DNA from: Pocillopora damicornis
Lineage: Eukaryota
Length of the DNA: 63,900 nt
Assembly (NCBI RefSeq): GCF_003704095.1
Contig: NW_020846357.1
Span: forward strand, 124,101-188,000
Direction: 5' to 3'
The position numbers were made by a program, and so were the translations under genes. This document shows positions 1-63,900 of this stretch, piece after piece (position 1 is the first letter of the stretch; each line of letters begins with the position of its first letter). The notes under the pieces were generated by a model. The model was given only the letters and a program-made list of their open reading frames with translations. It was not told the DNA's origin and made no database searches.

Positions 1-60
1 ATTTTCGTGTTTGATGGTTTGTTATATAATATGTTTAACGACTACTTGGTACGATACCTT

Positions 61-116
61 TTCACTAAGCCTGATAAAGGTTCTGGAGTTGTAATGATGG
101 ACAAACCCGAATATAT
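61..116 (+). mobile_element. Fragment of a Penelope-like retroelement reverse transcriptase
   Basis: Translates FTKPDKGSGVVMMDKPEY, resembling the (K/P)xDKGxxVVxMDxxxY motif at the start of Penelope-like RT domains. Truncated by an N gap. Confidence 0.5.
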
Positions 117-1970
117 NNNNNNNNNNNNNNNNNNNNNNNNNNNNNNNNNNNNNNNNNNNNNNNNNNNNNNNNNNNNNNNNNNNNNNNNNNNNNNNNNNNN
201 NNNNNNNNNNNNNNNNNNNNNNNNNNNNNNNNNNNNNNNNNNNNNNNNNNNNNNNNNNNNNNNNNNNNNNNNNNNNNNNNNNNNNNNNNNNNNNNNNNNN
301 NNNNNNNNNNNNNNNNNNNNNNNNNNNNNNNNNNNNNNNNNNNNNNNNNNNNNNNNNNNNNNNNNNNNNNNNNNNNNNNNNNNNNNNNNNNNNNNNNNNN
401 NNNNNNNNNNNNNNNNNNNNNNNNNNNNNNNNNNNNNNNNNNNNNNNNNNNNNNNNNNNNNNNNNNNNNNNNNNNNNNNNNNNNNNNNNNNNNNNNNNNN
501 NNNNNNNNNNNNNNNNNNNNNNNNNNNNNNNNNNNNNNNNNNNNNNNNNNNNNNNNNNNNNNNNNNNNNNNNNNNNNNNNNNNNNNNNNNNNNNNNNNNN
601 NNNNNNNNNNNNNNNNNNNNNNNNNNNNNNNNNNNNNNNNNNNNNNNNNNNNNNNNNNNNNNNNNNNNNNNNNNNNNNNNNNNNNNNNNNNNNNNNNNNN
701 NNNNNNNNNNNNNNNNNNNNNNNNNNNNNNNNNNNNNNNNNNNNNNNNNNNNNNNNNNNNNNNNNNNNNNNNNNNNNNNNNNNNNNNNNNNNNNNNNNNN
801 NNNNNNNNNNNNNNNNNNNNNNNNNNNNNNNNNNNNNNNNNNNNNNNNNNNNNNNNNNNNNNNNNNNNNNNNNNNNNNNNNNNNNNNNNNNNNNNNNNNN
901 NNNNNNNNNNGCCACAACCAATCAGCTTTTTCAGTTTAATGGTCAACTTAACCCTAACCCTAAATTGCGCTCTACTTTCAGTCGTCTTGACAACCCTATG
1001 GGCCTTACTGATTCCGCTATTAATAATTTAATTTTTAGAAATGCTTCGGCAAGCACANNNNNNNNNNNNNNNNNNNNNNNNNNNNNNNNNNNNNNNNNNN
1101 NNNNNNNNNNNNNNNNNNNNNNNNNNNNNNNNNNNNNNNNNNNNNNNNNNNNNNNNNCAGATAAATAGAATGCCTCATTCGATAGTTGAATCTAACGATA
1201 TAAGATATTTCAAACGGTTACTTGAATCCTATTTAATTAATTTGCCAAATACCGAATGAATTTTATAGCGAGGTGACTTGTTAAATTACGTTCTACATAA
1301 AAGGTAAATTCNNNNNNNNNNNNNNNNNNNNNNNNNNNNNNNNNNNNNNNNNNNNNNNNNNNNNNNNNNNNNNNNNNNNNNNNNNNNNNNNNNNNNNNNN
1401 NNNNNNNNNNNNNNNNNNNNNNNNNNNNNNNNNNNNNNNNNNNNNNNNNNNNNNNNNNNNNNNNNNNNNNNNNNNNNNNNNNNNNNNNNNNNNNNNNNNN
1501 NNNNNNNNNNNNNNNNNNNNNNNNNNNNNNNNNNNNNNNNNNNNNNNNNNNNNNNNNNNNNNNNNNNNNNNNNNNNNNNNNNNNNNNNNNNNNNNNNNNN
1601 NNNNNNNNNNNNNNNNNNNNNNNNNNNNNNNNNNNNNNNNNNNNNNNNNNNNNNNNNNNNNNNNNNNNNNNNNNNNNNNNNNNNNNNNNNNNNNNNNNNN
1701 NNNNNNNNNNNNNNNNNNNNNNNNNNNNNNNNNNNNNNNNNNNNNNNNNNNNNNNNNNNNNNNNNNNNNNNNNNNNNNNNNNNNNNNNNNNNNNNNNNNN
1801 NNNNNNNNNNNNNNNNNNNNNNNNNNNNNNNNNNNNNNNNNNNNNNNNNNNNNNNNNNNNNNNNNNNNNNNNNNNNNNNNNNNNNNNNNNNNNNNNNNNN
1901 NNNNNNNNNNNNNNNNNNNNNNNNNNNNNNNNNNNNNNNNNNNNNNNNNNNNNNNNNNNNNNNNNNNNNN

Positions 1971-2971
1971 GCATGGAACAATAAAGAACTGCCCTTGGAT
2001 AATAATCGGGCCAGTAATTAACTTGTCGTGAAAATGCGTAAGCTTTCCAGAACATATCATTCTCGTTATTTATTAAAGCCTCGGTTAGTTTATAGATTCG
2101 ATCAGCATCTATAGACTTATTTGCAAACAAGGGGTATTTCTTGCTGAATGTGTAATCCAACCGCCACACAGGAGTGGAGGACACTGAAAAAAAAAAGGTA
2201 AAGATACATTTAATCTTTTTAGACACAAACTGGGAAACGTTTGAAAGTGAAGAATAATGTAAAACTTCGTTTCAAATGGTGACATTTGTAAAGTTACAAC
2301 TCTCCACAACTCGGCATGATCGTTAATGCGTCCTTGTTTTGATTAGTTACAGACCCACGCCCTTACCTTTGGTCGAGTCGAGGTCAATGTAGTATTGATT
2401 GTAGTCATAAAGAGACATTGATTGTTCATCTAATATCATCACACGGAAGGCTGGATTACTCTTGTAATCTGGACTAAGAGAGGGAGCGATCAATGCAAAA
2501 GACTTCCTTGCGTCATTAGAGACAGAGTCAGAGTTTGATTCCAGAGTCTGAAGTCTGAAGTCGTCTTTGTGCACGTGACCAAATAGCTGACCTACAAATA
2601 AAAAATTTGAAAATCACAGGATCATTAGTTACAATTTAACCCTTTATTCCAGTAAACTTCTGTGAAATTACGCTAAGTAGATCTTTTTCAGTTTTCGTCG
2701 CAAAAACGTAATTTGACTGCCATGACTAAAGGGGTGTCTTGATGTCCAGTATTGAAACACACATGCATACAACGAAAGTTTAGTGGAAGCTTAGTATTGA
2801 ACAAAAATTCACTCCCCTCTTGTAAGCTAATTGAAAGTAGGAGAGAATACTTTTTTTGTTAGATTACTATCAATTTGTAAAATCTTCTCACCAGCTATCA
2901 CTTTGTGATACCTTCCACCAACCAGATCCATATATCGTTTAGTAAAACTGGGCAACCAAAATGGCTCATGG
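1971..2971 (-). CDS. SMPDL3 / acid sphingomyelinase-like phosphodiesterase, partial (three 3' exons)
   Basis: Exons ~2893-2971 (HEPFWLPSFTKRYMDLVGGRYHKVIAG), ~2365-2590 (QLFGHVHKDDFRL...IAPSLSPDYKSNPAFRV...YDYNQYYIDL) and ~1971-2183 (PVWRLDYTFSKKY...VLYCSM). The calcineurin-like GHxH motif is present and the exon structure matches the + strand paralog. Both ends run into N gaps. Confidence 0.85.
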
Positions 2972-3549
2972 NNNNNNNNNNNNNNNNNNNNNNNNNNNNN
3001 NNNNNNNNNNNNNNNNNNNNNNNNNNNNNNNNNNNNNNNNNNNNNNNNNNNNNNNNNNNNNNNNNNNNNNNGGATGATTGTTCTGTGTTAATACTAATTT
3101 TCTTTTTTTCACAGAGATGTGGATTATTTGAGATCGAATTCATGAAACTTTAATTATTCGAAGTGTTTTCAATTTTGATAATTACAAAGGGGCGAACACC
3201 TTTGGAAAGGAGTTGGATTGTAAATTAATTAACAAATATAGTCCTGATGGCTGATGTTCTTGACGGCTGTTCCAGCGCATCTTACTTCACCATACAGCCA
3301 TTAGATTTCGTGCGTCGTGTCCGTATTTGACGTTAAATTATTCTAGCAATTCTTCATTTATTATTTACGCAGCAGCAGGTGGGATGAGGTAATATATGAG
3401 ATAGGGTTTGTTGTTTGTTGGCTCTTATCAGTTTAAGTTTTTTGTGTCGTATGGAAATTTGAAGATGAAAAGTATTCCCATGTAAGCGAGTGCTCCTCAA
3501 ATATCAAAACTTGGTTCGATTTTGTGCAAAACTATTAAAAAAAAATACC

Positions 3550-3900
3550 ATGGACATCATTGTCCTTCTTCTGGACATGGTATTAATGACATTCTGCAGA
3601 TTGGAGTCAACAACTGCAAAGTGCGACGGAAAATTTGAACTGAGCGGACTTAACCATGGCCACTTGGAGCAAGGAATTAAAAACCATGCCATAGTGGGAC
3701 ACAGTTTTAAAAATTTCACGTTGCCAAAAATTTATGATTGTCATATCCAGTGTTTTGACGAGAAATGTAAGTGCCAAGCATTTCAAATATCTGGGGATCG
3801 CTGTGAGCTGTTGGATGAAGATAGATATTCAACTCCTGATGAGTTCATATATACTCCTGGATACGCTTACTTTGATAGGAGCAGGGAATATATTCACCAG
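3550..3900 (+). CDS. Secreted PAN/apple-domain protein, first coding exon (remainder not visible)
   Basis: ATG at 3550 with a hydrophobic N-terminus, then NHAIVGHSFKNF...DCHIQCFDEKCKCQAFQISGDRCELLDED, a PAN-like Cys spacing. Donor CAG|gtaagg at 3900/3901; a gap follows at 4183. Confidence 0.65.
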
Positions 3901-5589
3901 GTAAGGGTGATATGTCTACTGGATGCAAATATTTCGCTCATTCGAAATGCTGGTTTGTCTCACTTCTACTTTTTCTGACGGCCTTCGAAAACGACGTGGG
4001 TGTTAAGTGCCGCTCTCGCTAAGAGCCGTCCTCTCGACTTCTTGTTGGAAAAAAGTTTTCTTTTATTTTTTGCCCATGAAAAGGGTTTAGGACACATGTT
4101 TCTAAAATAGTTTAGTTGTTCTCCAATTCTCTCTTTTTACGTCGCCCCAAGCCAAAAAGGATTTTTGGCTATACCATCCCAGNNNNNNNNNNNNNNNNNN
4201 NNNNNNNNNNNNNNNNNNNNNNNNNNNNNNNNNNNNNNNNNNNNNNNNNNNNNNNNNNNNNNNNNNNNNNNNNNNNNNNNNNTTTCTAGCAGTAACTATC
4301 ATTTCGTGCACAAGATAATCAGTTTTGTAATTATCTCAAAGCTTAGAAATTATCCATCAGTTTATAGCCCCGAAATGTTTTCAAAGGAGTTTAGAAAAGC
4401 ATCCGATATGTAAGATACAAAAAAAAAAAAAGCAAAAAGCAAGTAATATAATTGTGCAATTTTTGTAGAATTAAACGATGTTAGTATTTACCACACAAGA
4501 GAATAGTGCTTTTCGTGAACGCTGATTGGTTAGTTCGGAAGTGAATAGCGAGTACAATTCACTTCCACTTTGGAGAATATTTGTAAACTACTATGTGTTA
4601 AGTGCCCTGACAAAAAATAAAAAATTTAAAAAAACTTGACTTGCTTTTTTAAATTAACATCAGGATGATTTTATTCCTTTTCTGTTTCCATGGGGCCCAG
4701 TAATAAACCGAAAAATTGTTTCGTTTCCACTCTGATAAAATGTTTTGAATTCTTCATTACGCCGAAATAACTGGGGAACCAAAAACATCACCAAGACTTT
4801 TCCATGTTAAACATCTGATAAAAGATTCAAACTGATATTTAAACAAGTTTAAGTTCCTTTGAAAGAAAATTGAATCACGCACGAATAATATCTTTTTGTA
4901 TTGAAATTGTCCAATTTAAACGCAGCTGTTGCGTTTGAAATTTACCCTGAATTAAGTCGTACAGGAACCAATTACATGTGAGTACGTATGATGGCGCAGG
5001 TTAACTTAGCGCGCTCACCATTATTTAGAGACCAGAGGAACTTCGCCATTCAATTTAGCCCGGAGATTTGTACGGCGAACTTTATCAGTAATTCAAGAAA
5101 CTTAGAGGTAGGAATCTTCCTTTCATCAGTTACATGGTCATCATTTCTTCAGTTAACTTATAAAGTGCGCTGTGCGCTCGTTCGATTTTGAAATCGCTCG
5201 TATGCTTTCAGACCAAATTTAACTCCACTCAGTTCAGTTACCATTATCTATCAGGAACAACATCAAATTCACCATTCTAGATGAAAGACCCTTAGTATTT
5301 GGAATTCTCGTGGATCAAATTACGACCTATGCAACTCCACAGGGGCTACAACTGTTTTGTACAAAAAACTGTTTACCATCCACTAAGTGCAAAGAATACT
5401 GTCTGAGAAATAGTCGTAGATATCACGTCTCTATTTGCAAAATGGACAGATTCAAGAACAGCTTTTTTTCACAGAAATTGTATGTAGATGCATTTACTTA
5501 GTAATTTTTGTGGATAATTTTTTAATCCTCGTAAAGTTTTATCTAATTCAGCCCTAGAGCTGTAATTTTGAAACTTCAATGGATCATTT

Positions 5590-5925
5590 TCCTATTTATG
5601 TATTTATCTAATTTTCTATCTATCTAATGATCTATTTACTTAATAATCTATCTCTCCATCCATACATACATCTATCTATCTCTATATTTCTAGCTCTCTA
5701 TCTAACAATCTGTCTGTCTGTCTGTCCATCTATCTATCTATCTATAGACCTAATAATCTATTTAGTTGTCTATCTGTTTATCTATCCATCAACGTGTTCT
5801 ATCTATCCATCTATGGATTTATCTATCTATCTATCTATCTATCCAATAATCTATATGTCTATCCGACAATCTATTTATCTATACATCTATCTAATAGTCT
5901 ATCTAACTATTACTCTAAACATCTA
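5590..5925. repeat. Degenerate (ATCT)n microsatellite
   Basis: Imperfect tandem atct/atcc/gtct units directly upstream of the SMPDL3-like start codon. Confidence 0.9.
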
Positions 5926-5954
5926 TTTTTTCAAATTATAGGAGTTAATTTGTA

Positions 5955-8708
5955 ATGACTGCTGGTCCCTCAGCTGTAGTCCTGCTGATTTCTGCCTTGA
6001 CTGTGTTGCCAGTAGGGTCTCTGAAGTTCTTTCACGTGTCTGATGTCCATCTTGATCCATTCTACAATAAGGCTGCGGATGTGAGCACGTATTGCCAGGG
6101 ATCTGGCTTAACAGCAGATTATGAGGCACCTTATGGTAGGATCGGTTGTGACTCACCGTTAGCTCTGTGGAAAATTGCTCTATTAGGAATGAAGGAGGAA
6201 GGACAAAGTGCTGAGTTTATGATGCTCTCTGGTATGAAGCTAACATGTTTTTGTAAATTGTCAATCTGTTGAACATCTCCCTCAAGAAGCACTCTTCTAT
6301 TCAATGGCTCTTCTATTCTTGCCCACTTTTCAGCTTCTTCATGTTAATTATATTTAGATTGCATGAAGATTGCTTATTTTCTTTCCGTAGGAGATTCGTC
6401 TGCCCATGGTCTAACAGATGATCATGGTTCACCAAAAGTCTTAAAAGCCATGTCCATGGTGGCAAGTGAAGCCCATAAAGTGTTTCCAGACATTCCAATT
6501 TTTCTTGCAATTGGCAACAATGACCTCCCTGGACATTATATTCTACCAAACAATAGCGATTGGTACAAAACAGTCTTGTCTTACTGGGCCCCACTCATTT
6601 TGTGCTCACATTGTCCCAGGAGCGTGGAAAAGCCTACAACAATGGAGGAATTGGCAAAAACATTTCTAGAGGGCGGTTACTATAAAGTCAACATTGCAGG
6701 TGAGATCCTTGCTGGCATTTCTGTAAACAAAGCATAGTAAAAGAGGGATGGGTATCTAGAAAAGACTTGAGCAGTCTGGAAAAACATCATTGGAAGAAAA
6801 TTAAAAGAAACAAAACGGAATCCAAACCAGATATGGTTCCGAATCCCACGTGAAAAGAAAAATTTTCGATACTGACTGACAAGAACAATTGGGTTCAAAC
6901 GCTTACATATCATGATGTCACTTGACATATGTACCATTGAATTACAGGTGGAAAAATGATTTTACTTGTGCTGAATACCATGTACTGGAATAACAACTGG
7001 TACACGAATGACCTTGTTAAACAAATTGCTGAAACTCAAATGCAGTGGTTCAAAGACCAACTTCAACTCGCCAAAGACCAAAAGAAAAGAGTCCTTATCA
7101 TGAGCCACATCCCACCTGGGTAATTTTTGTTACCATAACTTTCTTTATCAGAGCCACCTTTTAGATCAAATTAACAAACTAAAAACGTTTCTTTTAATTG
7201 TCTCAGAGGCGACCCACATGATGGTTCCTACTTCTGGCATAAACAATATTTAATACCTTATGCGAGTCTGACAGCCGGACAATTCCATGATGTAGTGGCA
7301 GGTAACACTCGTATTCAGCAAAGTTATGGGCATTGAATGAGGGAAATTATAATAATATGGTAGATAATTGATTGAAAGAAACTAAATAGAACGCCCCGAA
7401 ACTAGATAGGTTCAGATTTTTTGGGATTTGTTTATTTCCCCACGCATTTGTTGAAGCTTTTTATTTTTAGAAGTTTTTGCTTTTTTGTATGTTTCCGCTT
7501 TACGTCAGAGAGCAACTTTTGAAAAATAATCTTGGATATGATTTGATGCATGATATCTGTATGATAAGGAGTTTGATACCAATAAGTCAATGTAGTAACA
7601 AGTGACGATGTTTGACGATTTAGTACAAATGATAGATAACTATTTATTACATTCCATTTCGCAATGGTTTACGGAAATTCCCCTTAAAAAGAAGTTCCAT
7701 TTGCCATGATTTTTGGTTCCATTTTTTTATGTTTTGCATTTGTTTTAATTTTTTTGGTACTTTTATTCATATTGAGTTGCTCTCCTTTCATCACTACTTT
7801 TTTTTATCCTTATCATAAGGCCAGTTCTATGGTCATACTCATAGAAACGACTTCCATCTTCAAATAATGAACACTGCAAGTGATGAAGCAGAAAAAACTT
7901 CCACCAAATCCTTTGTTCTACAAGTTGCCTCAGTATCACCTGTCTACTCTAACAATCCAACATTCAGAGTGATGTCTTTGGACACAAGAGAACGTGCTCT
8001 TGTTGACTATGACCAATATTATCTTGACTTGGTTCTTGTGACAGGTATTTAACGTGTCAGAGGGAGAGCTTTCAACGAGAATTGTCTGTATACACAAGGA
8101 AATGACAAAGACAGAGCAGTTAGAATTTAATTTCATGGGCAAATTTCTGAGGAGCTGATATTGATGCTTCAAATCTCTAACTTAGTTCAATATTTTACCA
8201 GTTTATACCACCAAGTCATATTTTGAGCATAATTTGAAGACAGCTTCAATCTCAGACTTTATTTGATCAAACTCCTATCAGTGGCATGAATCCTCCACAA
8301 AGTTTTCTCACAATTCACCAAAAGCTTAATAAATATTAAGTGGATTTTACTATGTTAATATTGTACTACACGCCCTCTATTTGTGCTGCTGTAAGGAATT
8401 CCATTTGTAATAGTTATTTTTTGTTCTCTCTCGTAGAATTTGCACATCCCGTTTGGAAGTTTGATTCCACATTTAGCAGAAAGTATCCATCAAAACACAA
8501 GTTAATCAATGCAGACAGAATCGATGAGCTGAACCGTAAGCTGATCAGCCAAACTGAAGGCAGATATTGAAATGAATACATGCCTTCAACAACCTCCCGC
8601 TACCAGCTGGGTTCATACGATCGGTTTGCCCTCTATTGTGTCATGAGATATGTCTCTGAAGATGATTTTGAGAAATGCCATGAAAAATTCAAAGTACCTG
8701 GTGGCTAG
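5955..8708 (+). CDS. SMPDL3-like metallophosphoesterase; 6 exons: 5955-6231, 6391-6699, 6948-7119, 7207-7301, 7820-8044, 8437-8708 (in-frame TGA at 8568-8570)
   Basis: Signal peptide, then motifs SDVHLD, YGRIGCDSP, SGDSSAH, GNND, SHIPPG, GHTHRNDF, SVSPVYSNNPTFRV and DYDQYYLDL. All introns are GT-AG and keep frame. Homology continues past the TGA to TAG at 8706-8708. Confidence 0.9.
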
Positions 8709-9131
8709 TTAAATAATTATAACAAAATATGTTATGAGGTATTCAATGTAACATCATATCCTGGAGTATATGAATAAAATGCATGTCTAAAATACCTTTG
8801 TATTTGCCATCCTTTGCACACCCTGCTACAAATCCCTTCACAAGTTTCAGATGAGCCTTCCACACATAAGAATATCATCTTGGAAATTAATGTTTCTACA
8901 TTTTTGATTGGCATAGTAACAGTTTTATAAGTTACATTTTGATGATAAAATTTACCACAAATTTCCTATAGGGCAAGCCAAACTTTCACTTGAGTATTAA
9001 ATTTAGTCATGCTTCGTTTGATATATAGATATCTATAATTTTGGCAGCAATTCTTTTATTATGAAGTACATATAATGCCTTCTTTTGTGCTCAATAGCCT
9101 TGTCCTTCTTATCTAATTACATCAAATTTCC

Positions 9132-10371
9132 TCAGCCTTGGCTGTCATGTTTGCTTGTGCCTTTGCCTTTGTGAAACATCCCCAAGACACGATCTATCAT
9201 CAATACTGCAATCAGGGAACCCAACAACAAGCCAGTAAGGACATCACTCCAGTGATGCTTGTAGTCACTAATGCGGGACAGCCCACACAGAACACCCAAC
9301 TGAGCAATCAACAGCTGGAGGGAAAACTTTAGAAACCTGCTATGGGGGAAATTGATCATGATTTCCATATATAGAATTGTAAATGTCACGGCATATGCTG
9401 CAAATATGAGAAAAAAAAGCCAAGTTTAGAACGATAGCACAATCCTTTCTGTCAGGGACTCTTCATACAAGTGCAGCTGGGTGCAACAAAGCAGATTGAC
9501 ATGGTTGGTTTTCAGATAGAAACTTCCAACGCAAACAAAAGAAAAAAAATTGATATAAAACTATGCCTTTGATTTTGGATTGGAATGTAGCTTATGGTGT
9601 TAGGTATTATTGGTTGCTGTGCAGTGTTGATGAAGAGAACTTTTTCATATACCACTGCTTATTCTTACAGTTCATCACATTTGACCTTCAGCTGATTAAA
9701 TTTGACCACTAAAGGCAAATGGAATTATTACCTGAGAATGAAGCGTGGCCTGATGGAAATGACAAGCGTCCTTCTCTAAGCAAACCTGGGTCACCTGTGC
9801 ACACATCGTCCGTGATGTATGTGTGACTGCAGTTCAAAAATACAGAAGATGGAGCTTGGCAGATTGACAGAAAATGAGGTCTTAATCGTCCGACTGTGTA
9901 TTTTCCGATATCAGTGACAAAAATAGTGACAAGCCCTCCAAAGGCAAAAGAAACCAAGAGGTTGATTAGATTAATATGGTTCGGCTTGAGCTTCAGCCAT
10001 TTAAAGGGGACATATTCACTGGATTCTGAAGATCTTTTATGTCGTCGCTGGCTACACAGCTCTGTGACACAGATCACCAGATAAGCAAGAGCAAAGCCAA
10101 CGGAATAGAGCACCGAAGATGGGACAGTACTTTCTTTGTATGGCTTGTTAATACTATCATCATCACAATAAAACCCTCTGTGATATGGAACGGCAACTAG
10201 TTTGAATAAAAGACAAACCAACCCAACAACTAGCAAACAAGTGAAGTCCACTATGAGCCAAGCCAGACGGGGCTTCTCTGGTTTAAATGGTTCTAGATCA
10301 GGCGATGAGTCGTCACCTGTTAGTTCCACAGAGAATCTACACTCATCTGTAGGCTGAGCTTTGTTTTCCAT
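9132..10371 (-). CDS. Phospholipid phosphatase (PAP2/LPP, PLPP1-3/wunen-like); exons 10371-9732 and 9397-9132
   Basis: RGFYCDDDSINKPY and the catalytic motifs KYTVGRLRP, SFPSGH and SRISDYKHHWSDV, with multiple TM segments. One GT-AG intron keeps frame. Confidence 0.93.
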
Positions 10372-10561
10372 GTCGCTAAATGTTTTTAAATACCATCTGT
10401 TGATACTGGTACCCAATATATTGTTCAAAATATTGTTTTCGTTATATCTACTAGGCCAGGTTACCAAGATCGCCTAGGGACCAGGCTTTCGCCCAGCCAC
10501 GAAGACCGTAGTATCGTATATTAGTGCAGTTTGGTTGCAAACCTTGGATTGTTATTTAAAA

Positions 10562-10972
10562 ATGCCCACCACCCCCAAATTTGACGAACCATGGATGGAC
10601 GAACTCGATGGACATAACTGTGTGAGTAGAGCTATTAGTTTTGGAGCAAGAGGAGCGTTTGTAGGTAAGTGCACTGAGTTTGTAAATGTTATTGTGGTTC
10701 CAAGTAATCAGGCTTCACTCCAGAAACTCGAACGGTGGAAGACTTTGGCACACTTTATGTGAATCCCAGGAAGTTCTTCTTTAATCTGTGTCGAGCGAGT
10801 ATGTTCCCTTTCTTCAAATAAATGTAATCTATTTGAAAATAAGTATGTTTGAAGTGTACAAAGTTGGTAGAACATAGAATAGCTAGTCAATGAGACTTTG
10901 ACCTACACAGTGATTTGTTAACCCATTTCTTTGTTTACCATAATGTCTTAGTATTATTATTATCGTTATTGC

Positions 10973-11005
<33 letters not shown>

Positions 11006-12914
11006 CATCACTATTATTATTGTTATTGTTGTTTTTGTTGTTGTAGCTGTAATTGTTATCATTGTTATAATATGGAAAGCGATCGTCATTCCTATGTATT
11101 GATTTTGTTACCCATCACCCAATGCAACCCATCACTAACAAACCCATTCAAAGAGAAATGAATTAAGGGCTAAGTCTTTCAAGAAACTGTTGCAGCTTCA
11201 GTGGGAGAGTGTAACAGGATAATTTAGGGTAATTTAGCTACTGTATAGAGTTTAAAAGCTGAAGTTTTAAAAGTTAGCCTTTCGTCAAAAGGGCATACAC
11301 TTGAAATGTCAGCTTTTAAACTCTCTATGGTGACCATGACCAGGATGAGGTTGGGAAGTCATAAGCAAATGAAAATGTACAATGTAACGGGGCTTTCATA
11401 TTCAGCAAATAGACCCTTTTGACTTTGGTTCTCTCTCTGGCATTCCAATCTTTCTCAATTTTTCTGATTGATTGAACCTCATGTAAGAGACCTAGGTCAG
11501 TTAAATACAGGAGAGTTTACAGAGATGGCCTGGGCAGGCATGGATTCATTGGGTTCAATGAGAGGAAAATATAATCTCAACACAGAATTCATTACACAGT
11601 GACTTCATGCCATTTTAAATTGCAATAGGTGTCCAAAAAAAACTATACAAGAATAGGAAACAAAGAGCATCAGGAAACATGAGAAGAAAGCATCAGGAAA
11701 CACAAGGACAGAAGCCAAATTCTGTACAATATAGGAACTTTAATTCATCCTTGATGATTTTGAGGATGTGCCAAAGCTTGGAATTTTTAAAGATTTTCAC
11801 ATCAATTTTACAGTAATTAAGGCCTCATTTGAACTTTTTAAAATTTTTTTTTTGTAATTCTAGTATTTATAATTACTTAATTCATTATGTTAGGTACTTC
11901 CATTTTGATTTTTACCTAAAATGGTTCAAGATTCTCTTCTGAAAATTTAAATCACTCTTACTTCAGTAAAAGTTTGGTTAGACATGTTATGTATTTATAC
12001 AGGCAGGCTATTTTAAAGTTTGACTAGAGCAGGTTTGTTGAAGCTTTCATATCATTGCTTGTCTATGTTGCTATGTCAATATGCAAACTTTGCTCTCATT
12101 TCCATGACCTTGATCGATTTTATTTAACATTTCAGGAGGTATCTATGGTGCTGCTTGGTCTGCGCTGAGAATCCCAGATCCTCATCCCACTCCACTTATC
12201 CTGCAGTCCTTTATTTTGATGAAGAATAACTCAATCCTTGTTGGTTTGTGATTTTATTACATAGTTCTTTACTAAATTTTGAACTTCAGTTGCTGGTTAG
12301 TTAATGAACAGAGGGTCTTATCCTTTAATTTAAAAAAATGGCCTGTGAAGATTCTTAAGGATCCAGTGGCTATTTTTGGTTGTCAAAAATGATTAGTTTA
12401 TAATTATGGTGAAGAGCCTCACTTGTCATGATATTTTAGGTGGTGCAGCAAGTTTGTTTGCTTTAACAACATGCACAGCAGCTTCAATGAGAGAAAAAGA
12501 TGACCATTTTAACTGGGCCTTGGGAGGTGCTGCAAGTGGAGTTCTGATTGGATTTAGCAGTAAGTTTCTCTAATTATTATCTTTTTTATCTACCATTTAT
12601 GTGATGACATGTTACTATAGGGCTTTTGAGAAGTTTTTCTGTCTAAAAAGACATGATAGTTGCTCTGCTACTGTTCTAATGCTTTGGTTGTGAGTTTGAA
12701 ATGAGGAATATTTTAACAAAATCCATTGGGCCCTCTCAGGTTCACAATTTTACCATCAGGCAGAGGCAACATCATTTGTTGTTTCTTTTTATGTACAGAG
12801 AGCAGTTGGGGGTTGGGCTGTGGTCTTGCAACAGCATTTGCCGCTGCTGGAGCTTTAGCCAAGTACTCTGGTGTGTACAAACATCCTCTGCGTACTGACA
12901 GAGTCTATGTGTGA
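10562..12914 (+). CDS. NDUFA11: NADH dehydrogenase 1 alpha subcomplex subunit 11 (Tim17-family fold); exons 10562-10664, 12136-12243, 12440-12559, 12799-12914
   Basis: Spliced product of ~148 aa: MPTTPKFDEPWMDELDGHNCVSRAI...FALTTCTAASMREKDDHFNWALGGAASG...KHPLRTDRVYV. This matches the NDUFA11 pattern (N-terminal DGxxC, REKxDDxxNxxLGG). GT-AG introns are in frame. Confidence 0.8.
10950..11070. repeat. (ATT)n/(GTT)n microsatellite in NDUFA11 intron 1
   Basis: Direct trinucleotide tandem run. Confidence 0.9.
11247..11324. repeat. Palindromic interspersed repeat, probably Penelope-derived
   Basis: Perfect 16-bp inverted repeat agagtttaaaagctga (11247-11262) / tcagcttttaaactct (11309-11324) around a degenerate aagggc...gaaatgtcagc core. 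A related degenerate copy lies near 47304-47390. Confidence 0.55.
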
Positions 12915-14121
12915 TGCACGTTAAGGCTCATAAGATACATTACCTTGGCCACAAGTTTTGAATGTTAATTGTGAATAAAAACTTTACAATTGATCGTAAA
13001 TAACATCTAGCTGTTTAGAACATTAACCTGCAGCTAAAATGGTGAGCCATTTTTGGTAGGATTATGTTCAGTCTACTGTGAGAAGGCAGATAAACGAAAG
13101 TTGTTAAGCGCCGAAGTTTCTAAGGAATAAAAGATTATTTGGCTGTTTTATGTATATGCTTGTTATACACTATCGAATAAAATAACCATCGGTATTGACG
13201 CGAAATTCACTTCAGATCAAGCACTGCAAAGTGGATTCTCTTCCCAAATCTTCGATTGAAGAGCGTTCCTTGTTGAAACTGTAAGGTATTTTCAGTGGGG
13301 AGTATTCGACTATGTTACGTTATTAACTACCTGTTGAATTAAGATACACGTCTCTTGGCAACAATATCACCTTCCAGTGCCAACCAGCTTACTAACTAAG
13401 TATGCATTTAAAAGCAATCAGTAACCTGTATTTGGTTGGGATCTTGAATATTTTACTTGACAACATGAAGTCTTAAATTTTTATCGGGAAAAGCGTCCAA
13501 AAGTCAACATTTTACTGCATTGAAATGATGAAAAATTCACAGTAGACCATCACAATTTCGAAACCCAAATCCATAAAATTTAAAAGCGGTATTTAAAGTT
13601 AACGAAAAGTACACAAACCGAACTACTCATCTGGAACAGTAACTGTGAAAAAAAATTGTCCTAATAGGTGATAATTGCAACACTTAATTACGTCTACAAA
13701 ACGATCTCGTGCAACGAAATATTGCAGAATACGCAGATCATGTCTCGGTCATTTGCTGATCATAGTGTGTTACAACAGAATTTCATCTCCCGTGTTCCAA
13801 GGAAAATGATTACGCTAAAATTATGGAGACCTTCCATTAAGTTTAACCGGAGTCGCTTTTTATTGCCGCGGGCGAAACTGAGCGTAGACTGGTACCTGCT
13901 AAACTTTCCATTACTGGTGTTTGGCCTAATTGAACATAATTGGCTTATGAGGTCACGCTTCGAAAAATTTGTCAGGGAATCTGTGATATTCTCCTCATGA
14001 AACCCAACACGATATCTTTAAAGGGAATTTGTCAATGCTCACTGCTTTTACGAGTTTTTTGTGGTTGCAAGATTCCCTCTCCACTCATTTGAATCCTCAG
14101 TGTACCCAGATTTCATGTAAA

Positions 14122-14526
14122 ATGGCCTCTTTTGTATCAGTTATTGTTGGACTTATAATCATGGCGTGCGCTTTTGCTGGGTTAATTGTGGCTGCTGACG
14201 AATGTACCAGACACCCAAGAGCTCTTTGATGCAAATTTATTTTTCGAAGCGTGGTTCCACGAGTGCAACATTTGACAAAGAAGACAGACGAACCTAAACT
14301 GATATACACTTTACTTGAGAGAGGACATCAAACAAACTGTCCAGGGTTAAGTCCCAACCACTTACATCACAAACCCGACTGTGGATACGATTCATTCAAC
14401 AGCTTCCTTCAGAGAAGACTTGACTTACTCTATTTACCACGACCGCTTCTGATTGCCGGATGGAACCCATTCACTCAGCTTTACCAATTAGAATTGACAT
14501 TGCTAAATTTAATGACAGGCTTTTAA
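14122..14526 (+). other. Orphan signal-peptide ORF (35 aa to TGA at 14227-14229; 134 codons if read through), possibly a small secreted peptide gene or pseudogene
   Basis: Kozak-like aaaATGG, hydrophobic MASFVSVIVGLIIMACAFAGLIVAA, and upstream AG acceptors at 14100/14109. The frame stays open after the single TGA until TAA at 14524-14526. Confidence 0.4.
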
Positions 14527-15860
14527 TATGGCAGGGAATTTACCACCAGGGATGGGGGAACTGTCGTTTGAAAATAACAAAGGGGGAGGGGGGAGGGTGA
14601 GGAGAGGGTAGAAATCATATTTTATTTTCACTCAGAATTCTATGTACGTGTATAAAACTGCTCTAGTTTTAGCACCAAGTTATCCTTAAAGGTTACAAGC
14701 GAAGATTCCGTAAATGCAGCTCTGTCCTTCTGTTTGGTAGAGGTCAATTATTTAAAAGTACTTTGTGGTATTAGCTTGTCTGATGTGTTAATTATGTAGC
14801 CCTCGTATGTGAAAATTGTTCAGCCCACTTTCAAATAACTCCTTAAGGGAGTCGATCTCCGACGATCATTTTTTCTCATTTGCATATGATAGTTTCCCCC
14901 GCATTTGCCTGCAACGACACATGTTTGAGGCCAGAATTCACACTCTGCGTGTGCTTTTGAAACAATTTGATTTTTAGTCGATTTTTAAAGTTGAATAGAA
15001 CCTAGAGAGTGTGAATAAAACAATTTCTTGATCTCCATGACTATATTTTCTTATTGCAAATTAATCCATCTAACATCCGTGAATTTGAGTCACTCGAGCT
15101 AAGCATGATGCAGTTGAAAAGAATACTAAGTTCAGAAATAAGATAATAATGACCATGCATCCGATCCAACAATCACTCCAGCCGCCATCACAAATATTTA
15201 AACATCGACCCTCCTACAGAATCAGTTTGGGCTCGATTTCCGCCGTTTTTTCCCCTTAAGTCCAGTCTTCGATCTCCATTTTTCAAAAAGTAGCGTGAAA
15301 TCGAGCCTCATTATAAAAGCTTCCTAGCTGTTTCTTTATTTTGTATGTTTTGTTTTGTTTTCTCTCATCACTCGGTAAAACGTCGTGGTATCTTGACCAA
15401 AAAATTATGTCGGTTGAGAACAGTTCGCGTATCACTTTATTTTTTACAAATTTTATTTTCCCTTGTGTTTGGAGTCTCTAGGGGATAGCTAGAAAATATT
15501 ACTGGTCAAATGGAAGGCATTCCTTTTTCTTTTTAAAAAGAGTATTTCTTCAAACTCTCTACAGCTAGTTCACGGAACAATCTTTGTAGTAATCACATGG
15601 TTCAAATTCCTCTTCGAGTGAAACGAGCTCTTAAATAAAGTCTAGATTAGAAATGAATACAAGCAAAAGACTTTAACTAAAAGAACAACTTTGTTGTAGG
15701 AAGTGTCAGAATTATTTGTAACAATAAAACCATCGAATGACCTAATTGTGTCCGAACCTGAATCTCATAGAAAATTAATATCTTTTCTCGAATCGCTTAC
15801 GCTCGTTACATCAGTAATCACTTTATGTTACTCAAGTCATTCAATCAACTGCGTTTCTTG

Positions 15861-18800
15861 TTAGAGCTTGGATTTCATCGCTCCCATCATCTTTTCAAAT
15901 TTCATTGCCATCATCATGTCTCCCTTAATTTTCAGTTTTCCTCCCATGAACGCCTGAGTTGGATTCATCTGACCCTTAAACATCTTAACAAAATCGTCCG
16001 AGCCTAGGGTCATTGTACAGTTTGCTTTACCTCCTGGATAAGATCCTTTACCAGCAGATCCTGTGGATAAATGATAAAAGTAGCATTTACCTCGTAACCA
16101 GGGTCTCTCTTTCAATCCCTCGCTTGCTCCGGTGAGAGATCCTGGAGACGAGGTTAACGATGTCTGAACCTTGCCGTGGAATAAGCAAGATAACAAATAA
16201 AGGAACAGTAAAGAACAGTATTGATCTTTCCATAGATACATTAAGATTACCGAGGAAAATAATGGGACCCTTAAAAAAAAGGGCAAAAAAAGTAAGAACA
16301 AGAGTTAGAGAGGATTTCATGTTTTTTTCGAATTAAAACAAAATCAAGCGCGTCGAAAAGAACGTAGAATTCTGACATGAATACGGAAGAAATTTGCTTC
16401 ACTTCCGCAAACTAGGGGCGTTGAATGTTTTCTCCGAGAAAAATAGCGTTTTCTGAAGAGCAGCATGATCAAACAAATATGGGGAGAAGACCAATATGGC
16501 GTGACGTTCCCGGCGAGCCCCTCGATATTTGCATTCGCACGAAAAGTGCCTTCCTCATAAAATATCACATATTATTGTCCGAACTTTGGTCGAACCATCT
16601 TTTCTTCAGGGTTGTTTACCTGCATCATTTTGGAGATCAATATACCACACTCCTTCGTCTTTTCCTGTTAAATGAAACTCGAACACTCCCCTCACTTCAT
16701 TAACAAGTTGTTTGTTACATAAGCTCTTTATGATATCGAAAATTCCATCCACTCCTTCCGCACTATTTCCTTGTGGAACAGTATCTGCGGTCTTCTGAGC
16801 CTCCATAACTTTTTTAGCATCCGAACCATCAACGTCCAAGAAGAAGTCCGGTAACAGTTTGCTTCCTGTAAATGTGATGAAAGGAGGGTAATAGTCACAC
16901 AAGCAAGACTAGGGTGTATTGCGTGACACGATATAAAAAGAAATCGTCTACCTATGAACCTCAAGTCGCATGACGATTTCAAAACGACTTTACGGCCGAT
17001 TTTTCCCTATCTTTTAGCTTATGGCTGCCTTACTCTATCTTTGTCTTCCCTTCAAATCAAATAAGTGGGTTACTTTCCACTATTGTATTAAGAACACAAA
17101 GCATCAAACCAATTAGTCAGTAAACATGGTTCAGGAAAATTCTTCAAAGTAAACATCCCTCCTTTCTTTACGTTTATCTTTCCCACTACCCAACCTAAAT
17201 CCAGTAACCCTGTCATCTCAACTACTCTTACCTGGCACACAGGCATAAGGTTCAAAATCTGTGACTCCCACTTCTATGAGTACATCTTCATCAACAAGAA
17301 ACTCTCCAGTCCTGGCTCGACTATCCCTTGTTAGGACAACATAGGCAGCATCAGCCATGATCTGATCAGTGCGACAGGAAGCAAGAGCTTCTTTACCACC
17401 CAGCATCTCCATAGCAGCTGTAGCTATAGCTAATGAATCAAGGGAATACTTCTTTAAGCAGAAGAACATACAGTATAACAAAAAATAAATTCTGAAATAA
17501 AAATACAACTTTCAGAAAGCAATGAAATGAGTGTTATGTTTTGTTACACTGTAGTTACTGTATGTCATGATGGCTCTGAAAGCCTCTCTTGAGAAATAAT
17601 TTTTAATGAAAAATTGATCAAGTTAGGTTTGTAGTTTTGTGTTTACCTGTTTTAGGCCACAGTGCATTAACTGAAATCCCATCATCCTTGAATTCTTGTG
17701 CCATGCCCAGGACACACATGGACATGCCATATTTAGCCATTGTATAAGCTTAGAACAAAACAGATAGCAGCTAAGGAATCAAAATGAAAAATCACCAAAT
17801 TCCACAAGCACTAAATATATCAATTTAATCTAAACAAATAAAATTATTACAGGTCTAAATTTTTTTTCCTGATTTTTTTCAGGCCTTATTTTCACTACTG
17901 CTCAAGTAATGTTTATTACTGCAAAGATCAGTTTCATATTCACAAAATTATTTATGTCCAATGAAAAATTAATTCCTTATGGTAGAGTTCAGCCCAAAAG
18001 GTATATGTTAAAAGGTTAGTTACAATTATTGGCACATATCTTGTTAAAAGATAAAGCACCTGGTAAATTGCTTGTACTTTTTAGAAGTATGTTATTACTT
18101 GTTACTTGCTGTTTTATTTTGTTCAACCAACACCAACCATCAGATTACTAAAGACTGCATCAGTCAAGACATTTGTCTCCACCTGTATTACAAAGTGTCT
18201 GTTCTCATGACACTTGTCGTGAGTGTAAGATGGAAGTTTTTCTAGGTCTGAGTTTACAATGAGTACCCACAGAAGAGGGGTAACCACCAAGATTTCAAAC
18301 CACAGTTTGTTAACTCTGGTTCAAATTCCTTTTTGAATGAAGGTATAAGAAACAAGTCAGATCTGACCACAGTGATCATCATCTGGATGGTGTTCCAAAA
18401 TATAATTAGGCAAGAAAGTCTCTCTAATTCAATTTATTACAAAGTTGGTGTGCTGTGTAAAAGTGTAAGCAACTTGATAGTGGGAGATAAATTGTGAACT
18501 AACCTACATGACCTTTGAACCAATGAGGATTCATGTTCAGAGGGGGACTGATGTTTAAGATGTGTGAATTCTTTCCAATCTTTAGATATGGTAGACAGGC
18601 TTGAGAGCTGTCAACACATTCCAAATGATAAAAAATTAAAGGTGTAATCGGATAATAATAACAAGTATTGGAACATATTTACAAGGTGTCTAAGCTCTAA
18701 GAAAATAAAATAACCCATGACATTGGAAATAACTGTTCCAATTCAAAACTTGTAGATATATGTATCAATATCTCTATGTATATACAAAAAAGCAGATAAG

Positions 18801-20428
18801 CTCAAAGGTAAAGACACACTGGTAAATTTCAAAAAGAAAAGAAATAAAGGAATGTAATTACCACATTTATTCATGATATATGACATTGAATATTGAATGA
18901 AGTTTTACTTCAGAACCTTTCATGACTTAAAAGAATTTGGAAATGCTCAGAGGTAGAATCAAAAATATTATAAATTGAAATGAATTTTTCTTCTATTCTA
19001 ATTTCTGAACAAAGAAATTTTAAATTTGAGTCAACTTTAAAAAAATTTAACCAACAAATTGTAAAATATACAACAATAGATGGAAGTATGTTCAATAACC
19101 ATGAAAGTTGATATATGCTAACTGGAGAGACTCACCACAGATATGTCCCCCGTGCATTAATGCTGTTCATAAGATCATACCTGTAGAAAGGTGTGATAAA
19201 CATTTCATAAAAATAAATATTTTTCCTCCAAATGATTTTAAGATTGATTTTCATAATAATACTTCTTTGTTACCAAAAAATTTTACTGAGAGTAGAGGTA
19301 GTATTATTCATTCCTTGGGTTTGGAAATTGGAACCACTCATGACAGACTCTAAAAAGTTTAAACACAAAAACTTGGCTCTTACTTGGTGTATAAGACACC
19401 ATAGAATTCCATCACAACTGGGAACAAGAAAACAATGAAAACAATAGTGTGATTTAAACTGTGTCTTCTATACCAAGTAAGAGCCAAAAAGTTCAACACC
19501 TTAAAACCATAGTCTACAGCGGCAAAGGGCGTAAGATGGCCATGAGCTGACCATAAAATCCATTTATTTTATGAAGCAGTAATATCTTTCATGCTCCAAT
19601 GCTTTTTTAAAAATAAAAGATGCTCTCACTTTTTCATTGGTGTTTCCAAAGTCCCTGTCAAGCTTATTGCACTAGCATTGTTAACAAGTATGTCAATACC
19701 ACCAAATGTCTTTACAGCTTCTTGTACTGCACTATTGACCGCATTTTCATCACGAATATCCACTGCACAGGGAAGGCACTTTCCTCCTGCCTCTTCGACT
19801 GTAATTAAATACATCAACACAATAACTGTTACACCAGTTGGCTTGGGTCGTTGCCCAGTGGGGGAGGAGAGGGGATGGGGGGGGGCTTAGGGTGTTGTTA
19901 ACAATTCAGTTGTTGCTTGATTTGAAGATCCAAACTTAAAGATAATTTTACCTTTTGAAGCTTAAAGAGGAGAAAATACAATCAAAAAAGGTAAAACCTG
20001 AGCCAAGCCGTTCACAAATTACTACCAGGGGCTGCATGTAGTGTGGCAAATATGCCTGCATCCTCACTTCTGTGCGTTTCAAACAATGCCTTCGAGGCAC
20101 GCGAACCCCCATGTGTAAATGAACAAGGCAAATATATTTGACTTTACCTTCTTTTGCTGCAGTGTATATCGTTCCAGGCAGTTTTGGATGAGGTTCGGTA
20201 GTTTTAGCGGCGATTACAATGTTTGCTCCATCTTTGGCCGCTTTCAGCGCAATGGCTTTTCCAATTCCACGGCTGGCACCGGTAATAAATATAGTTTTAC
20301 CGGCTAGTTTCCTAAAGGGAAATCGATTTTAAAGATACTTTGGTTATAAAACAGAAACTTTAGCTGATTTTCCTAAAGAGTTGGAAGAAAGACTGAAAAT
20401 AGACAAAACTCTACCCTGTGTTCAACAT
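15861..20428 (-). CDS. HSDL2: Hydroxysteroid dehydrogenase-like protein 2, copy A; 9 exons: 20428-20415, 20311-20148, 19798-19630, 19180-19136, 18607-18504, 17748-17647, 17429-17232, 16865-16620, 16060-15861
   Basis: SDR motifs [29 protein letters not shown] and YTMAK, followed by a C-terminal SCP2 sterol-binding domain (PTQAFMGGKLKIKGD) and a terminal PTS1 -SKL. Confidence 0.95.
16088..16154. mobile_element. Short MITE-like element in the last intron of HSDL2-A
   Basis: Imperfect terminal inverted repeats acctcgtaaccagggtctctc / gagagatcctggagacgaggt. Confidence 0.6.
18129..18394 (-). ncRNA. Composite box C/D-H/ACA scaRNA, U85 (SCARNA10)-like, in HSDL2-A intron 5
   Basis: Sense strand shows a terminal stem (10/11 bp), box C ATGATGA (18382-18376) and box D CTGA (18143-18140) preceded by the guide TCTTTAGTAA, complementary to U5 loop I UUACUAAAGA. 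An internal hairpin has pocket strands AATCTT/GTAAA followed by an H box AGAAAA. A second hairpin has a TGAG (CAB) loop followed by ACA. Confidence 0.88.
19373..19487. mobile_element. MITE-like element in HSDL2-A intron 3
   Basis: ~27-bp inverted repeats ttggctcttacttggtgtataagacac / gtgtcttctataccaagtaagagccaa with a ~60-bp spacer. Confidence 0.65.
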
Positions 20429-21439
20429 TTTTCTGCTAAATACAACACCACGAGAGGAGTCCACAATACTGTTGGTCAGCGCGTAAGTGAATGTAAAGAT
20501 AGGGGTTGATTCTCACGTTAGAACAGAGCGATCGATCACCATTGATATCCATTGTAATAGTGAAGGATGATGTTCAGGGTGTTACTAGGTGAAGTGAGTT
20601 ATCTTAAGTATGGATTGACAAACTGAAAAACAGAGAGGACAGAACTATTAATTGTTGGCTCTATAAACACATGAGCAACTCTGAACTGTAGTTGTTTCAT
20701 CATCTTTCCAGTCACAAACTCAGACTCCCTGGCGATGATTAATCTGTCAATCAAAAAGTCACGAGTTAAAAACAAACTTTTTCCAAAAATAACTCAAGAC
20801 CTGTGTCGGTGACGTAATCAATCAATCGGACATTGAATTATCAGGAACAAGTCAGAAATTTCAATACTAGAAACAATGTTATCTGTTTTCTGTTGAAATG
20901 CATTTAAAAACCCGGATATCCATAGGAAAGGGGAAGGATGTTTTCTCGGCCACATTTTAGGTCACTCCTAGCTTTCCAAGAAAATATCAAAATACTGAAT
21001 ATCTACACAATTTATGTCTGTTTATTTGATCAAGTATTGAAGGTAATACCACAGGACAATATTACAAATACTGACAAAAGCAACATGACATCTGGTAAAA
21101 AGAACTCTGAATATGTACACTTTGATCCGAACGATGGAAGAATGAATGAGTAACACAAACAACAGCAATGTAACTGTGTCATAACCATTTCATTTTTACC
21201 TACATATCTCACTTTACTGTAGACAAAATTACCCAGTATCTTTAGATGTACTTGATTAAAATGTATTTACTTTGTTCAGGATTTCAAATATACAGTTTGG
21301 GGTAACCTTAGATGAAAACACCCTGTACCCTTATATGAAACTTTTAGATAAAGATTTCTGCCAGAAACTTTGGTGATTGGTAATGTGACAATTCCTTCCT
21401 TACTTACTTTCCTCTGTGAATATATAGGAAACTCATACA

Positions 21440-21600
21440 TGTGAACTGTGGTTTAATGAAGAAATGAATGGAAGCAATCTTTGCAGTAATAAACATTACT
21501 TAAGTGGTGGTGAAAATAGGGCATGAAAAAAATTCAAGGCCTGTGCAGGTCGTAGTTCATTCAGTAGTGTTCATCACTGCAAAGATTGCTTTCATTCATT
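21440..21600. repeat. Interspersed repeat with internal inverted arms; a related copy lies at ~17850-17945
   Basis: atgaatggaagcaatctttgcagtaataaacattact and agtagtgttcatcactgcaaagattgctttcattcat are near reverse complements. The same motif (agtaatgtttattactgcaaagatc) occurs in HSDL2-A intron 5. Confidence 0.6.
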
Positions 21601-21849
21601 ACTTTCCTCTCTCCTTAATGCAGCTTATTAACTATGAGTTACTCCTCAAGAAAATATTTAAATATGTTCCTCTTCATCTCTAGAAAAAAGTCCTTAATTC
21701 TATAAACACAATTTAACAGTAATGATGATACCAATACTAACACCAAATAATAATAATAATAGTGGTGATGATAACAATCAATATAATTACTATTATTATT
21801 ATTATTTTTACTTTGAACAAGACTAAATTCTTCTCAAAAAGAGTAACGT

Positions 21850-24800
21850 TCATAATTTGGATTTCATCTTTTGTAGGAGCTGATTCTCAAGTTTCATAAA
21901 TTTATGCATGCTTCCTGTAAGCTGGAGTTTTCCTCCCAAATACGCTTGTGCTGGATTAAGTTCGCCAGTGAACAACTTCACAAAATCCTCTGAGTCTAAC
22001 ATTACTGTACTGTTCACCTCATCTCCTGAAAAAGAACCTCTTCCAACCTCACCTATTAATGGAAAACAAAGAATGAGTAAATAAGAATTAGACTGGAAGA
22101 GCAAATTTTTGCTTTTGTTTCTGCTTCCTATAAAACTCAAGGAAATAGATTAAAAAAGGAGTCAGCTTTTATCCAGATCTTGTTGAACCATCAACTCTCA
22201 GTTGTCAGAACTTGTCTGCCTTGTAGGTGATAGGTAATCACCTGTACTAAGGTTTTGTCATTTTGCATAATTTGGTGGTCAGAGAATAAACCCATGAGTT
22301 ACTCTTGTTTGATCATTTAACTAAAGTATCCTTCATTACTCCCTAGTTTTTTTTTTTTTACATCTGTTTGAGAATTTTCTTGTTTGTTTGTAAACTGTCT
22401 CACTCATTCATTTCTTTACTTCCTTTTGTTGGTTTATCACTTCATTCTTTCAACATAACTTGTTAACTCTTATTTTCAAAACTGTTTTTTTTTCAGAAGC
22501 AATTTTTTTGTCACCTGCCCAGTCCCTTCTTTCATTAAACACAATGGAGTAAATTCAAGTGTTTACCTGTACTGCTCTTAAGATCAAGATACCACACTCC
22601 AGCTTCCTTTCCTGTTAAATGAAACTCAAAGACTGCATTCACTTTCTGAACAAGCTTTTCATCCAAAAAATTTTTAACAGCATCAAAAATGTCTACTACC
22701 CCTCTCACTTGACTCCTGTGAGAGGAAGTTTCCCTGGTATCCTTGGAGGAGTTTCTTTGCAGTGTGGGAGAATAACCATCAATAAAACTGTCTGGCACTG
22801 GTGCACCAGCTGTAAAGAGAGTAAGGAATGTTATTGACCAATACTTTTCATAGAATCAACCAATGATGTCATCTGAACAGGATGAAAGTCCATTGTAGCA
22901 CACTCCACCCACCCCTTCTCTTTGTCAGGTTTGACTGACTGTATGCTGATCCCTTTCTATGGTCCTGAGTGGAGAGAGGCTTGCAAAGAGTTCTGACCCA
23001 AAAACACAACACAATGACCCTGAGACTATGACAAAGACCGGTTTATCTGTCATTCAGAGAGCTCACCATGAGGATATGGCTTCTCAAGATATTAACTGCA
23101 CACAAGAGGGAGGTTAAGATTTTAACAGAAATTCATGAGGTTACCTGGAATATAAGAATACTGTTCAAAGTCAGTGATTCCTGCCTCCTTAAGAACATCT
23201 TCATCATAAAGAAACTCTCCTGTCCTTGTTTTACTGTCTCTTGTCAACATGATATATGCAGCATCAGCAAAAAACTTGTCTATTCGACAGTAGGCTAAGC
23301 CTTGTTTCCCTGCAGTAACCATGACAGCAACAGTGGCAATACCTGTTTAATGGAGTAACCTTTAATTTTTTTGGTAGTAATACTCAGGTGTACTGACTTA
23401 CAGCTGTAAGCTAAATATTTTCTTTTGAGGGTACATTTTAATGTGTGCACTTTAACATTTCAGACAAGGAACTGAACAGTAAAATCAGATAATCAAACCT
23501 TTTTTAGGCCACAGTGCATTTACTGCAATCCCATCATCCTTGAATTCTTGAGACATCCCAAGGACACATAATGACATTCCATACTTAGATAATGAATATG
23601 CTATAAAAAATCATTCATGGAGTATCATAACTACAACAAAGATAAATTCAGAAAGAATTTTACAATACAAATAGTAGCCTTAAAATAATTGTGAATAAGT
23701 AATGGTAGATAAAGAAACAAATCATAAAAGAAATATCCATTGTTTGGATAACAAGCCTTCCATCTCATGAGACCAGCCATCAGATTACCTAAGGTAACAT
23801 CAAACAACAGTTGTTGCTGTTCCCACCTGCAACACAAAATGCTGTTCTCCAGACACTTGTGTTAGGTGTGGTGTGGAAGTTTTTTGGGTCTGATGTTAGG
23901 ATGGGTTATCCACAGGAGAGAGTTATCACCAAGATTTCAAAGATTTCAAACCGGGCAATGGATTGAAACCTCTGGTTTAAATTCCTTCTTAAATGAAGGT
24001 GGTTAATTATGTTAGAGCTGACACAGTTTGCACCATATGGCTGAAGATGATACAGTTCAGTTCAATGGTGCAGCTTGCTACCAAAAACAAACAAACCAAC
24101 AAAAATGCTGTCTACTTTTTTAGTCAAACCCAATATTTTTGGAGAAGCAAGAAAGACCTTCAAGCTTAAATATGTCAGCAAAATAAATTAGAAAACACAC
24201 AATTGCAAATTCTTACCAACATGTTCTTTGAACCAGGCATGTCTGATATTTAAAGGTGGTGTCACATTTAAAATGTGAGGATTCTCTGCATTCTTTAAAT
24301 ATGAAATGCATGCTTTGGAACTAACAAAATAAATGCAACAACATTTTTAGAGTTTTTTTCAGCAAAACGTTTTGGCCTTGATGTACATCAAAAGTCAGTG
24401 ACAAGAAAACTGATTTAAATGAAGTGTTTAACTTGTCAATACTTACCACAAGAATGTCCCTCTTACATTGACATTATTCATCAGATCATATCTATAGAGA
24501 GTTGGTTACATAGGATTGGTCACAAGTGGAAAAAAACTAAGAAAAAACTTTCAAAATGGTAGTTAACGAGTGTCCATTCAATAAAAATAGACTACTTTCC
24601 GAGTATCATTAACATGAACTTAAATCTCCAAAAGCTATTTCTCGTAAACCAAAATTTAAGAAAATTTGCGATGGAAATACTTGTAAATTGAACAAGGCCT
24701 CACTTTTTCATTGGTGTTTCCAAAGTCCCTGTCAAGCTTATTGCACTAGCATTGTTAACAAGTATGTCAATCCCACCAAATGTCTTTACAGCCTCTTGTA

Positions 24801-25465
24801 CTGCACTGTTAACGGCGTTTTCATCACGAATATCTACTGCACAGGGAAGGCACTTTCCTCCTGCCTCTTCAACTGCAGCAAGAATCATGAAAACGGCAAT
24901 ATCATGAAAACTTTTTTAAGGGTTTATCAAAAATGATCTTAGAAATCAGCACTGAAATAATGTCACCACGGCTACAGTTCGAGGAAGTAATGCGTATTTT
25001 ATTGAGTACATACAAAATCAAGGAGCCAGACATCTGCAAAATTATGATCGTGACATCTGTTTGTATCACGCCACTTGAAGTCACGCATTTCATTAATTCT
25101 GTCACGATTGTCTCAGATAAAAATTACAGTCTTGCAGCAACAACGAAAAAAAAAGGATCACCTTCTTTTGCTGCAGTGTATATCGTTCCAGGTAGTATTG
25201 GATGAGGTTCGGTGGTTTTAGCGGCGATAACAATGTTTGCTCCATCTTGAGCTGCCTTCAGCGCAATGGCTTTTCCAATGCCACGGCTCGCGCCGGTGAT
25301 AAATAATGTTTTACCAGCTAATTTTCTGCCAAATGTAGGATGAAGACAGTACAGATATCATAATGAACAGAAAAAAAAATCAAAACAGGAAATCGTCCGA
25401 TCTAACGAAGGCAGATTAGCAAGTTTTTTTACGTGGAGCAAAACTTACCCAGTATTCTTCAACAT
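21850..25465 (-). CDS. HSDL2: HSDL2 paralog, copy B; 9 exons: 25465-25449, 25325-25162, 24872-24704, 24491-24447, 24320-24217, 23600-23499, 23342-23145, 22809-22567, 22052-21850
   Basis: Same exon/intron structure as copy A, with [21 protein letters not shown], an SCP2 domain and terminal -SKL. I saw no frame disruptions. Confidence 0.92.
23774..24043 (-). ncRNA. Diverged duplicate of the U85-like scaRNA in HSDL2-B intron 5 (possibly a pseudogene)
   Basis: Colinear similarity to 18129-18394. It retains a terminal stem cagcca/tggctg, box D CTGA and both hairpin scaffolds. Box C is changed to ATGGTGC, the D guide to CCTTAGGTAA, and there is a 9-nt tandem duplication at the pocket. Confidence 0.65.
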
Positions 25466-25557
25466 CTTTCCCAGTATTGAGCCTTCGAAGGATACAACCT
25501 GCGGTTGGCTTTAGAAAAGAAGCCTCGTTTCACTTTGTCATTTGGCGCCATAATTTC

Positions 25558-27131
25558 ATGATGGCGTTTGAACATGAATGGAATCAACGCAAGAGGAGGA
25601 AATGTGTTGCTAATAACGATCTTTCGAATAAGAAATACAAGAAAAAGGCAGAATCAAGAGAACTTACTCTTCAAGATATTTCTAGTCTTAGTGATGAGAT
25701 TCACCATCTAGAGGAGGAAATATTTAAAAGAGATTCTTTATGTGCAGATACCTACACACTGGAATCTCTGGCAATGATCGAAACAAAACTCTTGAATGCT
25801 GACTTGCCTTCTTCATCCAAAGAAAATAACACTGACGGAAAAGAAAAAGAAATTGATGTAATAAACGAGAGACTTCGTTCTTTGGAAAAGTTGACAGGTT
25901 TAATATTTATTGAAAATAGCACCGAGATGCTTTCAAAGACAGAAGCCACAATGGTTTTACTTCGGAGAATGTTAGGAACTTGTCTTAGAATTCCCTTTGC
26001 AGTGGAATTCGAAGTTAAAGAAGAGGAAAATGTGAATAGTCTGCTGAGCTCAAAAGGTAAAATTGAGTCAATCGTGCATGTTGTGGTTAAATTTTACCTT
26101 ACAATCGGTTCTATTTTCTTTGTGTTCAAAAATGTAAAATAAGAGTTTGAGATAAAGGGAATATTCCACGTAGGAAAAATTAAACCAAAATTATTTGTCC
26201 GTCGTAAGCAGTATTCTTGGAAGACAGCATAAACCTTAACTTGATGAGGACACTGCAAGATAATAGTTTGAACCCTGAGCAGTATGATTTGTTGTGGTTC
26301 AAAGTCTTTTTGGTGTCTAATTTTTTAAACCAGTTTGATTTTTATTTTTATCTGTTTCCCTTTTTAATAATTTTCCAAAAGATAAAGGAACATTAAAATC
26401 AAACTGACTTGAATAGTAAATGGCTGAGAAAAGCTTTTGACCATACTTATTAGTTATAGGCAATGACTGTACAATTGATGTTGGTCCTGAAAAGGAAGAA
26501 CTCAGTCAAAATTGAGGTTCTTTGATAAATATTCTCAAATTATTTGTCCTCACTGTATAAATTTAGGATTAATACAAATTTGATTGTCTTTGCTCCATAC
26601 TATAGTTGTAATTTTAATATCTTTTTTTAATCCAAAGATGCTGAGTGTATGGAACACAGGGTTGTTGAATTAACCAGACTCCAAGTTAGTGTCACAGATC
26701 ATCTAGCAGAACAGGAACTTGCTCAATTTCTTGAAAAAGTGCAAGAGGACAAGTCTTTGCAGCCATTTTTTTTTGGACTTATTCAGTATGCTGAAGGGCA
26801 CAGCAATAGGCAAAGGACATTTGGTCATTTTAAAATGAAGTACCCTGAAATTGTACACTTGACAAATACATCCACTGCAAGTCAGTTTATGAAACTGTAC
26901 AACAGGAACAAACCTGGACTTGTTTTTACAATATGGTGGAGACTTGTTATTGGTGAATCTGGACATGTCACATCAGATATTCAGATCCATGCCTCAGCAC
27001 CAATGAAACACACTGACCAAAGGGACAAATATTCTTTGCTTAGAAGTGTTCCAAAACAGTTTCACAAAGTGATGCCTATTATTGGAATAGAACAGGCCAT
27101 CGAACTTGTGGTTGGATTGGTGTGTGGATAG
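25558..27131 (+). CDS. CENPP: Centromere protein P; exons 25558-26056 and 26638-27131
   Basis: N-terminal coiled coil, then LTGLIF...LGTCLRIPFAVEFEV, ELAQFLEKVQEDKSLQPFF, RQRTFGHFKMKYP, PGLVFTIWWRL and GIEQAIELVV, which follow the CENP-P double-RWD pattern as I recall it. The phase-1 GT-AG intron keeps frame. Confidence 0.85.
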
Positions 27132-28284
27132 CGATAATTTATTAGTTGTATATTATACTGAATTTCTCTGAGTTTGTTCTTTTAGAGAGCTGAGAAAGTC
27201 TTTTCATCTTATAACTGTATTCTATCTCGTAAAATAGGTTGTCACATAGAAAAATTCCAGCAGCTTCAAATATCCAGTGTCAGTTATATGGAGACTAATT
27301 CTTAAGAACATAGAGGCATTGTAGCTAATGTTTGGGGTCAGTGGTAAAGGTTCTATCTGTAAGAATCTCTTTTTGAGATACAGTTGAACATCTCCTAGCA
27401 CACAATTTTGGATGACAGACTCCTGTTGGTAGAAACTTAGTTCTGGCCTATATAACTCTTGCATCTTACTGGTGCAAAACCTCCAGGGGATAGAGAGGGT
27501 CTGCTTTCTGGAGGTTTGGTGGTAGTGAACTTGCCTAGACTCAGGCTCTTTGTTGTAAAAATGGCAACAAAAACCAGCAAACAAAAGTAACTTTTAACAA
27601 GTGAACATTTACTTTGAACAATAATTCAACAATTTGAGAGGGGAAAATAAACAGATCAATTAATTTTTACACTTTAAAGAAGCTAACTCTGAATTACTGA
27701 ACAAAGTGTAGAAGGTTACAGTCTGATAATTATTTGGAGAATAATTTATGTTTTTTTAGGAATGAATTATTCCCAGTGTTATTATCTAATGCATACATTG
27801 TATGCTCTGTGTAGATATCTTGAAGCAGTGAAACCCAGACATTAGTAATTTGCATCACTTGTCTCACATCATGGAGCACATTTAATATATTAATTTGAAA
27901 TATCTGATTCACTGTTTAATTGTATTGCCCTAAAAAACCCAGTAGAATTGTTGGTAAGAAAGGTGTTCTGTATTTCTGCACTTGTTTGATGTTCATCCAT
28001 TCTACAAACAACACACCCCACCCCACCCCTGTTTCCAACCCCCTGAATTCAGATGTCAGTAATTCACTATTCCAACAAAGGATGCTTGACTTCTCCATAT
28101 CCCAAATTGTCAGTGTAACTTAAGATTAAGAACAACAGTCAGTCCTTTATTAACACATCAAAATATTTGGATGAATGCAGAAATACAGTGCATTGATTTT
28201 TTAAGGAGATCCCTTCCAGTGCAAGAGGTTTTTTGTGCTGTGAGCAGTACCTTCCTCTACTCTGAGGCTATACGTTCTGCTCTC

Positions 28285-28350
28285 ACTTATCCGTTGGATA
28301 GCGATTTATCCGTTGGAAAGCGTTATCCGCCCTTTATACAACTGGGTCCA
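28285..28350. repeat. Short interspersed repeat / MITE end
   Basis: Tandem palindromic ttatccgttggatagcg units followed by caactgggtcc. Confidence 0.5.
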
Positions 28351-29572
28351 AATGTGTAGAAAATTAAGTATGGTTCAGTTACTAATATTTTGGTGACACT
28401 AAGCGAAGTGATGATCGTCGATTATTTTGGCTACGTGCCTCATCCTTTTGATCTCGAATTTCCCCAAGCGTTCAAACTCGTCTGACTTAAGTAGGTTTAA
28501 AGCCAAAATATGACATTGTAATCGACTGAGCCATTTTGGGATGTGAATCATACTGACATTATAGTCACAAGAGTTTGTAAGAACTCACTGTAGTTGTGAT
28601 AAGCTTGGCATTGGTCCTTGATTGAAATGAAATTAACAAATAAATTCCATGTTGCCCAGTGTCTGTTCAGTAATTGATCACAAGTACAGCAAAGTGCGTT
28701 ACTGATCTTCTTACCCTATTTTGGTCTCATCTGTGTTCTAATCTTTTTTTCATTATTTCATGACAAACCGAAATACTCCGTTCAATATATATACTAGAAT
28801 AAGACTCACACGAATGAATTAGAAGAGTTTAAATCGAACTACCAGAGATGGAAAGAAAAGAGAAGCAAAAAGGGTAATAAATATTCTTTTTCAAGCTCAA
28901 ATAAAGAATTTCAAAAAAGATCTGTTTATCTTGTTTAAACTTTGATTATGAAGTACTCTTAAAATTAGAGCATTTTGAAAACATTTCTCTCTCTAAAAGG
29001 TTAGGTTGAGATCTTAAAAAATATTGAGCATTAAATTTACATTTAAATTATTAATTTTCATTGTTGAAATCCTTTTTTCGTGACTTTCATAATAATATTG
29101 CCAGCTGGTTCGTATGTATGTTTTGTTTTATCTCTTTCATCTCTCCTACAAAGCGGAGACAATAACCAGCAAAAATGAATTTCTCGAATTAATTGCTTAT
29201 TTTTGGTCAAAATGCTGAAGTCATTCAAATTCAAACTCCAACTGAGTTTATTTAAACTAAAAAATAAACTGAGTTGTTATTGACTTTCAGCCCACCACTT
29301 ATATTCTTTACCAAGAAGATAAACAGTGGGTCGACGGGAATAAATATTCCGTAACTTCTTATCTCAGTAGTAAATACGGAAACTTATAAGTGAAAAACAT
29401 CTGCAGGCGCAAACGTCTCCCATAGCATTTATTTTCTACCAAACGTTCTTTTGTGTGGTCAGTCTCTTAAAGGTTTCCCTATTTGATTCATCAGGGCGGA
29501 GTGCCGTAGACTGCAAGAGAAAATCAGTAAATTTTCTAATAACATTTGTTCAGTGCTGAACAACTGTTTTAA

Positions 29573-31037
29573 ATGGAAGGAAACAACAAGGTAAGGATGT
29601 GATTTTGCTCTCAGTCCGCCTTTCTCAGTTGATAGCACTATTTTCTCACATGTTCCATCTTCTATTTCAATTTTTCATTTTTTGTCACCGCCGTTTTTTT
29701 CAAAAATCTTTTTTCGAGCCTCTTCTATTTTATTTAAAAACCATGAAGACGCTAAGTCCAATATCTGTAGATCATAAGAGCAAACAATGCACCTTTTGTT
29801 TGTTTTACTTTGTCAAACCGTTGTAACTGTTGAACCGTTGGATCGAACTTTTGTTCTCTTCTGCATCGACTTTTGTCTCCGCTTTCTCTCCTAGGAGGTT
29901 TTTTTTAGGGGTTACAATTACGGAGATGTAATTTTGAGGCTAAGAAATAATAATCGCGTGTAGTTATTTCTCTCAATTTTAAAATTTCCTCTTTGTTGAT
30001 TTCCTTGCTAGTGTCAGACAAACAGCCTTTGTGGAAGTCAAGTAAACCAAACATCCGGGAGCTTGAACAATACTGTGTCTAACACATCTTCTACTCATAT
30101 TTATGATTTGTCGCAGATACATATTTCTGTGTTTATATTTTTGGCATTCGTCGGGCTGCTGATTGTCCTCGCTAACTCCACGGTAATCGTCCTCTATGAA
30201 AGAAAGACGTTTTTGAAAACCAAAACAAACCTTTGTCTGGTCTGTTTGGCTGTTTCAGACATGCTCGCTGGCTCAGTTGCCGTTCCCATGGTGATATCGT
30301 GCAATATGATGGTTGAGTCGGTAACAAAGATGAAGATATGTACCGCTATGGACTTATCGTCCAGGTTTATATCCATCTCTACCGTATTGCATCTGCTTTT
30401 GGTGACTATCGAGAGATATTGTATGATAATTCACGCCATTCATTATCCGTACATTATCACAAAGTTTCGGCTGGTCACTGTTCTTGTATTCCTTTGGTTT
30501 TTCTCGCTGGGAGCCTCGCTCATTCAAATTTCATGGATTCCTTTGGATTTCAGCCCAAGCAATGATTTTGTTAAAAAATTAGACACTAAATATTCTTTAT
30601 CTGTGTTTTTTGGAATAGTTGTGCCAAGTTTGCTGATAATGGGTGTGGCTCTAACCTGCATTTTCTTAGTTTTGCGGCGTCAACTGATTTCTATTAAGGC
30701 AGTGAACAGTTACAAAACTAGAGCTTACCGTAGAAAAGCGATCCCTCTGGAGGGCAAAGCAGTCATTATATTTGGGATAATGATTTTAACTTTCATAATT
30801 TGTTGGTTTCCGTATTTTCTTCACGGCTTGATGCAAGATTTGAAACTTGACGTTCTTCCTCTGCCTCACTGGGTACAAGTTTTACTTATGTTTTTTCGAT
30901 TTGGTTCATCAGTGGTGAATCCGATTATTTATACTTTCTTTAAAGAAGATTTCAAAAGAGCTTTAAAGAGGTCTACAGGCTTTGCTAGCTCACGCCGCCG
31001 AAGTAATTTGACAACATTTGATTTTACACCAGTTTGA
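29573..31037 (+). CDS. Class A (rhodopsin-like) GPCR, amine/adenosine receptor-like orphan; exons 29573-29590 and 30012-31037
   Basis: Seven TM segments with LAN, LAVSD, IERY, W in TM4, CWFP and NPIIY. The large ORF has no N-terminal ATG; a phase-0 micro-exon ATGGAAGGAAACAACAAG|gtaagg joins the acceptor tag|TGT at 30012 in frame. Confidence 0.9.
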
Positions 31038-31851
31038 TGTCCTAAGGAACTTTGTGTTGAATCATTGCGTATACATTCAGTTGAGGATGTTCATGAATCT
31101 TGAAAGTACGCTACAACTTAGACTTGGTCAGAGATATAAAAAAATTGAGACCCATAGATAATCAGGGATGAAAGGCAATATAATCACTGAAACATTAAAC
31201 ATAACTAATGACGAGCACAAGTAGTTCTAATAAGGGAATTTCCATTCGTTTTTCGCAGGAGCTTCTGGCTCAATTCCATTAGCTTGATTTCTTTTATGTT
31301 TATGAATCCTCTACATTCGGTATTGAGCTCGATAGCAAGAGGTATGTGTCTGTGCTTCATCCTAAACGGCCCTTTCTTGTGCCGTATTTTAATTATACCT
31401 TATATTTTAACAATAATTCCTAAAGAAAGCACTTTCTGCCCCATCCCACCCTCCTTCCCCCTTCCCCCCACCTCTACAAGAAAATAAAGGGAGTTGAAAA
31501 CACCCATAGAACCAATCAACTTATTCCGTCGAGTACCATTTCATAATCTGATCAGTAGCAAAAAAAAGAGAGAGAGACTGGAAAATGAACCTTTTGAGCT
31601 GATGACGTCACTATAAACTCATTGATTCAGCTTCTTGATGCAAATCAAGTGCAAATCAAACTGCAATAACCTGGTAATAGCGGACGTTTTACGCGGTAAA
31701 TCGTGACTGAAAACTAAATCAGACTTTTTATATAACTGCCGAGCAGCGGTTGGTCCAATTCATGTTAATCTCTCTTAATAAAAGTCGTAGCAACTCTTTA
31801 AGTCTGTCTCTTAACCCTTTCGACAGCAACGTCAGCCAAGTCCGTGATTAT

Positions 31852-34800
31852 TCACCGGAGTCCGAACCAGTTCATGATTCTTCGCCCAGTCCCTTCTTCG
31901 CTTCCTCTCAGCCGACGGTTCATTTCATTCAGAACTTGTAAATGTTCATGTAGAATTCTTTCCATCTCTTTTGATCTTAATGAAATTAATAGACAAGATA
32001 CACATTAAAAGATAAATGCATGAATGAACAAAATTGAATAAGGTAGTAAATGTATGAATGAATTAGAGGAGAAAGGAAGACATGAATAAAGCCGGTAACT
32101 TACAAACACAACACATCGACGTAAATTATATTTTACTTCAGTTTAAACTAAGCAAAATTATTTATTCTGAATTCTTTCATTAGGCTTAAGTTGGGTACAT
32201 CAGTTTTTGGTAAATAAACCATGATTACAGAAGCTTGCCTTCGAGATAAATTGTACGAGGATTACATTTACGTGGTTTCAGTTTAGCGAATAAACTCCGT
32301 GTTGCTGCAGGTCTTTTCAGTAATAGATCACAGATGACGTCAAACGCGGTAAGAACAAAAAAGGTATCCCTGATGTTTTCAGTCACATAAGGCCAGAGAC
32401 CGACCAAACCTAGTTCCTTGTTCACCAACTTAACCATCTAGCTGAAATAAAGCCACAGACTGACCATACCTGATTTCTTGTTCATCAACTTTATCTTTGA
32501 GCTGAGATAAAGTCACAGACACGTGGTTACCCTGGTCATATTCATTTCCCTGGACTCGACCCAAATCACAGAAGAGCATCCACATCTAAAAATAACATCA
32601 AGTCTATCCTTATGACATTGAAACAAATACCTTAATTCCTTAAACTAATTAATAAGTTATGATATTGATTAATAATCTGAAAGCGATAGCCTTCCAAGTC
32701 TGGTAATGAACATTGCCATTATCACCTTTGTCCAGATTGTCTTTAGGTGGTTTGGATACTCAGCGTGTTCTTTCACGGTCAGACGGCGTAACAGCCATTT
32801 AGGAAGAGATTCTTCCAGCTCTAGAAGAAGTGCGACCTGAAATTAAGACAATTTTTATAGTTCATGGCTGTGTTATATCATGATTAGATAATTTTCAAGA
32901 AAATATAATGTTACGATCCCACCTGGATTTCGATCTTTGAGACTGATAACTCGCAAAATTAAAGGTAACACTGAGTATCATAATTACTTTCGATTCCTGA
33001 AGCCCTCGATTTCTTGATATCCTCCATAACTAGATTTAAAACTTCCTTTTCTTCTGTGGTCGAACACAATCATTCAAAAGGCTTTATTTCGACAGCAGAA
33101 CTCAAATCGGCTTTCGTTTCCAAACTAATTTCTTCATCCTTTGATCTGTTCAGTAAATCACGAATTTGTGTCTGTCACTTAATTACAAATAAAAAAAGAA
33201 CCAAGACAGTTTGTACCTGAACTCTGTAACGATCCATAACAGCATTCTTCTGAATGTTGTCAATGTCACCCACAGCAAGACCGATCTGGAGAGAGTTTGA
33301 ATTTCTCACTCGTAACAGGTTCACAATACATGGATCCGTTATTGCAAGATTTATGTGGTCTTATAATGGAACATTTTCCGCTCATTCTCTGCGAGGGCTA
33401 TGTGTTTATTCATATATCTATGTATATTTGTCACAACCTAAGTACTTCGCAAAAAGCTTTTATCAGAAAAACGGCGAGTTGTGGTGTATGTTTGCACGGA
33501 AGGCATTTTAAAGGTAGTAATGTCTTCCGTCAGGGTAACTAAATTCACATGTTTAGCTGATTCATTTCACACTTCCTTTTTCTAAAAATGGGTGTGTGAC
33601 CTGTTAAATGTTATCTGAAAGGAAGGACCCTATTCGTCTATTTCTAAAATGTATAGAGAATTTTAAACTTGATACGTGTACTGTCGTATAGAAACTTTGA
33701 GGAACAACATGGACACAAGTTTGCCGTTCCATACCAACATGTTCATCAGAATGATTGGCATAACGAGCGCGAAAAGAATAAATATTCCAAAGTTAAGGAA
33801 TGGAACGTCTACATCTTTGTTGATGTAGGTAGCTTCAAAGTTCAACTCTCCAAGCGTCATAATAAAAGTCTTCATCAGCGATTTGGGAAGAGATCCAAAT
33901 AAATTCTGATTCTGGAAACAAATTAAGAATAAGGAAAATTAGTCGGGTAGGAAAATAATGGCTTGATGGAGACATATTTACTAATGAGCCAGAATGATAT
34001 AGTGTGGCTTAATAACTTATGGAAAGCTACTTATAAGAATTGACTGGAGGTAAACCTGGTTTACAAAAAACAAAAAACAAAAACAAACTAACAAACAAAC
34101 AAACAAACAAACTCGTGACGCTCGCAAATAGTTTGCACGTCCAATTGTGGTCGTCTTGATTTTGTTAATACGGGTAATAATGAACATTCAATGAATCTTT
34201 TTAAGATTCTGTAGTTTCCGTATACATGGTCGAAACGACTGAGTTTCTAAGTTCGCAATAAATGCATGTCAACGTAAGTCGAGTCAAAATCTTCCAATAG
34301 TTCGCTCTTCAAGATACGTCAAAGACTAATGCTGCCTATGTAAGTTTTTATTGTTTCCTTTGAAAGTATTAATTTTAAATTAAATGGTTTTGTAGCTTGA
34401 TTTCTCCTCAAAAGCCGGCTATTAGGTGACTGTTTTCGACAGCTTTGCAGTCATAAGGTTTGAAGTTAAGGATTTGTGTCCATTAGGACCTTTAGAACAA
34501 ACGTAATAAAAACCTCTACATTTGAATTCTCAGTACCTGTCTTTTCTCAATAATTTACCCTGAAATAAAAATGCCGAGGCAGTGTGTAGTGAAAAGAAAA
34601 GAACTAAAATATACGTACATTGCCCATGAGAATGTAGAATGAAATTCCGAACGCCAAAATAAAGAGAATAAAAAGAATGATAACCTAAAAAAAAAAAAGG
34701 GAATATATTAAGAAATCACTTTACAAATTGGACTTAAAATTTCTGATGAGAGGTAACATTCCTCAATCCAAAATCGCTACTTTGCAGTTTACCTTGAGTA

Positions 34801-35870
34801 ACGTTTGTATCATAGTCATCAGCATAACCACAAACCTACCATACGTTGACAGTCTGAAAGGAAAAAAGAAAATAACATGGAAAATATTCGTTAATATTGT
34901 TTAGTTGACTGTTTTCTCACCTTACTTTTAATCTCAATAAAATATCTACATATAGAATATTTGTGGTCCAATTATTTTTTTTTAAAGATCAGCAAACGGC
35001 TGAGTGTGTAAGGTCTATTGAATTGTCTCCATTAGAGAACCCCTTGACCCAATAAACAGCTTTTGAGCCTCCTTAGACCTTCCAGGTCCTAATACAAGAT
35101 GATTGATGTCACTGATACGATTAAGGGATATGAACATTTCTGACAAGGTTTACTACGTTATTTCAGTTTGCTTTGTTCATCCTTTATGTCTTGTGTCAAA
35201 AAGCCAATCAGTGTCTGATCGTTAATTGCGAAAACAAACAAAAACTGGCTCAGTTTTGATGATCTTCATGCACTACACACGATCTTCTCCTATCTTTTGC
35301 CAGATAAGCAATCTATTATAAATACTACCGCTGACCTACGGAGGTAGAGCACCAAGTTGAGCCAACCAAGAAACAGACCCAATGCTACTGCATGCATCTG
35401 AAGAGGCGTCTTACACAAACAGCCAGGATTCTTGGAAATCAGGTAAACCAAGGCTAACAGGTTTATAGACCAATCCATGTAGCTGGATGCATCCCAGAAA
35501 TATTTCAGTCGCTAGTTAGGGAATAATGAGAAAAAACGGAATATTTATTCACTAATGTTCGCCACTCTTCAAGCTGCTTCAGCCGACAAAAATAAAGTGT
35601 ATTGTGGCGGTATTGTGATTTTACTCATAGATTACATGAGTCACTGCGAGGCTCGATGGCTAAATGACTAACTGACTAACCGACTGACTGATTAACTGAT
35701 TGACTGATTAAGTGATTAACTGCCTGATTGACTGATTAAGTGACTGATTGACTGACTGGCCGGCTGACTGACTAACTGACTGACTGACTGACTGACTGAC
35801 TGACTAATTGATTGACTAATTGACTTACTGATTGACTGGCTGACTGGGAGACTGATTGACTGATTAATTA

Positions 35871-35912
<42 letters not shown>

Positions 35913-38900
35913 TGACTGACTGATAGATTGACTTGCTGATTGACCGACTGGCTGGTTGAATGACTGCTGATTGACTGACCGGCTGATTGACTGATTGGCT
36001 TGTTAACTGACTGGCTGACTTACTGACTGACTGATAGATTGACTCGCTGATTGACCGACTGGCTGGTTGAATGACTGCTGATTGACTGACCGCCTGATTG
36101 ACTGACTGGCTGACTGACTGACTGCCCGATTGAGTGACTGGTTGACTGACTGACTGGCTGGTTGACTAACTTACTGACTGACTGACCGACTGAGTTAGTG
36201 GCTGACTGACTGACTGGCTGATTTTCTGACTGGCCGACTGGCTTATTAACTGACTGACTGACTGACTGACTAGCTGGTTGATTGACTGATTGAGAACAGC
36301 TTTCATGTTGATGACTTATCTCACCAGCCTGTACAACTGCAGGAGCTCTTTGATTATGGAGAACATGTTAAACGCCATCAAAATGGTCAAAGCAAAATAC
36401 GTGTCATTTCTTCCGCTCTAAAAAAAGAAAAAGGTTATTGGCCAGCAGGGCTCTTTATTCAGTCCCAGGCAAACGCGAATTATGTTATGTTACTACTTTT
36501 AACTACACTAAAAGTGCTACTGTATGGTGTAGCATGTCAAGCTTTCTGTGTGTTTAAAACAACCTAATAACATTGCTTTAAAATTTGCTTTCACTGTTGA
36601 AACCTTTTAGGTTGAGAGTTAACGCAACTATTTGAAACTTTAAATCAAAATAACTCTGGAAACAGTGACCACAAAGCTTGATCACCTGATTTTTGCATTC
36701 TGAATCACATTTGTTGATCCATTCAGCTTTACTTTTTACCGCAAAATATGTCAGTACAAGTAAGAACAAAAAAAACATGAAGAAATTCAACATGAACGTG
36801 ACCCAACCAAACTTCTTCCTGCAAAAAATACGTAGATATGCAATTAATTCATTTTTTATATAAGTCGTTAAACAACAAATTTATGGCACTTATCATAACA
36901 TGTAACAATTTTGTTCTCAGTCGTTCAATTAACATACAAGATGGCACAAATATTTTGAGTTATTCTCACCACTTCAGGCTCATTAAACTGTAACAAACCG
37001 GATGACCGATGCATTTCTCTCTCTTGTATTTCACCATCGTCTGAAAAAAATAAACATCAGCAAGCTACTGTCAGACTTACCTTTTAATGTTTTTGCGTCT
37101 ATTATAAAAGGTAATGAAGATACAACCGTCTTTGAAAACTCTTGTCTTTCGATTTCCTTTTAAGACGCACGGAGCTAAAAATATTTTGTTTTTAACTCAA
37201 CAGTATTAGTGAATAAATTGACAGCTTTCATCGTCCAGTACTTGTTTTCTTTCTTTGTTTTTTGTTCTGAATGTTAACACTATGTTGTGATGAAAGGGAA
37301 ATCAAAGACACATAGGATTATCAAAGACTGAGGCAAACTTTCTATTTCTCCAGTAGAACCACAAAGTATTTGCTGAGATTATCACAACAAACCTGAAATC
37401 CTTCAAATAGTCCAAGTCTCGTTAAGGATTTCCTTGCGAGAGCTAGTTTCATCATCGAAAGAAAATTATGGATTCCTCAGTTTTGTAGATAGATTTATTT
37501 CGTGGGAGCCCAGAGAGATTTTCCCGGATAATTATTGATTTAGAGACGACAGTATAAGCCAGAATTAATGTATTGGAACATCGCAAATTAATCTCCTCAC
37601 CCGCAAGTGGTTCAGGGAATGTTTTGTTTTATCCCCATTAGCATCCATTCCTTGGATTAATCTCAAGTCATAAGTTACCTGAGAAAGAGACGACACAATT
37701 TTTTTAAAATACATTTATAATTAAACAGCGATGGTAAAGTTCATAGTGAACTTTCACCACCCTTACCTTGTAATTGTAATCTGTAACCTGGCCTTCTTCC
37801 ACGATGCAGTGATCTAAAAGACGCTGGGTACAAAGATAAGTCAGCATTGGTTGTCGACATGTTCAATCAAGAGGTTCTGTTGTCAGTGAAAGCGACTTCA
37901 TTTGTACAACGTCAATTTTCATCTTTGATTTAGATAATTCTTTTGGGAAAAATCCAAATTCGATGTTAATTGAAACTAAAACACCCGCTTATTCACTTGT
38001 GATAGAAACAGATTGAGGAAATACAATAGCGGACCATTACTATATTCGTTTAAGACGAACCTCCACTACTCTGGGCATTTTCTGTACCAGTGATTCTATT
38101 TGAGACTGTCTGTCACTTATGGTGGAATGAAGAGCTTCCTTCCATCTGCAGCGCAAATATGAAAGCTTGATAATAACGTAAAAAGAGATGTGGATAAAAC
38201 AAGTAACAATGATATTAATGGAACAAAACTGGCAAAATCAACAGACAAATGCACTAACGCGCAAAGAATAGGCTAGAAATAATATGACAATTTGTTGTGA
38301 GATGACGTTACTAGAAAGACTCTCTCGTGATATGATATGATGTAGAATAACTTGGAATGACATGATGTGATACAATCAAATAACACGACTTGACTTGTTA
38401 TGAGATGATGTTACTAGACAGACACTCACCTGGCATGATATAACATAGAATGACTTTTATGAGAAGTCGTGCCGTGGAATGACATGACGTGACAAAGCGT
38501 GACATGATATGACGTGGCGACAACTCAACGTGACATTACCTCTTATGCTCTATCATCACCATGGCGACATTCTCTCTGCCGTGATCAATAGCGAGGTCTA
38601 GAGCGTTCTTATCTCGAGCGTTACTCATAAAGAGCAGCTCTTCAAAGGACATCAGGTACTGCACTATGTGCGCATGCCCAGCTATAGCGGCTAGATGTAT
38701 AGCTGTATTCTGTGAGAGTGAATTCAAGGAAAGGCCAATTACGAAACATAACTTTGTGATTTTAGATAAATAGCTTATGTACTTGATAAGCGGAATTGCT
38801 TCTGTGACAAATTTCAGTATACCTCATTTCGGTCCCAGGAGTTAAGACAATCTGGGTGAAACTTTATCACGAGCTCAACGCATTTAAGTGAGCCTTGTGT

Positions 38901-41900
38901 AGCAGCCAGGTGTAGTGGCGAGCGTTGGTTGATGTCCCTGTCATACGAAACATAAAACTAAAATTCATTTTTTCTTCTAAGGTGTATTTCAATCCTTTTT
39001 CAAACATGTTAAATGTTCTGGTCATTCTGATAGTCGCACAAGTCCTTAAGTCCCTTGGCAAGGTTGGGAAGCAGGAGACAGATATGGACCAAAAGAAAAC
39101 ACCTCATCTTACATTTTATGGCAAAACTATATACAACGAGGAAAAAACTTCTTTCTTGGACCCAGTTCCCCACCTTTGTATTGCAGAGTCTGTTACTAGG
39201 ACAGCAGTAGCAGCATGATGTCCTTCCATGCAGGCCAGATGTAAAGCGGTTCTCTTCTGGTTGTTTTCAGCATTGATGAGGCGTTCGTTTCTGTTTTCTA
39301 ACAACTTTCCGGTAATGTCAGAAAATCCATGCCTTAAAAAAATTGGAATAGCTAAAGTACTCACAACGAATTTTCAAGACTTCAATAATTTCTCTTATCA
39401 ATCAACTGCCCAACACAGACATTTGAAAATGATTTACCTTGCAGCCAGGTGCAGTGCTGTATCCAGCGAGTCAGATACGACCTCTGTTACAACCATGTCG
39501 TAGGAAATAAGTAAAGAGACATCCTGCATAGAAACAGAGTTCTATGTTATTTCACGTGATCTACTCATTAACCAAATGTGTTACCGCTGCTCTAGGTTTG
39601 TGTCTGAAAATTTCCTTATCCATGCACGTTTTCCCTAAACTTACATGACAAAATGAATGACTTCATAGCTCAAGAGAGGGCTTAAAAACTGGTGGAAGCG
39701 AATAAAAAAAATATTCCCATCAAGGAAAAACCATTTAATACCTGTAGGCTTCCACTCTGAACTGCATAATGAATTGGAGCAAATCCATGGACATCTTTCT
39801 CTTTTATAAGCTGTTTTGAGATAGGCACCTGTCAAAAGAATAGCTCAGCTTAATTACGTGCCAATACAAGCATATTTCTCTTGAGATATGATTCAGACGA
39901 TGATATTGACCTTCAAGAGAGCCTCCAGTGTCATGTTGTGACCGATGGCGAGGTGTAACACCGACCGAAGATTAAAATCCTTTACAGTGACGTCAGCAGA
40001 AAATTCCAGCAAAACTTTGACAGATTCCAGTCCACCCACAGCCGAAGCCAACAACAAGGGTGTCCTGCATTTAGCATCTCGGGGATTTACTGGAAATTCC
40101 TGAAATTCCATGTATGGAAAAACATTGGACACATTTTTAGTACAGTACTCTCTCTTCTCGTTGGTACCAATCGCAAGAGTTTTAAATACATGGAGACGTT
40201 GAGACGCCACTGAAAGACAGAAATTTATGGACTAATGGAAAAGAGCATGGCGGTTTATGGACAGGACTGAACGACCCACGGACCAACAGACGGACTGACT
40301 CAAGAGACTAACAATTTGCCGACCGAAAAGATAGCAAAGTTCTGAAAAGATACCTTTTCTAGCAGAAACTTTACAACTTTCGCGTGATTATTTCCAGCAG
40401 CCCTAAAAGAGTAATCAGAAACTAATTGTTGTCATTTCACCAAACCACAGAATATGTATTTCATATTAGTAGCATACCTATGCCAGTTTCTCTTATCAGT
40501 TAAAATCTTGCATTCAATAACCTAAGTATTTGAGCTTGTTTTGTGAAGTAATTTCTTAAGTATGGTTATTCTCACGAACCGAGACACTCACAACTTACAA
40601 AGTTTACACAGTGAAAAACTTTTAGAAGTCTTTTCATGGGCAGATACTTATTTACAGCAAGTTTGCCAAATGTCTCTTTGGTTTCCACATATATACCGAC
40701 GAAGTTTAACAAATATTAATCCTCTCTTCTTATATTGAACACTTTGTGATCACCCGGTGAGGAATCGAACACACTCAGCAAATTAAGTGAAGTCCAGCAC
40801 CCTTGCCTCTAACTGTATTTAACTGGGTTTACATTTTTATATTTCAAATAATTTCATTATGGGGAATATTTGCCGAACATAGAAAACTGACCTGTGCAGT
40901 GGAGACATTCCTTGATTGTCTTTGGGAATACAGCCCAAAGCCTCCTTGTCTTGTTCATAAAAACGTTTCACCACATCAAGGTTCCCTAACGCACATGCGC
41001 AATGAAACGGTGTACTGCCATCTTTACTCTGAAATACGTCATTTATAAAATTTAGAGGGGATATGAATTTCATAGTTAGTGTCAGTGCTTAAATTTAACG
41101 TGAAATCACTTATGGAATGCAAATGAACGTCTTATTGAGAAATCACTTACCCTTGTCACGACCATTTTAGCTCCGTATGAAAGACACAAATCTACAGACT
41201 AATAATCAGTTTACTCGTCAGTTCACAAGAATTTTTACACCTCCCAGATAGGATGCTACATGTAGTCCATTGTTGATCACTTATGTACTACTTAAGTAAT
41301 AACTTAGTTCCTAACAACTATCTTATTCGTTTCTAGAGTTGTGGAAATAATGCATACCTGGAAAACCGAGCTTTCTACTGCAAGATGGAGAAGACTGTTT
41401 CCGCTGTCATCCACATCGTAGATAAACGAGTCCATTTTCATGTTACGTTCATCAACTGTATAAGACAAACAAAACTCTCGTGTTATTCTGATTTTAGCTT
41501 CAGTGGCCATTAATTTGATTAAACAGCCTGCTGAGACCGCACCTTAATTATATGCTGACAGATTCACACAGACTACGATCAAACTTCGCAGTGCTATATT
41601 AATTTACCTACAGAGGAATGACGAGTGCTTTTCGTGACGTTTAGGCACCGACTGTAAGAATGGCGCTATTCAGAATAATTACTGAAGAGTTTGGTCTACA
41701 TTTCAAAAGCGCATTTAAAATAATAGGAGAAAGAACGTGGCATGAACAACTGATGTTCTTACTGAGATCAAAGAGGCAAGCAGCAGCATCCTTGGAGCCT
41801 TTCAACACAGCAAGTGTTAGAGCGTTACCATGGTTACAATCCAGCTGGGCTCCATAATCAGCCTGGAAAGATAAAACACACGAGTTATATCTTTATTATT

Positions 41901-43327
41901 ACATTATTATTATCTTCATTGCATGCTCTTAGGAACCTTTTTCAATCAACCAGATGACCTATAATAACTTGATCTGTTGAGAACATTGGTGAGCACTGGC
42001 ATAAGGCAAGTTGTTCATTGGGCCTTTGAATTTCTAAGGTTCTTTAAATTCTCGTCTTGAAATATTTTCCTGTGTTCTTATTGGCTATTGACATAAATTT
42101 TAGTTTGGTCTTAGGTTCGATGCACGCCATAGGTTGGCTCTCCTGGTCATCAGTAACCTCAGCCTAGTCCTAATGTAGGTCAACGGTTAGATGTCATCAT
42201 TGAACTTTTTACTCACAAGTAGTTTGCACAACTTTGCGTGATCTGACTGAGCTGCAAGCTGCAACGGAGAAAGACCACCACTGCCAATTTTATTTACATC
42301 AGCTTGGGAACCGGAATTAAGCAACAACTGAGGAGGAATAAAAAACAACTGTTAGTACATTAATGAAACTGAAAAGCTCTGTGCTGGTTGCACAGCAGAT
42401 ACAAGGATAAAAATTGTCAAACAAAGCATGAATATCTTTTTTCACCATCTTGTTCCCAGGTAAAGAACGTTTGAAGCTCTTGACTGGGTAATTAAATAGA
42501 TAAAATGTAAGTGACTCTCATAGCTGCGAAAGGACCTTAGGCAAACCTTCACTATGTCTTCGTTGCCAGTTTGTATGGCGGAGTGCAGTGTTGTGTTCCC
42601 CATGTTGTCTTCTCTTTTAGCTTCAGCTCCCATCTGGATCAGCAGCTCTACGACAGCGAGGCTACCAGCCAGTACCCCGCACATCAGGGGAGTGTTACCA
42701 AGATGATCTGGCTTATGGATATCTGAGGAGTTAATAAATCGGATAAGCAAATGCTTCACTTATTCACCACCACCTACATAGTACAACAGTCAAGCTGAAA
42801 TCTTACCAACGCCATTGTTGATCAATCGCTGGACTTCTCTGAGATCTCCAGCGAGAGCTGCTAAGTGTATTGACTTGCCGACTGTAAAATTTCGGTGCTG
42901 AAATAAGATCAAAGTTTCTCAAATGAGGCCTCAAGGGTATTCCATGGAGTTTAGTATGTAAAAAAAAAACTTGCAAATCTTCGGTTTTTGGAAACAAAAA
43001 GAGCGGTGGATGCTCGTGATTTAATCTTATGTTTTTCCGTCATGTCAACATTTCTTTAGGCTTCTTAGGTGTAGATAGGAACTGCATTACTACTGCATTA
43101 TCGTGTCTACAAGCTAAGGAAAGAGAATTCTTTTTTAAAGTAAAGAAGATTCGTAAACTTACGATCCTACGATAGGTGTCTCCTACACTGGATGGTCGGT
43201 GGGTTATAGTTTTTGAGACAGGCAGGCGTGCTGCGTCCAGATTCAGGCTTTCCGACATTGAGAAGGTGCTCCCAAAGAATTCGTGATCTAACTCCAATGA
43301 TCCTTCTTCTGACGACATAAACGTCAT
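31852..43327 (-). CDS. TRPA1: TRPA1-like ankyrin-repeat cation channel, more than 20 exons (start codon uncertain)
   Basis: Many ankyrin-repeat exons (GNTPLMCG, GNSLLHLA, RTPLLLAS, RTALHLAC, NTAIHLAA). These are followed by TM segments (YFWDASSYMDW, FLGWLNLVLYLR), pore MTLGELNF, MPIILMNMLIGLAVGDIDNIQKNA and a coiled-coil tail ending NWFGLR-TGA at 31854-31852. Confidence 0.9.
35665..36292. repeat. (ACTG)n degenerate microsatellite in a TRPA1 intron
   Basis: ~630 bp of actg/attg/gctg units, with an internal ~110-bp higher-order duplication. Confidence 0.95.
38330..38535. repeat. Degenerate pentanucleotide (TGACA/TGATA-like) repeat
   Basis: Recurrent tgaca/tgata/tgacg units in an intron. Confidence 0.6.
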
Positions 43328-43493
43328 ACGCCATCTTGGAAATGATGGGCTCTCTAACCCACTTTCATGCCTTTGAACATCTGAATTCCTCGTCAATTCA
43401 TATTTCTGTTTTGCCTCTTTGGGTTTATCTTCAAATTAAGAGGGAAATTATGAATAGCTAATTTGATGGCTTTTAAATGGTTTGAACCCGGGG

Positions 43494-43607
43494 GTTGTTT
43501 CGACAACCTGAGCGGAAGTCAGGTTGTCGAAAACGTCAGTCACCACTACCGACAACAATCCTTCTCAGGACTACACTCACCCGGACGATCAAACTACACT
43601 ATTACAT
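43494..43607. mobile_element. Penelope-type pseudo-LTR remnant with inverted junction
   Basis: Perfect 14-bp stem tttcgacaacctga-gcggaag-tcaggttgtcgaaa followed by cgtcagtcaccactaccgacaac...ctcaggactacactcacccggacgatc. This resembles, from recall, the hammerhead-bearing Penelope repeats of cnidarians. Confidence 0.6.
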
Positions 43608-46312
43608 AGATGGCATATGTTCTATTGTTAACAGCTCCTGGTTTACGTGTAGTTAAATGAGATAGAACGCTCCAGAAGTTTATAGAATGCAAGCCAATTT
43701 ATCTAGGAGATGTATTAGCATATGAAGTAGCACATTTTGCTGCTAATCAACTGTATTTTAACCTCACGAACTAAAAAAGAGCGGTTCGGCGGTCAAATTA
43801 AAGGAAAATTAACGTCATGTTTTAATCAGCTTAAAATGAGTTTAATCAGCTTAAAATGAGTTTGATCAGCTTGCATGAATGGTGAGCCTGTGTACAAAGA
43901 CTAAAAACAAAACGATTTGTTATTTCGATCGGCTCATACAATCTTTCATTAAAAAAGAGAACATTTTATCGTAAAGCAGAACACCAGAAACTAGAATTTG
44001 ATCATTTGAATTTTGGTAAGGTTTCACTGAATACTTAGGCAATATTCTATTTATCAAGTCTTGTGTTTGATGGTACTTTTGAAACCGATGGCTCTCGTTT
44101 TTGATTTTGTAAACATCAACTCATCTTCACCTGTTTTGAGAAACATGACTAAGAGGATAATATGCCTTTACCTATCTTTATTGAAAAATAAAATGAAATG
44201 AAACTCTCTCGATATTGAACCTTAAAACTGTATGTGAAAATGAAAGATTTATTAAAATGGTAAGTAACGATGAGATTTTAAGAGTTCAACTCAATTTTTT
44301 CAACGTGAAATCTCTATATCTACAGTTATTCTGTTTGTATGTTATGGGTTTTGTGACTAACGAATAACAATTTTCCATTTACAAGGAGCATAAAGAGAAA
44401 TAAAAAGAGTCATTTCTATTAACATTCAGGCTCATTAGAGGCATTATCCCTCCGTCTTTGGTTAACACATTAAAACGGAACTAATTCACTTGCTAAAAGG
44501 GGAATCACTCGCCAGCTTATCGCTCGCTCATGAAATCATATTTTTCATCGGTGTTTATTTTTTTTCCACAACTGGACATGAATCCACAGAAGCCAATTTA
44601 TACATTTATGAAAATATATACTGAAGTGTAAATTTCTATTTCCCGATTAATTTCGATAAAAATGTTGTGAGGAGGTAGGCCTCCCACTGGCTTTTGTTCC
44701 TTTCATTTTTCATTTAGTATCCCGACTTAAGGGTATCCTGCAAACCATTGATGAATTTACGTTGTCAAAAGATTGTCATTATTTCCGTACCTTAGGTAAT
44801 CCCACAGAGAAAAAGTTGTGAAAAATTGTGTCTAAAGCATTCAGGCTTACAGCTAAGCATTAACAGTTAAAACTTGGTGAGGTTAACAAGAGATATTTTG
44901 GTTTCTGGTGTGAATAAGCAATAATTAAAAAAAACCTTTTTATGCAACAAACCTTTTGATAAGAGGCCCCGCAATGCCTCAAAGCTGAAGCTCATCCTCT
45001 GTCAGTTGCTGCTAAATGGAACAACGGAAGTCATACGAGTGATCTAGTCAGGCCTGAGCCATATGTTTTAAATAGATAGAATTTCTAGCTGTCATTTTGA
45101 CGTATTCCCCTAATTTGATTATCAACGAACGAATCCCTCACGAGGCTGTTAGACATGTTGGCGATTTTAGAAAGCTTTAAGGTAAATTTATTTTTTACAT
45201 CTATCAGAGAAGTTGTGTCGTTTATATTCGCGCATAATTTCTATGTGATATGAAATTACGTCTCTGCATGTTTAACACAAATGTTTTAAAATAAAAAAAT
45301 AGTGCTCATATGTTCACATAAATGCTTTCTGTCTGTGCATGTAGGCACCTTCCAAAACTAACATTAGGAACGGGGCTGGAAATAAACTTGAAATAAATAT
45401 ACAGCTACAATTCTGTATTTTCACGAGCGGCTGGCAAAGTGAGCCATGATGTATCACCTCCTCTTAAAGCTGTAAACCAACCTTACCAGAGGACGGCTAA
45501 TAATTCCTTCAGAAATGACTTAGTTTCAATAATGTGTGCATTAGCGAAAAAGTAACAAGAGTTACATAGATAATTAATTGTTACTTTTCATTATTAGAGC
45601 CAGAAATTTTTGTTAAACACACAGATGTTCTGGTTGTTATTGAAGTTTCGTGAGCATCGCCATTTTAATTGGCTCAGTAAATGATAAATGAGCTCTGTTT
45701 ACCCCAGTTTTCAAGTTTTCGTAAACTTTTGCTGATTCTAGGCAGCGGGAAATCTTCAGACGAAGAAGGAAGCCATGTAAATGGAAGGCTTGTAAATTTA
45801 ACCTAAATGGAATTGGTTTCTCGTTAAAACAAAAACAACGATATCAGTGCTTGTCTGATGTGGCTGTATTAACGCAATGATTGTTTGGTAAGAATGGCAA
45901 ATAAGTTCAAGCCACACATGGGGACGATGTTGGCGAAGCAAGATAATCTCTTCCGAGAAACGCTGAAAAAATGAGCTGGCATCACACCAGTCATAAACAG
46001 CTGTTTACTTCTAAAGAGCCTGCGGGAGGAATGAGTCCTGGTCAGCTAGTGCCAGTCTATCTCAAACTTCCCTTCCGAGTAGCTAGGGTAGGATGATGCA
46101 AGTTCGTTGTCGCAGGAAATAAGAATAATTCTAACCAATGTTATTTTGATACGTCTCCTTCGGTATATGTAGATATCCGGCGTATATTTCGGTCTTGTCA
46201 TTTACCGTCTCAACAACCAATGGTCTCACGTTCGAAAACGAAGTAAATAGGTGTTTTGCTGAAAACTGATTTGGAAGCATTTTTGGCGTTGTAACGTACT
46301 TCCATAAGAGGG

Positions 46313-49300
46313 ATGGAAGCCTTTAAGAATTGTACAATATTATGGATATTTATTGTGCTGGTCGGTAGTGTCTTAATTAGTGGAGGTAAGAAACGTGAAC
46401 AATGATTTCTTTGTTGCCTTTAAGAGTAGCTCATGAGCTTGCAGATCTTGCGGATCACGTTTTAAATTGCAATGGTAGACGAGAAAATATAATTGTGAGA
46501 AAAAATTAGATATGGTAATTTGCACCTGCCACAAGGCGCCTTGTTCCTTCTTGCAAGTTGTTGGCCCAGTCTCAGTATATTATTATTTTGAACAATGTCT
46601 TTGTCGGGCTTAGTAAAGAAAAAAAAGTAAAAAAATTTACTTCTTGATTTCAGAATTCAAATTCAGCAGAAAATTTCTCTGTCGCCACATTGGTGGTTTC
46701 ACCAAAATTATTAATTCAAGTGCGGTTATTATGGGTTCTTCTGTAGCCAAAATCTGAATGCTGATTCCTATTTATTTCGTAGAGGGAGCAGTACTCTGAA
46801 TTTGCACACTAATCTTAAAGAAAATCAGTTGACTTGGGTATTGAATGACATTGTGTGTTTTACAGCCTTAGGTTGGGGCATTAAAGACAAGATAAGATTA
46901 ACAGATGTCAGTGTCATTACATTACATCCTGGAAAAATGACAAATTCCCGTCGTACCCACCCTGTTCCCCAGTTAAAGTGTGTTGGTGGCTCAGCAGGTT
47001 GTTCAGCTTTTACTCCAAGTGTTGTTCAGTGTTACAACCGAGGGTCTGATGGCTATGATGTTCAGGTAAATTGCGATAGGAATTTAATTTGCAGTCATAA
47101 AGATTATCTTAAAGAAAAATTTTCCTTATATCATATAAGTTTTGTAAACTGTGATACATTTTTGCAGTGGGAATGCAAGACAGACATGGACAGTCAGTAT
47201 AAGTTTGGTGAAATTACAGTCAGCTGTGAAGGTTATGATTATCCTGATGACCCATACATTCTAAAAGGTTCCTGTGGGGTAAGTACCCTAGTGCTGTATT
47301 GTTTTGACAAAGGGCTAACACTTTAAGAGACATTTAAAACTCTTTACAGTGACCAATTAATATTTTATGAACTCAGATGATTAACCAAACTATGTTGTGC
47401 ATGTGAGGGTATCAGTTACACAAGCCTATTGGCTTCTTTGGACTATCTTGCCATATAATTGTTTTCTTATCATTATACACCTGTAAGTTTGGTGCAAGTT
47501 TAAAAAAATATTATCAGTGCTAAGTTATTTTATATAAAACTCTCAATACCAAGTGAAGATCCAATATAAATGGAGACAGAGTGAGAAGGATGTCAATTTT
47601 TGTGAACTCATTCCTCAAGTAGTAAAGATGTTGAACATTGATCACAGACATAGGACTTAGGAATTAATTTATTTCATTGTGAAGGTTCAAAACTCAGATT
47701 TTCCAATTTGAAAGTTTGATTCCTTGCTTACTTAGTAAGGGAGATTTTGCAAGGTTCCTATGCGAAAATTGTCTGTCTTAGTGTTAGGATCAGCTATGGC
47801 AGAAGCTTCCTGTGTAGAACAAGAGTAGGAAAGGGGCTAAATTTCCTAGCTTGATTGCTTGAGTCTAAAAAACATATTAGTTGCTTATATTTTATTTATA
47901 CCATTTTCATGACAAATTTATGACATCTTTCTCTTTTGACAACCAGGCTAAAACTCTGTTATATGAGGGTTTAAAAAAAAAAAGGCAGACCAGGATGGCA
48001 TTATGCAAAACTGCACTGCAAAACCGTTACGTTACAGAATTCACTTCAAACATTTAGCCAATGTTGTAGCTTAAATGATTTTTGGTTTATATTTCCTATT
48101 TCCTCTTACTTTTGCTTGTATTCATATGAAACTATTACTAAAGGTATTAATTTATTTTACAGTTGGAATACACAATTGACATGGTCAGTAGTGGAAGTTA
48201 TTATCACAATAATTATCATTCTGGACACAAGGACAATACTTACCACAACTACAACAGTCACAGTTACCGCTCCAGGTACATTGTTAAAATCTAGTGGAGT
48301 CATTAAAATGCTGACCATAAGGTTAGGGCCTGTTTGATAGTATGAAATAAGTACATGTATATAGACTTTTTAGTTTTGGTCCAGCAAAGAAAAAAAACTC
48401 ATCCAGGCTTTTTGACAGTTTGTATTATTTTACAAGACACTAAAGTGCTATTCATTTCTTTCTTTTTGGTATTGTACTTTTAATTAAATACAGAACCGTT
48501 GTGTTTGTGTTGATTATTTTAAGTACTCAAGTACTGGTGTGTTGTCTGTAAACAACATATGCAACACTAGTTGTTCTTCTATCATGTGGTAAGCTGTAAA
48601 CAAATTTAAGTAGCATTGTTTTGCTTTCATGCAGTTATCTGTTTAAAAAAAATGAAAAAAAAGCCACTTGAAAACTATGGACAAATCAATAGAAATCACA
48701 AGTTGGAAAAAATAGCTTCTGCAATCGACCAACACAAAACAACGGTGGATGTTTTCCTAGATCTTTCCAAAGCATTTGACACTCTTGACCATCAAATCTT
48801 CTTTGCCAAATAGGAGCACTCTAGTATCAGTGACATGGCTCTGCAGTGGTTCAAAAGCTACTTTTCTTGCTGCTCACAATTTGTCCAATTCAATCAAGCT
48901 TGCTCTCCAATGCAAACCATCAAGTGTGGTGTCCCTCAAGGTTCAATTTTAGCCCCTCTACTGTTCATTCTATACATGAATGACCTCCCTAATGTGTCTA
49001 AATTAACAGACCCTCTGCTTTTCGCTGATGACACCAGTATCTTTTATTGTCACTCAAACCCAAATTGTCTAGAATCCATACTTAATCATGATGAGCTCCA
49101 AAATATTGATGTTTGGCTAGGCTCTCAGTTAATATAAAGAAAACTAGTATGTAATTTTTAAACCCAGACAGAAGAAATTTAACTCCAGCTTTTCTCTCTC
49201 CTTTGGAGGTAAACCCTTACAACAATCTAACACAACTAAATTCCTAAGGGTCTATATTGATGATCATCTCACCTGGAAGCACCATATCAGCTACTATGTA

Positions 49301-52300
49301 AACAAATTGCTAAATCAATAGGTATTATATTCAGGTCTCACTTTTTCCTATCCTCTACCACCAAACTCACTTTCTACTACACCTTAATTTATCCCTATAT
49401 CGTCTATTGTGACTGATCCTTATATCGTCTATTGTAACTGCGCCTGGTCGTCCACATATGTATCTAACTTTAAATAGAATTTATTTCTTGCAAAAGTGAG
49501 CTGTTCTCCAAACTAGGAGTTTTAGATATTTTCCAAGTCAATACATTTGAAATCGCCAAATTCATGTTTTATTGTAGAAATAACTTATTGCCTCCATTGC
49601 TTCTCAATCTTTTTGCAACAAAAAGCCAAATTCACTTTCACAATTATGGTACCAGAACAGCCAGTAATTATCGAACGCATTTGTGCCGTACAAATCTCAA
49701 GCAATTTACAATTCTCTATCAAGGTCCTAAAATTTGGAACTCTCTTCCTGTTTCAATCACTCATTCATCAAACCTTCTTAGTTTTAAGACGAAAATGCAG
49801 AGTTTGTACTTAAATAATCACTGAATTGGCCTTAAGCCGCACATTCACAGCACTTTTTCTTTACTTTATTTATTAATGTAAGTGAGGTGGCTCTCCCATA
49901 AGCCTGGTGGCTTCCTGGGTCTCCTCGCCTTCTAGCTATAACCGCTGTAAATAAATTTTTTGTATTTTGTAAATAAGGCAAATAAAGATGATGATGATGA
50001 TGAGGATGAATTTTCTTTCTAGGCATTCTGGAGGTTGGCTAAGTACAATTATCACCTGGGGAGTCATTGCCTGGATTGTATATTACATCTACCAGCGTTT
50101 TACATACAACCAATCACAGCAGTATCCTACATTTATTACTTGTAATGTGTTATGTGTAATTGGCCACATGCTGAGATCTGTACTATAACACCCAACATTT
50201 TCACATTCCAGTGGTCCTTCAATTACCCAAAGTTTTCACTATCTAATAATCACACAAGTTTCCTCTCTCAGTCTTTTATTTAATATGATGAAGTGATGGT
50301 ATTGTACAGTTTCCTGCTTAAGAACTAAATAGAATATTCTTTAGGACATTTTTAGTACTATCTATTTTCATAAAGTTCTCCTTAACAAGAAATATTTTAG
50401 GAATAATTCAACTGGTGGTCATAATCAATTTTCCAGTCCCCCACCTCCTGGATTTCGGCCTGAGTATACACCAGGTAAGAATTTATGCATTTCCCCCCCC
50501 CTCAAAAAAAAAAAGAAAAAAAAAAAGGTAATTGAATGATAACAATAACAAAAATAAAATAAAAAAGAAGAAGAAGAAAGTAAGGAAAAGAAGACTTGTC
50601 AAAGTGGACTTTACCTTTTTAAGTAATAATGGACAAAGTTAGNNNNNNNNNNNNNNNNNNNNNNNNNNNNNNNNNNNNNNNNNNNNNNNNNNNNNNNNNN
50701 NNNNNNNNNNNNNNNNNNNNNNNNNNNNNNNNNNNNNNNNNNNNNNNNNNNNNNNNNNNNNNNNNNNNNNNNNNNNNNNNNNNNNNNNNNNNNNNNNNNN
50801 NNNNNNNNNNNNNNNNNNNNNNNNNNNNNNNNNNNNNNNNNNNNNNNNNNNNNNNNNNNNNNNNNNNNNNNNNNNNNNNNNNNNNNNNNNNNNNNNNNNN
50901 NNNNNNNNNNNNNNNNNNNNNNNNNNNNNNNNNNNNNNNNNNNNNNNNNNNNNNNNNNNNNNNNNNNNNNNNNNNNNNNNNNNNNNNNNNNNNNNNNNNN
51001 NNNNNNNNNNNNNNNNNNNNNNNNNNNNNNNNNGAAATGGTGAAGAAAGTGATTTATGAACCAGCTATTCTTGAGTTTCAAAATTTTGTTCAAATCAACA
51101 AGAACTGAGACTTTTTCTCGTCTGTGGATCAGGATACATGTATCGCTCCTATTGTTGTTATTAGGTGTTCAAGTTGATTGAGAAGATAAATCATAACATT
51201 TTTCCTTATTTGCTGATGCAATGTAGGTGCCGCCACTGGGGGACTTTTGGGATATCTGTTTGGAGGCTCAGGGTAAGAGCTTAAAAAACGCTTAAATGAT
51301 AAAGAGAGTAATAAGCATGTGCATCTTTTAAACGTAGATAACAACCAGAAAGAGAGTTTTTATAACCTTGGGGGCTTGCGACAAACCTTTTGACCGTTGA
51401 AATGCGATAAAAGATGCCTTTCAGTTGATTGACTTACGTGGAAAGCGCACCAGAAGTAATTGTATTTTCCTTCCAATTGCTAGTTTTCTTGCAAAAACGG
51501 CTTTGATGAAGTTCGCTTATGGTAACGCAACTGAGATCGGTAACGACAGCGTACTGTATATCTAACCAAAATACCAACCATAAGAATAACGATAACGATA
51601 ACGGTAAAAGTAACAATAACGATAACAGTGACGTCAACGATAAGACAACGATAACGATAACAGTAATGAAAACAGAAACAGTGTTGATAACGGTTGTGAT
51701 TGGTTGACAACCAAATGATAACGGTGATGATAGAAATCACCATCTAGAAAAGTATTGTTGTTCGCGGTCATATTAACGTTATGAGTGACGATGATATAGA
51801 CAACTTTTTTTATCGTTACTGTACAAACCGTCACAATCTTTTCTATGGTCACCATAATTACTGGTGTAATGTGCCATCCTAATTTTTTTTTCTCATAAAC
51901 AGCCGTCGCAATACTTACTATGATCACTATGATTACTATGGTCCGAGATACCATCAGCGAGGACCTGGGTACGGTTTTGGTGGAGGATCAGGCTGGTTTG
52001 GGTCCAACAACAGCTGGTCTTCAGGACGCTCCTCAGGTTGGACCTCAGGCAACAATTACAGAGGAAGTTCCTCTCCAAGCTCTCGGACCTCCTCAGGTGA
52101 GCGTGAGCTGAACTAAACTCCTGCTGTGTTTCAGACTATTTATTTTGACTTGCAACTTGCCGCGAAACAGACAATGTAAAGAGTTTCTGTGAATTGTGGT
52201 GGCAAACATTTTTTGATGCATTGAGTACTGAGTCGTAATCATAAATATAAATTTTCTTTTGGATTCGTCATCGTAACGTGACAGTAAGTCCTGTTCTGTT

Positions 52301-52541
52301 GTACTGAATGTACCACAGAATTCCATTTGTTAAGATTTTCAGCTCTGTTCTCTGGGAGAAATCCTCTGTAGGGATTAAAAGATATTATTGGTCAGTGAGC
52401 CACCCATAAGAGGTGGACCGAACACTTTTTGGTGTGTCACACTGACAATACCACGACGTAGAATAAATATTGTGTGAAAAATACCGTAATTTATTGGGGT
52501 CAATTTCTTTTGCAGGATTCGGTAGAACCAAACGTCGCTAA
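46313..52541 (+). CDS. SARAF: Store-operated calcium entry-associated regulatory factor; exons ~46313-46385, 46867-47065, 47168-47278, 48163-48275, 50023-50121, 50401-50474, [gap], 51227-51272, 51903-52097, 52516-52541
   Basis: Signal peptide, then MTNSRRTHPVPQLKCVGGSAGC, VVQCYNRGSDGYDVQWECKTDMD and CEGYDYPDDPYILKGSCGLEY. A TM segment, PPPPGFRPEYT, ATGGLLGYLFG and C-terminal GFGRTKRR follow. Confidence 0.95.
48700..50008 (+). mobile_element. 5'-truncated, degenerate non-LTR retrotransposon (CR1/L2-like RT) in SARAF intron 4
   Basis: Motifs VFLDLSKAFDTLDH, GVPQGSILAPLLFILYMNDL, LFADDT, KFLRVYIDDHLTWKHH and GPKIWNSLP, with stops and frameshifts. It ends in AATAAA plus a (GAT)n tail. Confidence 0.9.
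50122..50400 (+). other. U12-type (minor spliceosome) GT-AG intron in SARAF
   Basis: Donor GTATCCTAC, branch site TCCTTAAC at 50379-50386, and AG at 50399-50400 with no polypyrimidine tract. Splicing restores the frame QSQQNNSTGG...PPPPGF. Confidence 0.85.
51585..51795. repeat. Degenerate (ACGATA)n-like low-complexity repeat in a SARAF intron
   Basis: Tandem aacgat/aacagt/aacggt units. Confidence 0.8.
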
Positions 52542-53329
52542 AAACTGATTAAAAGAAAACCGTTGATACCTCATGCACACTTATATTAAAGGCTGTTCAC
52601 TTCCTGAGAGTAACAGGAAACCTTTCGAGGAGGGGAAGGGAGATATTGGTCGGCATTGCACATTAGAGCCCAGCTTTCTCTGTCTAAAGGCTTCAGTTGT
52701 TTGATTAGTTCAATAGGTAACCTATCGTTGTTTAGGTCACAGCTGGCAGCAGCTAATTTTTACGGCCTAATATTAACACTTGCATATAATAGTTAGTGAT
52801 TTAGGGTTATTTTCATAGTCGTTTACAATAGCCATCATCCTCGCAAAGAAAACGTCTTCTTTTTCTACTTAGTTGAGCCTTAAAAACCATTATCAGGTTA
52901 CTATGAGCAACGGTAAATTATCCGTCGTATTTTGTTTATTTAAGCACTAAATTTGGTTTTACTCTAAATTTTAAACAAGTGTCACGTACATAAGCAACGT
53001 AAGTAGGCTTCCTCTAAGAAGCCTTCTTCTAGTAAATAAAAGTTTTTCTAAAATTAAAAGAATGACAGAGTCCCTTTTATTGATTTTCCCCTCTATTGCT
53101 AAACCTATCAATATTCCGTTCCCAATTATTCTACTTTAAAGAGAGATTGTGCTGTTCTTCCAAAAAAGTAGTCAGCTCATCATCAGTGACTCTTTTGCTA
53201 CAACCTTCGAGCCGAACTAAGGCTCGATGGCCAACTAATGAAGCTCCTACCAGCACCCGAAAATCTTCTCTTTTAGCGTGGTAATTAAAAAAATAAAGAA
53301 TTTTGTTCCTAAGCTCAGTTATTTTGCGG

Positions 53330-56300
53330 CTCCTCTTTATTGCTGATTTTTAAATGCATGAATATTGATACAAGAGCATTTTGCTGATGAGCTTTCTGCT
53401 AACTGCCAGGACCATGAATCAAACCGAGTTTTCTAGCTCATTATCAAAATTCTATTGTCTCGATATTTAAAGGAGATTTTCTTGGCCCACAAAATAATTG
53501 TGGCTTTGAAACTCGCACAAAAGAACACATCTTATGGCCCTCTATTTAACGAACTAATAATCCTTCCGCAAATCGTCTTTGTTGGCGAGATATATAGGCA
53601 TAGATATTAAAACAAAAGAATTTTGTCAATGAGCTTTCGGCAAACTGTCAGGACAATGAGCCAAACCGAGTTATTGAAACTCATCAACAAAATTCTATTG
53701 TTTCAATATTCAAGGGAATTTTCTCGGCCAAAAAGAGAGGTGTCGCTTTGAAATTCATACAGAATACACAGCTAATCACCTTCTTTCTAACTATCTCAGC
53801 TTATTACTCTCTCTTTAACGTACTAACAATACTTCTGCAAATTGTCTTTATCGCCGAGATATATACGCATGAATATTGAAATAATTTTGTTAATGAGTTT
53901 AGGTAAACTATCCGGTAATCTATTTCGTTAAACTATGTTACTGAGCTAAACCAATTTTTTTAGCTCATTAACAAAATTCTATTGTTTCAATATTCGGAGG
54001 GGATTCTCTTGGTCAAAAAAAGAGGTGTGGCCTCGAAACTCGTACAGAATTTACAGCTGATAACCCTCTTTCTAACGAAGTATTAATTCTTCCGCAAATC
54101 CTCTTATTTGCCCAGATATATACGCATGGATATCAAAACAAAAGCATTTTGTTAATAAACCTTTGGCAAACTGTCAGAAGCACAAGCTAAACATAGGTTT
54201 TTAGCTCATTTTCAAAGATTCTATTGTTGCAATATTCAGAGGGGATTTTTTCGGCTCAAGAAAGAGGTGTGTCTTTGGAACTCATTCTAAATACACAGCT
54301 AATTACCCTCTTTCTAACGAACAAGTAATTCTTCCGTAGGCCTCTTTATTGCCGTGAAATATACGCATGGAAATTGAAACAGAAGAATTGTGTTCATGAG
54401 CTCTCCGTAAACTGTCAGGAAAACGTGCGAAGCCGAGTTTTCTCACTCATTAAAAAAATTCTACTGTTTCAATATTCAGAGGGGATTTTCTCGGCCCAAA
54501 TAAGAAGGTGTAGCTTTGAAACTCATACAGAATATACAGGTAATCACCCTCTCTCTAACCAATTTATAATTGTTCGGCAAATCCTCTTTATTGCCGAGAT
54601 ATTTAATCATGAATATTGAAACAAAATAATTTTGTTAATAAGCTTTCTGCAAACTGTCAGGATTACAAACTAAAACAGGGTCTTTAGCTCATTAACACAA
54701 TTCTATTGTTTTAATATTCAGTATATATATTTAATAGCTTAAAATATATATTTAATAATTAAATTAATAATTAATAATTAAATAATTAATATATTTAATA
54801 ATTGTTCATCAGCCTTTCAAACAATTTTATAATTGTTCTGCAAACTCCCTTTATTGCCGAGATACATACGCATGAATATTGAAACAAAAAAATGTTGTTA
54901 ATGAGCTTTCTGCAAACTGTCAGGAAAACAAGTTAAAGAGAGGTTTTTAGCTCATTCAAAAAACTCGATTGTTTCTATATTCAGAGGGGATTTCTCCGCC
55001 AACGAAAAAGGTGTGGCTTGGAAACTCACACAAAACACAACCTAATGCCATCTCTCTTAAAAAATAATAATTCTTTTGCAAACCTTCTTTATTGTCGAGA
55101 TATTAATAGTTAAACAGAAGAATTTTGTTAATGAGCTTTCTGCAAACTGTCAGGATTACAAACTAAAACGGGGTCTTTAGCTCATTAACAAAATTCTATT
55201 GTTTTAATATTCAGAGGGGATTTTCTTGGCCCCAAAAAAGGGTGTGGCTTGGAAACTCACACAAAATACACAGCCAAATTCCATCTCTTATACAAACTTA
55301 TAATTCTTTCACAAATCGTCTTCATTGCCGAGATATATACGCATGAATATTGGAACAAAAGAATTTTTTGAATGAGCTTTTGGTAAACTGTCTGGACGAC
55401 GAGCTAAACCGAGACTTTTAGCTCATTAAGAAAGTTCTATTGTTTCAACATTCAGAGGGGATTTCTCGGCTCAAACAGGAGATGTGGCTTTTAAACTCAT
55501 ACAGAATACACAGCTAATCACTATGTTTCTAACCGATTAATAATTGTTCCACAAATCCTCTTTATTGCCAAAATATTTAATCATGAATACTGAAACAAAA
55601 TATTTTTGTTAATGAGCTTTCTGGAAACTGTCAGGATTACAAACTCAAATGGGGTCTTTTGCTCATTTACCAAATTCTATTGTTTTAATATTCAGAGGGG
55701 GTTTTCTCGGTCCAAGAAAGAGGTGTGGCTTGGAAACTCACACAAAATACACAGCCAAATGCCATCTCTCCAAAAAACTAATAATTCTTTCGCAAATCTT
55801 TTTTATTGTCGAGATATATACGCAAGAATATTGAAACAAAAGAATTTTGATAATGAGCTTTTGGCAAACAGTTAGGACCACGAGCTAAACCGAGATGTTT
55901 AGCTCATTAACAAAATTCGATTGTTTCAATATTCAGAGGGGATTTTCTCCGCTCAAAAAAAAGGTGTGGCTTCGAAACTCATACAGAATACACAGCTAAT
56001 CATCCTCTTTCAAACAATTTTATAATTGTTCTGCAAATTCTCTTTATTGCCGAGATATACGCGCATGAATATTGAAACAAAAGAATGTTGTTAATGAGTT
56101 TTCTGCAAACTGTTAGAACAACAAGCTAGAGCGAGGTTTTTAGCTCATAAACAAAATTCTATATTCAGAGGGGATTTTCTTGGGCCCAAGAAAAAGGTGC
56201 GGCTTCGAAACTCACAAAAAACACAGCCATGTGCCATCTCTCTAAAAAACTAATAATTCTTTCGCAAACCTTTATTGCCGATATATATACGCATGAATTT

Positions 56301-57030
56301 GAAACAAAGGAATTTTGTTAATGAGCTTTCTGCAAACTGTCAGGACAACAAGCTTAAGTGAGGTATTTTGCTCATTAACAAATTTCTATTGTTTAATATT
56401 CAGAGGGGATTTTCTCGGCCCAAGGAAAAGGTGTGGCTTGGAATTTGCATAAAACACACAGCCAATGACCATCTCTCTCTAACAAACTAGTAATTCTTAA
56501 GCAAATCCTCTTTATGGCCGAGATATATACACATGAATATTGAAACAAAACAATTTTGTCAATGAACTTTTGGTAAATGTCAGGGCAATAAGTTAATGTG
56601 AGGTTTTAAGCTCATTAACAAAATTATATCATTTCAATATTCAGAGGGGATTTACTTGGCCTGAGGAAGAGGTGTGGCTTTGAAACTTATACAAAACACA
56701 CAGATAAACGCCATCTTTCTGACGAACTAGTAATTCTCAAAAAAATCCTCTTTATTGCCGAGAGATTATTGAAACAAAAGCTTATTGACCCATTTCAACT
56801 TTTCCAATACCCAGAGGGAATTTTTTCCGGTCCATAAAAGAGATGTCGCTTTGAAACCTGCATACAACTGAGAACCAGTCAAGTTCTTTCTTTTTAATAT
56901 ACCTTTTTAATCAGACATAATCATAAGAATACTGTAAGAGTAACATTTTGTTGATGAGCATTTTGAGTCCAGGACCTAACCCTTGTTTTCTAACTTATTG
57001 ACACTATTCTACCATTTCAATATTCTGAGT
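53330..57030. repeat. Tandem array of ~15-16 diverged ~240-bp monomers, each with a ~35-bp inverted repeat
   Basis: The anchor aattctattgtttcaatattcagagggga recurs about every 240 bp. Arms tgaatattgaaacaaaagaattttgttaatgagct and agctcattaacaaaattctattgtttcaatattca flank a ~42-bp spacer. Confidence 0.93.
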
Positions 57031-57118
57031 GGCCTATTGAAGGTGTTCATGCAGGAAGTCAGTCTTCAGGGCATTTCTTTAAAGTTAACAAGTCTTGCAC
57101 AGGTGCACAATGAAAACT

Positions 57119-60100
57119 TTAATCCTGCATTAATTCTCTAAAGTCCATTTGGATCTTCAACATCTGTAAAAAAACTTGGTGCTTTTTGTTGTAAAACCTG
57201 AAATGAGACAAACAAGGAACACAAGTTTTAGGAGCCTGAAGCATTTCTCTGTTTCTTTATTGTTTGGAATGTTTCATGGCAGAGCCTATTTCCTCAACCA
57301 TATATCATGTCTAAGCTGAGTGTTTGGTTGTCAAGCCCTCAAGTAGGAAAGAAGATTGAGATCATTTTGTTGTGACTCAAACCATCGTTCTTTTCCAGGT
57401 GAATTTCCCTGTTTTTCAAACTAATTTGTTCCTCTCCCTACATTTCAAAATAATTTAATTCAACATCTCCCCATTTAGACTTGATCTTGTATCACATAGT
57501 TATCCATAAGTCAATCTATTCCATGCATGTGTTCCTTTCCTATTTTGTTCATTCATAATAAGCTACAGGATGGTGAGGATCTCTTAACCTGATAAGCAGC
57601 TCAGTTGTTTTCATTTCTCTTGCTCCTCTAACTTTGTCATACTCAAGTGCCACCAAAATATTCCCACAGAGAGTAGAGTAACTTTTTCCTTACCCTTTCA
57701 AATTTTCTTGTGGCTTTACAACTCTTCCTGCAGCATTCATGCTTTTCATAGTTTCCTTTAGACAAAAGCAAAATAATAAATAAGATGACCTGATGAATGG
57801 GATATGTACCAAACCCTCTCTGGGTTTCAAGGTACAATTAAATCCTTCCCACTTGATTTTCCTTTTGATTGACTGATGTGAAACCAAAGCAAAAGTAATC
57901 AAAACAGGAATCAGAGCGAAGGAAAACCTACAAGAAACCAAGAAGAACTCATAGTAAAGCAGAAAACCCCCTGAAGAGTGAGAAAATTCAAGGGACTTAG
58001 CTACATTTGTTTTCAGTTACTACATATATCTTCTGTAAAGAGAGTAGTTTGTTTTATGAACTGTAGACAGCCTAAGTGTGTCATAAAGTATTTTGAAATG
58101 TTATTTCATGTCAGTATAGTGTAAATGAATTATTCATCAATGTAACTCAATGTCGTTCTGGCACAAAGCTCATAACAAAATTGTTCCATCTACAACACTG
58201 GTTAAAAAAAATTAGTTTTGATTTTGGTTGGGCAAGAGAGCTTTGTCCTCTTTCAAACATCATTGTCCAAAATATGACATACCACCGTCAGGTGAATAGT
58301 GAGGAATGCTCAGGCACCCACCTGGATTGAAGAAAAATCCCCTGATGCACATGCTCCAAGAATTGCTGCGCCAACAAGCACTGATTCACTCTCACGTGGT
58401 AAAATACAAGGAAAACCTACAAGTCAAATAACAAAATGACTCTATTTTTAGTTATAACTCTATTAATGACTAAATTGATGCAAAAAGATAACAATTAATT
58501 TTTCCCTAATATCACCTAGCTCAGATCACAACCAGAAGCATTACCTCTTGACTCTATTGAAGAGTAGTAGATCAGAAAATATACATTCAAGAATGAACAT
58601 ACCTGTCACATCAGCATGTGTTTGGATGAATAATTCATTCTTACTAAGGCCACCACAGAGGAACAGAGTGTCAATAGAATGTCCTGCTTTGTTCAAGCAT
58701 TCTACAATATGGCGAGTTCCATGCTGGTGGGAACAAACAACAGGAAAGCAGCAGTTTACTACATTGCATTGTGATAAACAAGTACCATACAATTTCTGCA
58801 GAAATAGAGAAAGAAAAAAGGGTGAATTTTTCTATCAATAACTCTTTCTTTCCAAAAGGTCAGTAGGACAACATGTTGTTGAAAACCTCCCAGGGAAGAT
58901 AACTTCCAGAGGAACTAAATGTTTACTGTTGTTGAAGTTTTTGTTGCCTTAACTGTTTCAGTGTCTGTTTGAAATTAAATACTACCACAATGGAGAACAG
59001 GTCTATTAAAGGAAAAGAAAATGACAATGACAACTACTATGACAAACAATACTGAATCATTCTCCGTACAGTTCATTAGAAATTGTGCTAATGTTGTTCA
59101 TACTTACTGCAAGGGCCTGAAGTGCAGCAAGATACAAAACAGCCAGGTTGTCTAGATCAGTAGTGAGAGTTAAACCACAAATCTACTTGAAAGAACAGAT
59201 GTACTTAGTAAATACTGACATGACAGGGTTGTATCTAAAACTATCAAAATGTATTTAAAAATAATGACGCCAGATGAAAGGATAGTAAGTAACATTTACA
59301 AACATTCAGGTCCAGAGTCAGAAAGGAAAGAAGCAATAGAGGAATCAGAACAAATTTTTTAAGGTAATAAAGTATTATTGAATTCTAATAACTCAAACAT
59401 TCTAAGAACTACCAAGGTGTTAAGAGTAAAAGTTTTAAAAATGATGACCAGAGGGAAACAAAACTATATTTGATTTTGACGACAGGTTCAACCTAATGAC
59501 ACAATATTCACACAAAAGCAGATGATAAGCAAGAGGGACCAGGAATGGCTAAAACTCAGGCAATATAAGAAAGTCTTTATCTGTACCATTCCTGTCATTT
59601 TGGGATCTCCTATGGGTGATCGGTTTCCATGGAAATCTGGAAGGAGGTGAAAGTTGCGTGACAATAATGCCAAGTTATCAAGCTGACGCTTCTCTGCCAA
59701 GGTGGTCACATGTCTGTTAAGTTCCTCATACAGGGAACAATTGCTGAGAGAGTGAAAAGAAAAGAATATGAATGGAAGGTTATTGAATTTCTAGGTGAAT
59801 TTTTTTTCATTATTACTAGGGAGAAATGCTGTCTCAATCTTTAAAGTGACCAGCTCAGAGCAAAGATTGTTCCAAAATGCAGAAATAATAACAGGCTTAC
59901 ATGCTTCTATAGTTATGTTGACACTTTGTGTAGCAATGCAGGAGTTATAAGTTATGAGACTGGATAACTCCAAGTAAAAAATAAAACATAAAACAAACCT
60001 CTTTTCAGCTATTTCTTTCAGCTCTGTGTAAGCCACATGTGTCTCGATAAGATGATCAATCTACCACAATTAAGACTCATATCAGTACAGCTAGACTAAT

Positions 60101-63100
60101 TTCAGCCAGCCTTGCAAACACAATACAAACAAGTTTACCCTTAGTTGTGTTTCTGTGTTGTTTTCAAAAAATATTTACAGAATGGGTATAAAATGATATA
60201 CTGCAGCTCTAACCAGTTTCCCAGTCACACTTTGGCCTCCTTCATTCAACCACAGGCCTGGTACCATAGCAGAGAAGTATGGGCCCCAGACCCCTGGCAC
60301 AAACACTGGCTTTTCATTAATCTACAACACAAAAGTATTAAGTCAATAAAAATTGATAAAATACAATTCAAACTTAAATTAAACTGGTATTCAATGACTA
60401 AGTATACTGACTGCTGACTGCAGTAGCTGCAGACAGACTGGCTGACTACCAAGTGACTGGCTCACTGACTGATGATATGAGTATTTATTTAAAAAAACTA
60501 ATGGACTAGCTGACTGACATGAGAATGACTAATTACTAGCTGACTGACTGACAACTGTCTGACTTACCAACTGATTGATACAAGGAAGAATAAACTAACT
60601 TAGACTGACCGAATGATTGACTGACTGACTGACCCACCACCACATAAACTGACTTATGACAGACTGGCTGACTTGTGAATGAGAGACCAAATGACAGCTC
60701 AACTAACTGATTGTGCAAGATGACAATTTATCAACTTACAGCCATGTGACATGATGATGTTCCACAAATGACAGCCAGACGTGAAGTCAATGGTTTATCA
60801 TCCGTAAGAAGTGAACCTAGATCAGCTCCAATGACACCTTGAGAAGAAATATTGAAATTCAAATTGGCAGTAAGTACATTGCTAGAAAAACAATGACACT
60901 TATCATCAAAAGCAAACTCTTACCCAAGCCCCCAGCATGTGCATCAATAAGTGAAGTACCCACAGGCATTCCTTCCCATAATCCTAGTTCTGCTGCAGCA
61001 TTTTTCGTCAAACCTTTACCAACAGGTTCCCCGGGGCTACCAACTTTTACCCCTCAAAAAAAGTAAGAAAAATAAAAATAACTGGTCAGACTCACAGGAT
61101 ACTAGAGAGAAAGCAAATTTAATAGTTGTCATAACTTTTCAAATATTTTATTGTTAAATTCCAATGCAGGACAAAACAAAAGAAATAGTTTTCATAAAAT
61201 TAATTCAAAGACAAAAACTAAAAATAAAAAAAACATTTCAATGCTGTAGCTCTACCCAGTTTGGAATATTTAGTGTTTACAAGATCTTCGAGTCCAACTG
61301 CTTCCAAAAATGAGTCAATCCATCCACTTGTTGAACCTGCCATGAAAAATTAAGTTGATTGAGACATATTTTTCATCAATAATGTTGCCATCAGCATTAG
61401 TATAATGTCACCTATTAGAGTCTGGCCACAAATCAACTTTTTTAAGCATCCTGAGCACAAACTTTTTTCCCTAAAGGAGTAATTCTTTAACATTCTGTAG
61501 GGTTCTGTAGCCCCATAATTATACAAAATAGTAGTAACCCATCAAGCCGAAAAAATTTGAATGTACAACCATACTACTGTACGACCGCACAAGGTGCTAC
61601 TTTTAATTGTACTGCAGGCAAACCAACACCACAGCTTTGTCCAGTAGTCCAGTGGTCAGTGCACTGGGCTCTGAGTTGGACGACCTAGGTTCTAGTCCTG
61701 GCCGGGGCAAGGCGTTGTGCCCTTGAGACATGCAGGGAAAAAAATGCGAGCTCCACTTTTAGGCCTGGCTAAATCTATATATTATCAGTTCTGTAATGGG
61801 CATCTAAAAGAATTCACTCCATGAGTTAGCCAGTCTGTCATAAGTCAGTATCTGAGCATCTGTACACCTACCCCTCCCAACCCAACATTCAACTGATAAC
61901 AAGTAAGGATAAATTTTGGCTTAGGGGAGGGGTAGATGGGCAGTTGCTTGGATACTGACATTGATCCAGAATGTTGAAGGTCACTCCACTTTTCTTTGAG
62001 GTTGTGAGTCAAGTCTAAGTGGATCAATTCTCTTCATTAATTTGAATTTTAAATTTAATGAATGAAATATGAATGAAATAAAATTTCTGAATGACAAAAA
62101 TGTAACTTACCTTCCAGTATTTGAGATCCGTGTCCCATGTAATTAAATTTACACACAAGAGAGCACATGGACCTAACAAAATATGTTTGTTGTTTTTGAA
62201 TTTATTTATATTTTATATTTATTTATAATATAATGTATAATTTATAATAAAAACATATAGTTTAATATAACAATATAATTTATATATAATTATAATATAT
62301 ATATATATATATTTATTATTTACTCTGATATTCAAGTATGAATGATTACTGCCACTTTTCTTTCGACCCGAGACCAAGAAAAATTGTAAGAGATTTTAAC
62401 TAATATCTCTAACACATGAAAAGTGCCATTGTTTTCCAGCTTTCTTGACCATTTTTGTCTAACTTTATGTTAACCATTACAAATAAGGATCTATGTATCA
62501 CTTACCTTGTTTCATCACCAGTTGCCCTGTAAGTGAGAAACTCAGGTAATTCTAAAAAGAGAGCGCATTTATCCCAACAGTCTGTTGGTAAATTTTCCTT
62601 TAGCCACAGCATTTTTGGAATCTCCATTTCTGGTGAGGTAGCTCCACCAACATACTTTAACACTTTATGTTTTGTATCATTGATTCTTTTAGCCTGTTCC
62701 ATGGCACGGTGATCCAGCCACATAACAATATTTCTGTGAGGTTCTTTGGAAGGACTGCAAGTGACAGGACCTCCTGAAGAATCTAAAGTCACCAGGGAAC
62801 ATGTTGCATCAAAACCTATCCCTTTCACCATTCTCACGTCAGTAAGACTGGCACCAACCTCCTGCAAAAAGGTATACAATGATGTTAAACAAATAGTAAA
62901 CTTCAGTATACCTCATTCAATTTGCCTCTGACTATTCTCCACCAGTTAGAGCTAACTTTTTAATCACTTTGCCATGTTGCCTCCAATCGCAAAAGTCAGG
63001 TAAATGTTTGATTAGAATCACGACAATCATAAAATGATTACCTGTCCGTCTATCTGCCTGTCCTCCCGTCTGTCTACCTGCCTGTGAGTAAATGATCACA

Positions 63101-63572
63101 AAAGCAAAGCCTACTAGAAATTTGATCCTGATTCAAATACTCCTTAGTGGGTTGATTAGTTCGATAGATAGATAGATAGATAGATAGATAGAATATTAGA
63201 TAGACTACATAGGACAGGGCTGCAGGAGGGCACATTCTGTCCTTTACTAGCCTCCACTGTCCTCCACTAGCCTTATCCTGCGATGATAAAAAGATACCTC
63301 TCCCCTCCCCTCCAGCAGGGATTATCGTGGTGTGTTTGCGAAAAAACTTCCAAAGGATCACAAACGCAAAACAAAAATTTGGAAAATACCTTAACAACTA
63401 AGCATACATTTCTCCATACATCCTCTGATGACTGCTCGTAGTAATCAGTTAGAGGCTGCCAGATTTGCAATGGCTTCGTCGCAGATGAAACGATTCTTCC
63501 ATCGTGGGTAATCAGAGCAGCACGGACGCTAGCTGTTCCAACGTCCACACCTATATAATAGGATTCCATCAT
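57119..63572 (-). CDS. FGGY: FGGY carbohydrate kinase domain-containing protein (D-ribulokinase-like), ~14 exons
   Basis: [102 protein letters not shown] and [12 protein letters not shown]. The last exon is [12 protein letters not shown]...QD-TAA at 57121-57119. Confidence 0.95.
60405..60712. repeat. Degenerate (ACTG)n microsatellite in an FGGY intron
   Basis: Imperfect actg/gctg/attg tandem units. Confidence 0.75.
61640..61785 (+). mobile_element. tRNA-derived SINE in an FGGY intron
   Basis: tRNA-like head gtagtccagtggtcagtgcactgggctctgagttggacgacctaggttctagtcctggccgggg, with A-box-like TAGTCCAGTGG and B-box-like GGTTCTAGTCC. A non-tRNA body and AT-rich tail follow. Confidence 0.7.
61844..61968. 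mobile_element. MITE-like element in an FGGY intron
   Basis: Imperfect inverted repeats gtcagtatctgagcatctgtacacctacccctccc / ggggaggggtagatgggcagttgcttggatactgac. Confidence 0.7.
63163..63203. repeat. (ATAG)n microsatellite
   Basis: Direct tandem gata units. Confidence 0.9.
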
Positions 63573-63900
63573 TTTTTGTTACGTATAAAGCTTATGATAG
63601 GGGGCACAGTACACCCTGACAGCTTTTCAGCCATCATCGAAAGATCGCCATATTGGACGAGTAGGGTCTGGTAAAAAGACAACCTTTCCGTCTGACATTT
63701 TCTCCCTCACCCGTCCCCCCGGCCTGAATTTGGCCAGTTCAGAGAATTTCCCAGCGGGGAGGGAAGACAAACTTCAGCTGTAAATCCTATCATAATTTCG
63801 TTTTCTATTAAACTCTTGAAATTTTCTCTTCTTTTTTCAGCCCTCTCTGTGATTTAGTTACTTTAGCAACGAGCTCAAGTTAGGGTCTGGGAGCGAAATA

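Follow-up and report, generated by a model that had tools for sequence, protein, structure and literature searches.

A predicted U85-type composite small Cajal-body RNA encoded in an intron of coral HSDL2

The window analysed here, a 63,900-nucleotide stretch of Pocillopora damicornis DNA, contains a tandem duplication of the HSDL2 gene, with copy 1 at about 15.9-20.3 kb and copy 2 at about 21.9-25.3 kb. Within an intron of copy 1 lies a 266-nt sequence on the minus strand (18394..18129) with the features of a composite small Cajal-body RNA (scaRNA) of the U85/SCARNA10 type. An earlier note, made from the letters of the window, had placed such an RNA in HSDL2, and the elements that it listed are all present on the minus strand at exact coordinates (Table 1). 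The host gene is likewise HSDL2: the minus-strand open reading frame pieces flanking the RNA encode adh_short and SCP2 domains and end in -SKL, which is the architecture of this protein. The host intron separates the exons encoding SQACLPYLK... and AYTMAKYGMS..., and contigs of four public sequencing runs join position 17748 to position 18504, proving the intron. The distance is 109 nt from the 5' splice site to the start of the RNA and 380 nt from its end to the 3' splice site.

Table 1. Features of the HSDL2 intron and its predicted scaRNA, the paralogous copy, and contigs with a similar RNA family
Feature	Position	Strand	Evidence or remark
Whole composite scaRNA, U85/SCARNA10 type (predicted)	18129..18394	-	RF01296 alignment; conservation among corals; no variant in four runs
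Terminal stem, 5' strand AACACCAUCCA	18384..18394	-	Pairs with 18129-18139; RNAalifold; compensatory CG to UA, columns 4-279
Box C, AUGAUGA	18376..18382	-	UGAUGA invariant in 11 coral sequences
Internal box D', CUGA	18357..18360	-	Invariant in coral alignment
5' H/ACA hairpin, lower stem, 5' strand GGUUUGA	18295..18301	-	Pairs with 18245-18251 (UCAGACC); among corals only U-A to U.G changes
Predicted pseudouridylation pocket, 5' strand AAUCUU	18289..18294	-	Pairs with U5 A48-U53 (AAGAUU); invariant; complementary to own U5 loop
5' hairpin, upper stem and apical loop	18258..18288	-	RNAalifold columns 113-125/134-145; compensatory UA to CG at 120-138
Predicted pocket, 3' strand GUAAA	18253..18257	-	Pairs with U5 U41-C45 (UUUAC), leaving U46 and A47 unpaired; invariant
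Box H, AGAAAA	18238..18243	-	AGAAAA or AGAGAA in most corals; AGAGUG in L019
3' H/ACA hairpin	18177..18235	-	Lower stem UUCCAUC/GGUGGAG, upper stem ACAAGUGUC/GACACUUUGU; RNAalifold
CAB-like box, UGAG, in 3' hairpin apical loop	18204..18207	-	GAG invariant; first base U here, A in other corals, G in paralog
Box ACA, directly after 3' hairpin stem GGUGGAG	18174..18176	-	Conserved in 10 of 11 aligned sequences; ACU in L022
Internal box C', CUGAUGC	18157..18163	-	UGAUG invariant
Predicted methylation guide, UCUUUAGUAAU	18144..18154	-	Pairs with U5 U42-A51; invariant in corals; complementary to own U5
Box D, CUGA	18140..18143	-	Invariant in corals
Terminal stem, 3' strand UGGUUGGUGUU	18129..18139	-	RNAalifold; variants start at 18127, two bases outside
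Host intron of HSDL2 copy 1, 755 nt, GT..AG	17749..18503	-	Spliced joint 17748/18504 in 4 of 4 runs
Upstream host exon SQACLPYLKIGKNSHILNISPPLNMNPHWFKGHV	18504..18608	-	Spliced joint; exon matches
Downstream host exon (33 aa)	17647..17748	-	Spliced joint; exon matches
Decayed tandem paralog in orthologous intron of HSDL2 copy 2	23772..24043	-	71% identity to window copy
AT-rich family contigs JAEEGK010000914, JAEEGK010005119, Ga0256407_10027968 and JAEEGL014045053			

The outer part of the RNA is a box C/D frame, in which boxes C and D lie close to the 5' and 3' ends, respectively, and are closed by a terminal stem, an arrangement conserved across corals. The terminal stem, boxes C and D, and a guide with G at the fifth base upstream of box D had all been proposed beforehand, and each was located. 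Ten of the 11 positions of the terminal stem pair; the remaining one is a U.U where other corals have G-C, which, together with a covariance score under the gathering cut-off (below), counts against full confidence in the window copy. The guide lies directly upstream of box D. The region upstream of D' was considered as a second methylation guide and rejected, since the sequence there is not conserved among corals.

A complete hairpin-H-hairpin-ACA domain occupies the space between D' and C' in the RNAalifold consensus of 11 coral sequences. Its 5' hairpin matches the earlier description in full: the stem, the AAUCUU/GUAAA pocket and box H AGAAAA were all confirmed, with 14 nt from the first base of GUAAA to box H. 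The second hairpin that had been proposed, with UGAG in its apical loop, also exists. The ACA assigned to it, in AAUACAGG, is not shared by other corals, which show AAU, AAG, UAG or GAA at that place, and this reading was rejected; the conserved ACA directly follows the hairpin stem. The proposed CAB box is conserved across corals as nGAG only (AGAG in other corals). The nGAG in the 3' apical loop is probably a CAB box for WDR79/TCAB1, and no CAB motif was found in the loop of the 5' hairpin. Cnidarian telomerase RNAs are reported to have conserved CAB boxes (PMC8480181). The 3' hairpin was also considered as the site of a pseudouridylation pocket, and this was rejected, its internal loop being largely paired.

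The Rfam model of the family, RF01296 (snoU85), has 329 positions and a gathering score of 41 bits. Scanning the whole window against Rfam at the gathering threshold gave no match. With E-value reporting, an alignment to RF01296 spans model positions 1 to 329 and window positions 18135-18387, scoring 36.1 bits (E 7e-8 in the window). Genome-wide (234 Mb), the window copy is the single match of the model, at E 6e-6 and the same 36.1 bits, below 41. A covariance-model search, which the earlier note had put forward as a check, thus yields a full-length match that is the sole hit in the genome, at a score under the family cut-off. Box C, the pocket and its hairpin, box H, and the guide with box D are the best-aligned parts. 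The chief difference is the 3' hairpin, which is far shorter (15 versus 85 inserted positions).

Guide RNAs of the two classes select their targets by simple rules. In 2'-O-methylation, the target nucleotide faces the fifth base upstream of box D; in pseudouridylation, the two pocket strands pair on either side of the target, which is left unpaired, and the pocket lies 14-16 nt from box H. An Rfam search of the Pocillopora genome for U5 returned 12 U5 genes at 81-97 bits, and the loop CGCCUUUUACUAAAGAUUUCCG is present in all six of the copies read among these 12 matches. Since the coral's own U5 genes carry the canonical loop I, the complementarity of the guides is real, and it is exact. The D guide, UCUUUAGUAAU-CUGA, forms 10 bp with U5 UUACUAAAGA, placing the G at position 5 opposite C45, and the pocket strands pair with UUUAC and AAGAUU, leaving U46-A47 unpaired. 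Both registers match the U85 target pair (C45 and U46) that had been suggested from the window. A review lists U85 as the guide for the same two sites, Cm45 and Psi46 (PMC7960923). The two guide elements are thus predicted to select U5 C45 for 2'-O-methylation and U46 for conversion to pseudouridine, as in U85. No mapped U5 modifications from a cnidarian were found in the literature searched.

Homologues were sought in metagenome contigs with a pattern composed of the pocket 5' strand, a gap, UGUAA, a second gap, and the guide with box D, in a spacing that leaves out the longer vertebrate form. The scan returned 21 contigs: 14 clear homologues, four members of an AT-rich family described below, and three (L008, L020, L027) that are chance matches in unrelated sequence, about the number estimated beforehand. 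One homologue, L010, was left out of the alignment and of the exon comparison, its 5' end being replaced by unrelated sequence in place of box C. At homologue loci that extend into a flanking exon, HSDL2 exons lie on the sides expected; the exception is L014, where the downstream exon is unmatched, and L025 gave no exon match in this comparison. Against snoU85, eight of nine coral homologues score 48-58 bits, above the cut-off of 41, and L028 scores 37.1. The proposal of a non-bilaterian U85 homologue of about 266 nt is accordingly borne out by the end-to-end alignment to the model and by orthologues that pass its gathering score.

The coral alignment (A2) comprises 11 sequences, the window copy and 10 further distinct homologues, which fall into at least four divergence groups at 73-82% identity. 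The consensus fold that RNAalifold derives from this alignment contains the terminal stem, the 5' hairpin including the pocket, the hinge, and the 3' hairpin with ACA directly behind it. Compensatory double changes occur at four pairs (columns 4-279, 120-138, 169-224 and 174-219), the last two being CG to GC and CG to UA in the 3' hairpin. The conservation and covariation anticipated in the same HSDL2 intron of other corals were therefore found, in about ten distinct homologues. With the structure written out explicitly, 580 of 650 cells pair, compared with 202-304 for registers shifted by 1-3 columns; this control is circular in part, since the same sequences had yielded the structure. The single-sequence MFE fold (z -2.8) pairs GGUUUGAA with the upstream UUUGAACC in place of the H/ACA lower stem. 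This alternative helix is nearly invariant, and covariation does not tell against it; the H/ACA lower stem is preferred as it is chosen by both RNAalifold and the Rfam model.

The scaRNA stretch is under purifying selection. In the coral alignment, the boxes and guides are variable in four of 52 columns and the rest of the RNA in 122 of 226 (p ~1e-10). In four sequencing runs, which represent a near-identical population or species sample, no variant falls within the 266 nt, compared with 15 (13 substitutions and two indels) in 294 nt of unique flanking intron (p ~6e-5); the nearest lies two bases outside the terminal stem.

The tandem duplication offers a second comparison. The scaRNA is the sole intronic segment that still aligns between the two HSDL2 copies, and the genome contains two copies of it, one of them intact. 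The other, in copy 2, has box C changed to AUGGUGC, D' to CUAA, the pocket 3' strand to CCUAAC and the guide to CCUUAGGUAAU, between flanking exons that are themselves intact (24218-24319 and 23497-23602). The downstream exon of copy 1 is 91-94% identical to one set of coral loci (A) and 80% identical to another (B), and copy 2 shows the reverse. These reciprocal identities indicate that the HSDL2 duplication predates the divergence of these corals. B-lineage copies in other corals keep the boxes and guides, except for ACU in place of ACA in L022 and L023. The duplication is a natural experiment, in which some corals have retained both scaRNA copies and Pocillopora has let one decay.

The host intron is transcribed, as shown by RNA-library contigs, which are assembled sequences without ends or strand. 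The stretch is contained in eight RNA-library runs from several studies, and the contigs over it derive from RNA libraries of three studies and from one run of unrecorded type. On the scaRNA, RNA-library contigs reach about 5% of exon depth and come mostly from polyA libraries; they extend into the flanking intron and may therefore be pre-mRNA. Genes for fibrillarin, dyskerin and coilin are present in the genome.

We consider the window RNA to be a functional intron-encoded box C/D and box H/ACA small Cajal-body RNA of the U85/SCARNA10 family, with a probability of roughly 0.88. The single genome-wide match of snoU85, the conservation of orthologues and the absence of variants across the stretch together exclude a chance resemblance. 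Chance likeness is what would have to be invoked if the segment were instead a conserved cis-element controlling splicing or transcription. Both the intron and its gene are indeed conserved, and the sole transcript evidence fits pre-mRNA. A cis-element would nonetheless have to match a covariance model of bilaterian U85 over its full length, undergo compensatory changes in its stems, and show exact complementarity, in the canonical registers, to two neighbouring U5 positions, which makes this explanation exceedingly improbable.

It is also unlikely, though less extremely so, that the Pocillopora copy is a recent relic that drifts as its tandem paralog did and no longer forms a working RNP. Its Rfam score is the lowest among the copy-1 orthologues (36.1 versus 48-58), its terminal stem contains a U.U mismatch, its identity to other corals is about 75%, and the neighbouring paralog is clearly decayed. 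Against decay stand the intactness of all boxes and both guides and the lack of variants in the four runs while the flanking intron varies. The copy is moreover the only intact one in the genome, so that its loss would deprive U5 C45 and U46 of a U85-type guide. A single-function role has been proposed for some composite scaRNAs, and the coral RNA might by analogy guide one modification only, its H/ACA domain serving stability and Cajal-body targeting or its C/D frame serving processing. The second hairpin is without a pocket, the sequence upstream of D' is unconserved, and for the vertebrate composite U89 only a pseudouridylation target is known. However, the D guide (10 columns) and the pocket strands (11 columns) are invariant across coral lineages in which over half of the remaining positions vary, a pattern that would be difficult to account for if only one of the pairings were in use; a single function is to us a slim prospect, hardly better than that of a relic.

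For a functional dual guide, the course of events can be proposed on the basis of its anatomy and of established knowledge of human and Drosophila U85. The scaRNA would be freed from the spliced HSDL2 intron, and exonucleases would trim it as far as the ends that the C/D terminal stem shields. Fibrillarin, Nop56, Nop58 and Snu13 would assemble on the C/D frame, and the D-box guide would pair with loop I of U5, so that C45, opposite the fifth base upstream of D, is 2'-O-methylated. The nested H/ACA domain would assemble dyskerin, Nop10, Nhp2 and Gar1, with the 5' hairpin pocket pairing with UUUAC and AAGAUU around U46-A47 for conversion of U46 to pseudouridine. The CAB-like nGAG motif probably directs the RNA to Cajal bodies via WDR79/TCAB1.

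The coral RNA resembles human and Drosophila U85 (SCARNA10) in the nesting of the H/ACA domain between D' and C', in the direction of the D guide to U5 C45 and of the 5' hairpin pocket to U46, and in being encoded in an intron. It differs in length (about 266 nt versus the 329 positions of the U85 model), in its much shorter 3' hairpin, in the lack of a CAB motif in the 5' hairpin loop, in the score of the window copy, which is below the gathering cut-off, and in its host gene, HSDL2 rather than NCAPD2, the host of human U85. U89 is not known to have a guide for C45 methylation; both guides are present in the coral RNA, which is therefore functionally of the U85 type, unlike U89. Human U89 (SCARNA12) is nevertheless a C/D and H/ACA composite like the coral RNA, and is predicted for U5 Psi46, for which U85 and U89 are both named as guides (PMC2685112). 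The coral RNA is probably co-orthologous to vertebrate U85 and U89. In Arabidopsis, snoR103-1 and snoR103-2 guide the equivalent U5 loop pseudouridine; unlike the coral composite, they are plain H/ACA RNAs without a C/D frame, and the same study found no composite RNAs in that plant (PMC2685112).

U85 is the textbook example of a single RNA that guides both kinds of modification, and the two activities of fly and human U85 have reportedly been reconstituted in heterologous systems. Its experimental documentation in the literature searched comes from human and Drosophila only, and no report of U85 in cnidarians was found there, the broad survey by Marz et al. (2011) lying outside that search. 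The coral RNA is a newly found member of an already known family. The window copy falls just under the Rfam cut-off and would thus be missed by threshold-based annotation; several coral orthologues exceed it and so may already carry the label in automated annotations. Given a coral composite with the U85 target pair, homology to snoU85 and orthologues above the gathering score, it follows that the composite design predates the cnidarian-bilaterian split, as had been argued from the window. Cm45 and Psi46 in U5 loop I probably predate the split as well. Across deeply diverged corals the scaRNA stays in one intron of HSDL2, whereas vertebrates use a different host gene. For coral biologists, the RNA would provide a concrete marker for Cajal bodies.

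The AT-rich family from the metagenome scan (L011, L013, L015 and L026) consists of a conserved RNA of about 200 nt, 88% identical among contigs of 18% GC. The RNA has a terminal stem GGGAA/UUCCC, box C AUGAUGA, a first hairpin with the pocket strands AAUCUU/GUAAA, box H ACAUAA, a second hairpin, an ACA or AUA box, the guide CUUUAGUAAU and box D CUGA. It thus shares with the coral RNA a C/D frame around a hairpin-H-hairpin-ACA/AUA domain, the same pocket strands and the D guide. Unlike the coral RNA, it is about 200 nt long and intergenic rather than intronic, on contigs where genes are densely packed and intron-free; it gave no match to Rfam snoU85. For a kinase encoded next to the RNA, the sole near relative with a name comes from Paramecium. 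For two proteins of the neighbourhood, most relatives lie on gene-sized contigs, and none of the named matches is fungal, animal or amoebozoan. A protein atlas yielded no taxa for the organism, and the literature searched contains no mention of assembly GCA_016295295. The organism is probably a ciliate, an assignment that its gene neighbourhood suggests and that serves as a lead only. No report of composite guides in protists was found in the literature searched.

We tentatively raise the idea, while leaning against it, that the composite C/D and H/ACA dual guide for U5 loop I is older than animals. If so, the U85 design would date from an early eukaryote and would have been lost or split in plants and yeast; otherwise it would have arisen twice. 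Of the two findings, the AT-rich protist family, should it hold up, would be the greater surprise.

HSDL2, the host of the U85-type scaRNA, is present in the window as a whole-gene tandem duplication. The two 5' exons of the copies share 90-95% DNA identity, and exon B is 100% identical at the protein level, whereas identity falls to just 70-84% in the 3' exons. Such a disparity suggests an old duplication whose 5' part has undergone gene conversion. The orthologous intron of copy 2 holds a scaRNA paralog mutated in all four of box C, box D', the 3' strand of the pocket and the D guide. Its B-lineage orthologs in other corals (loci with exons closer to copy 2; A-lineage exons are closer to copy 1) retain boxes and guides, apart from ACU for ACA in L022 and L023, two of the contigs recovered by a metagenome pattern scan built on constrained scaRNA elements.

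In these other corals, the A and B scaRNAs are 91-95% identical (L009, L012, L014, L016, L018, L019, L022, L024), while the flanking exon shows only 80% protein identity between loci. This difference points to concerted evolution, or to constraint on the RNA far exceeding that on the host exons.

The scan also recovered an AT-rich composite RNA of ~200 nt, with a U5 guide pair identical to that of U85, from assembly GCA_016295295.1 and related metagenome contigs. The Rfam snoU85 model did not recognise its four representatives (L011, L013, L015, L026). The source genome is gene-dense, with a GC content of 18%, and the organism is probably a ciliate.

Features located in the window and in the scanned contigs
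Feature	Location	Strand	Context
HSDL2 tandem duplication, whole gene	window 15900-20320 and 21900-25330	-	
Tandem scaRNA paralog	window 23772-24043	-	orthologous intron, HSDL2 copy 2
AT-rich composite C/D and H/ACA RNA	L011:12410-12640	-	intergenic
AT-rich composite C/D and H/ACA RNA	L013:3267-3497	-	intergenic
AT-rich composite C/D and H/ACA RNA	L015:3460-3690	+	intergenic
AT-rich composite C/D and H/ACA RNA	L026:1122-1348	+	intergenic
Short, very high-copy repeat	window 17872-17943		same intron as scaRNA
Inverted copy of the repeat	window 21477-21533		
scaRNA homolog with replaced 5' end	L010:1120-1401	+	
Three exons downstream of scaRNA	L023:1602-2141	+	B-lineage contig

Dozens of RNA-library contigs, with depths in the thousands, terminate on the intronic repeat, and the loose ends adjoining it resemble a tRNA T-arm (GGUUCAAAUCC). 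The repeat may therefore be a tRNA-derived SINE.

The coral contig L010 has a sequence identical to that of L025 from just past box C, with unrelated sequence where the terminal stem and box C would stand; L010 thus represents a truncated copy or else an assembly chimera. In L023, the gaps between the three exons 3' of the scaRNA are only ~33 and ~63 nt, while the window introns are much longer.
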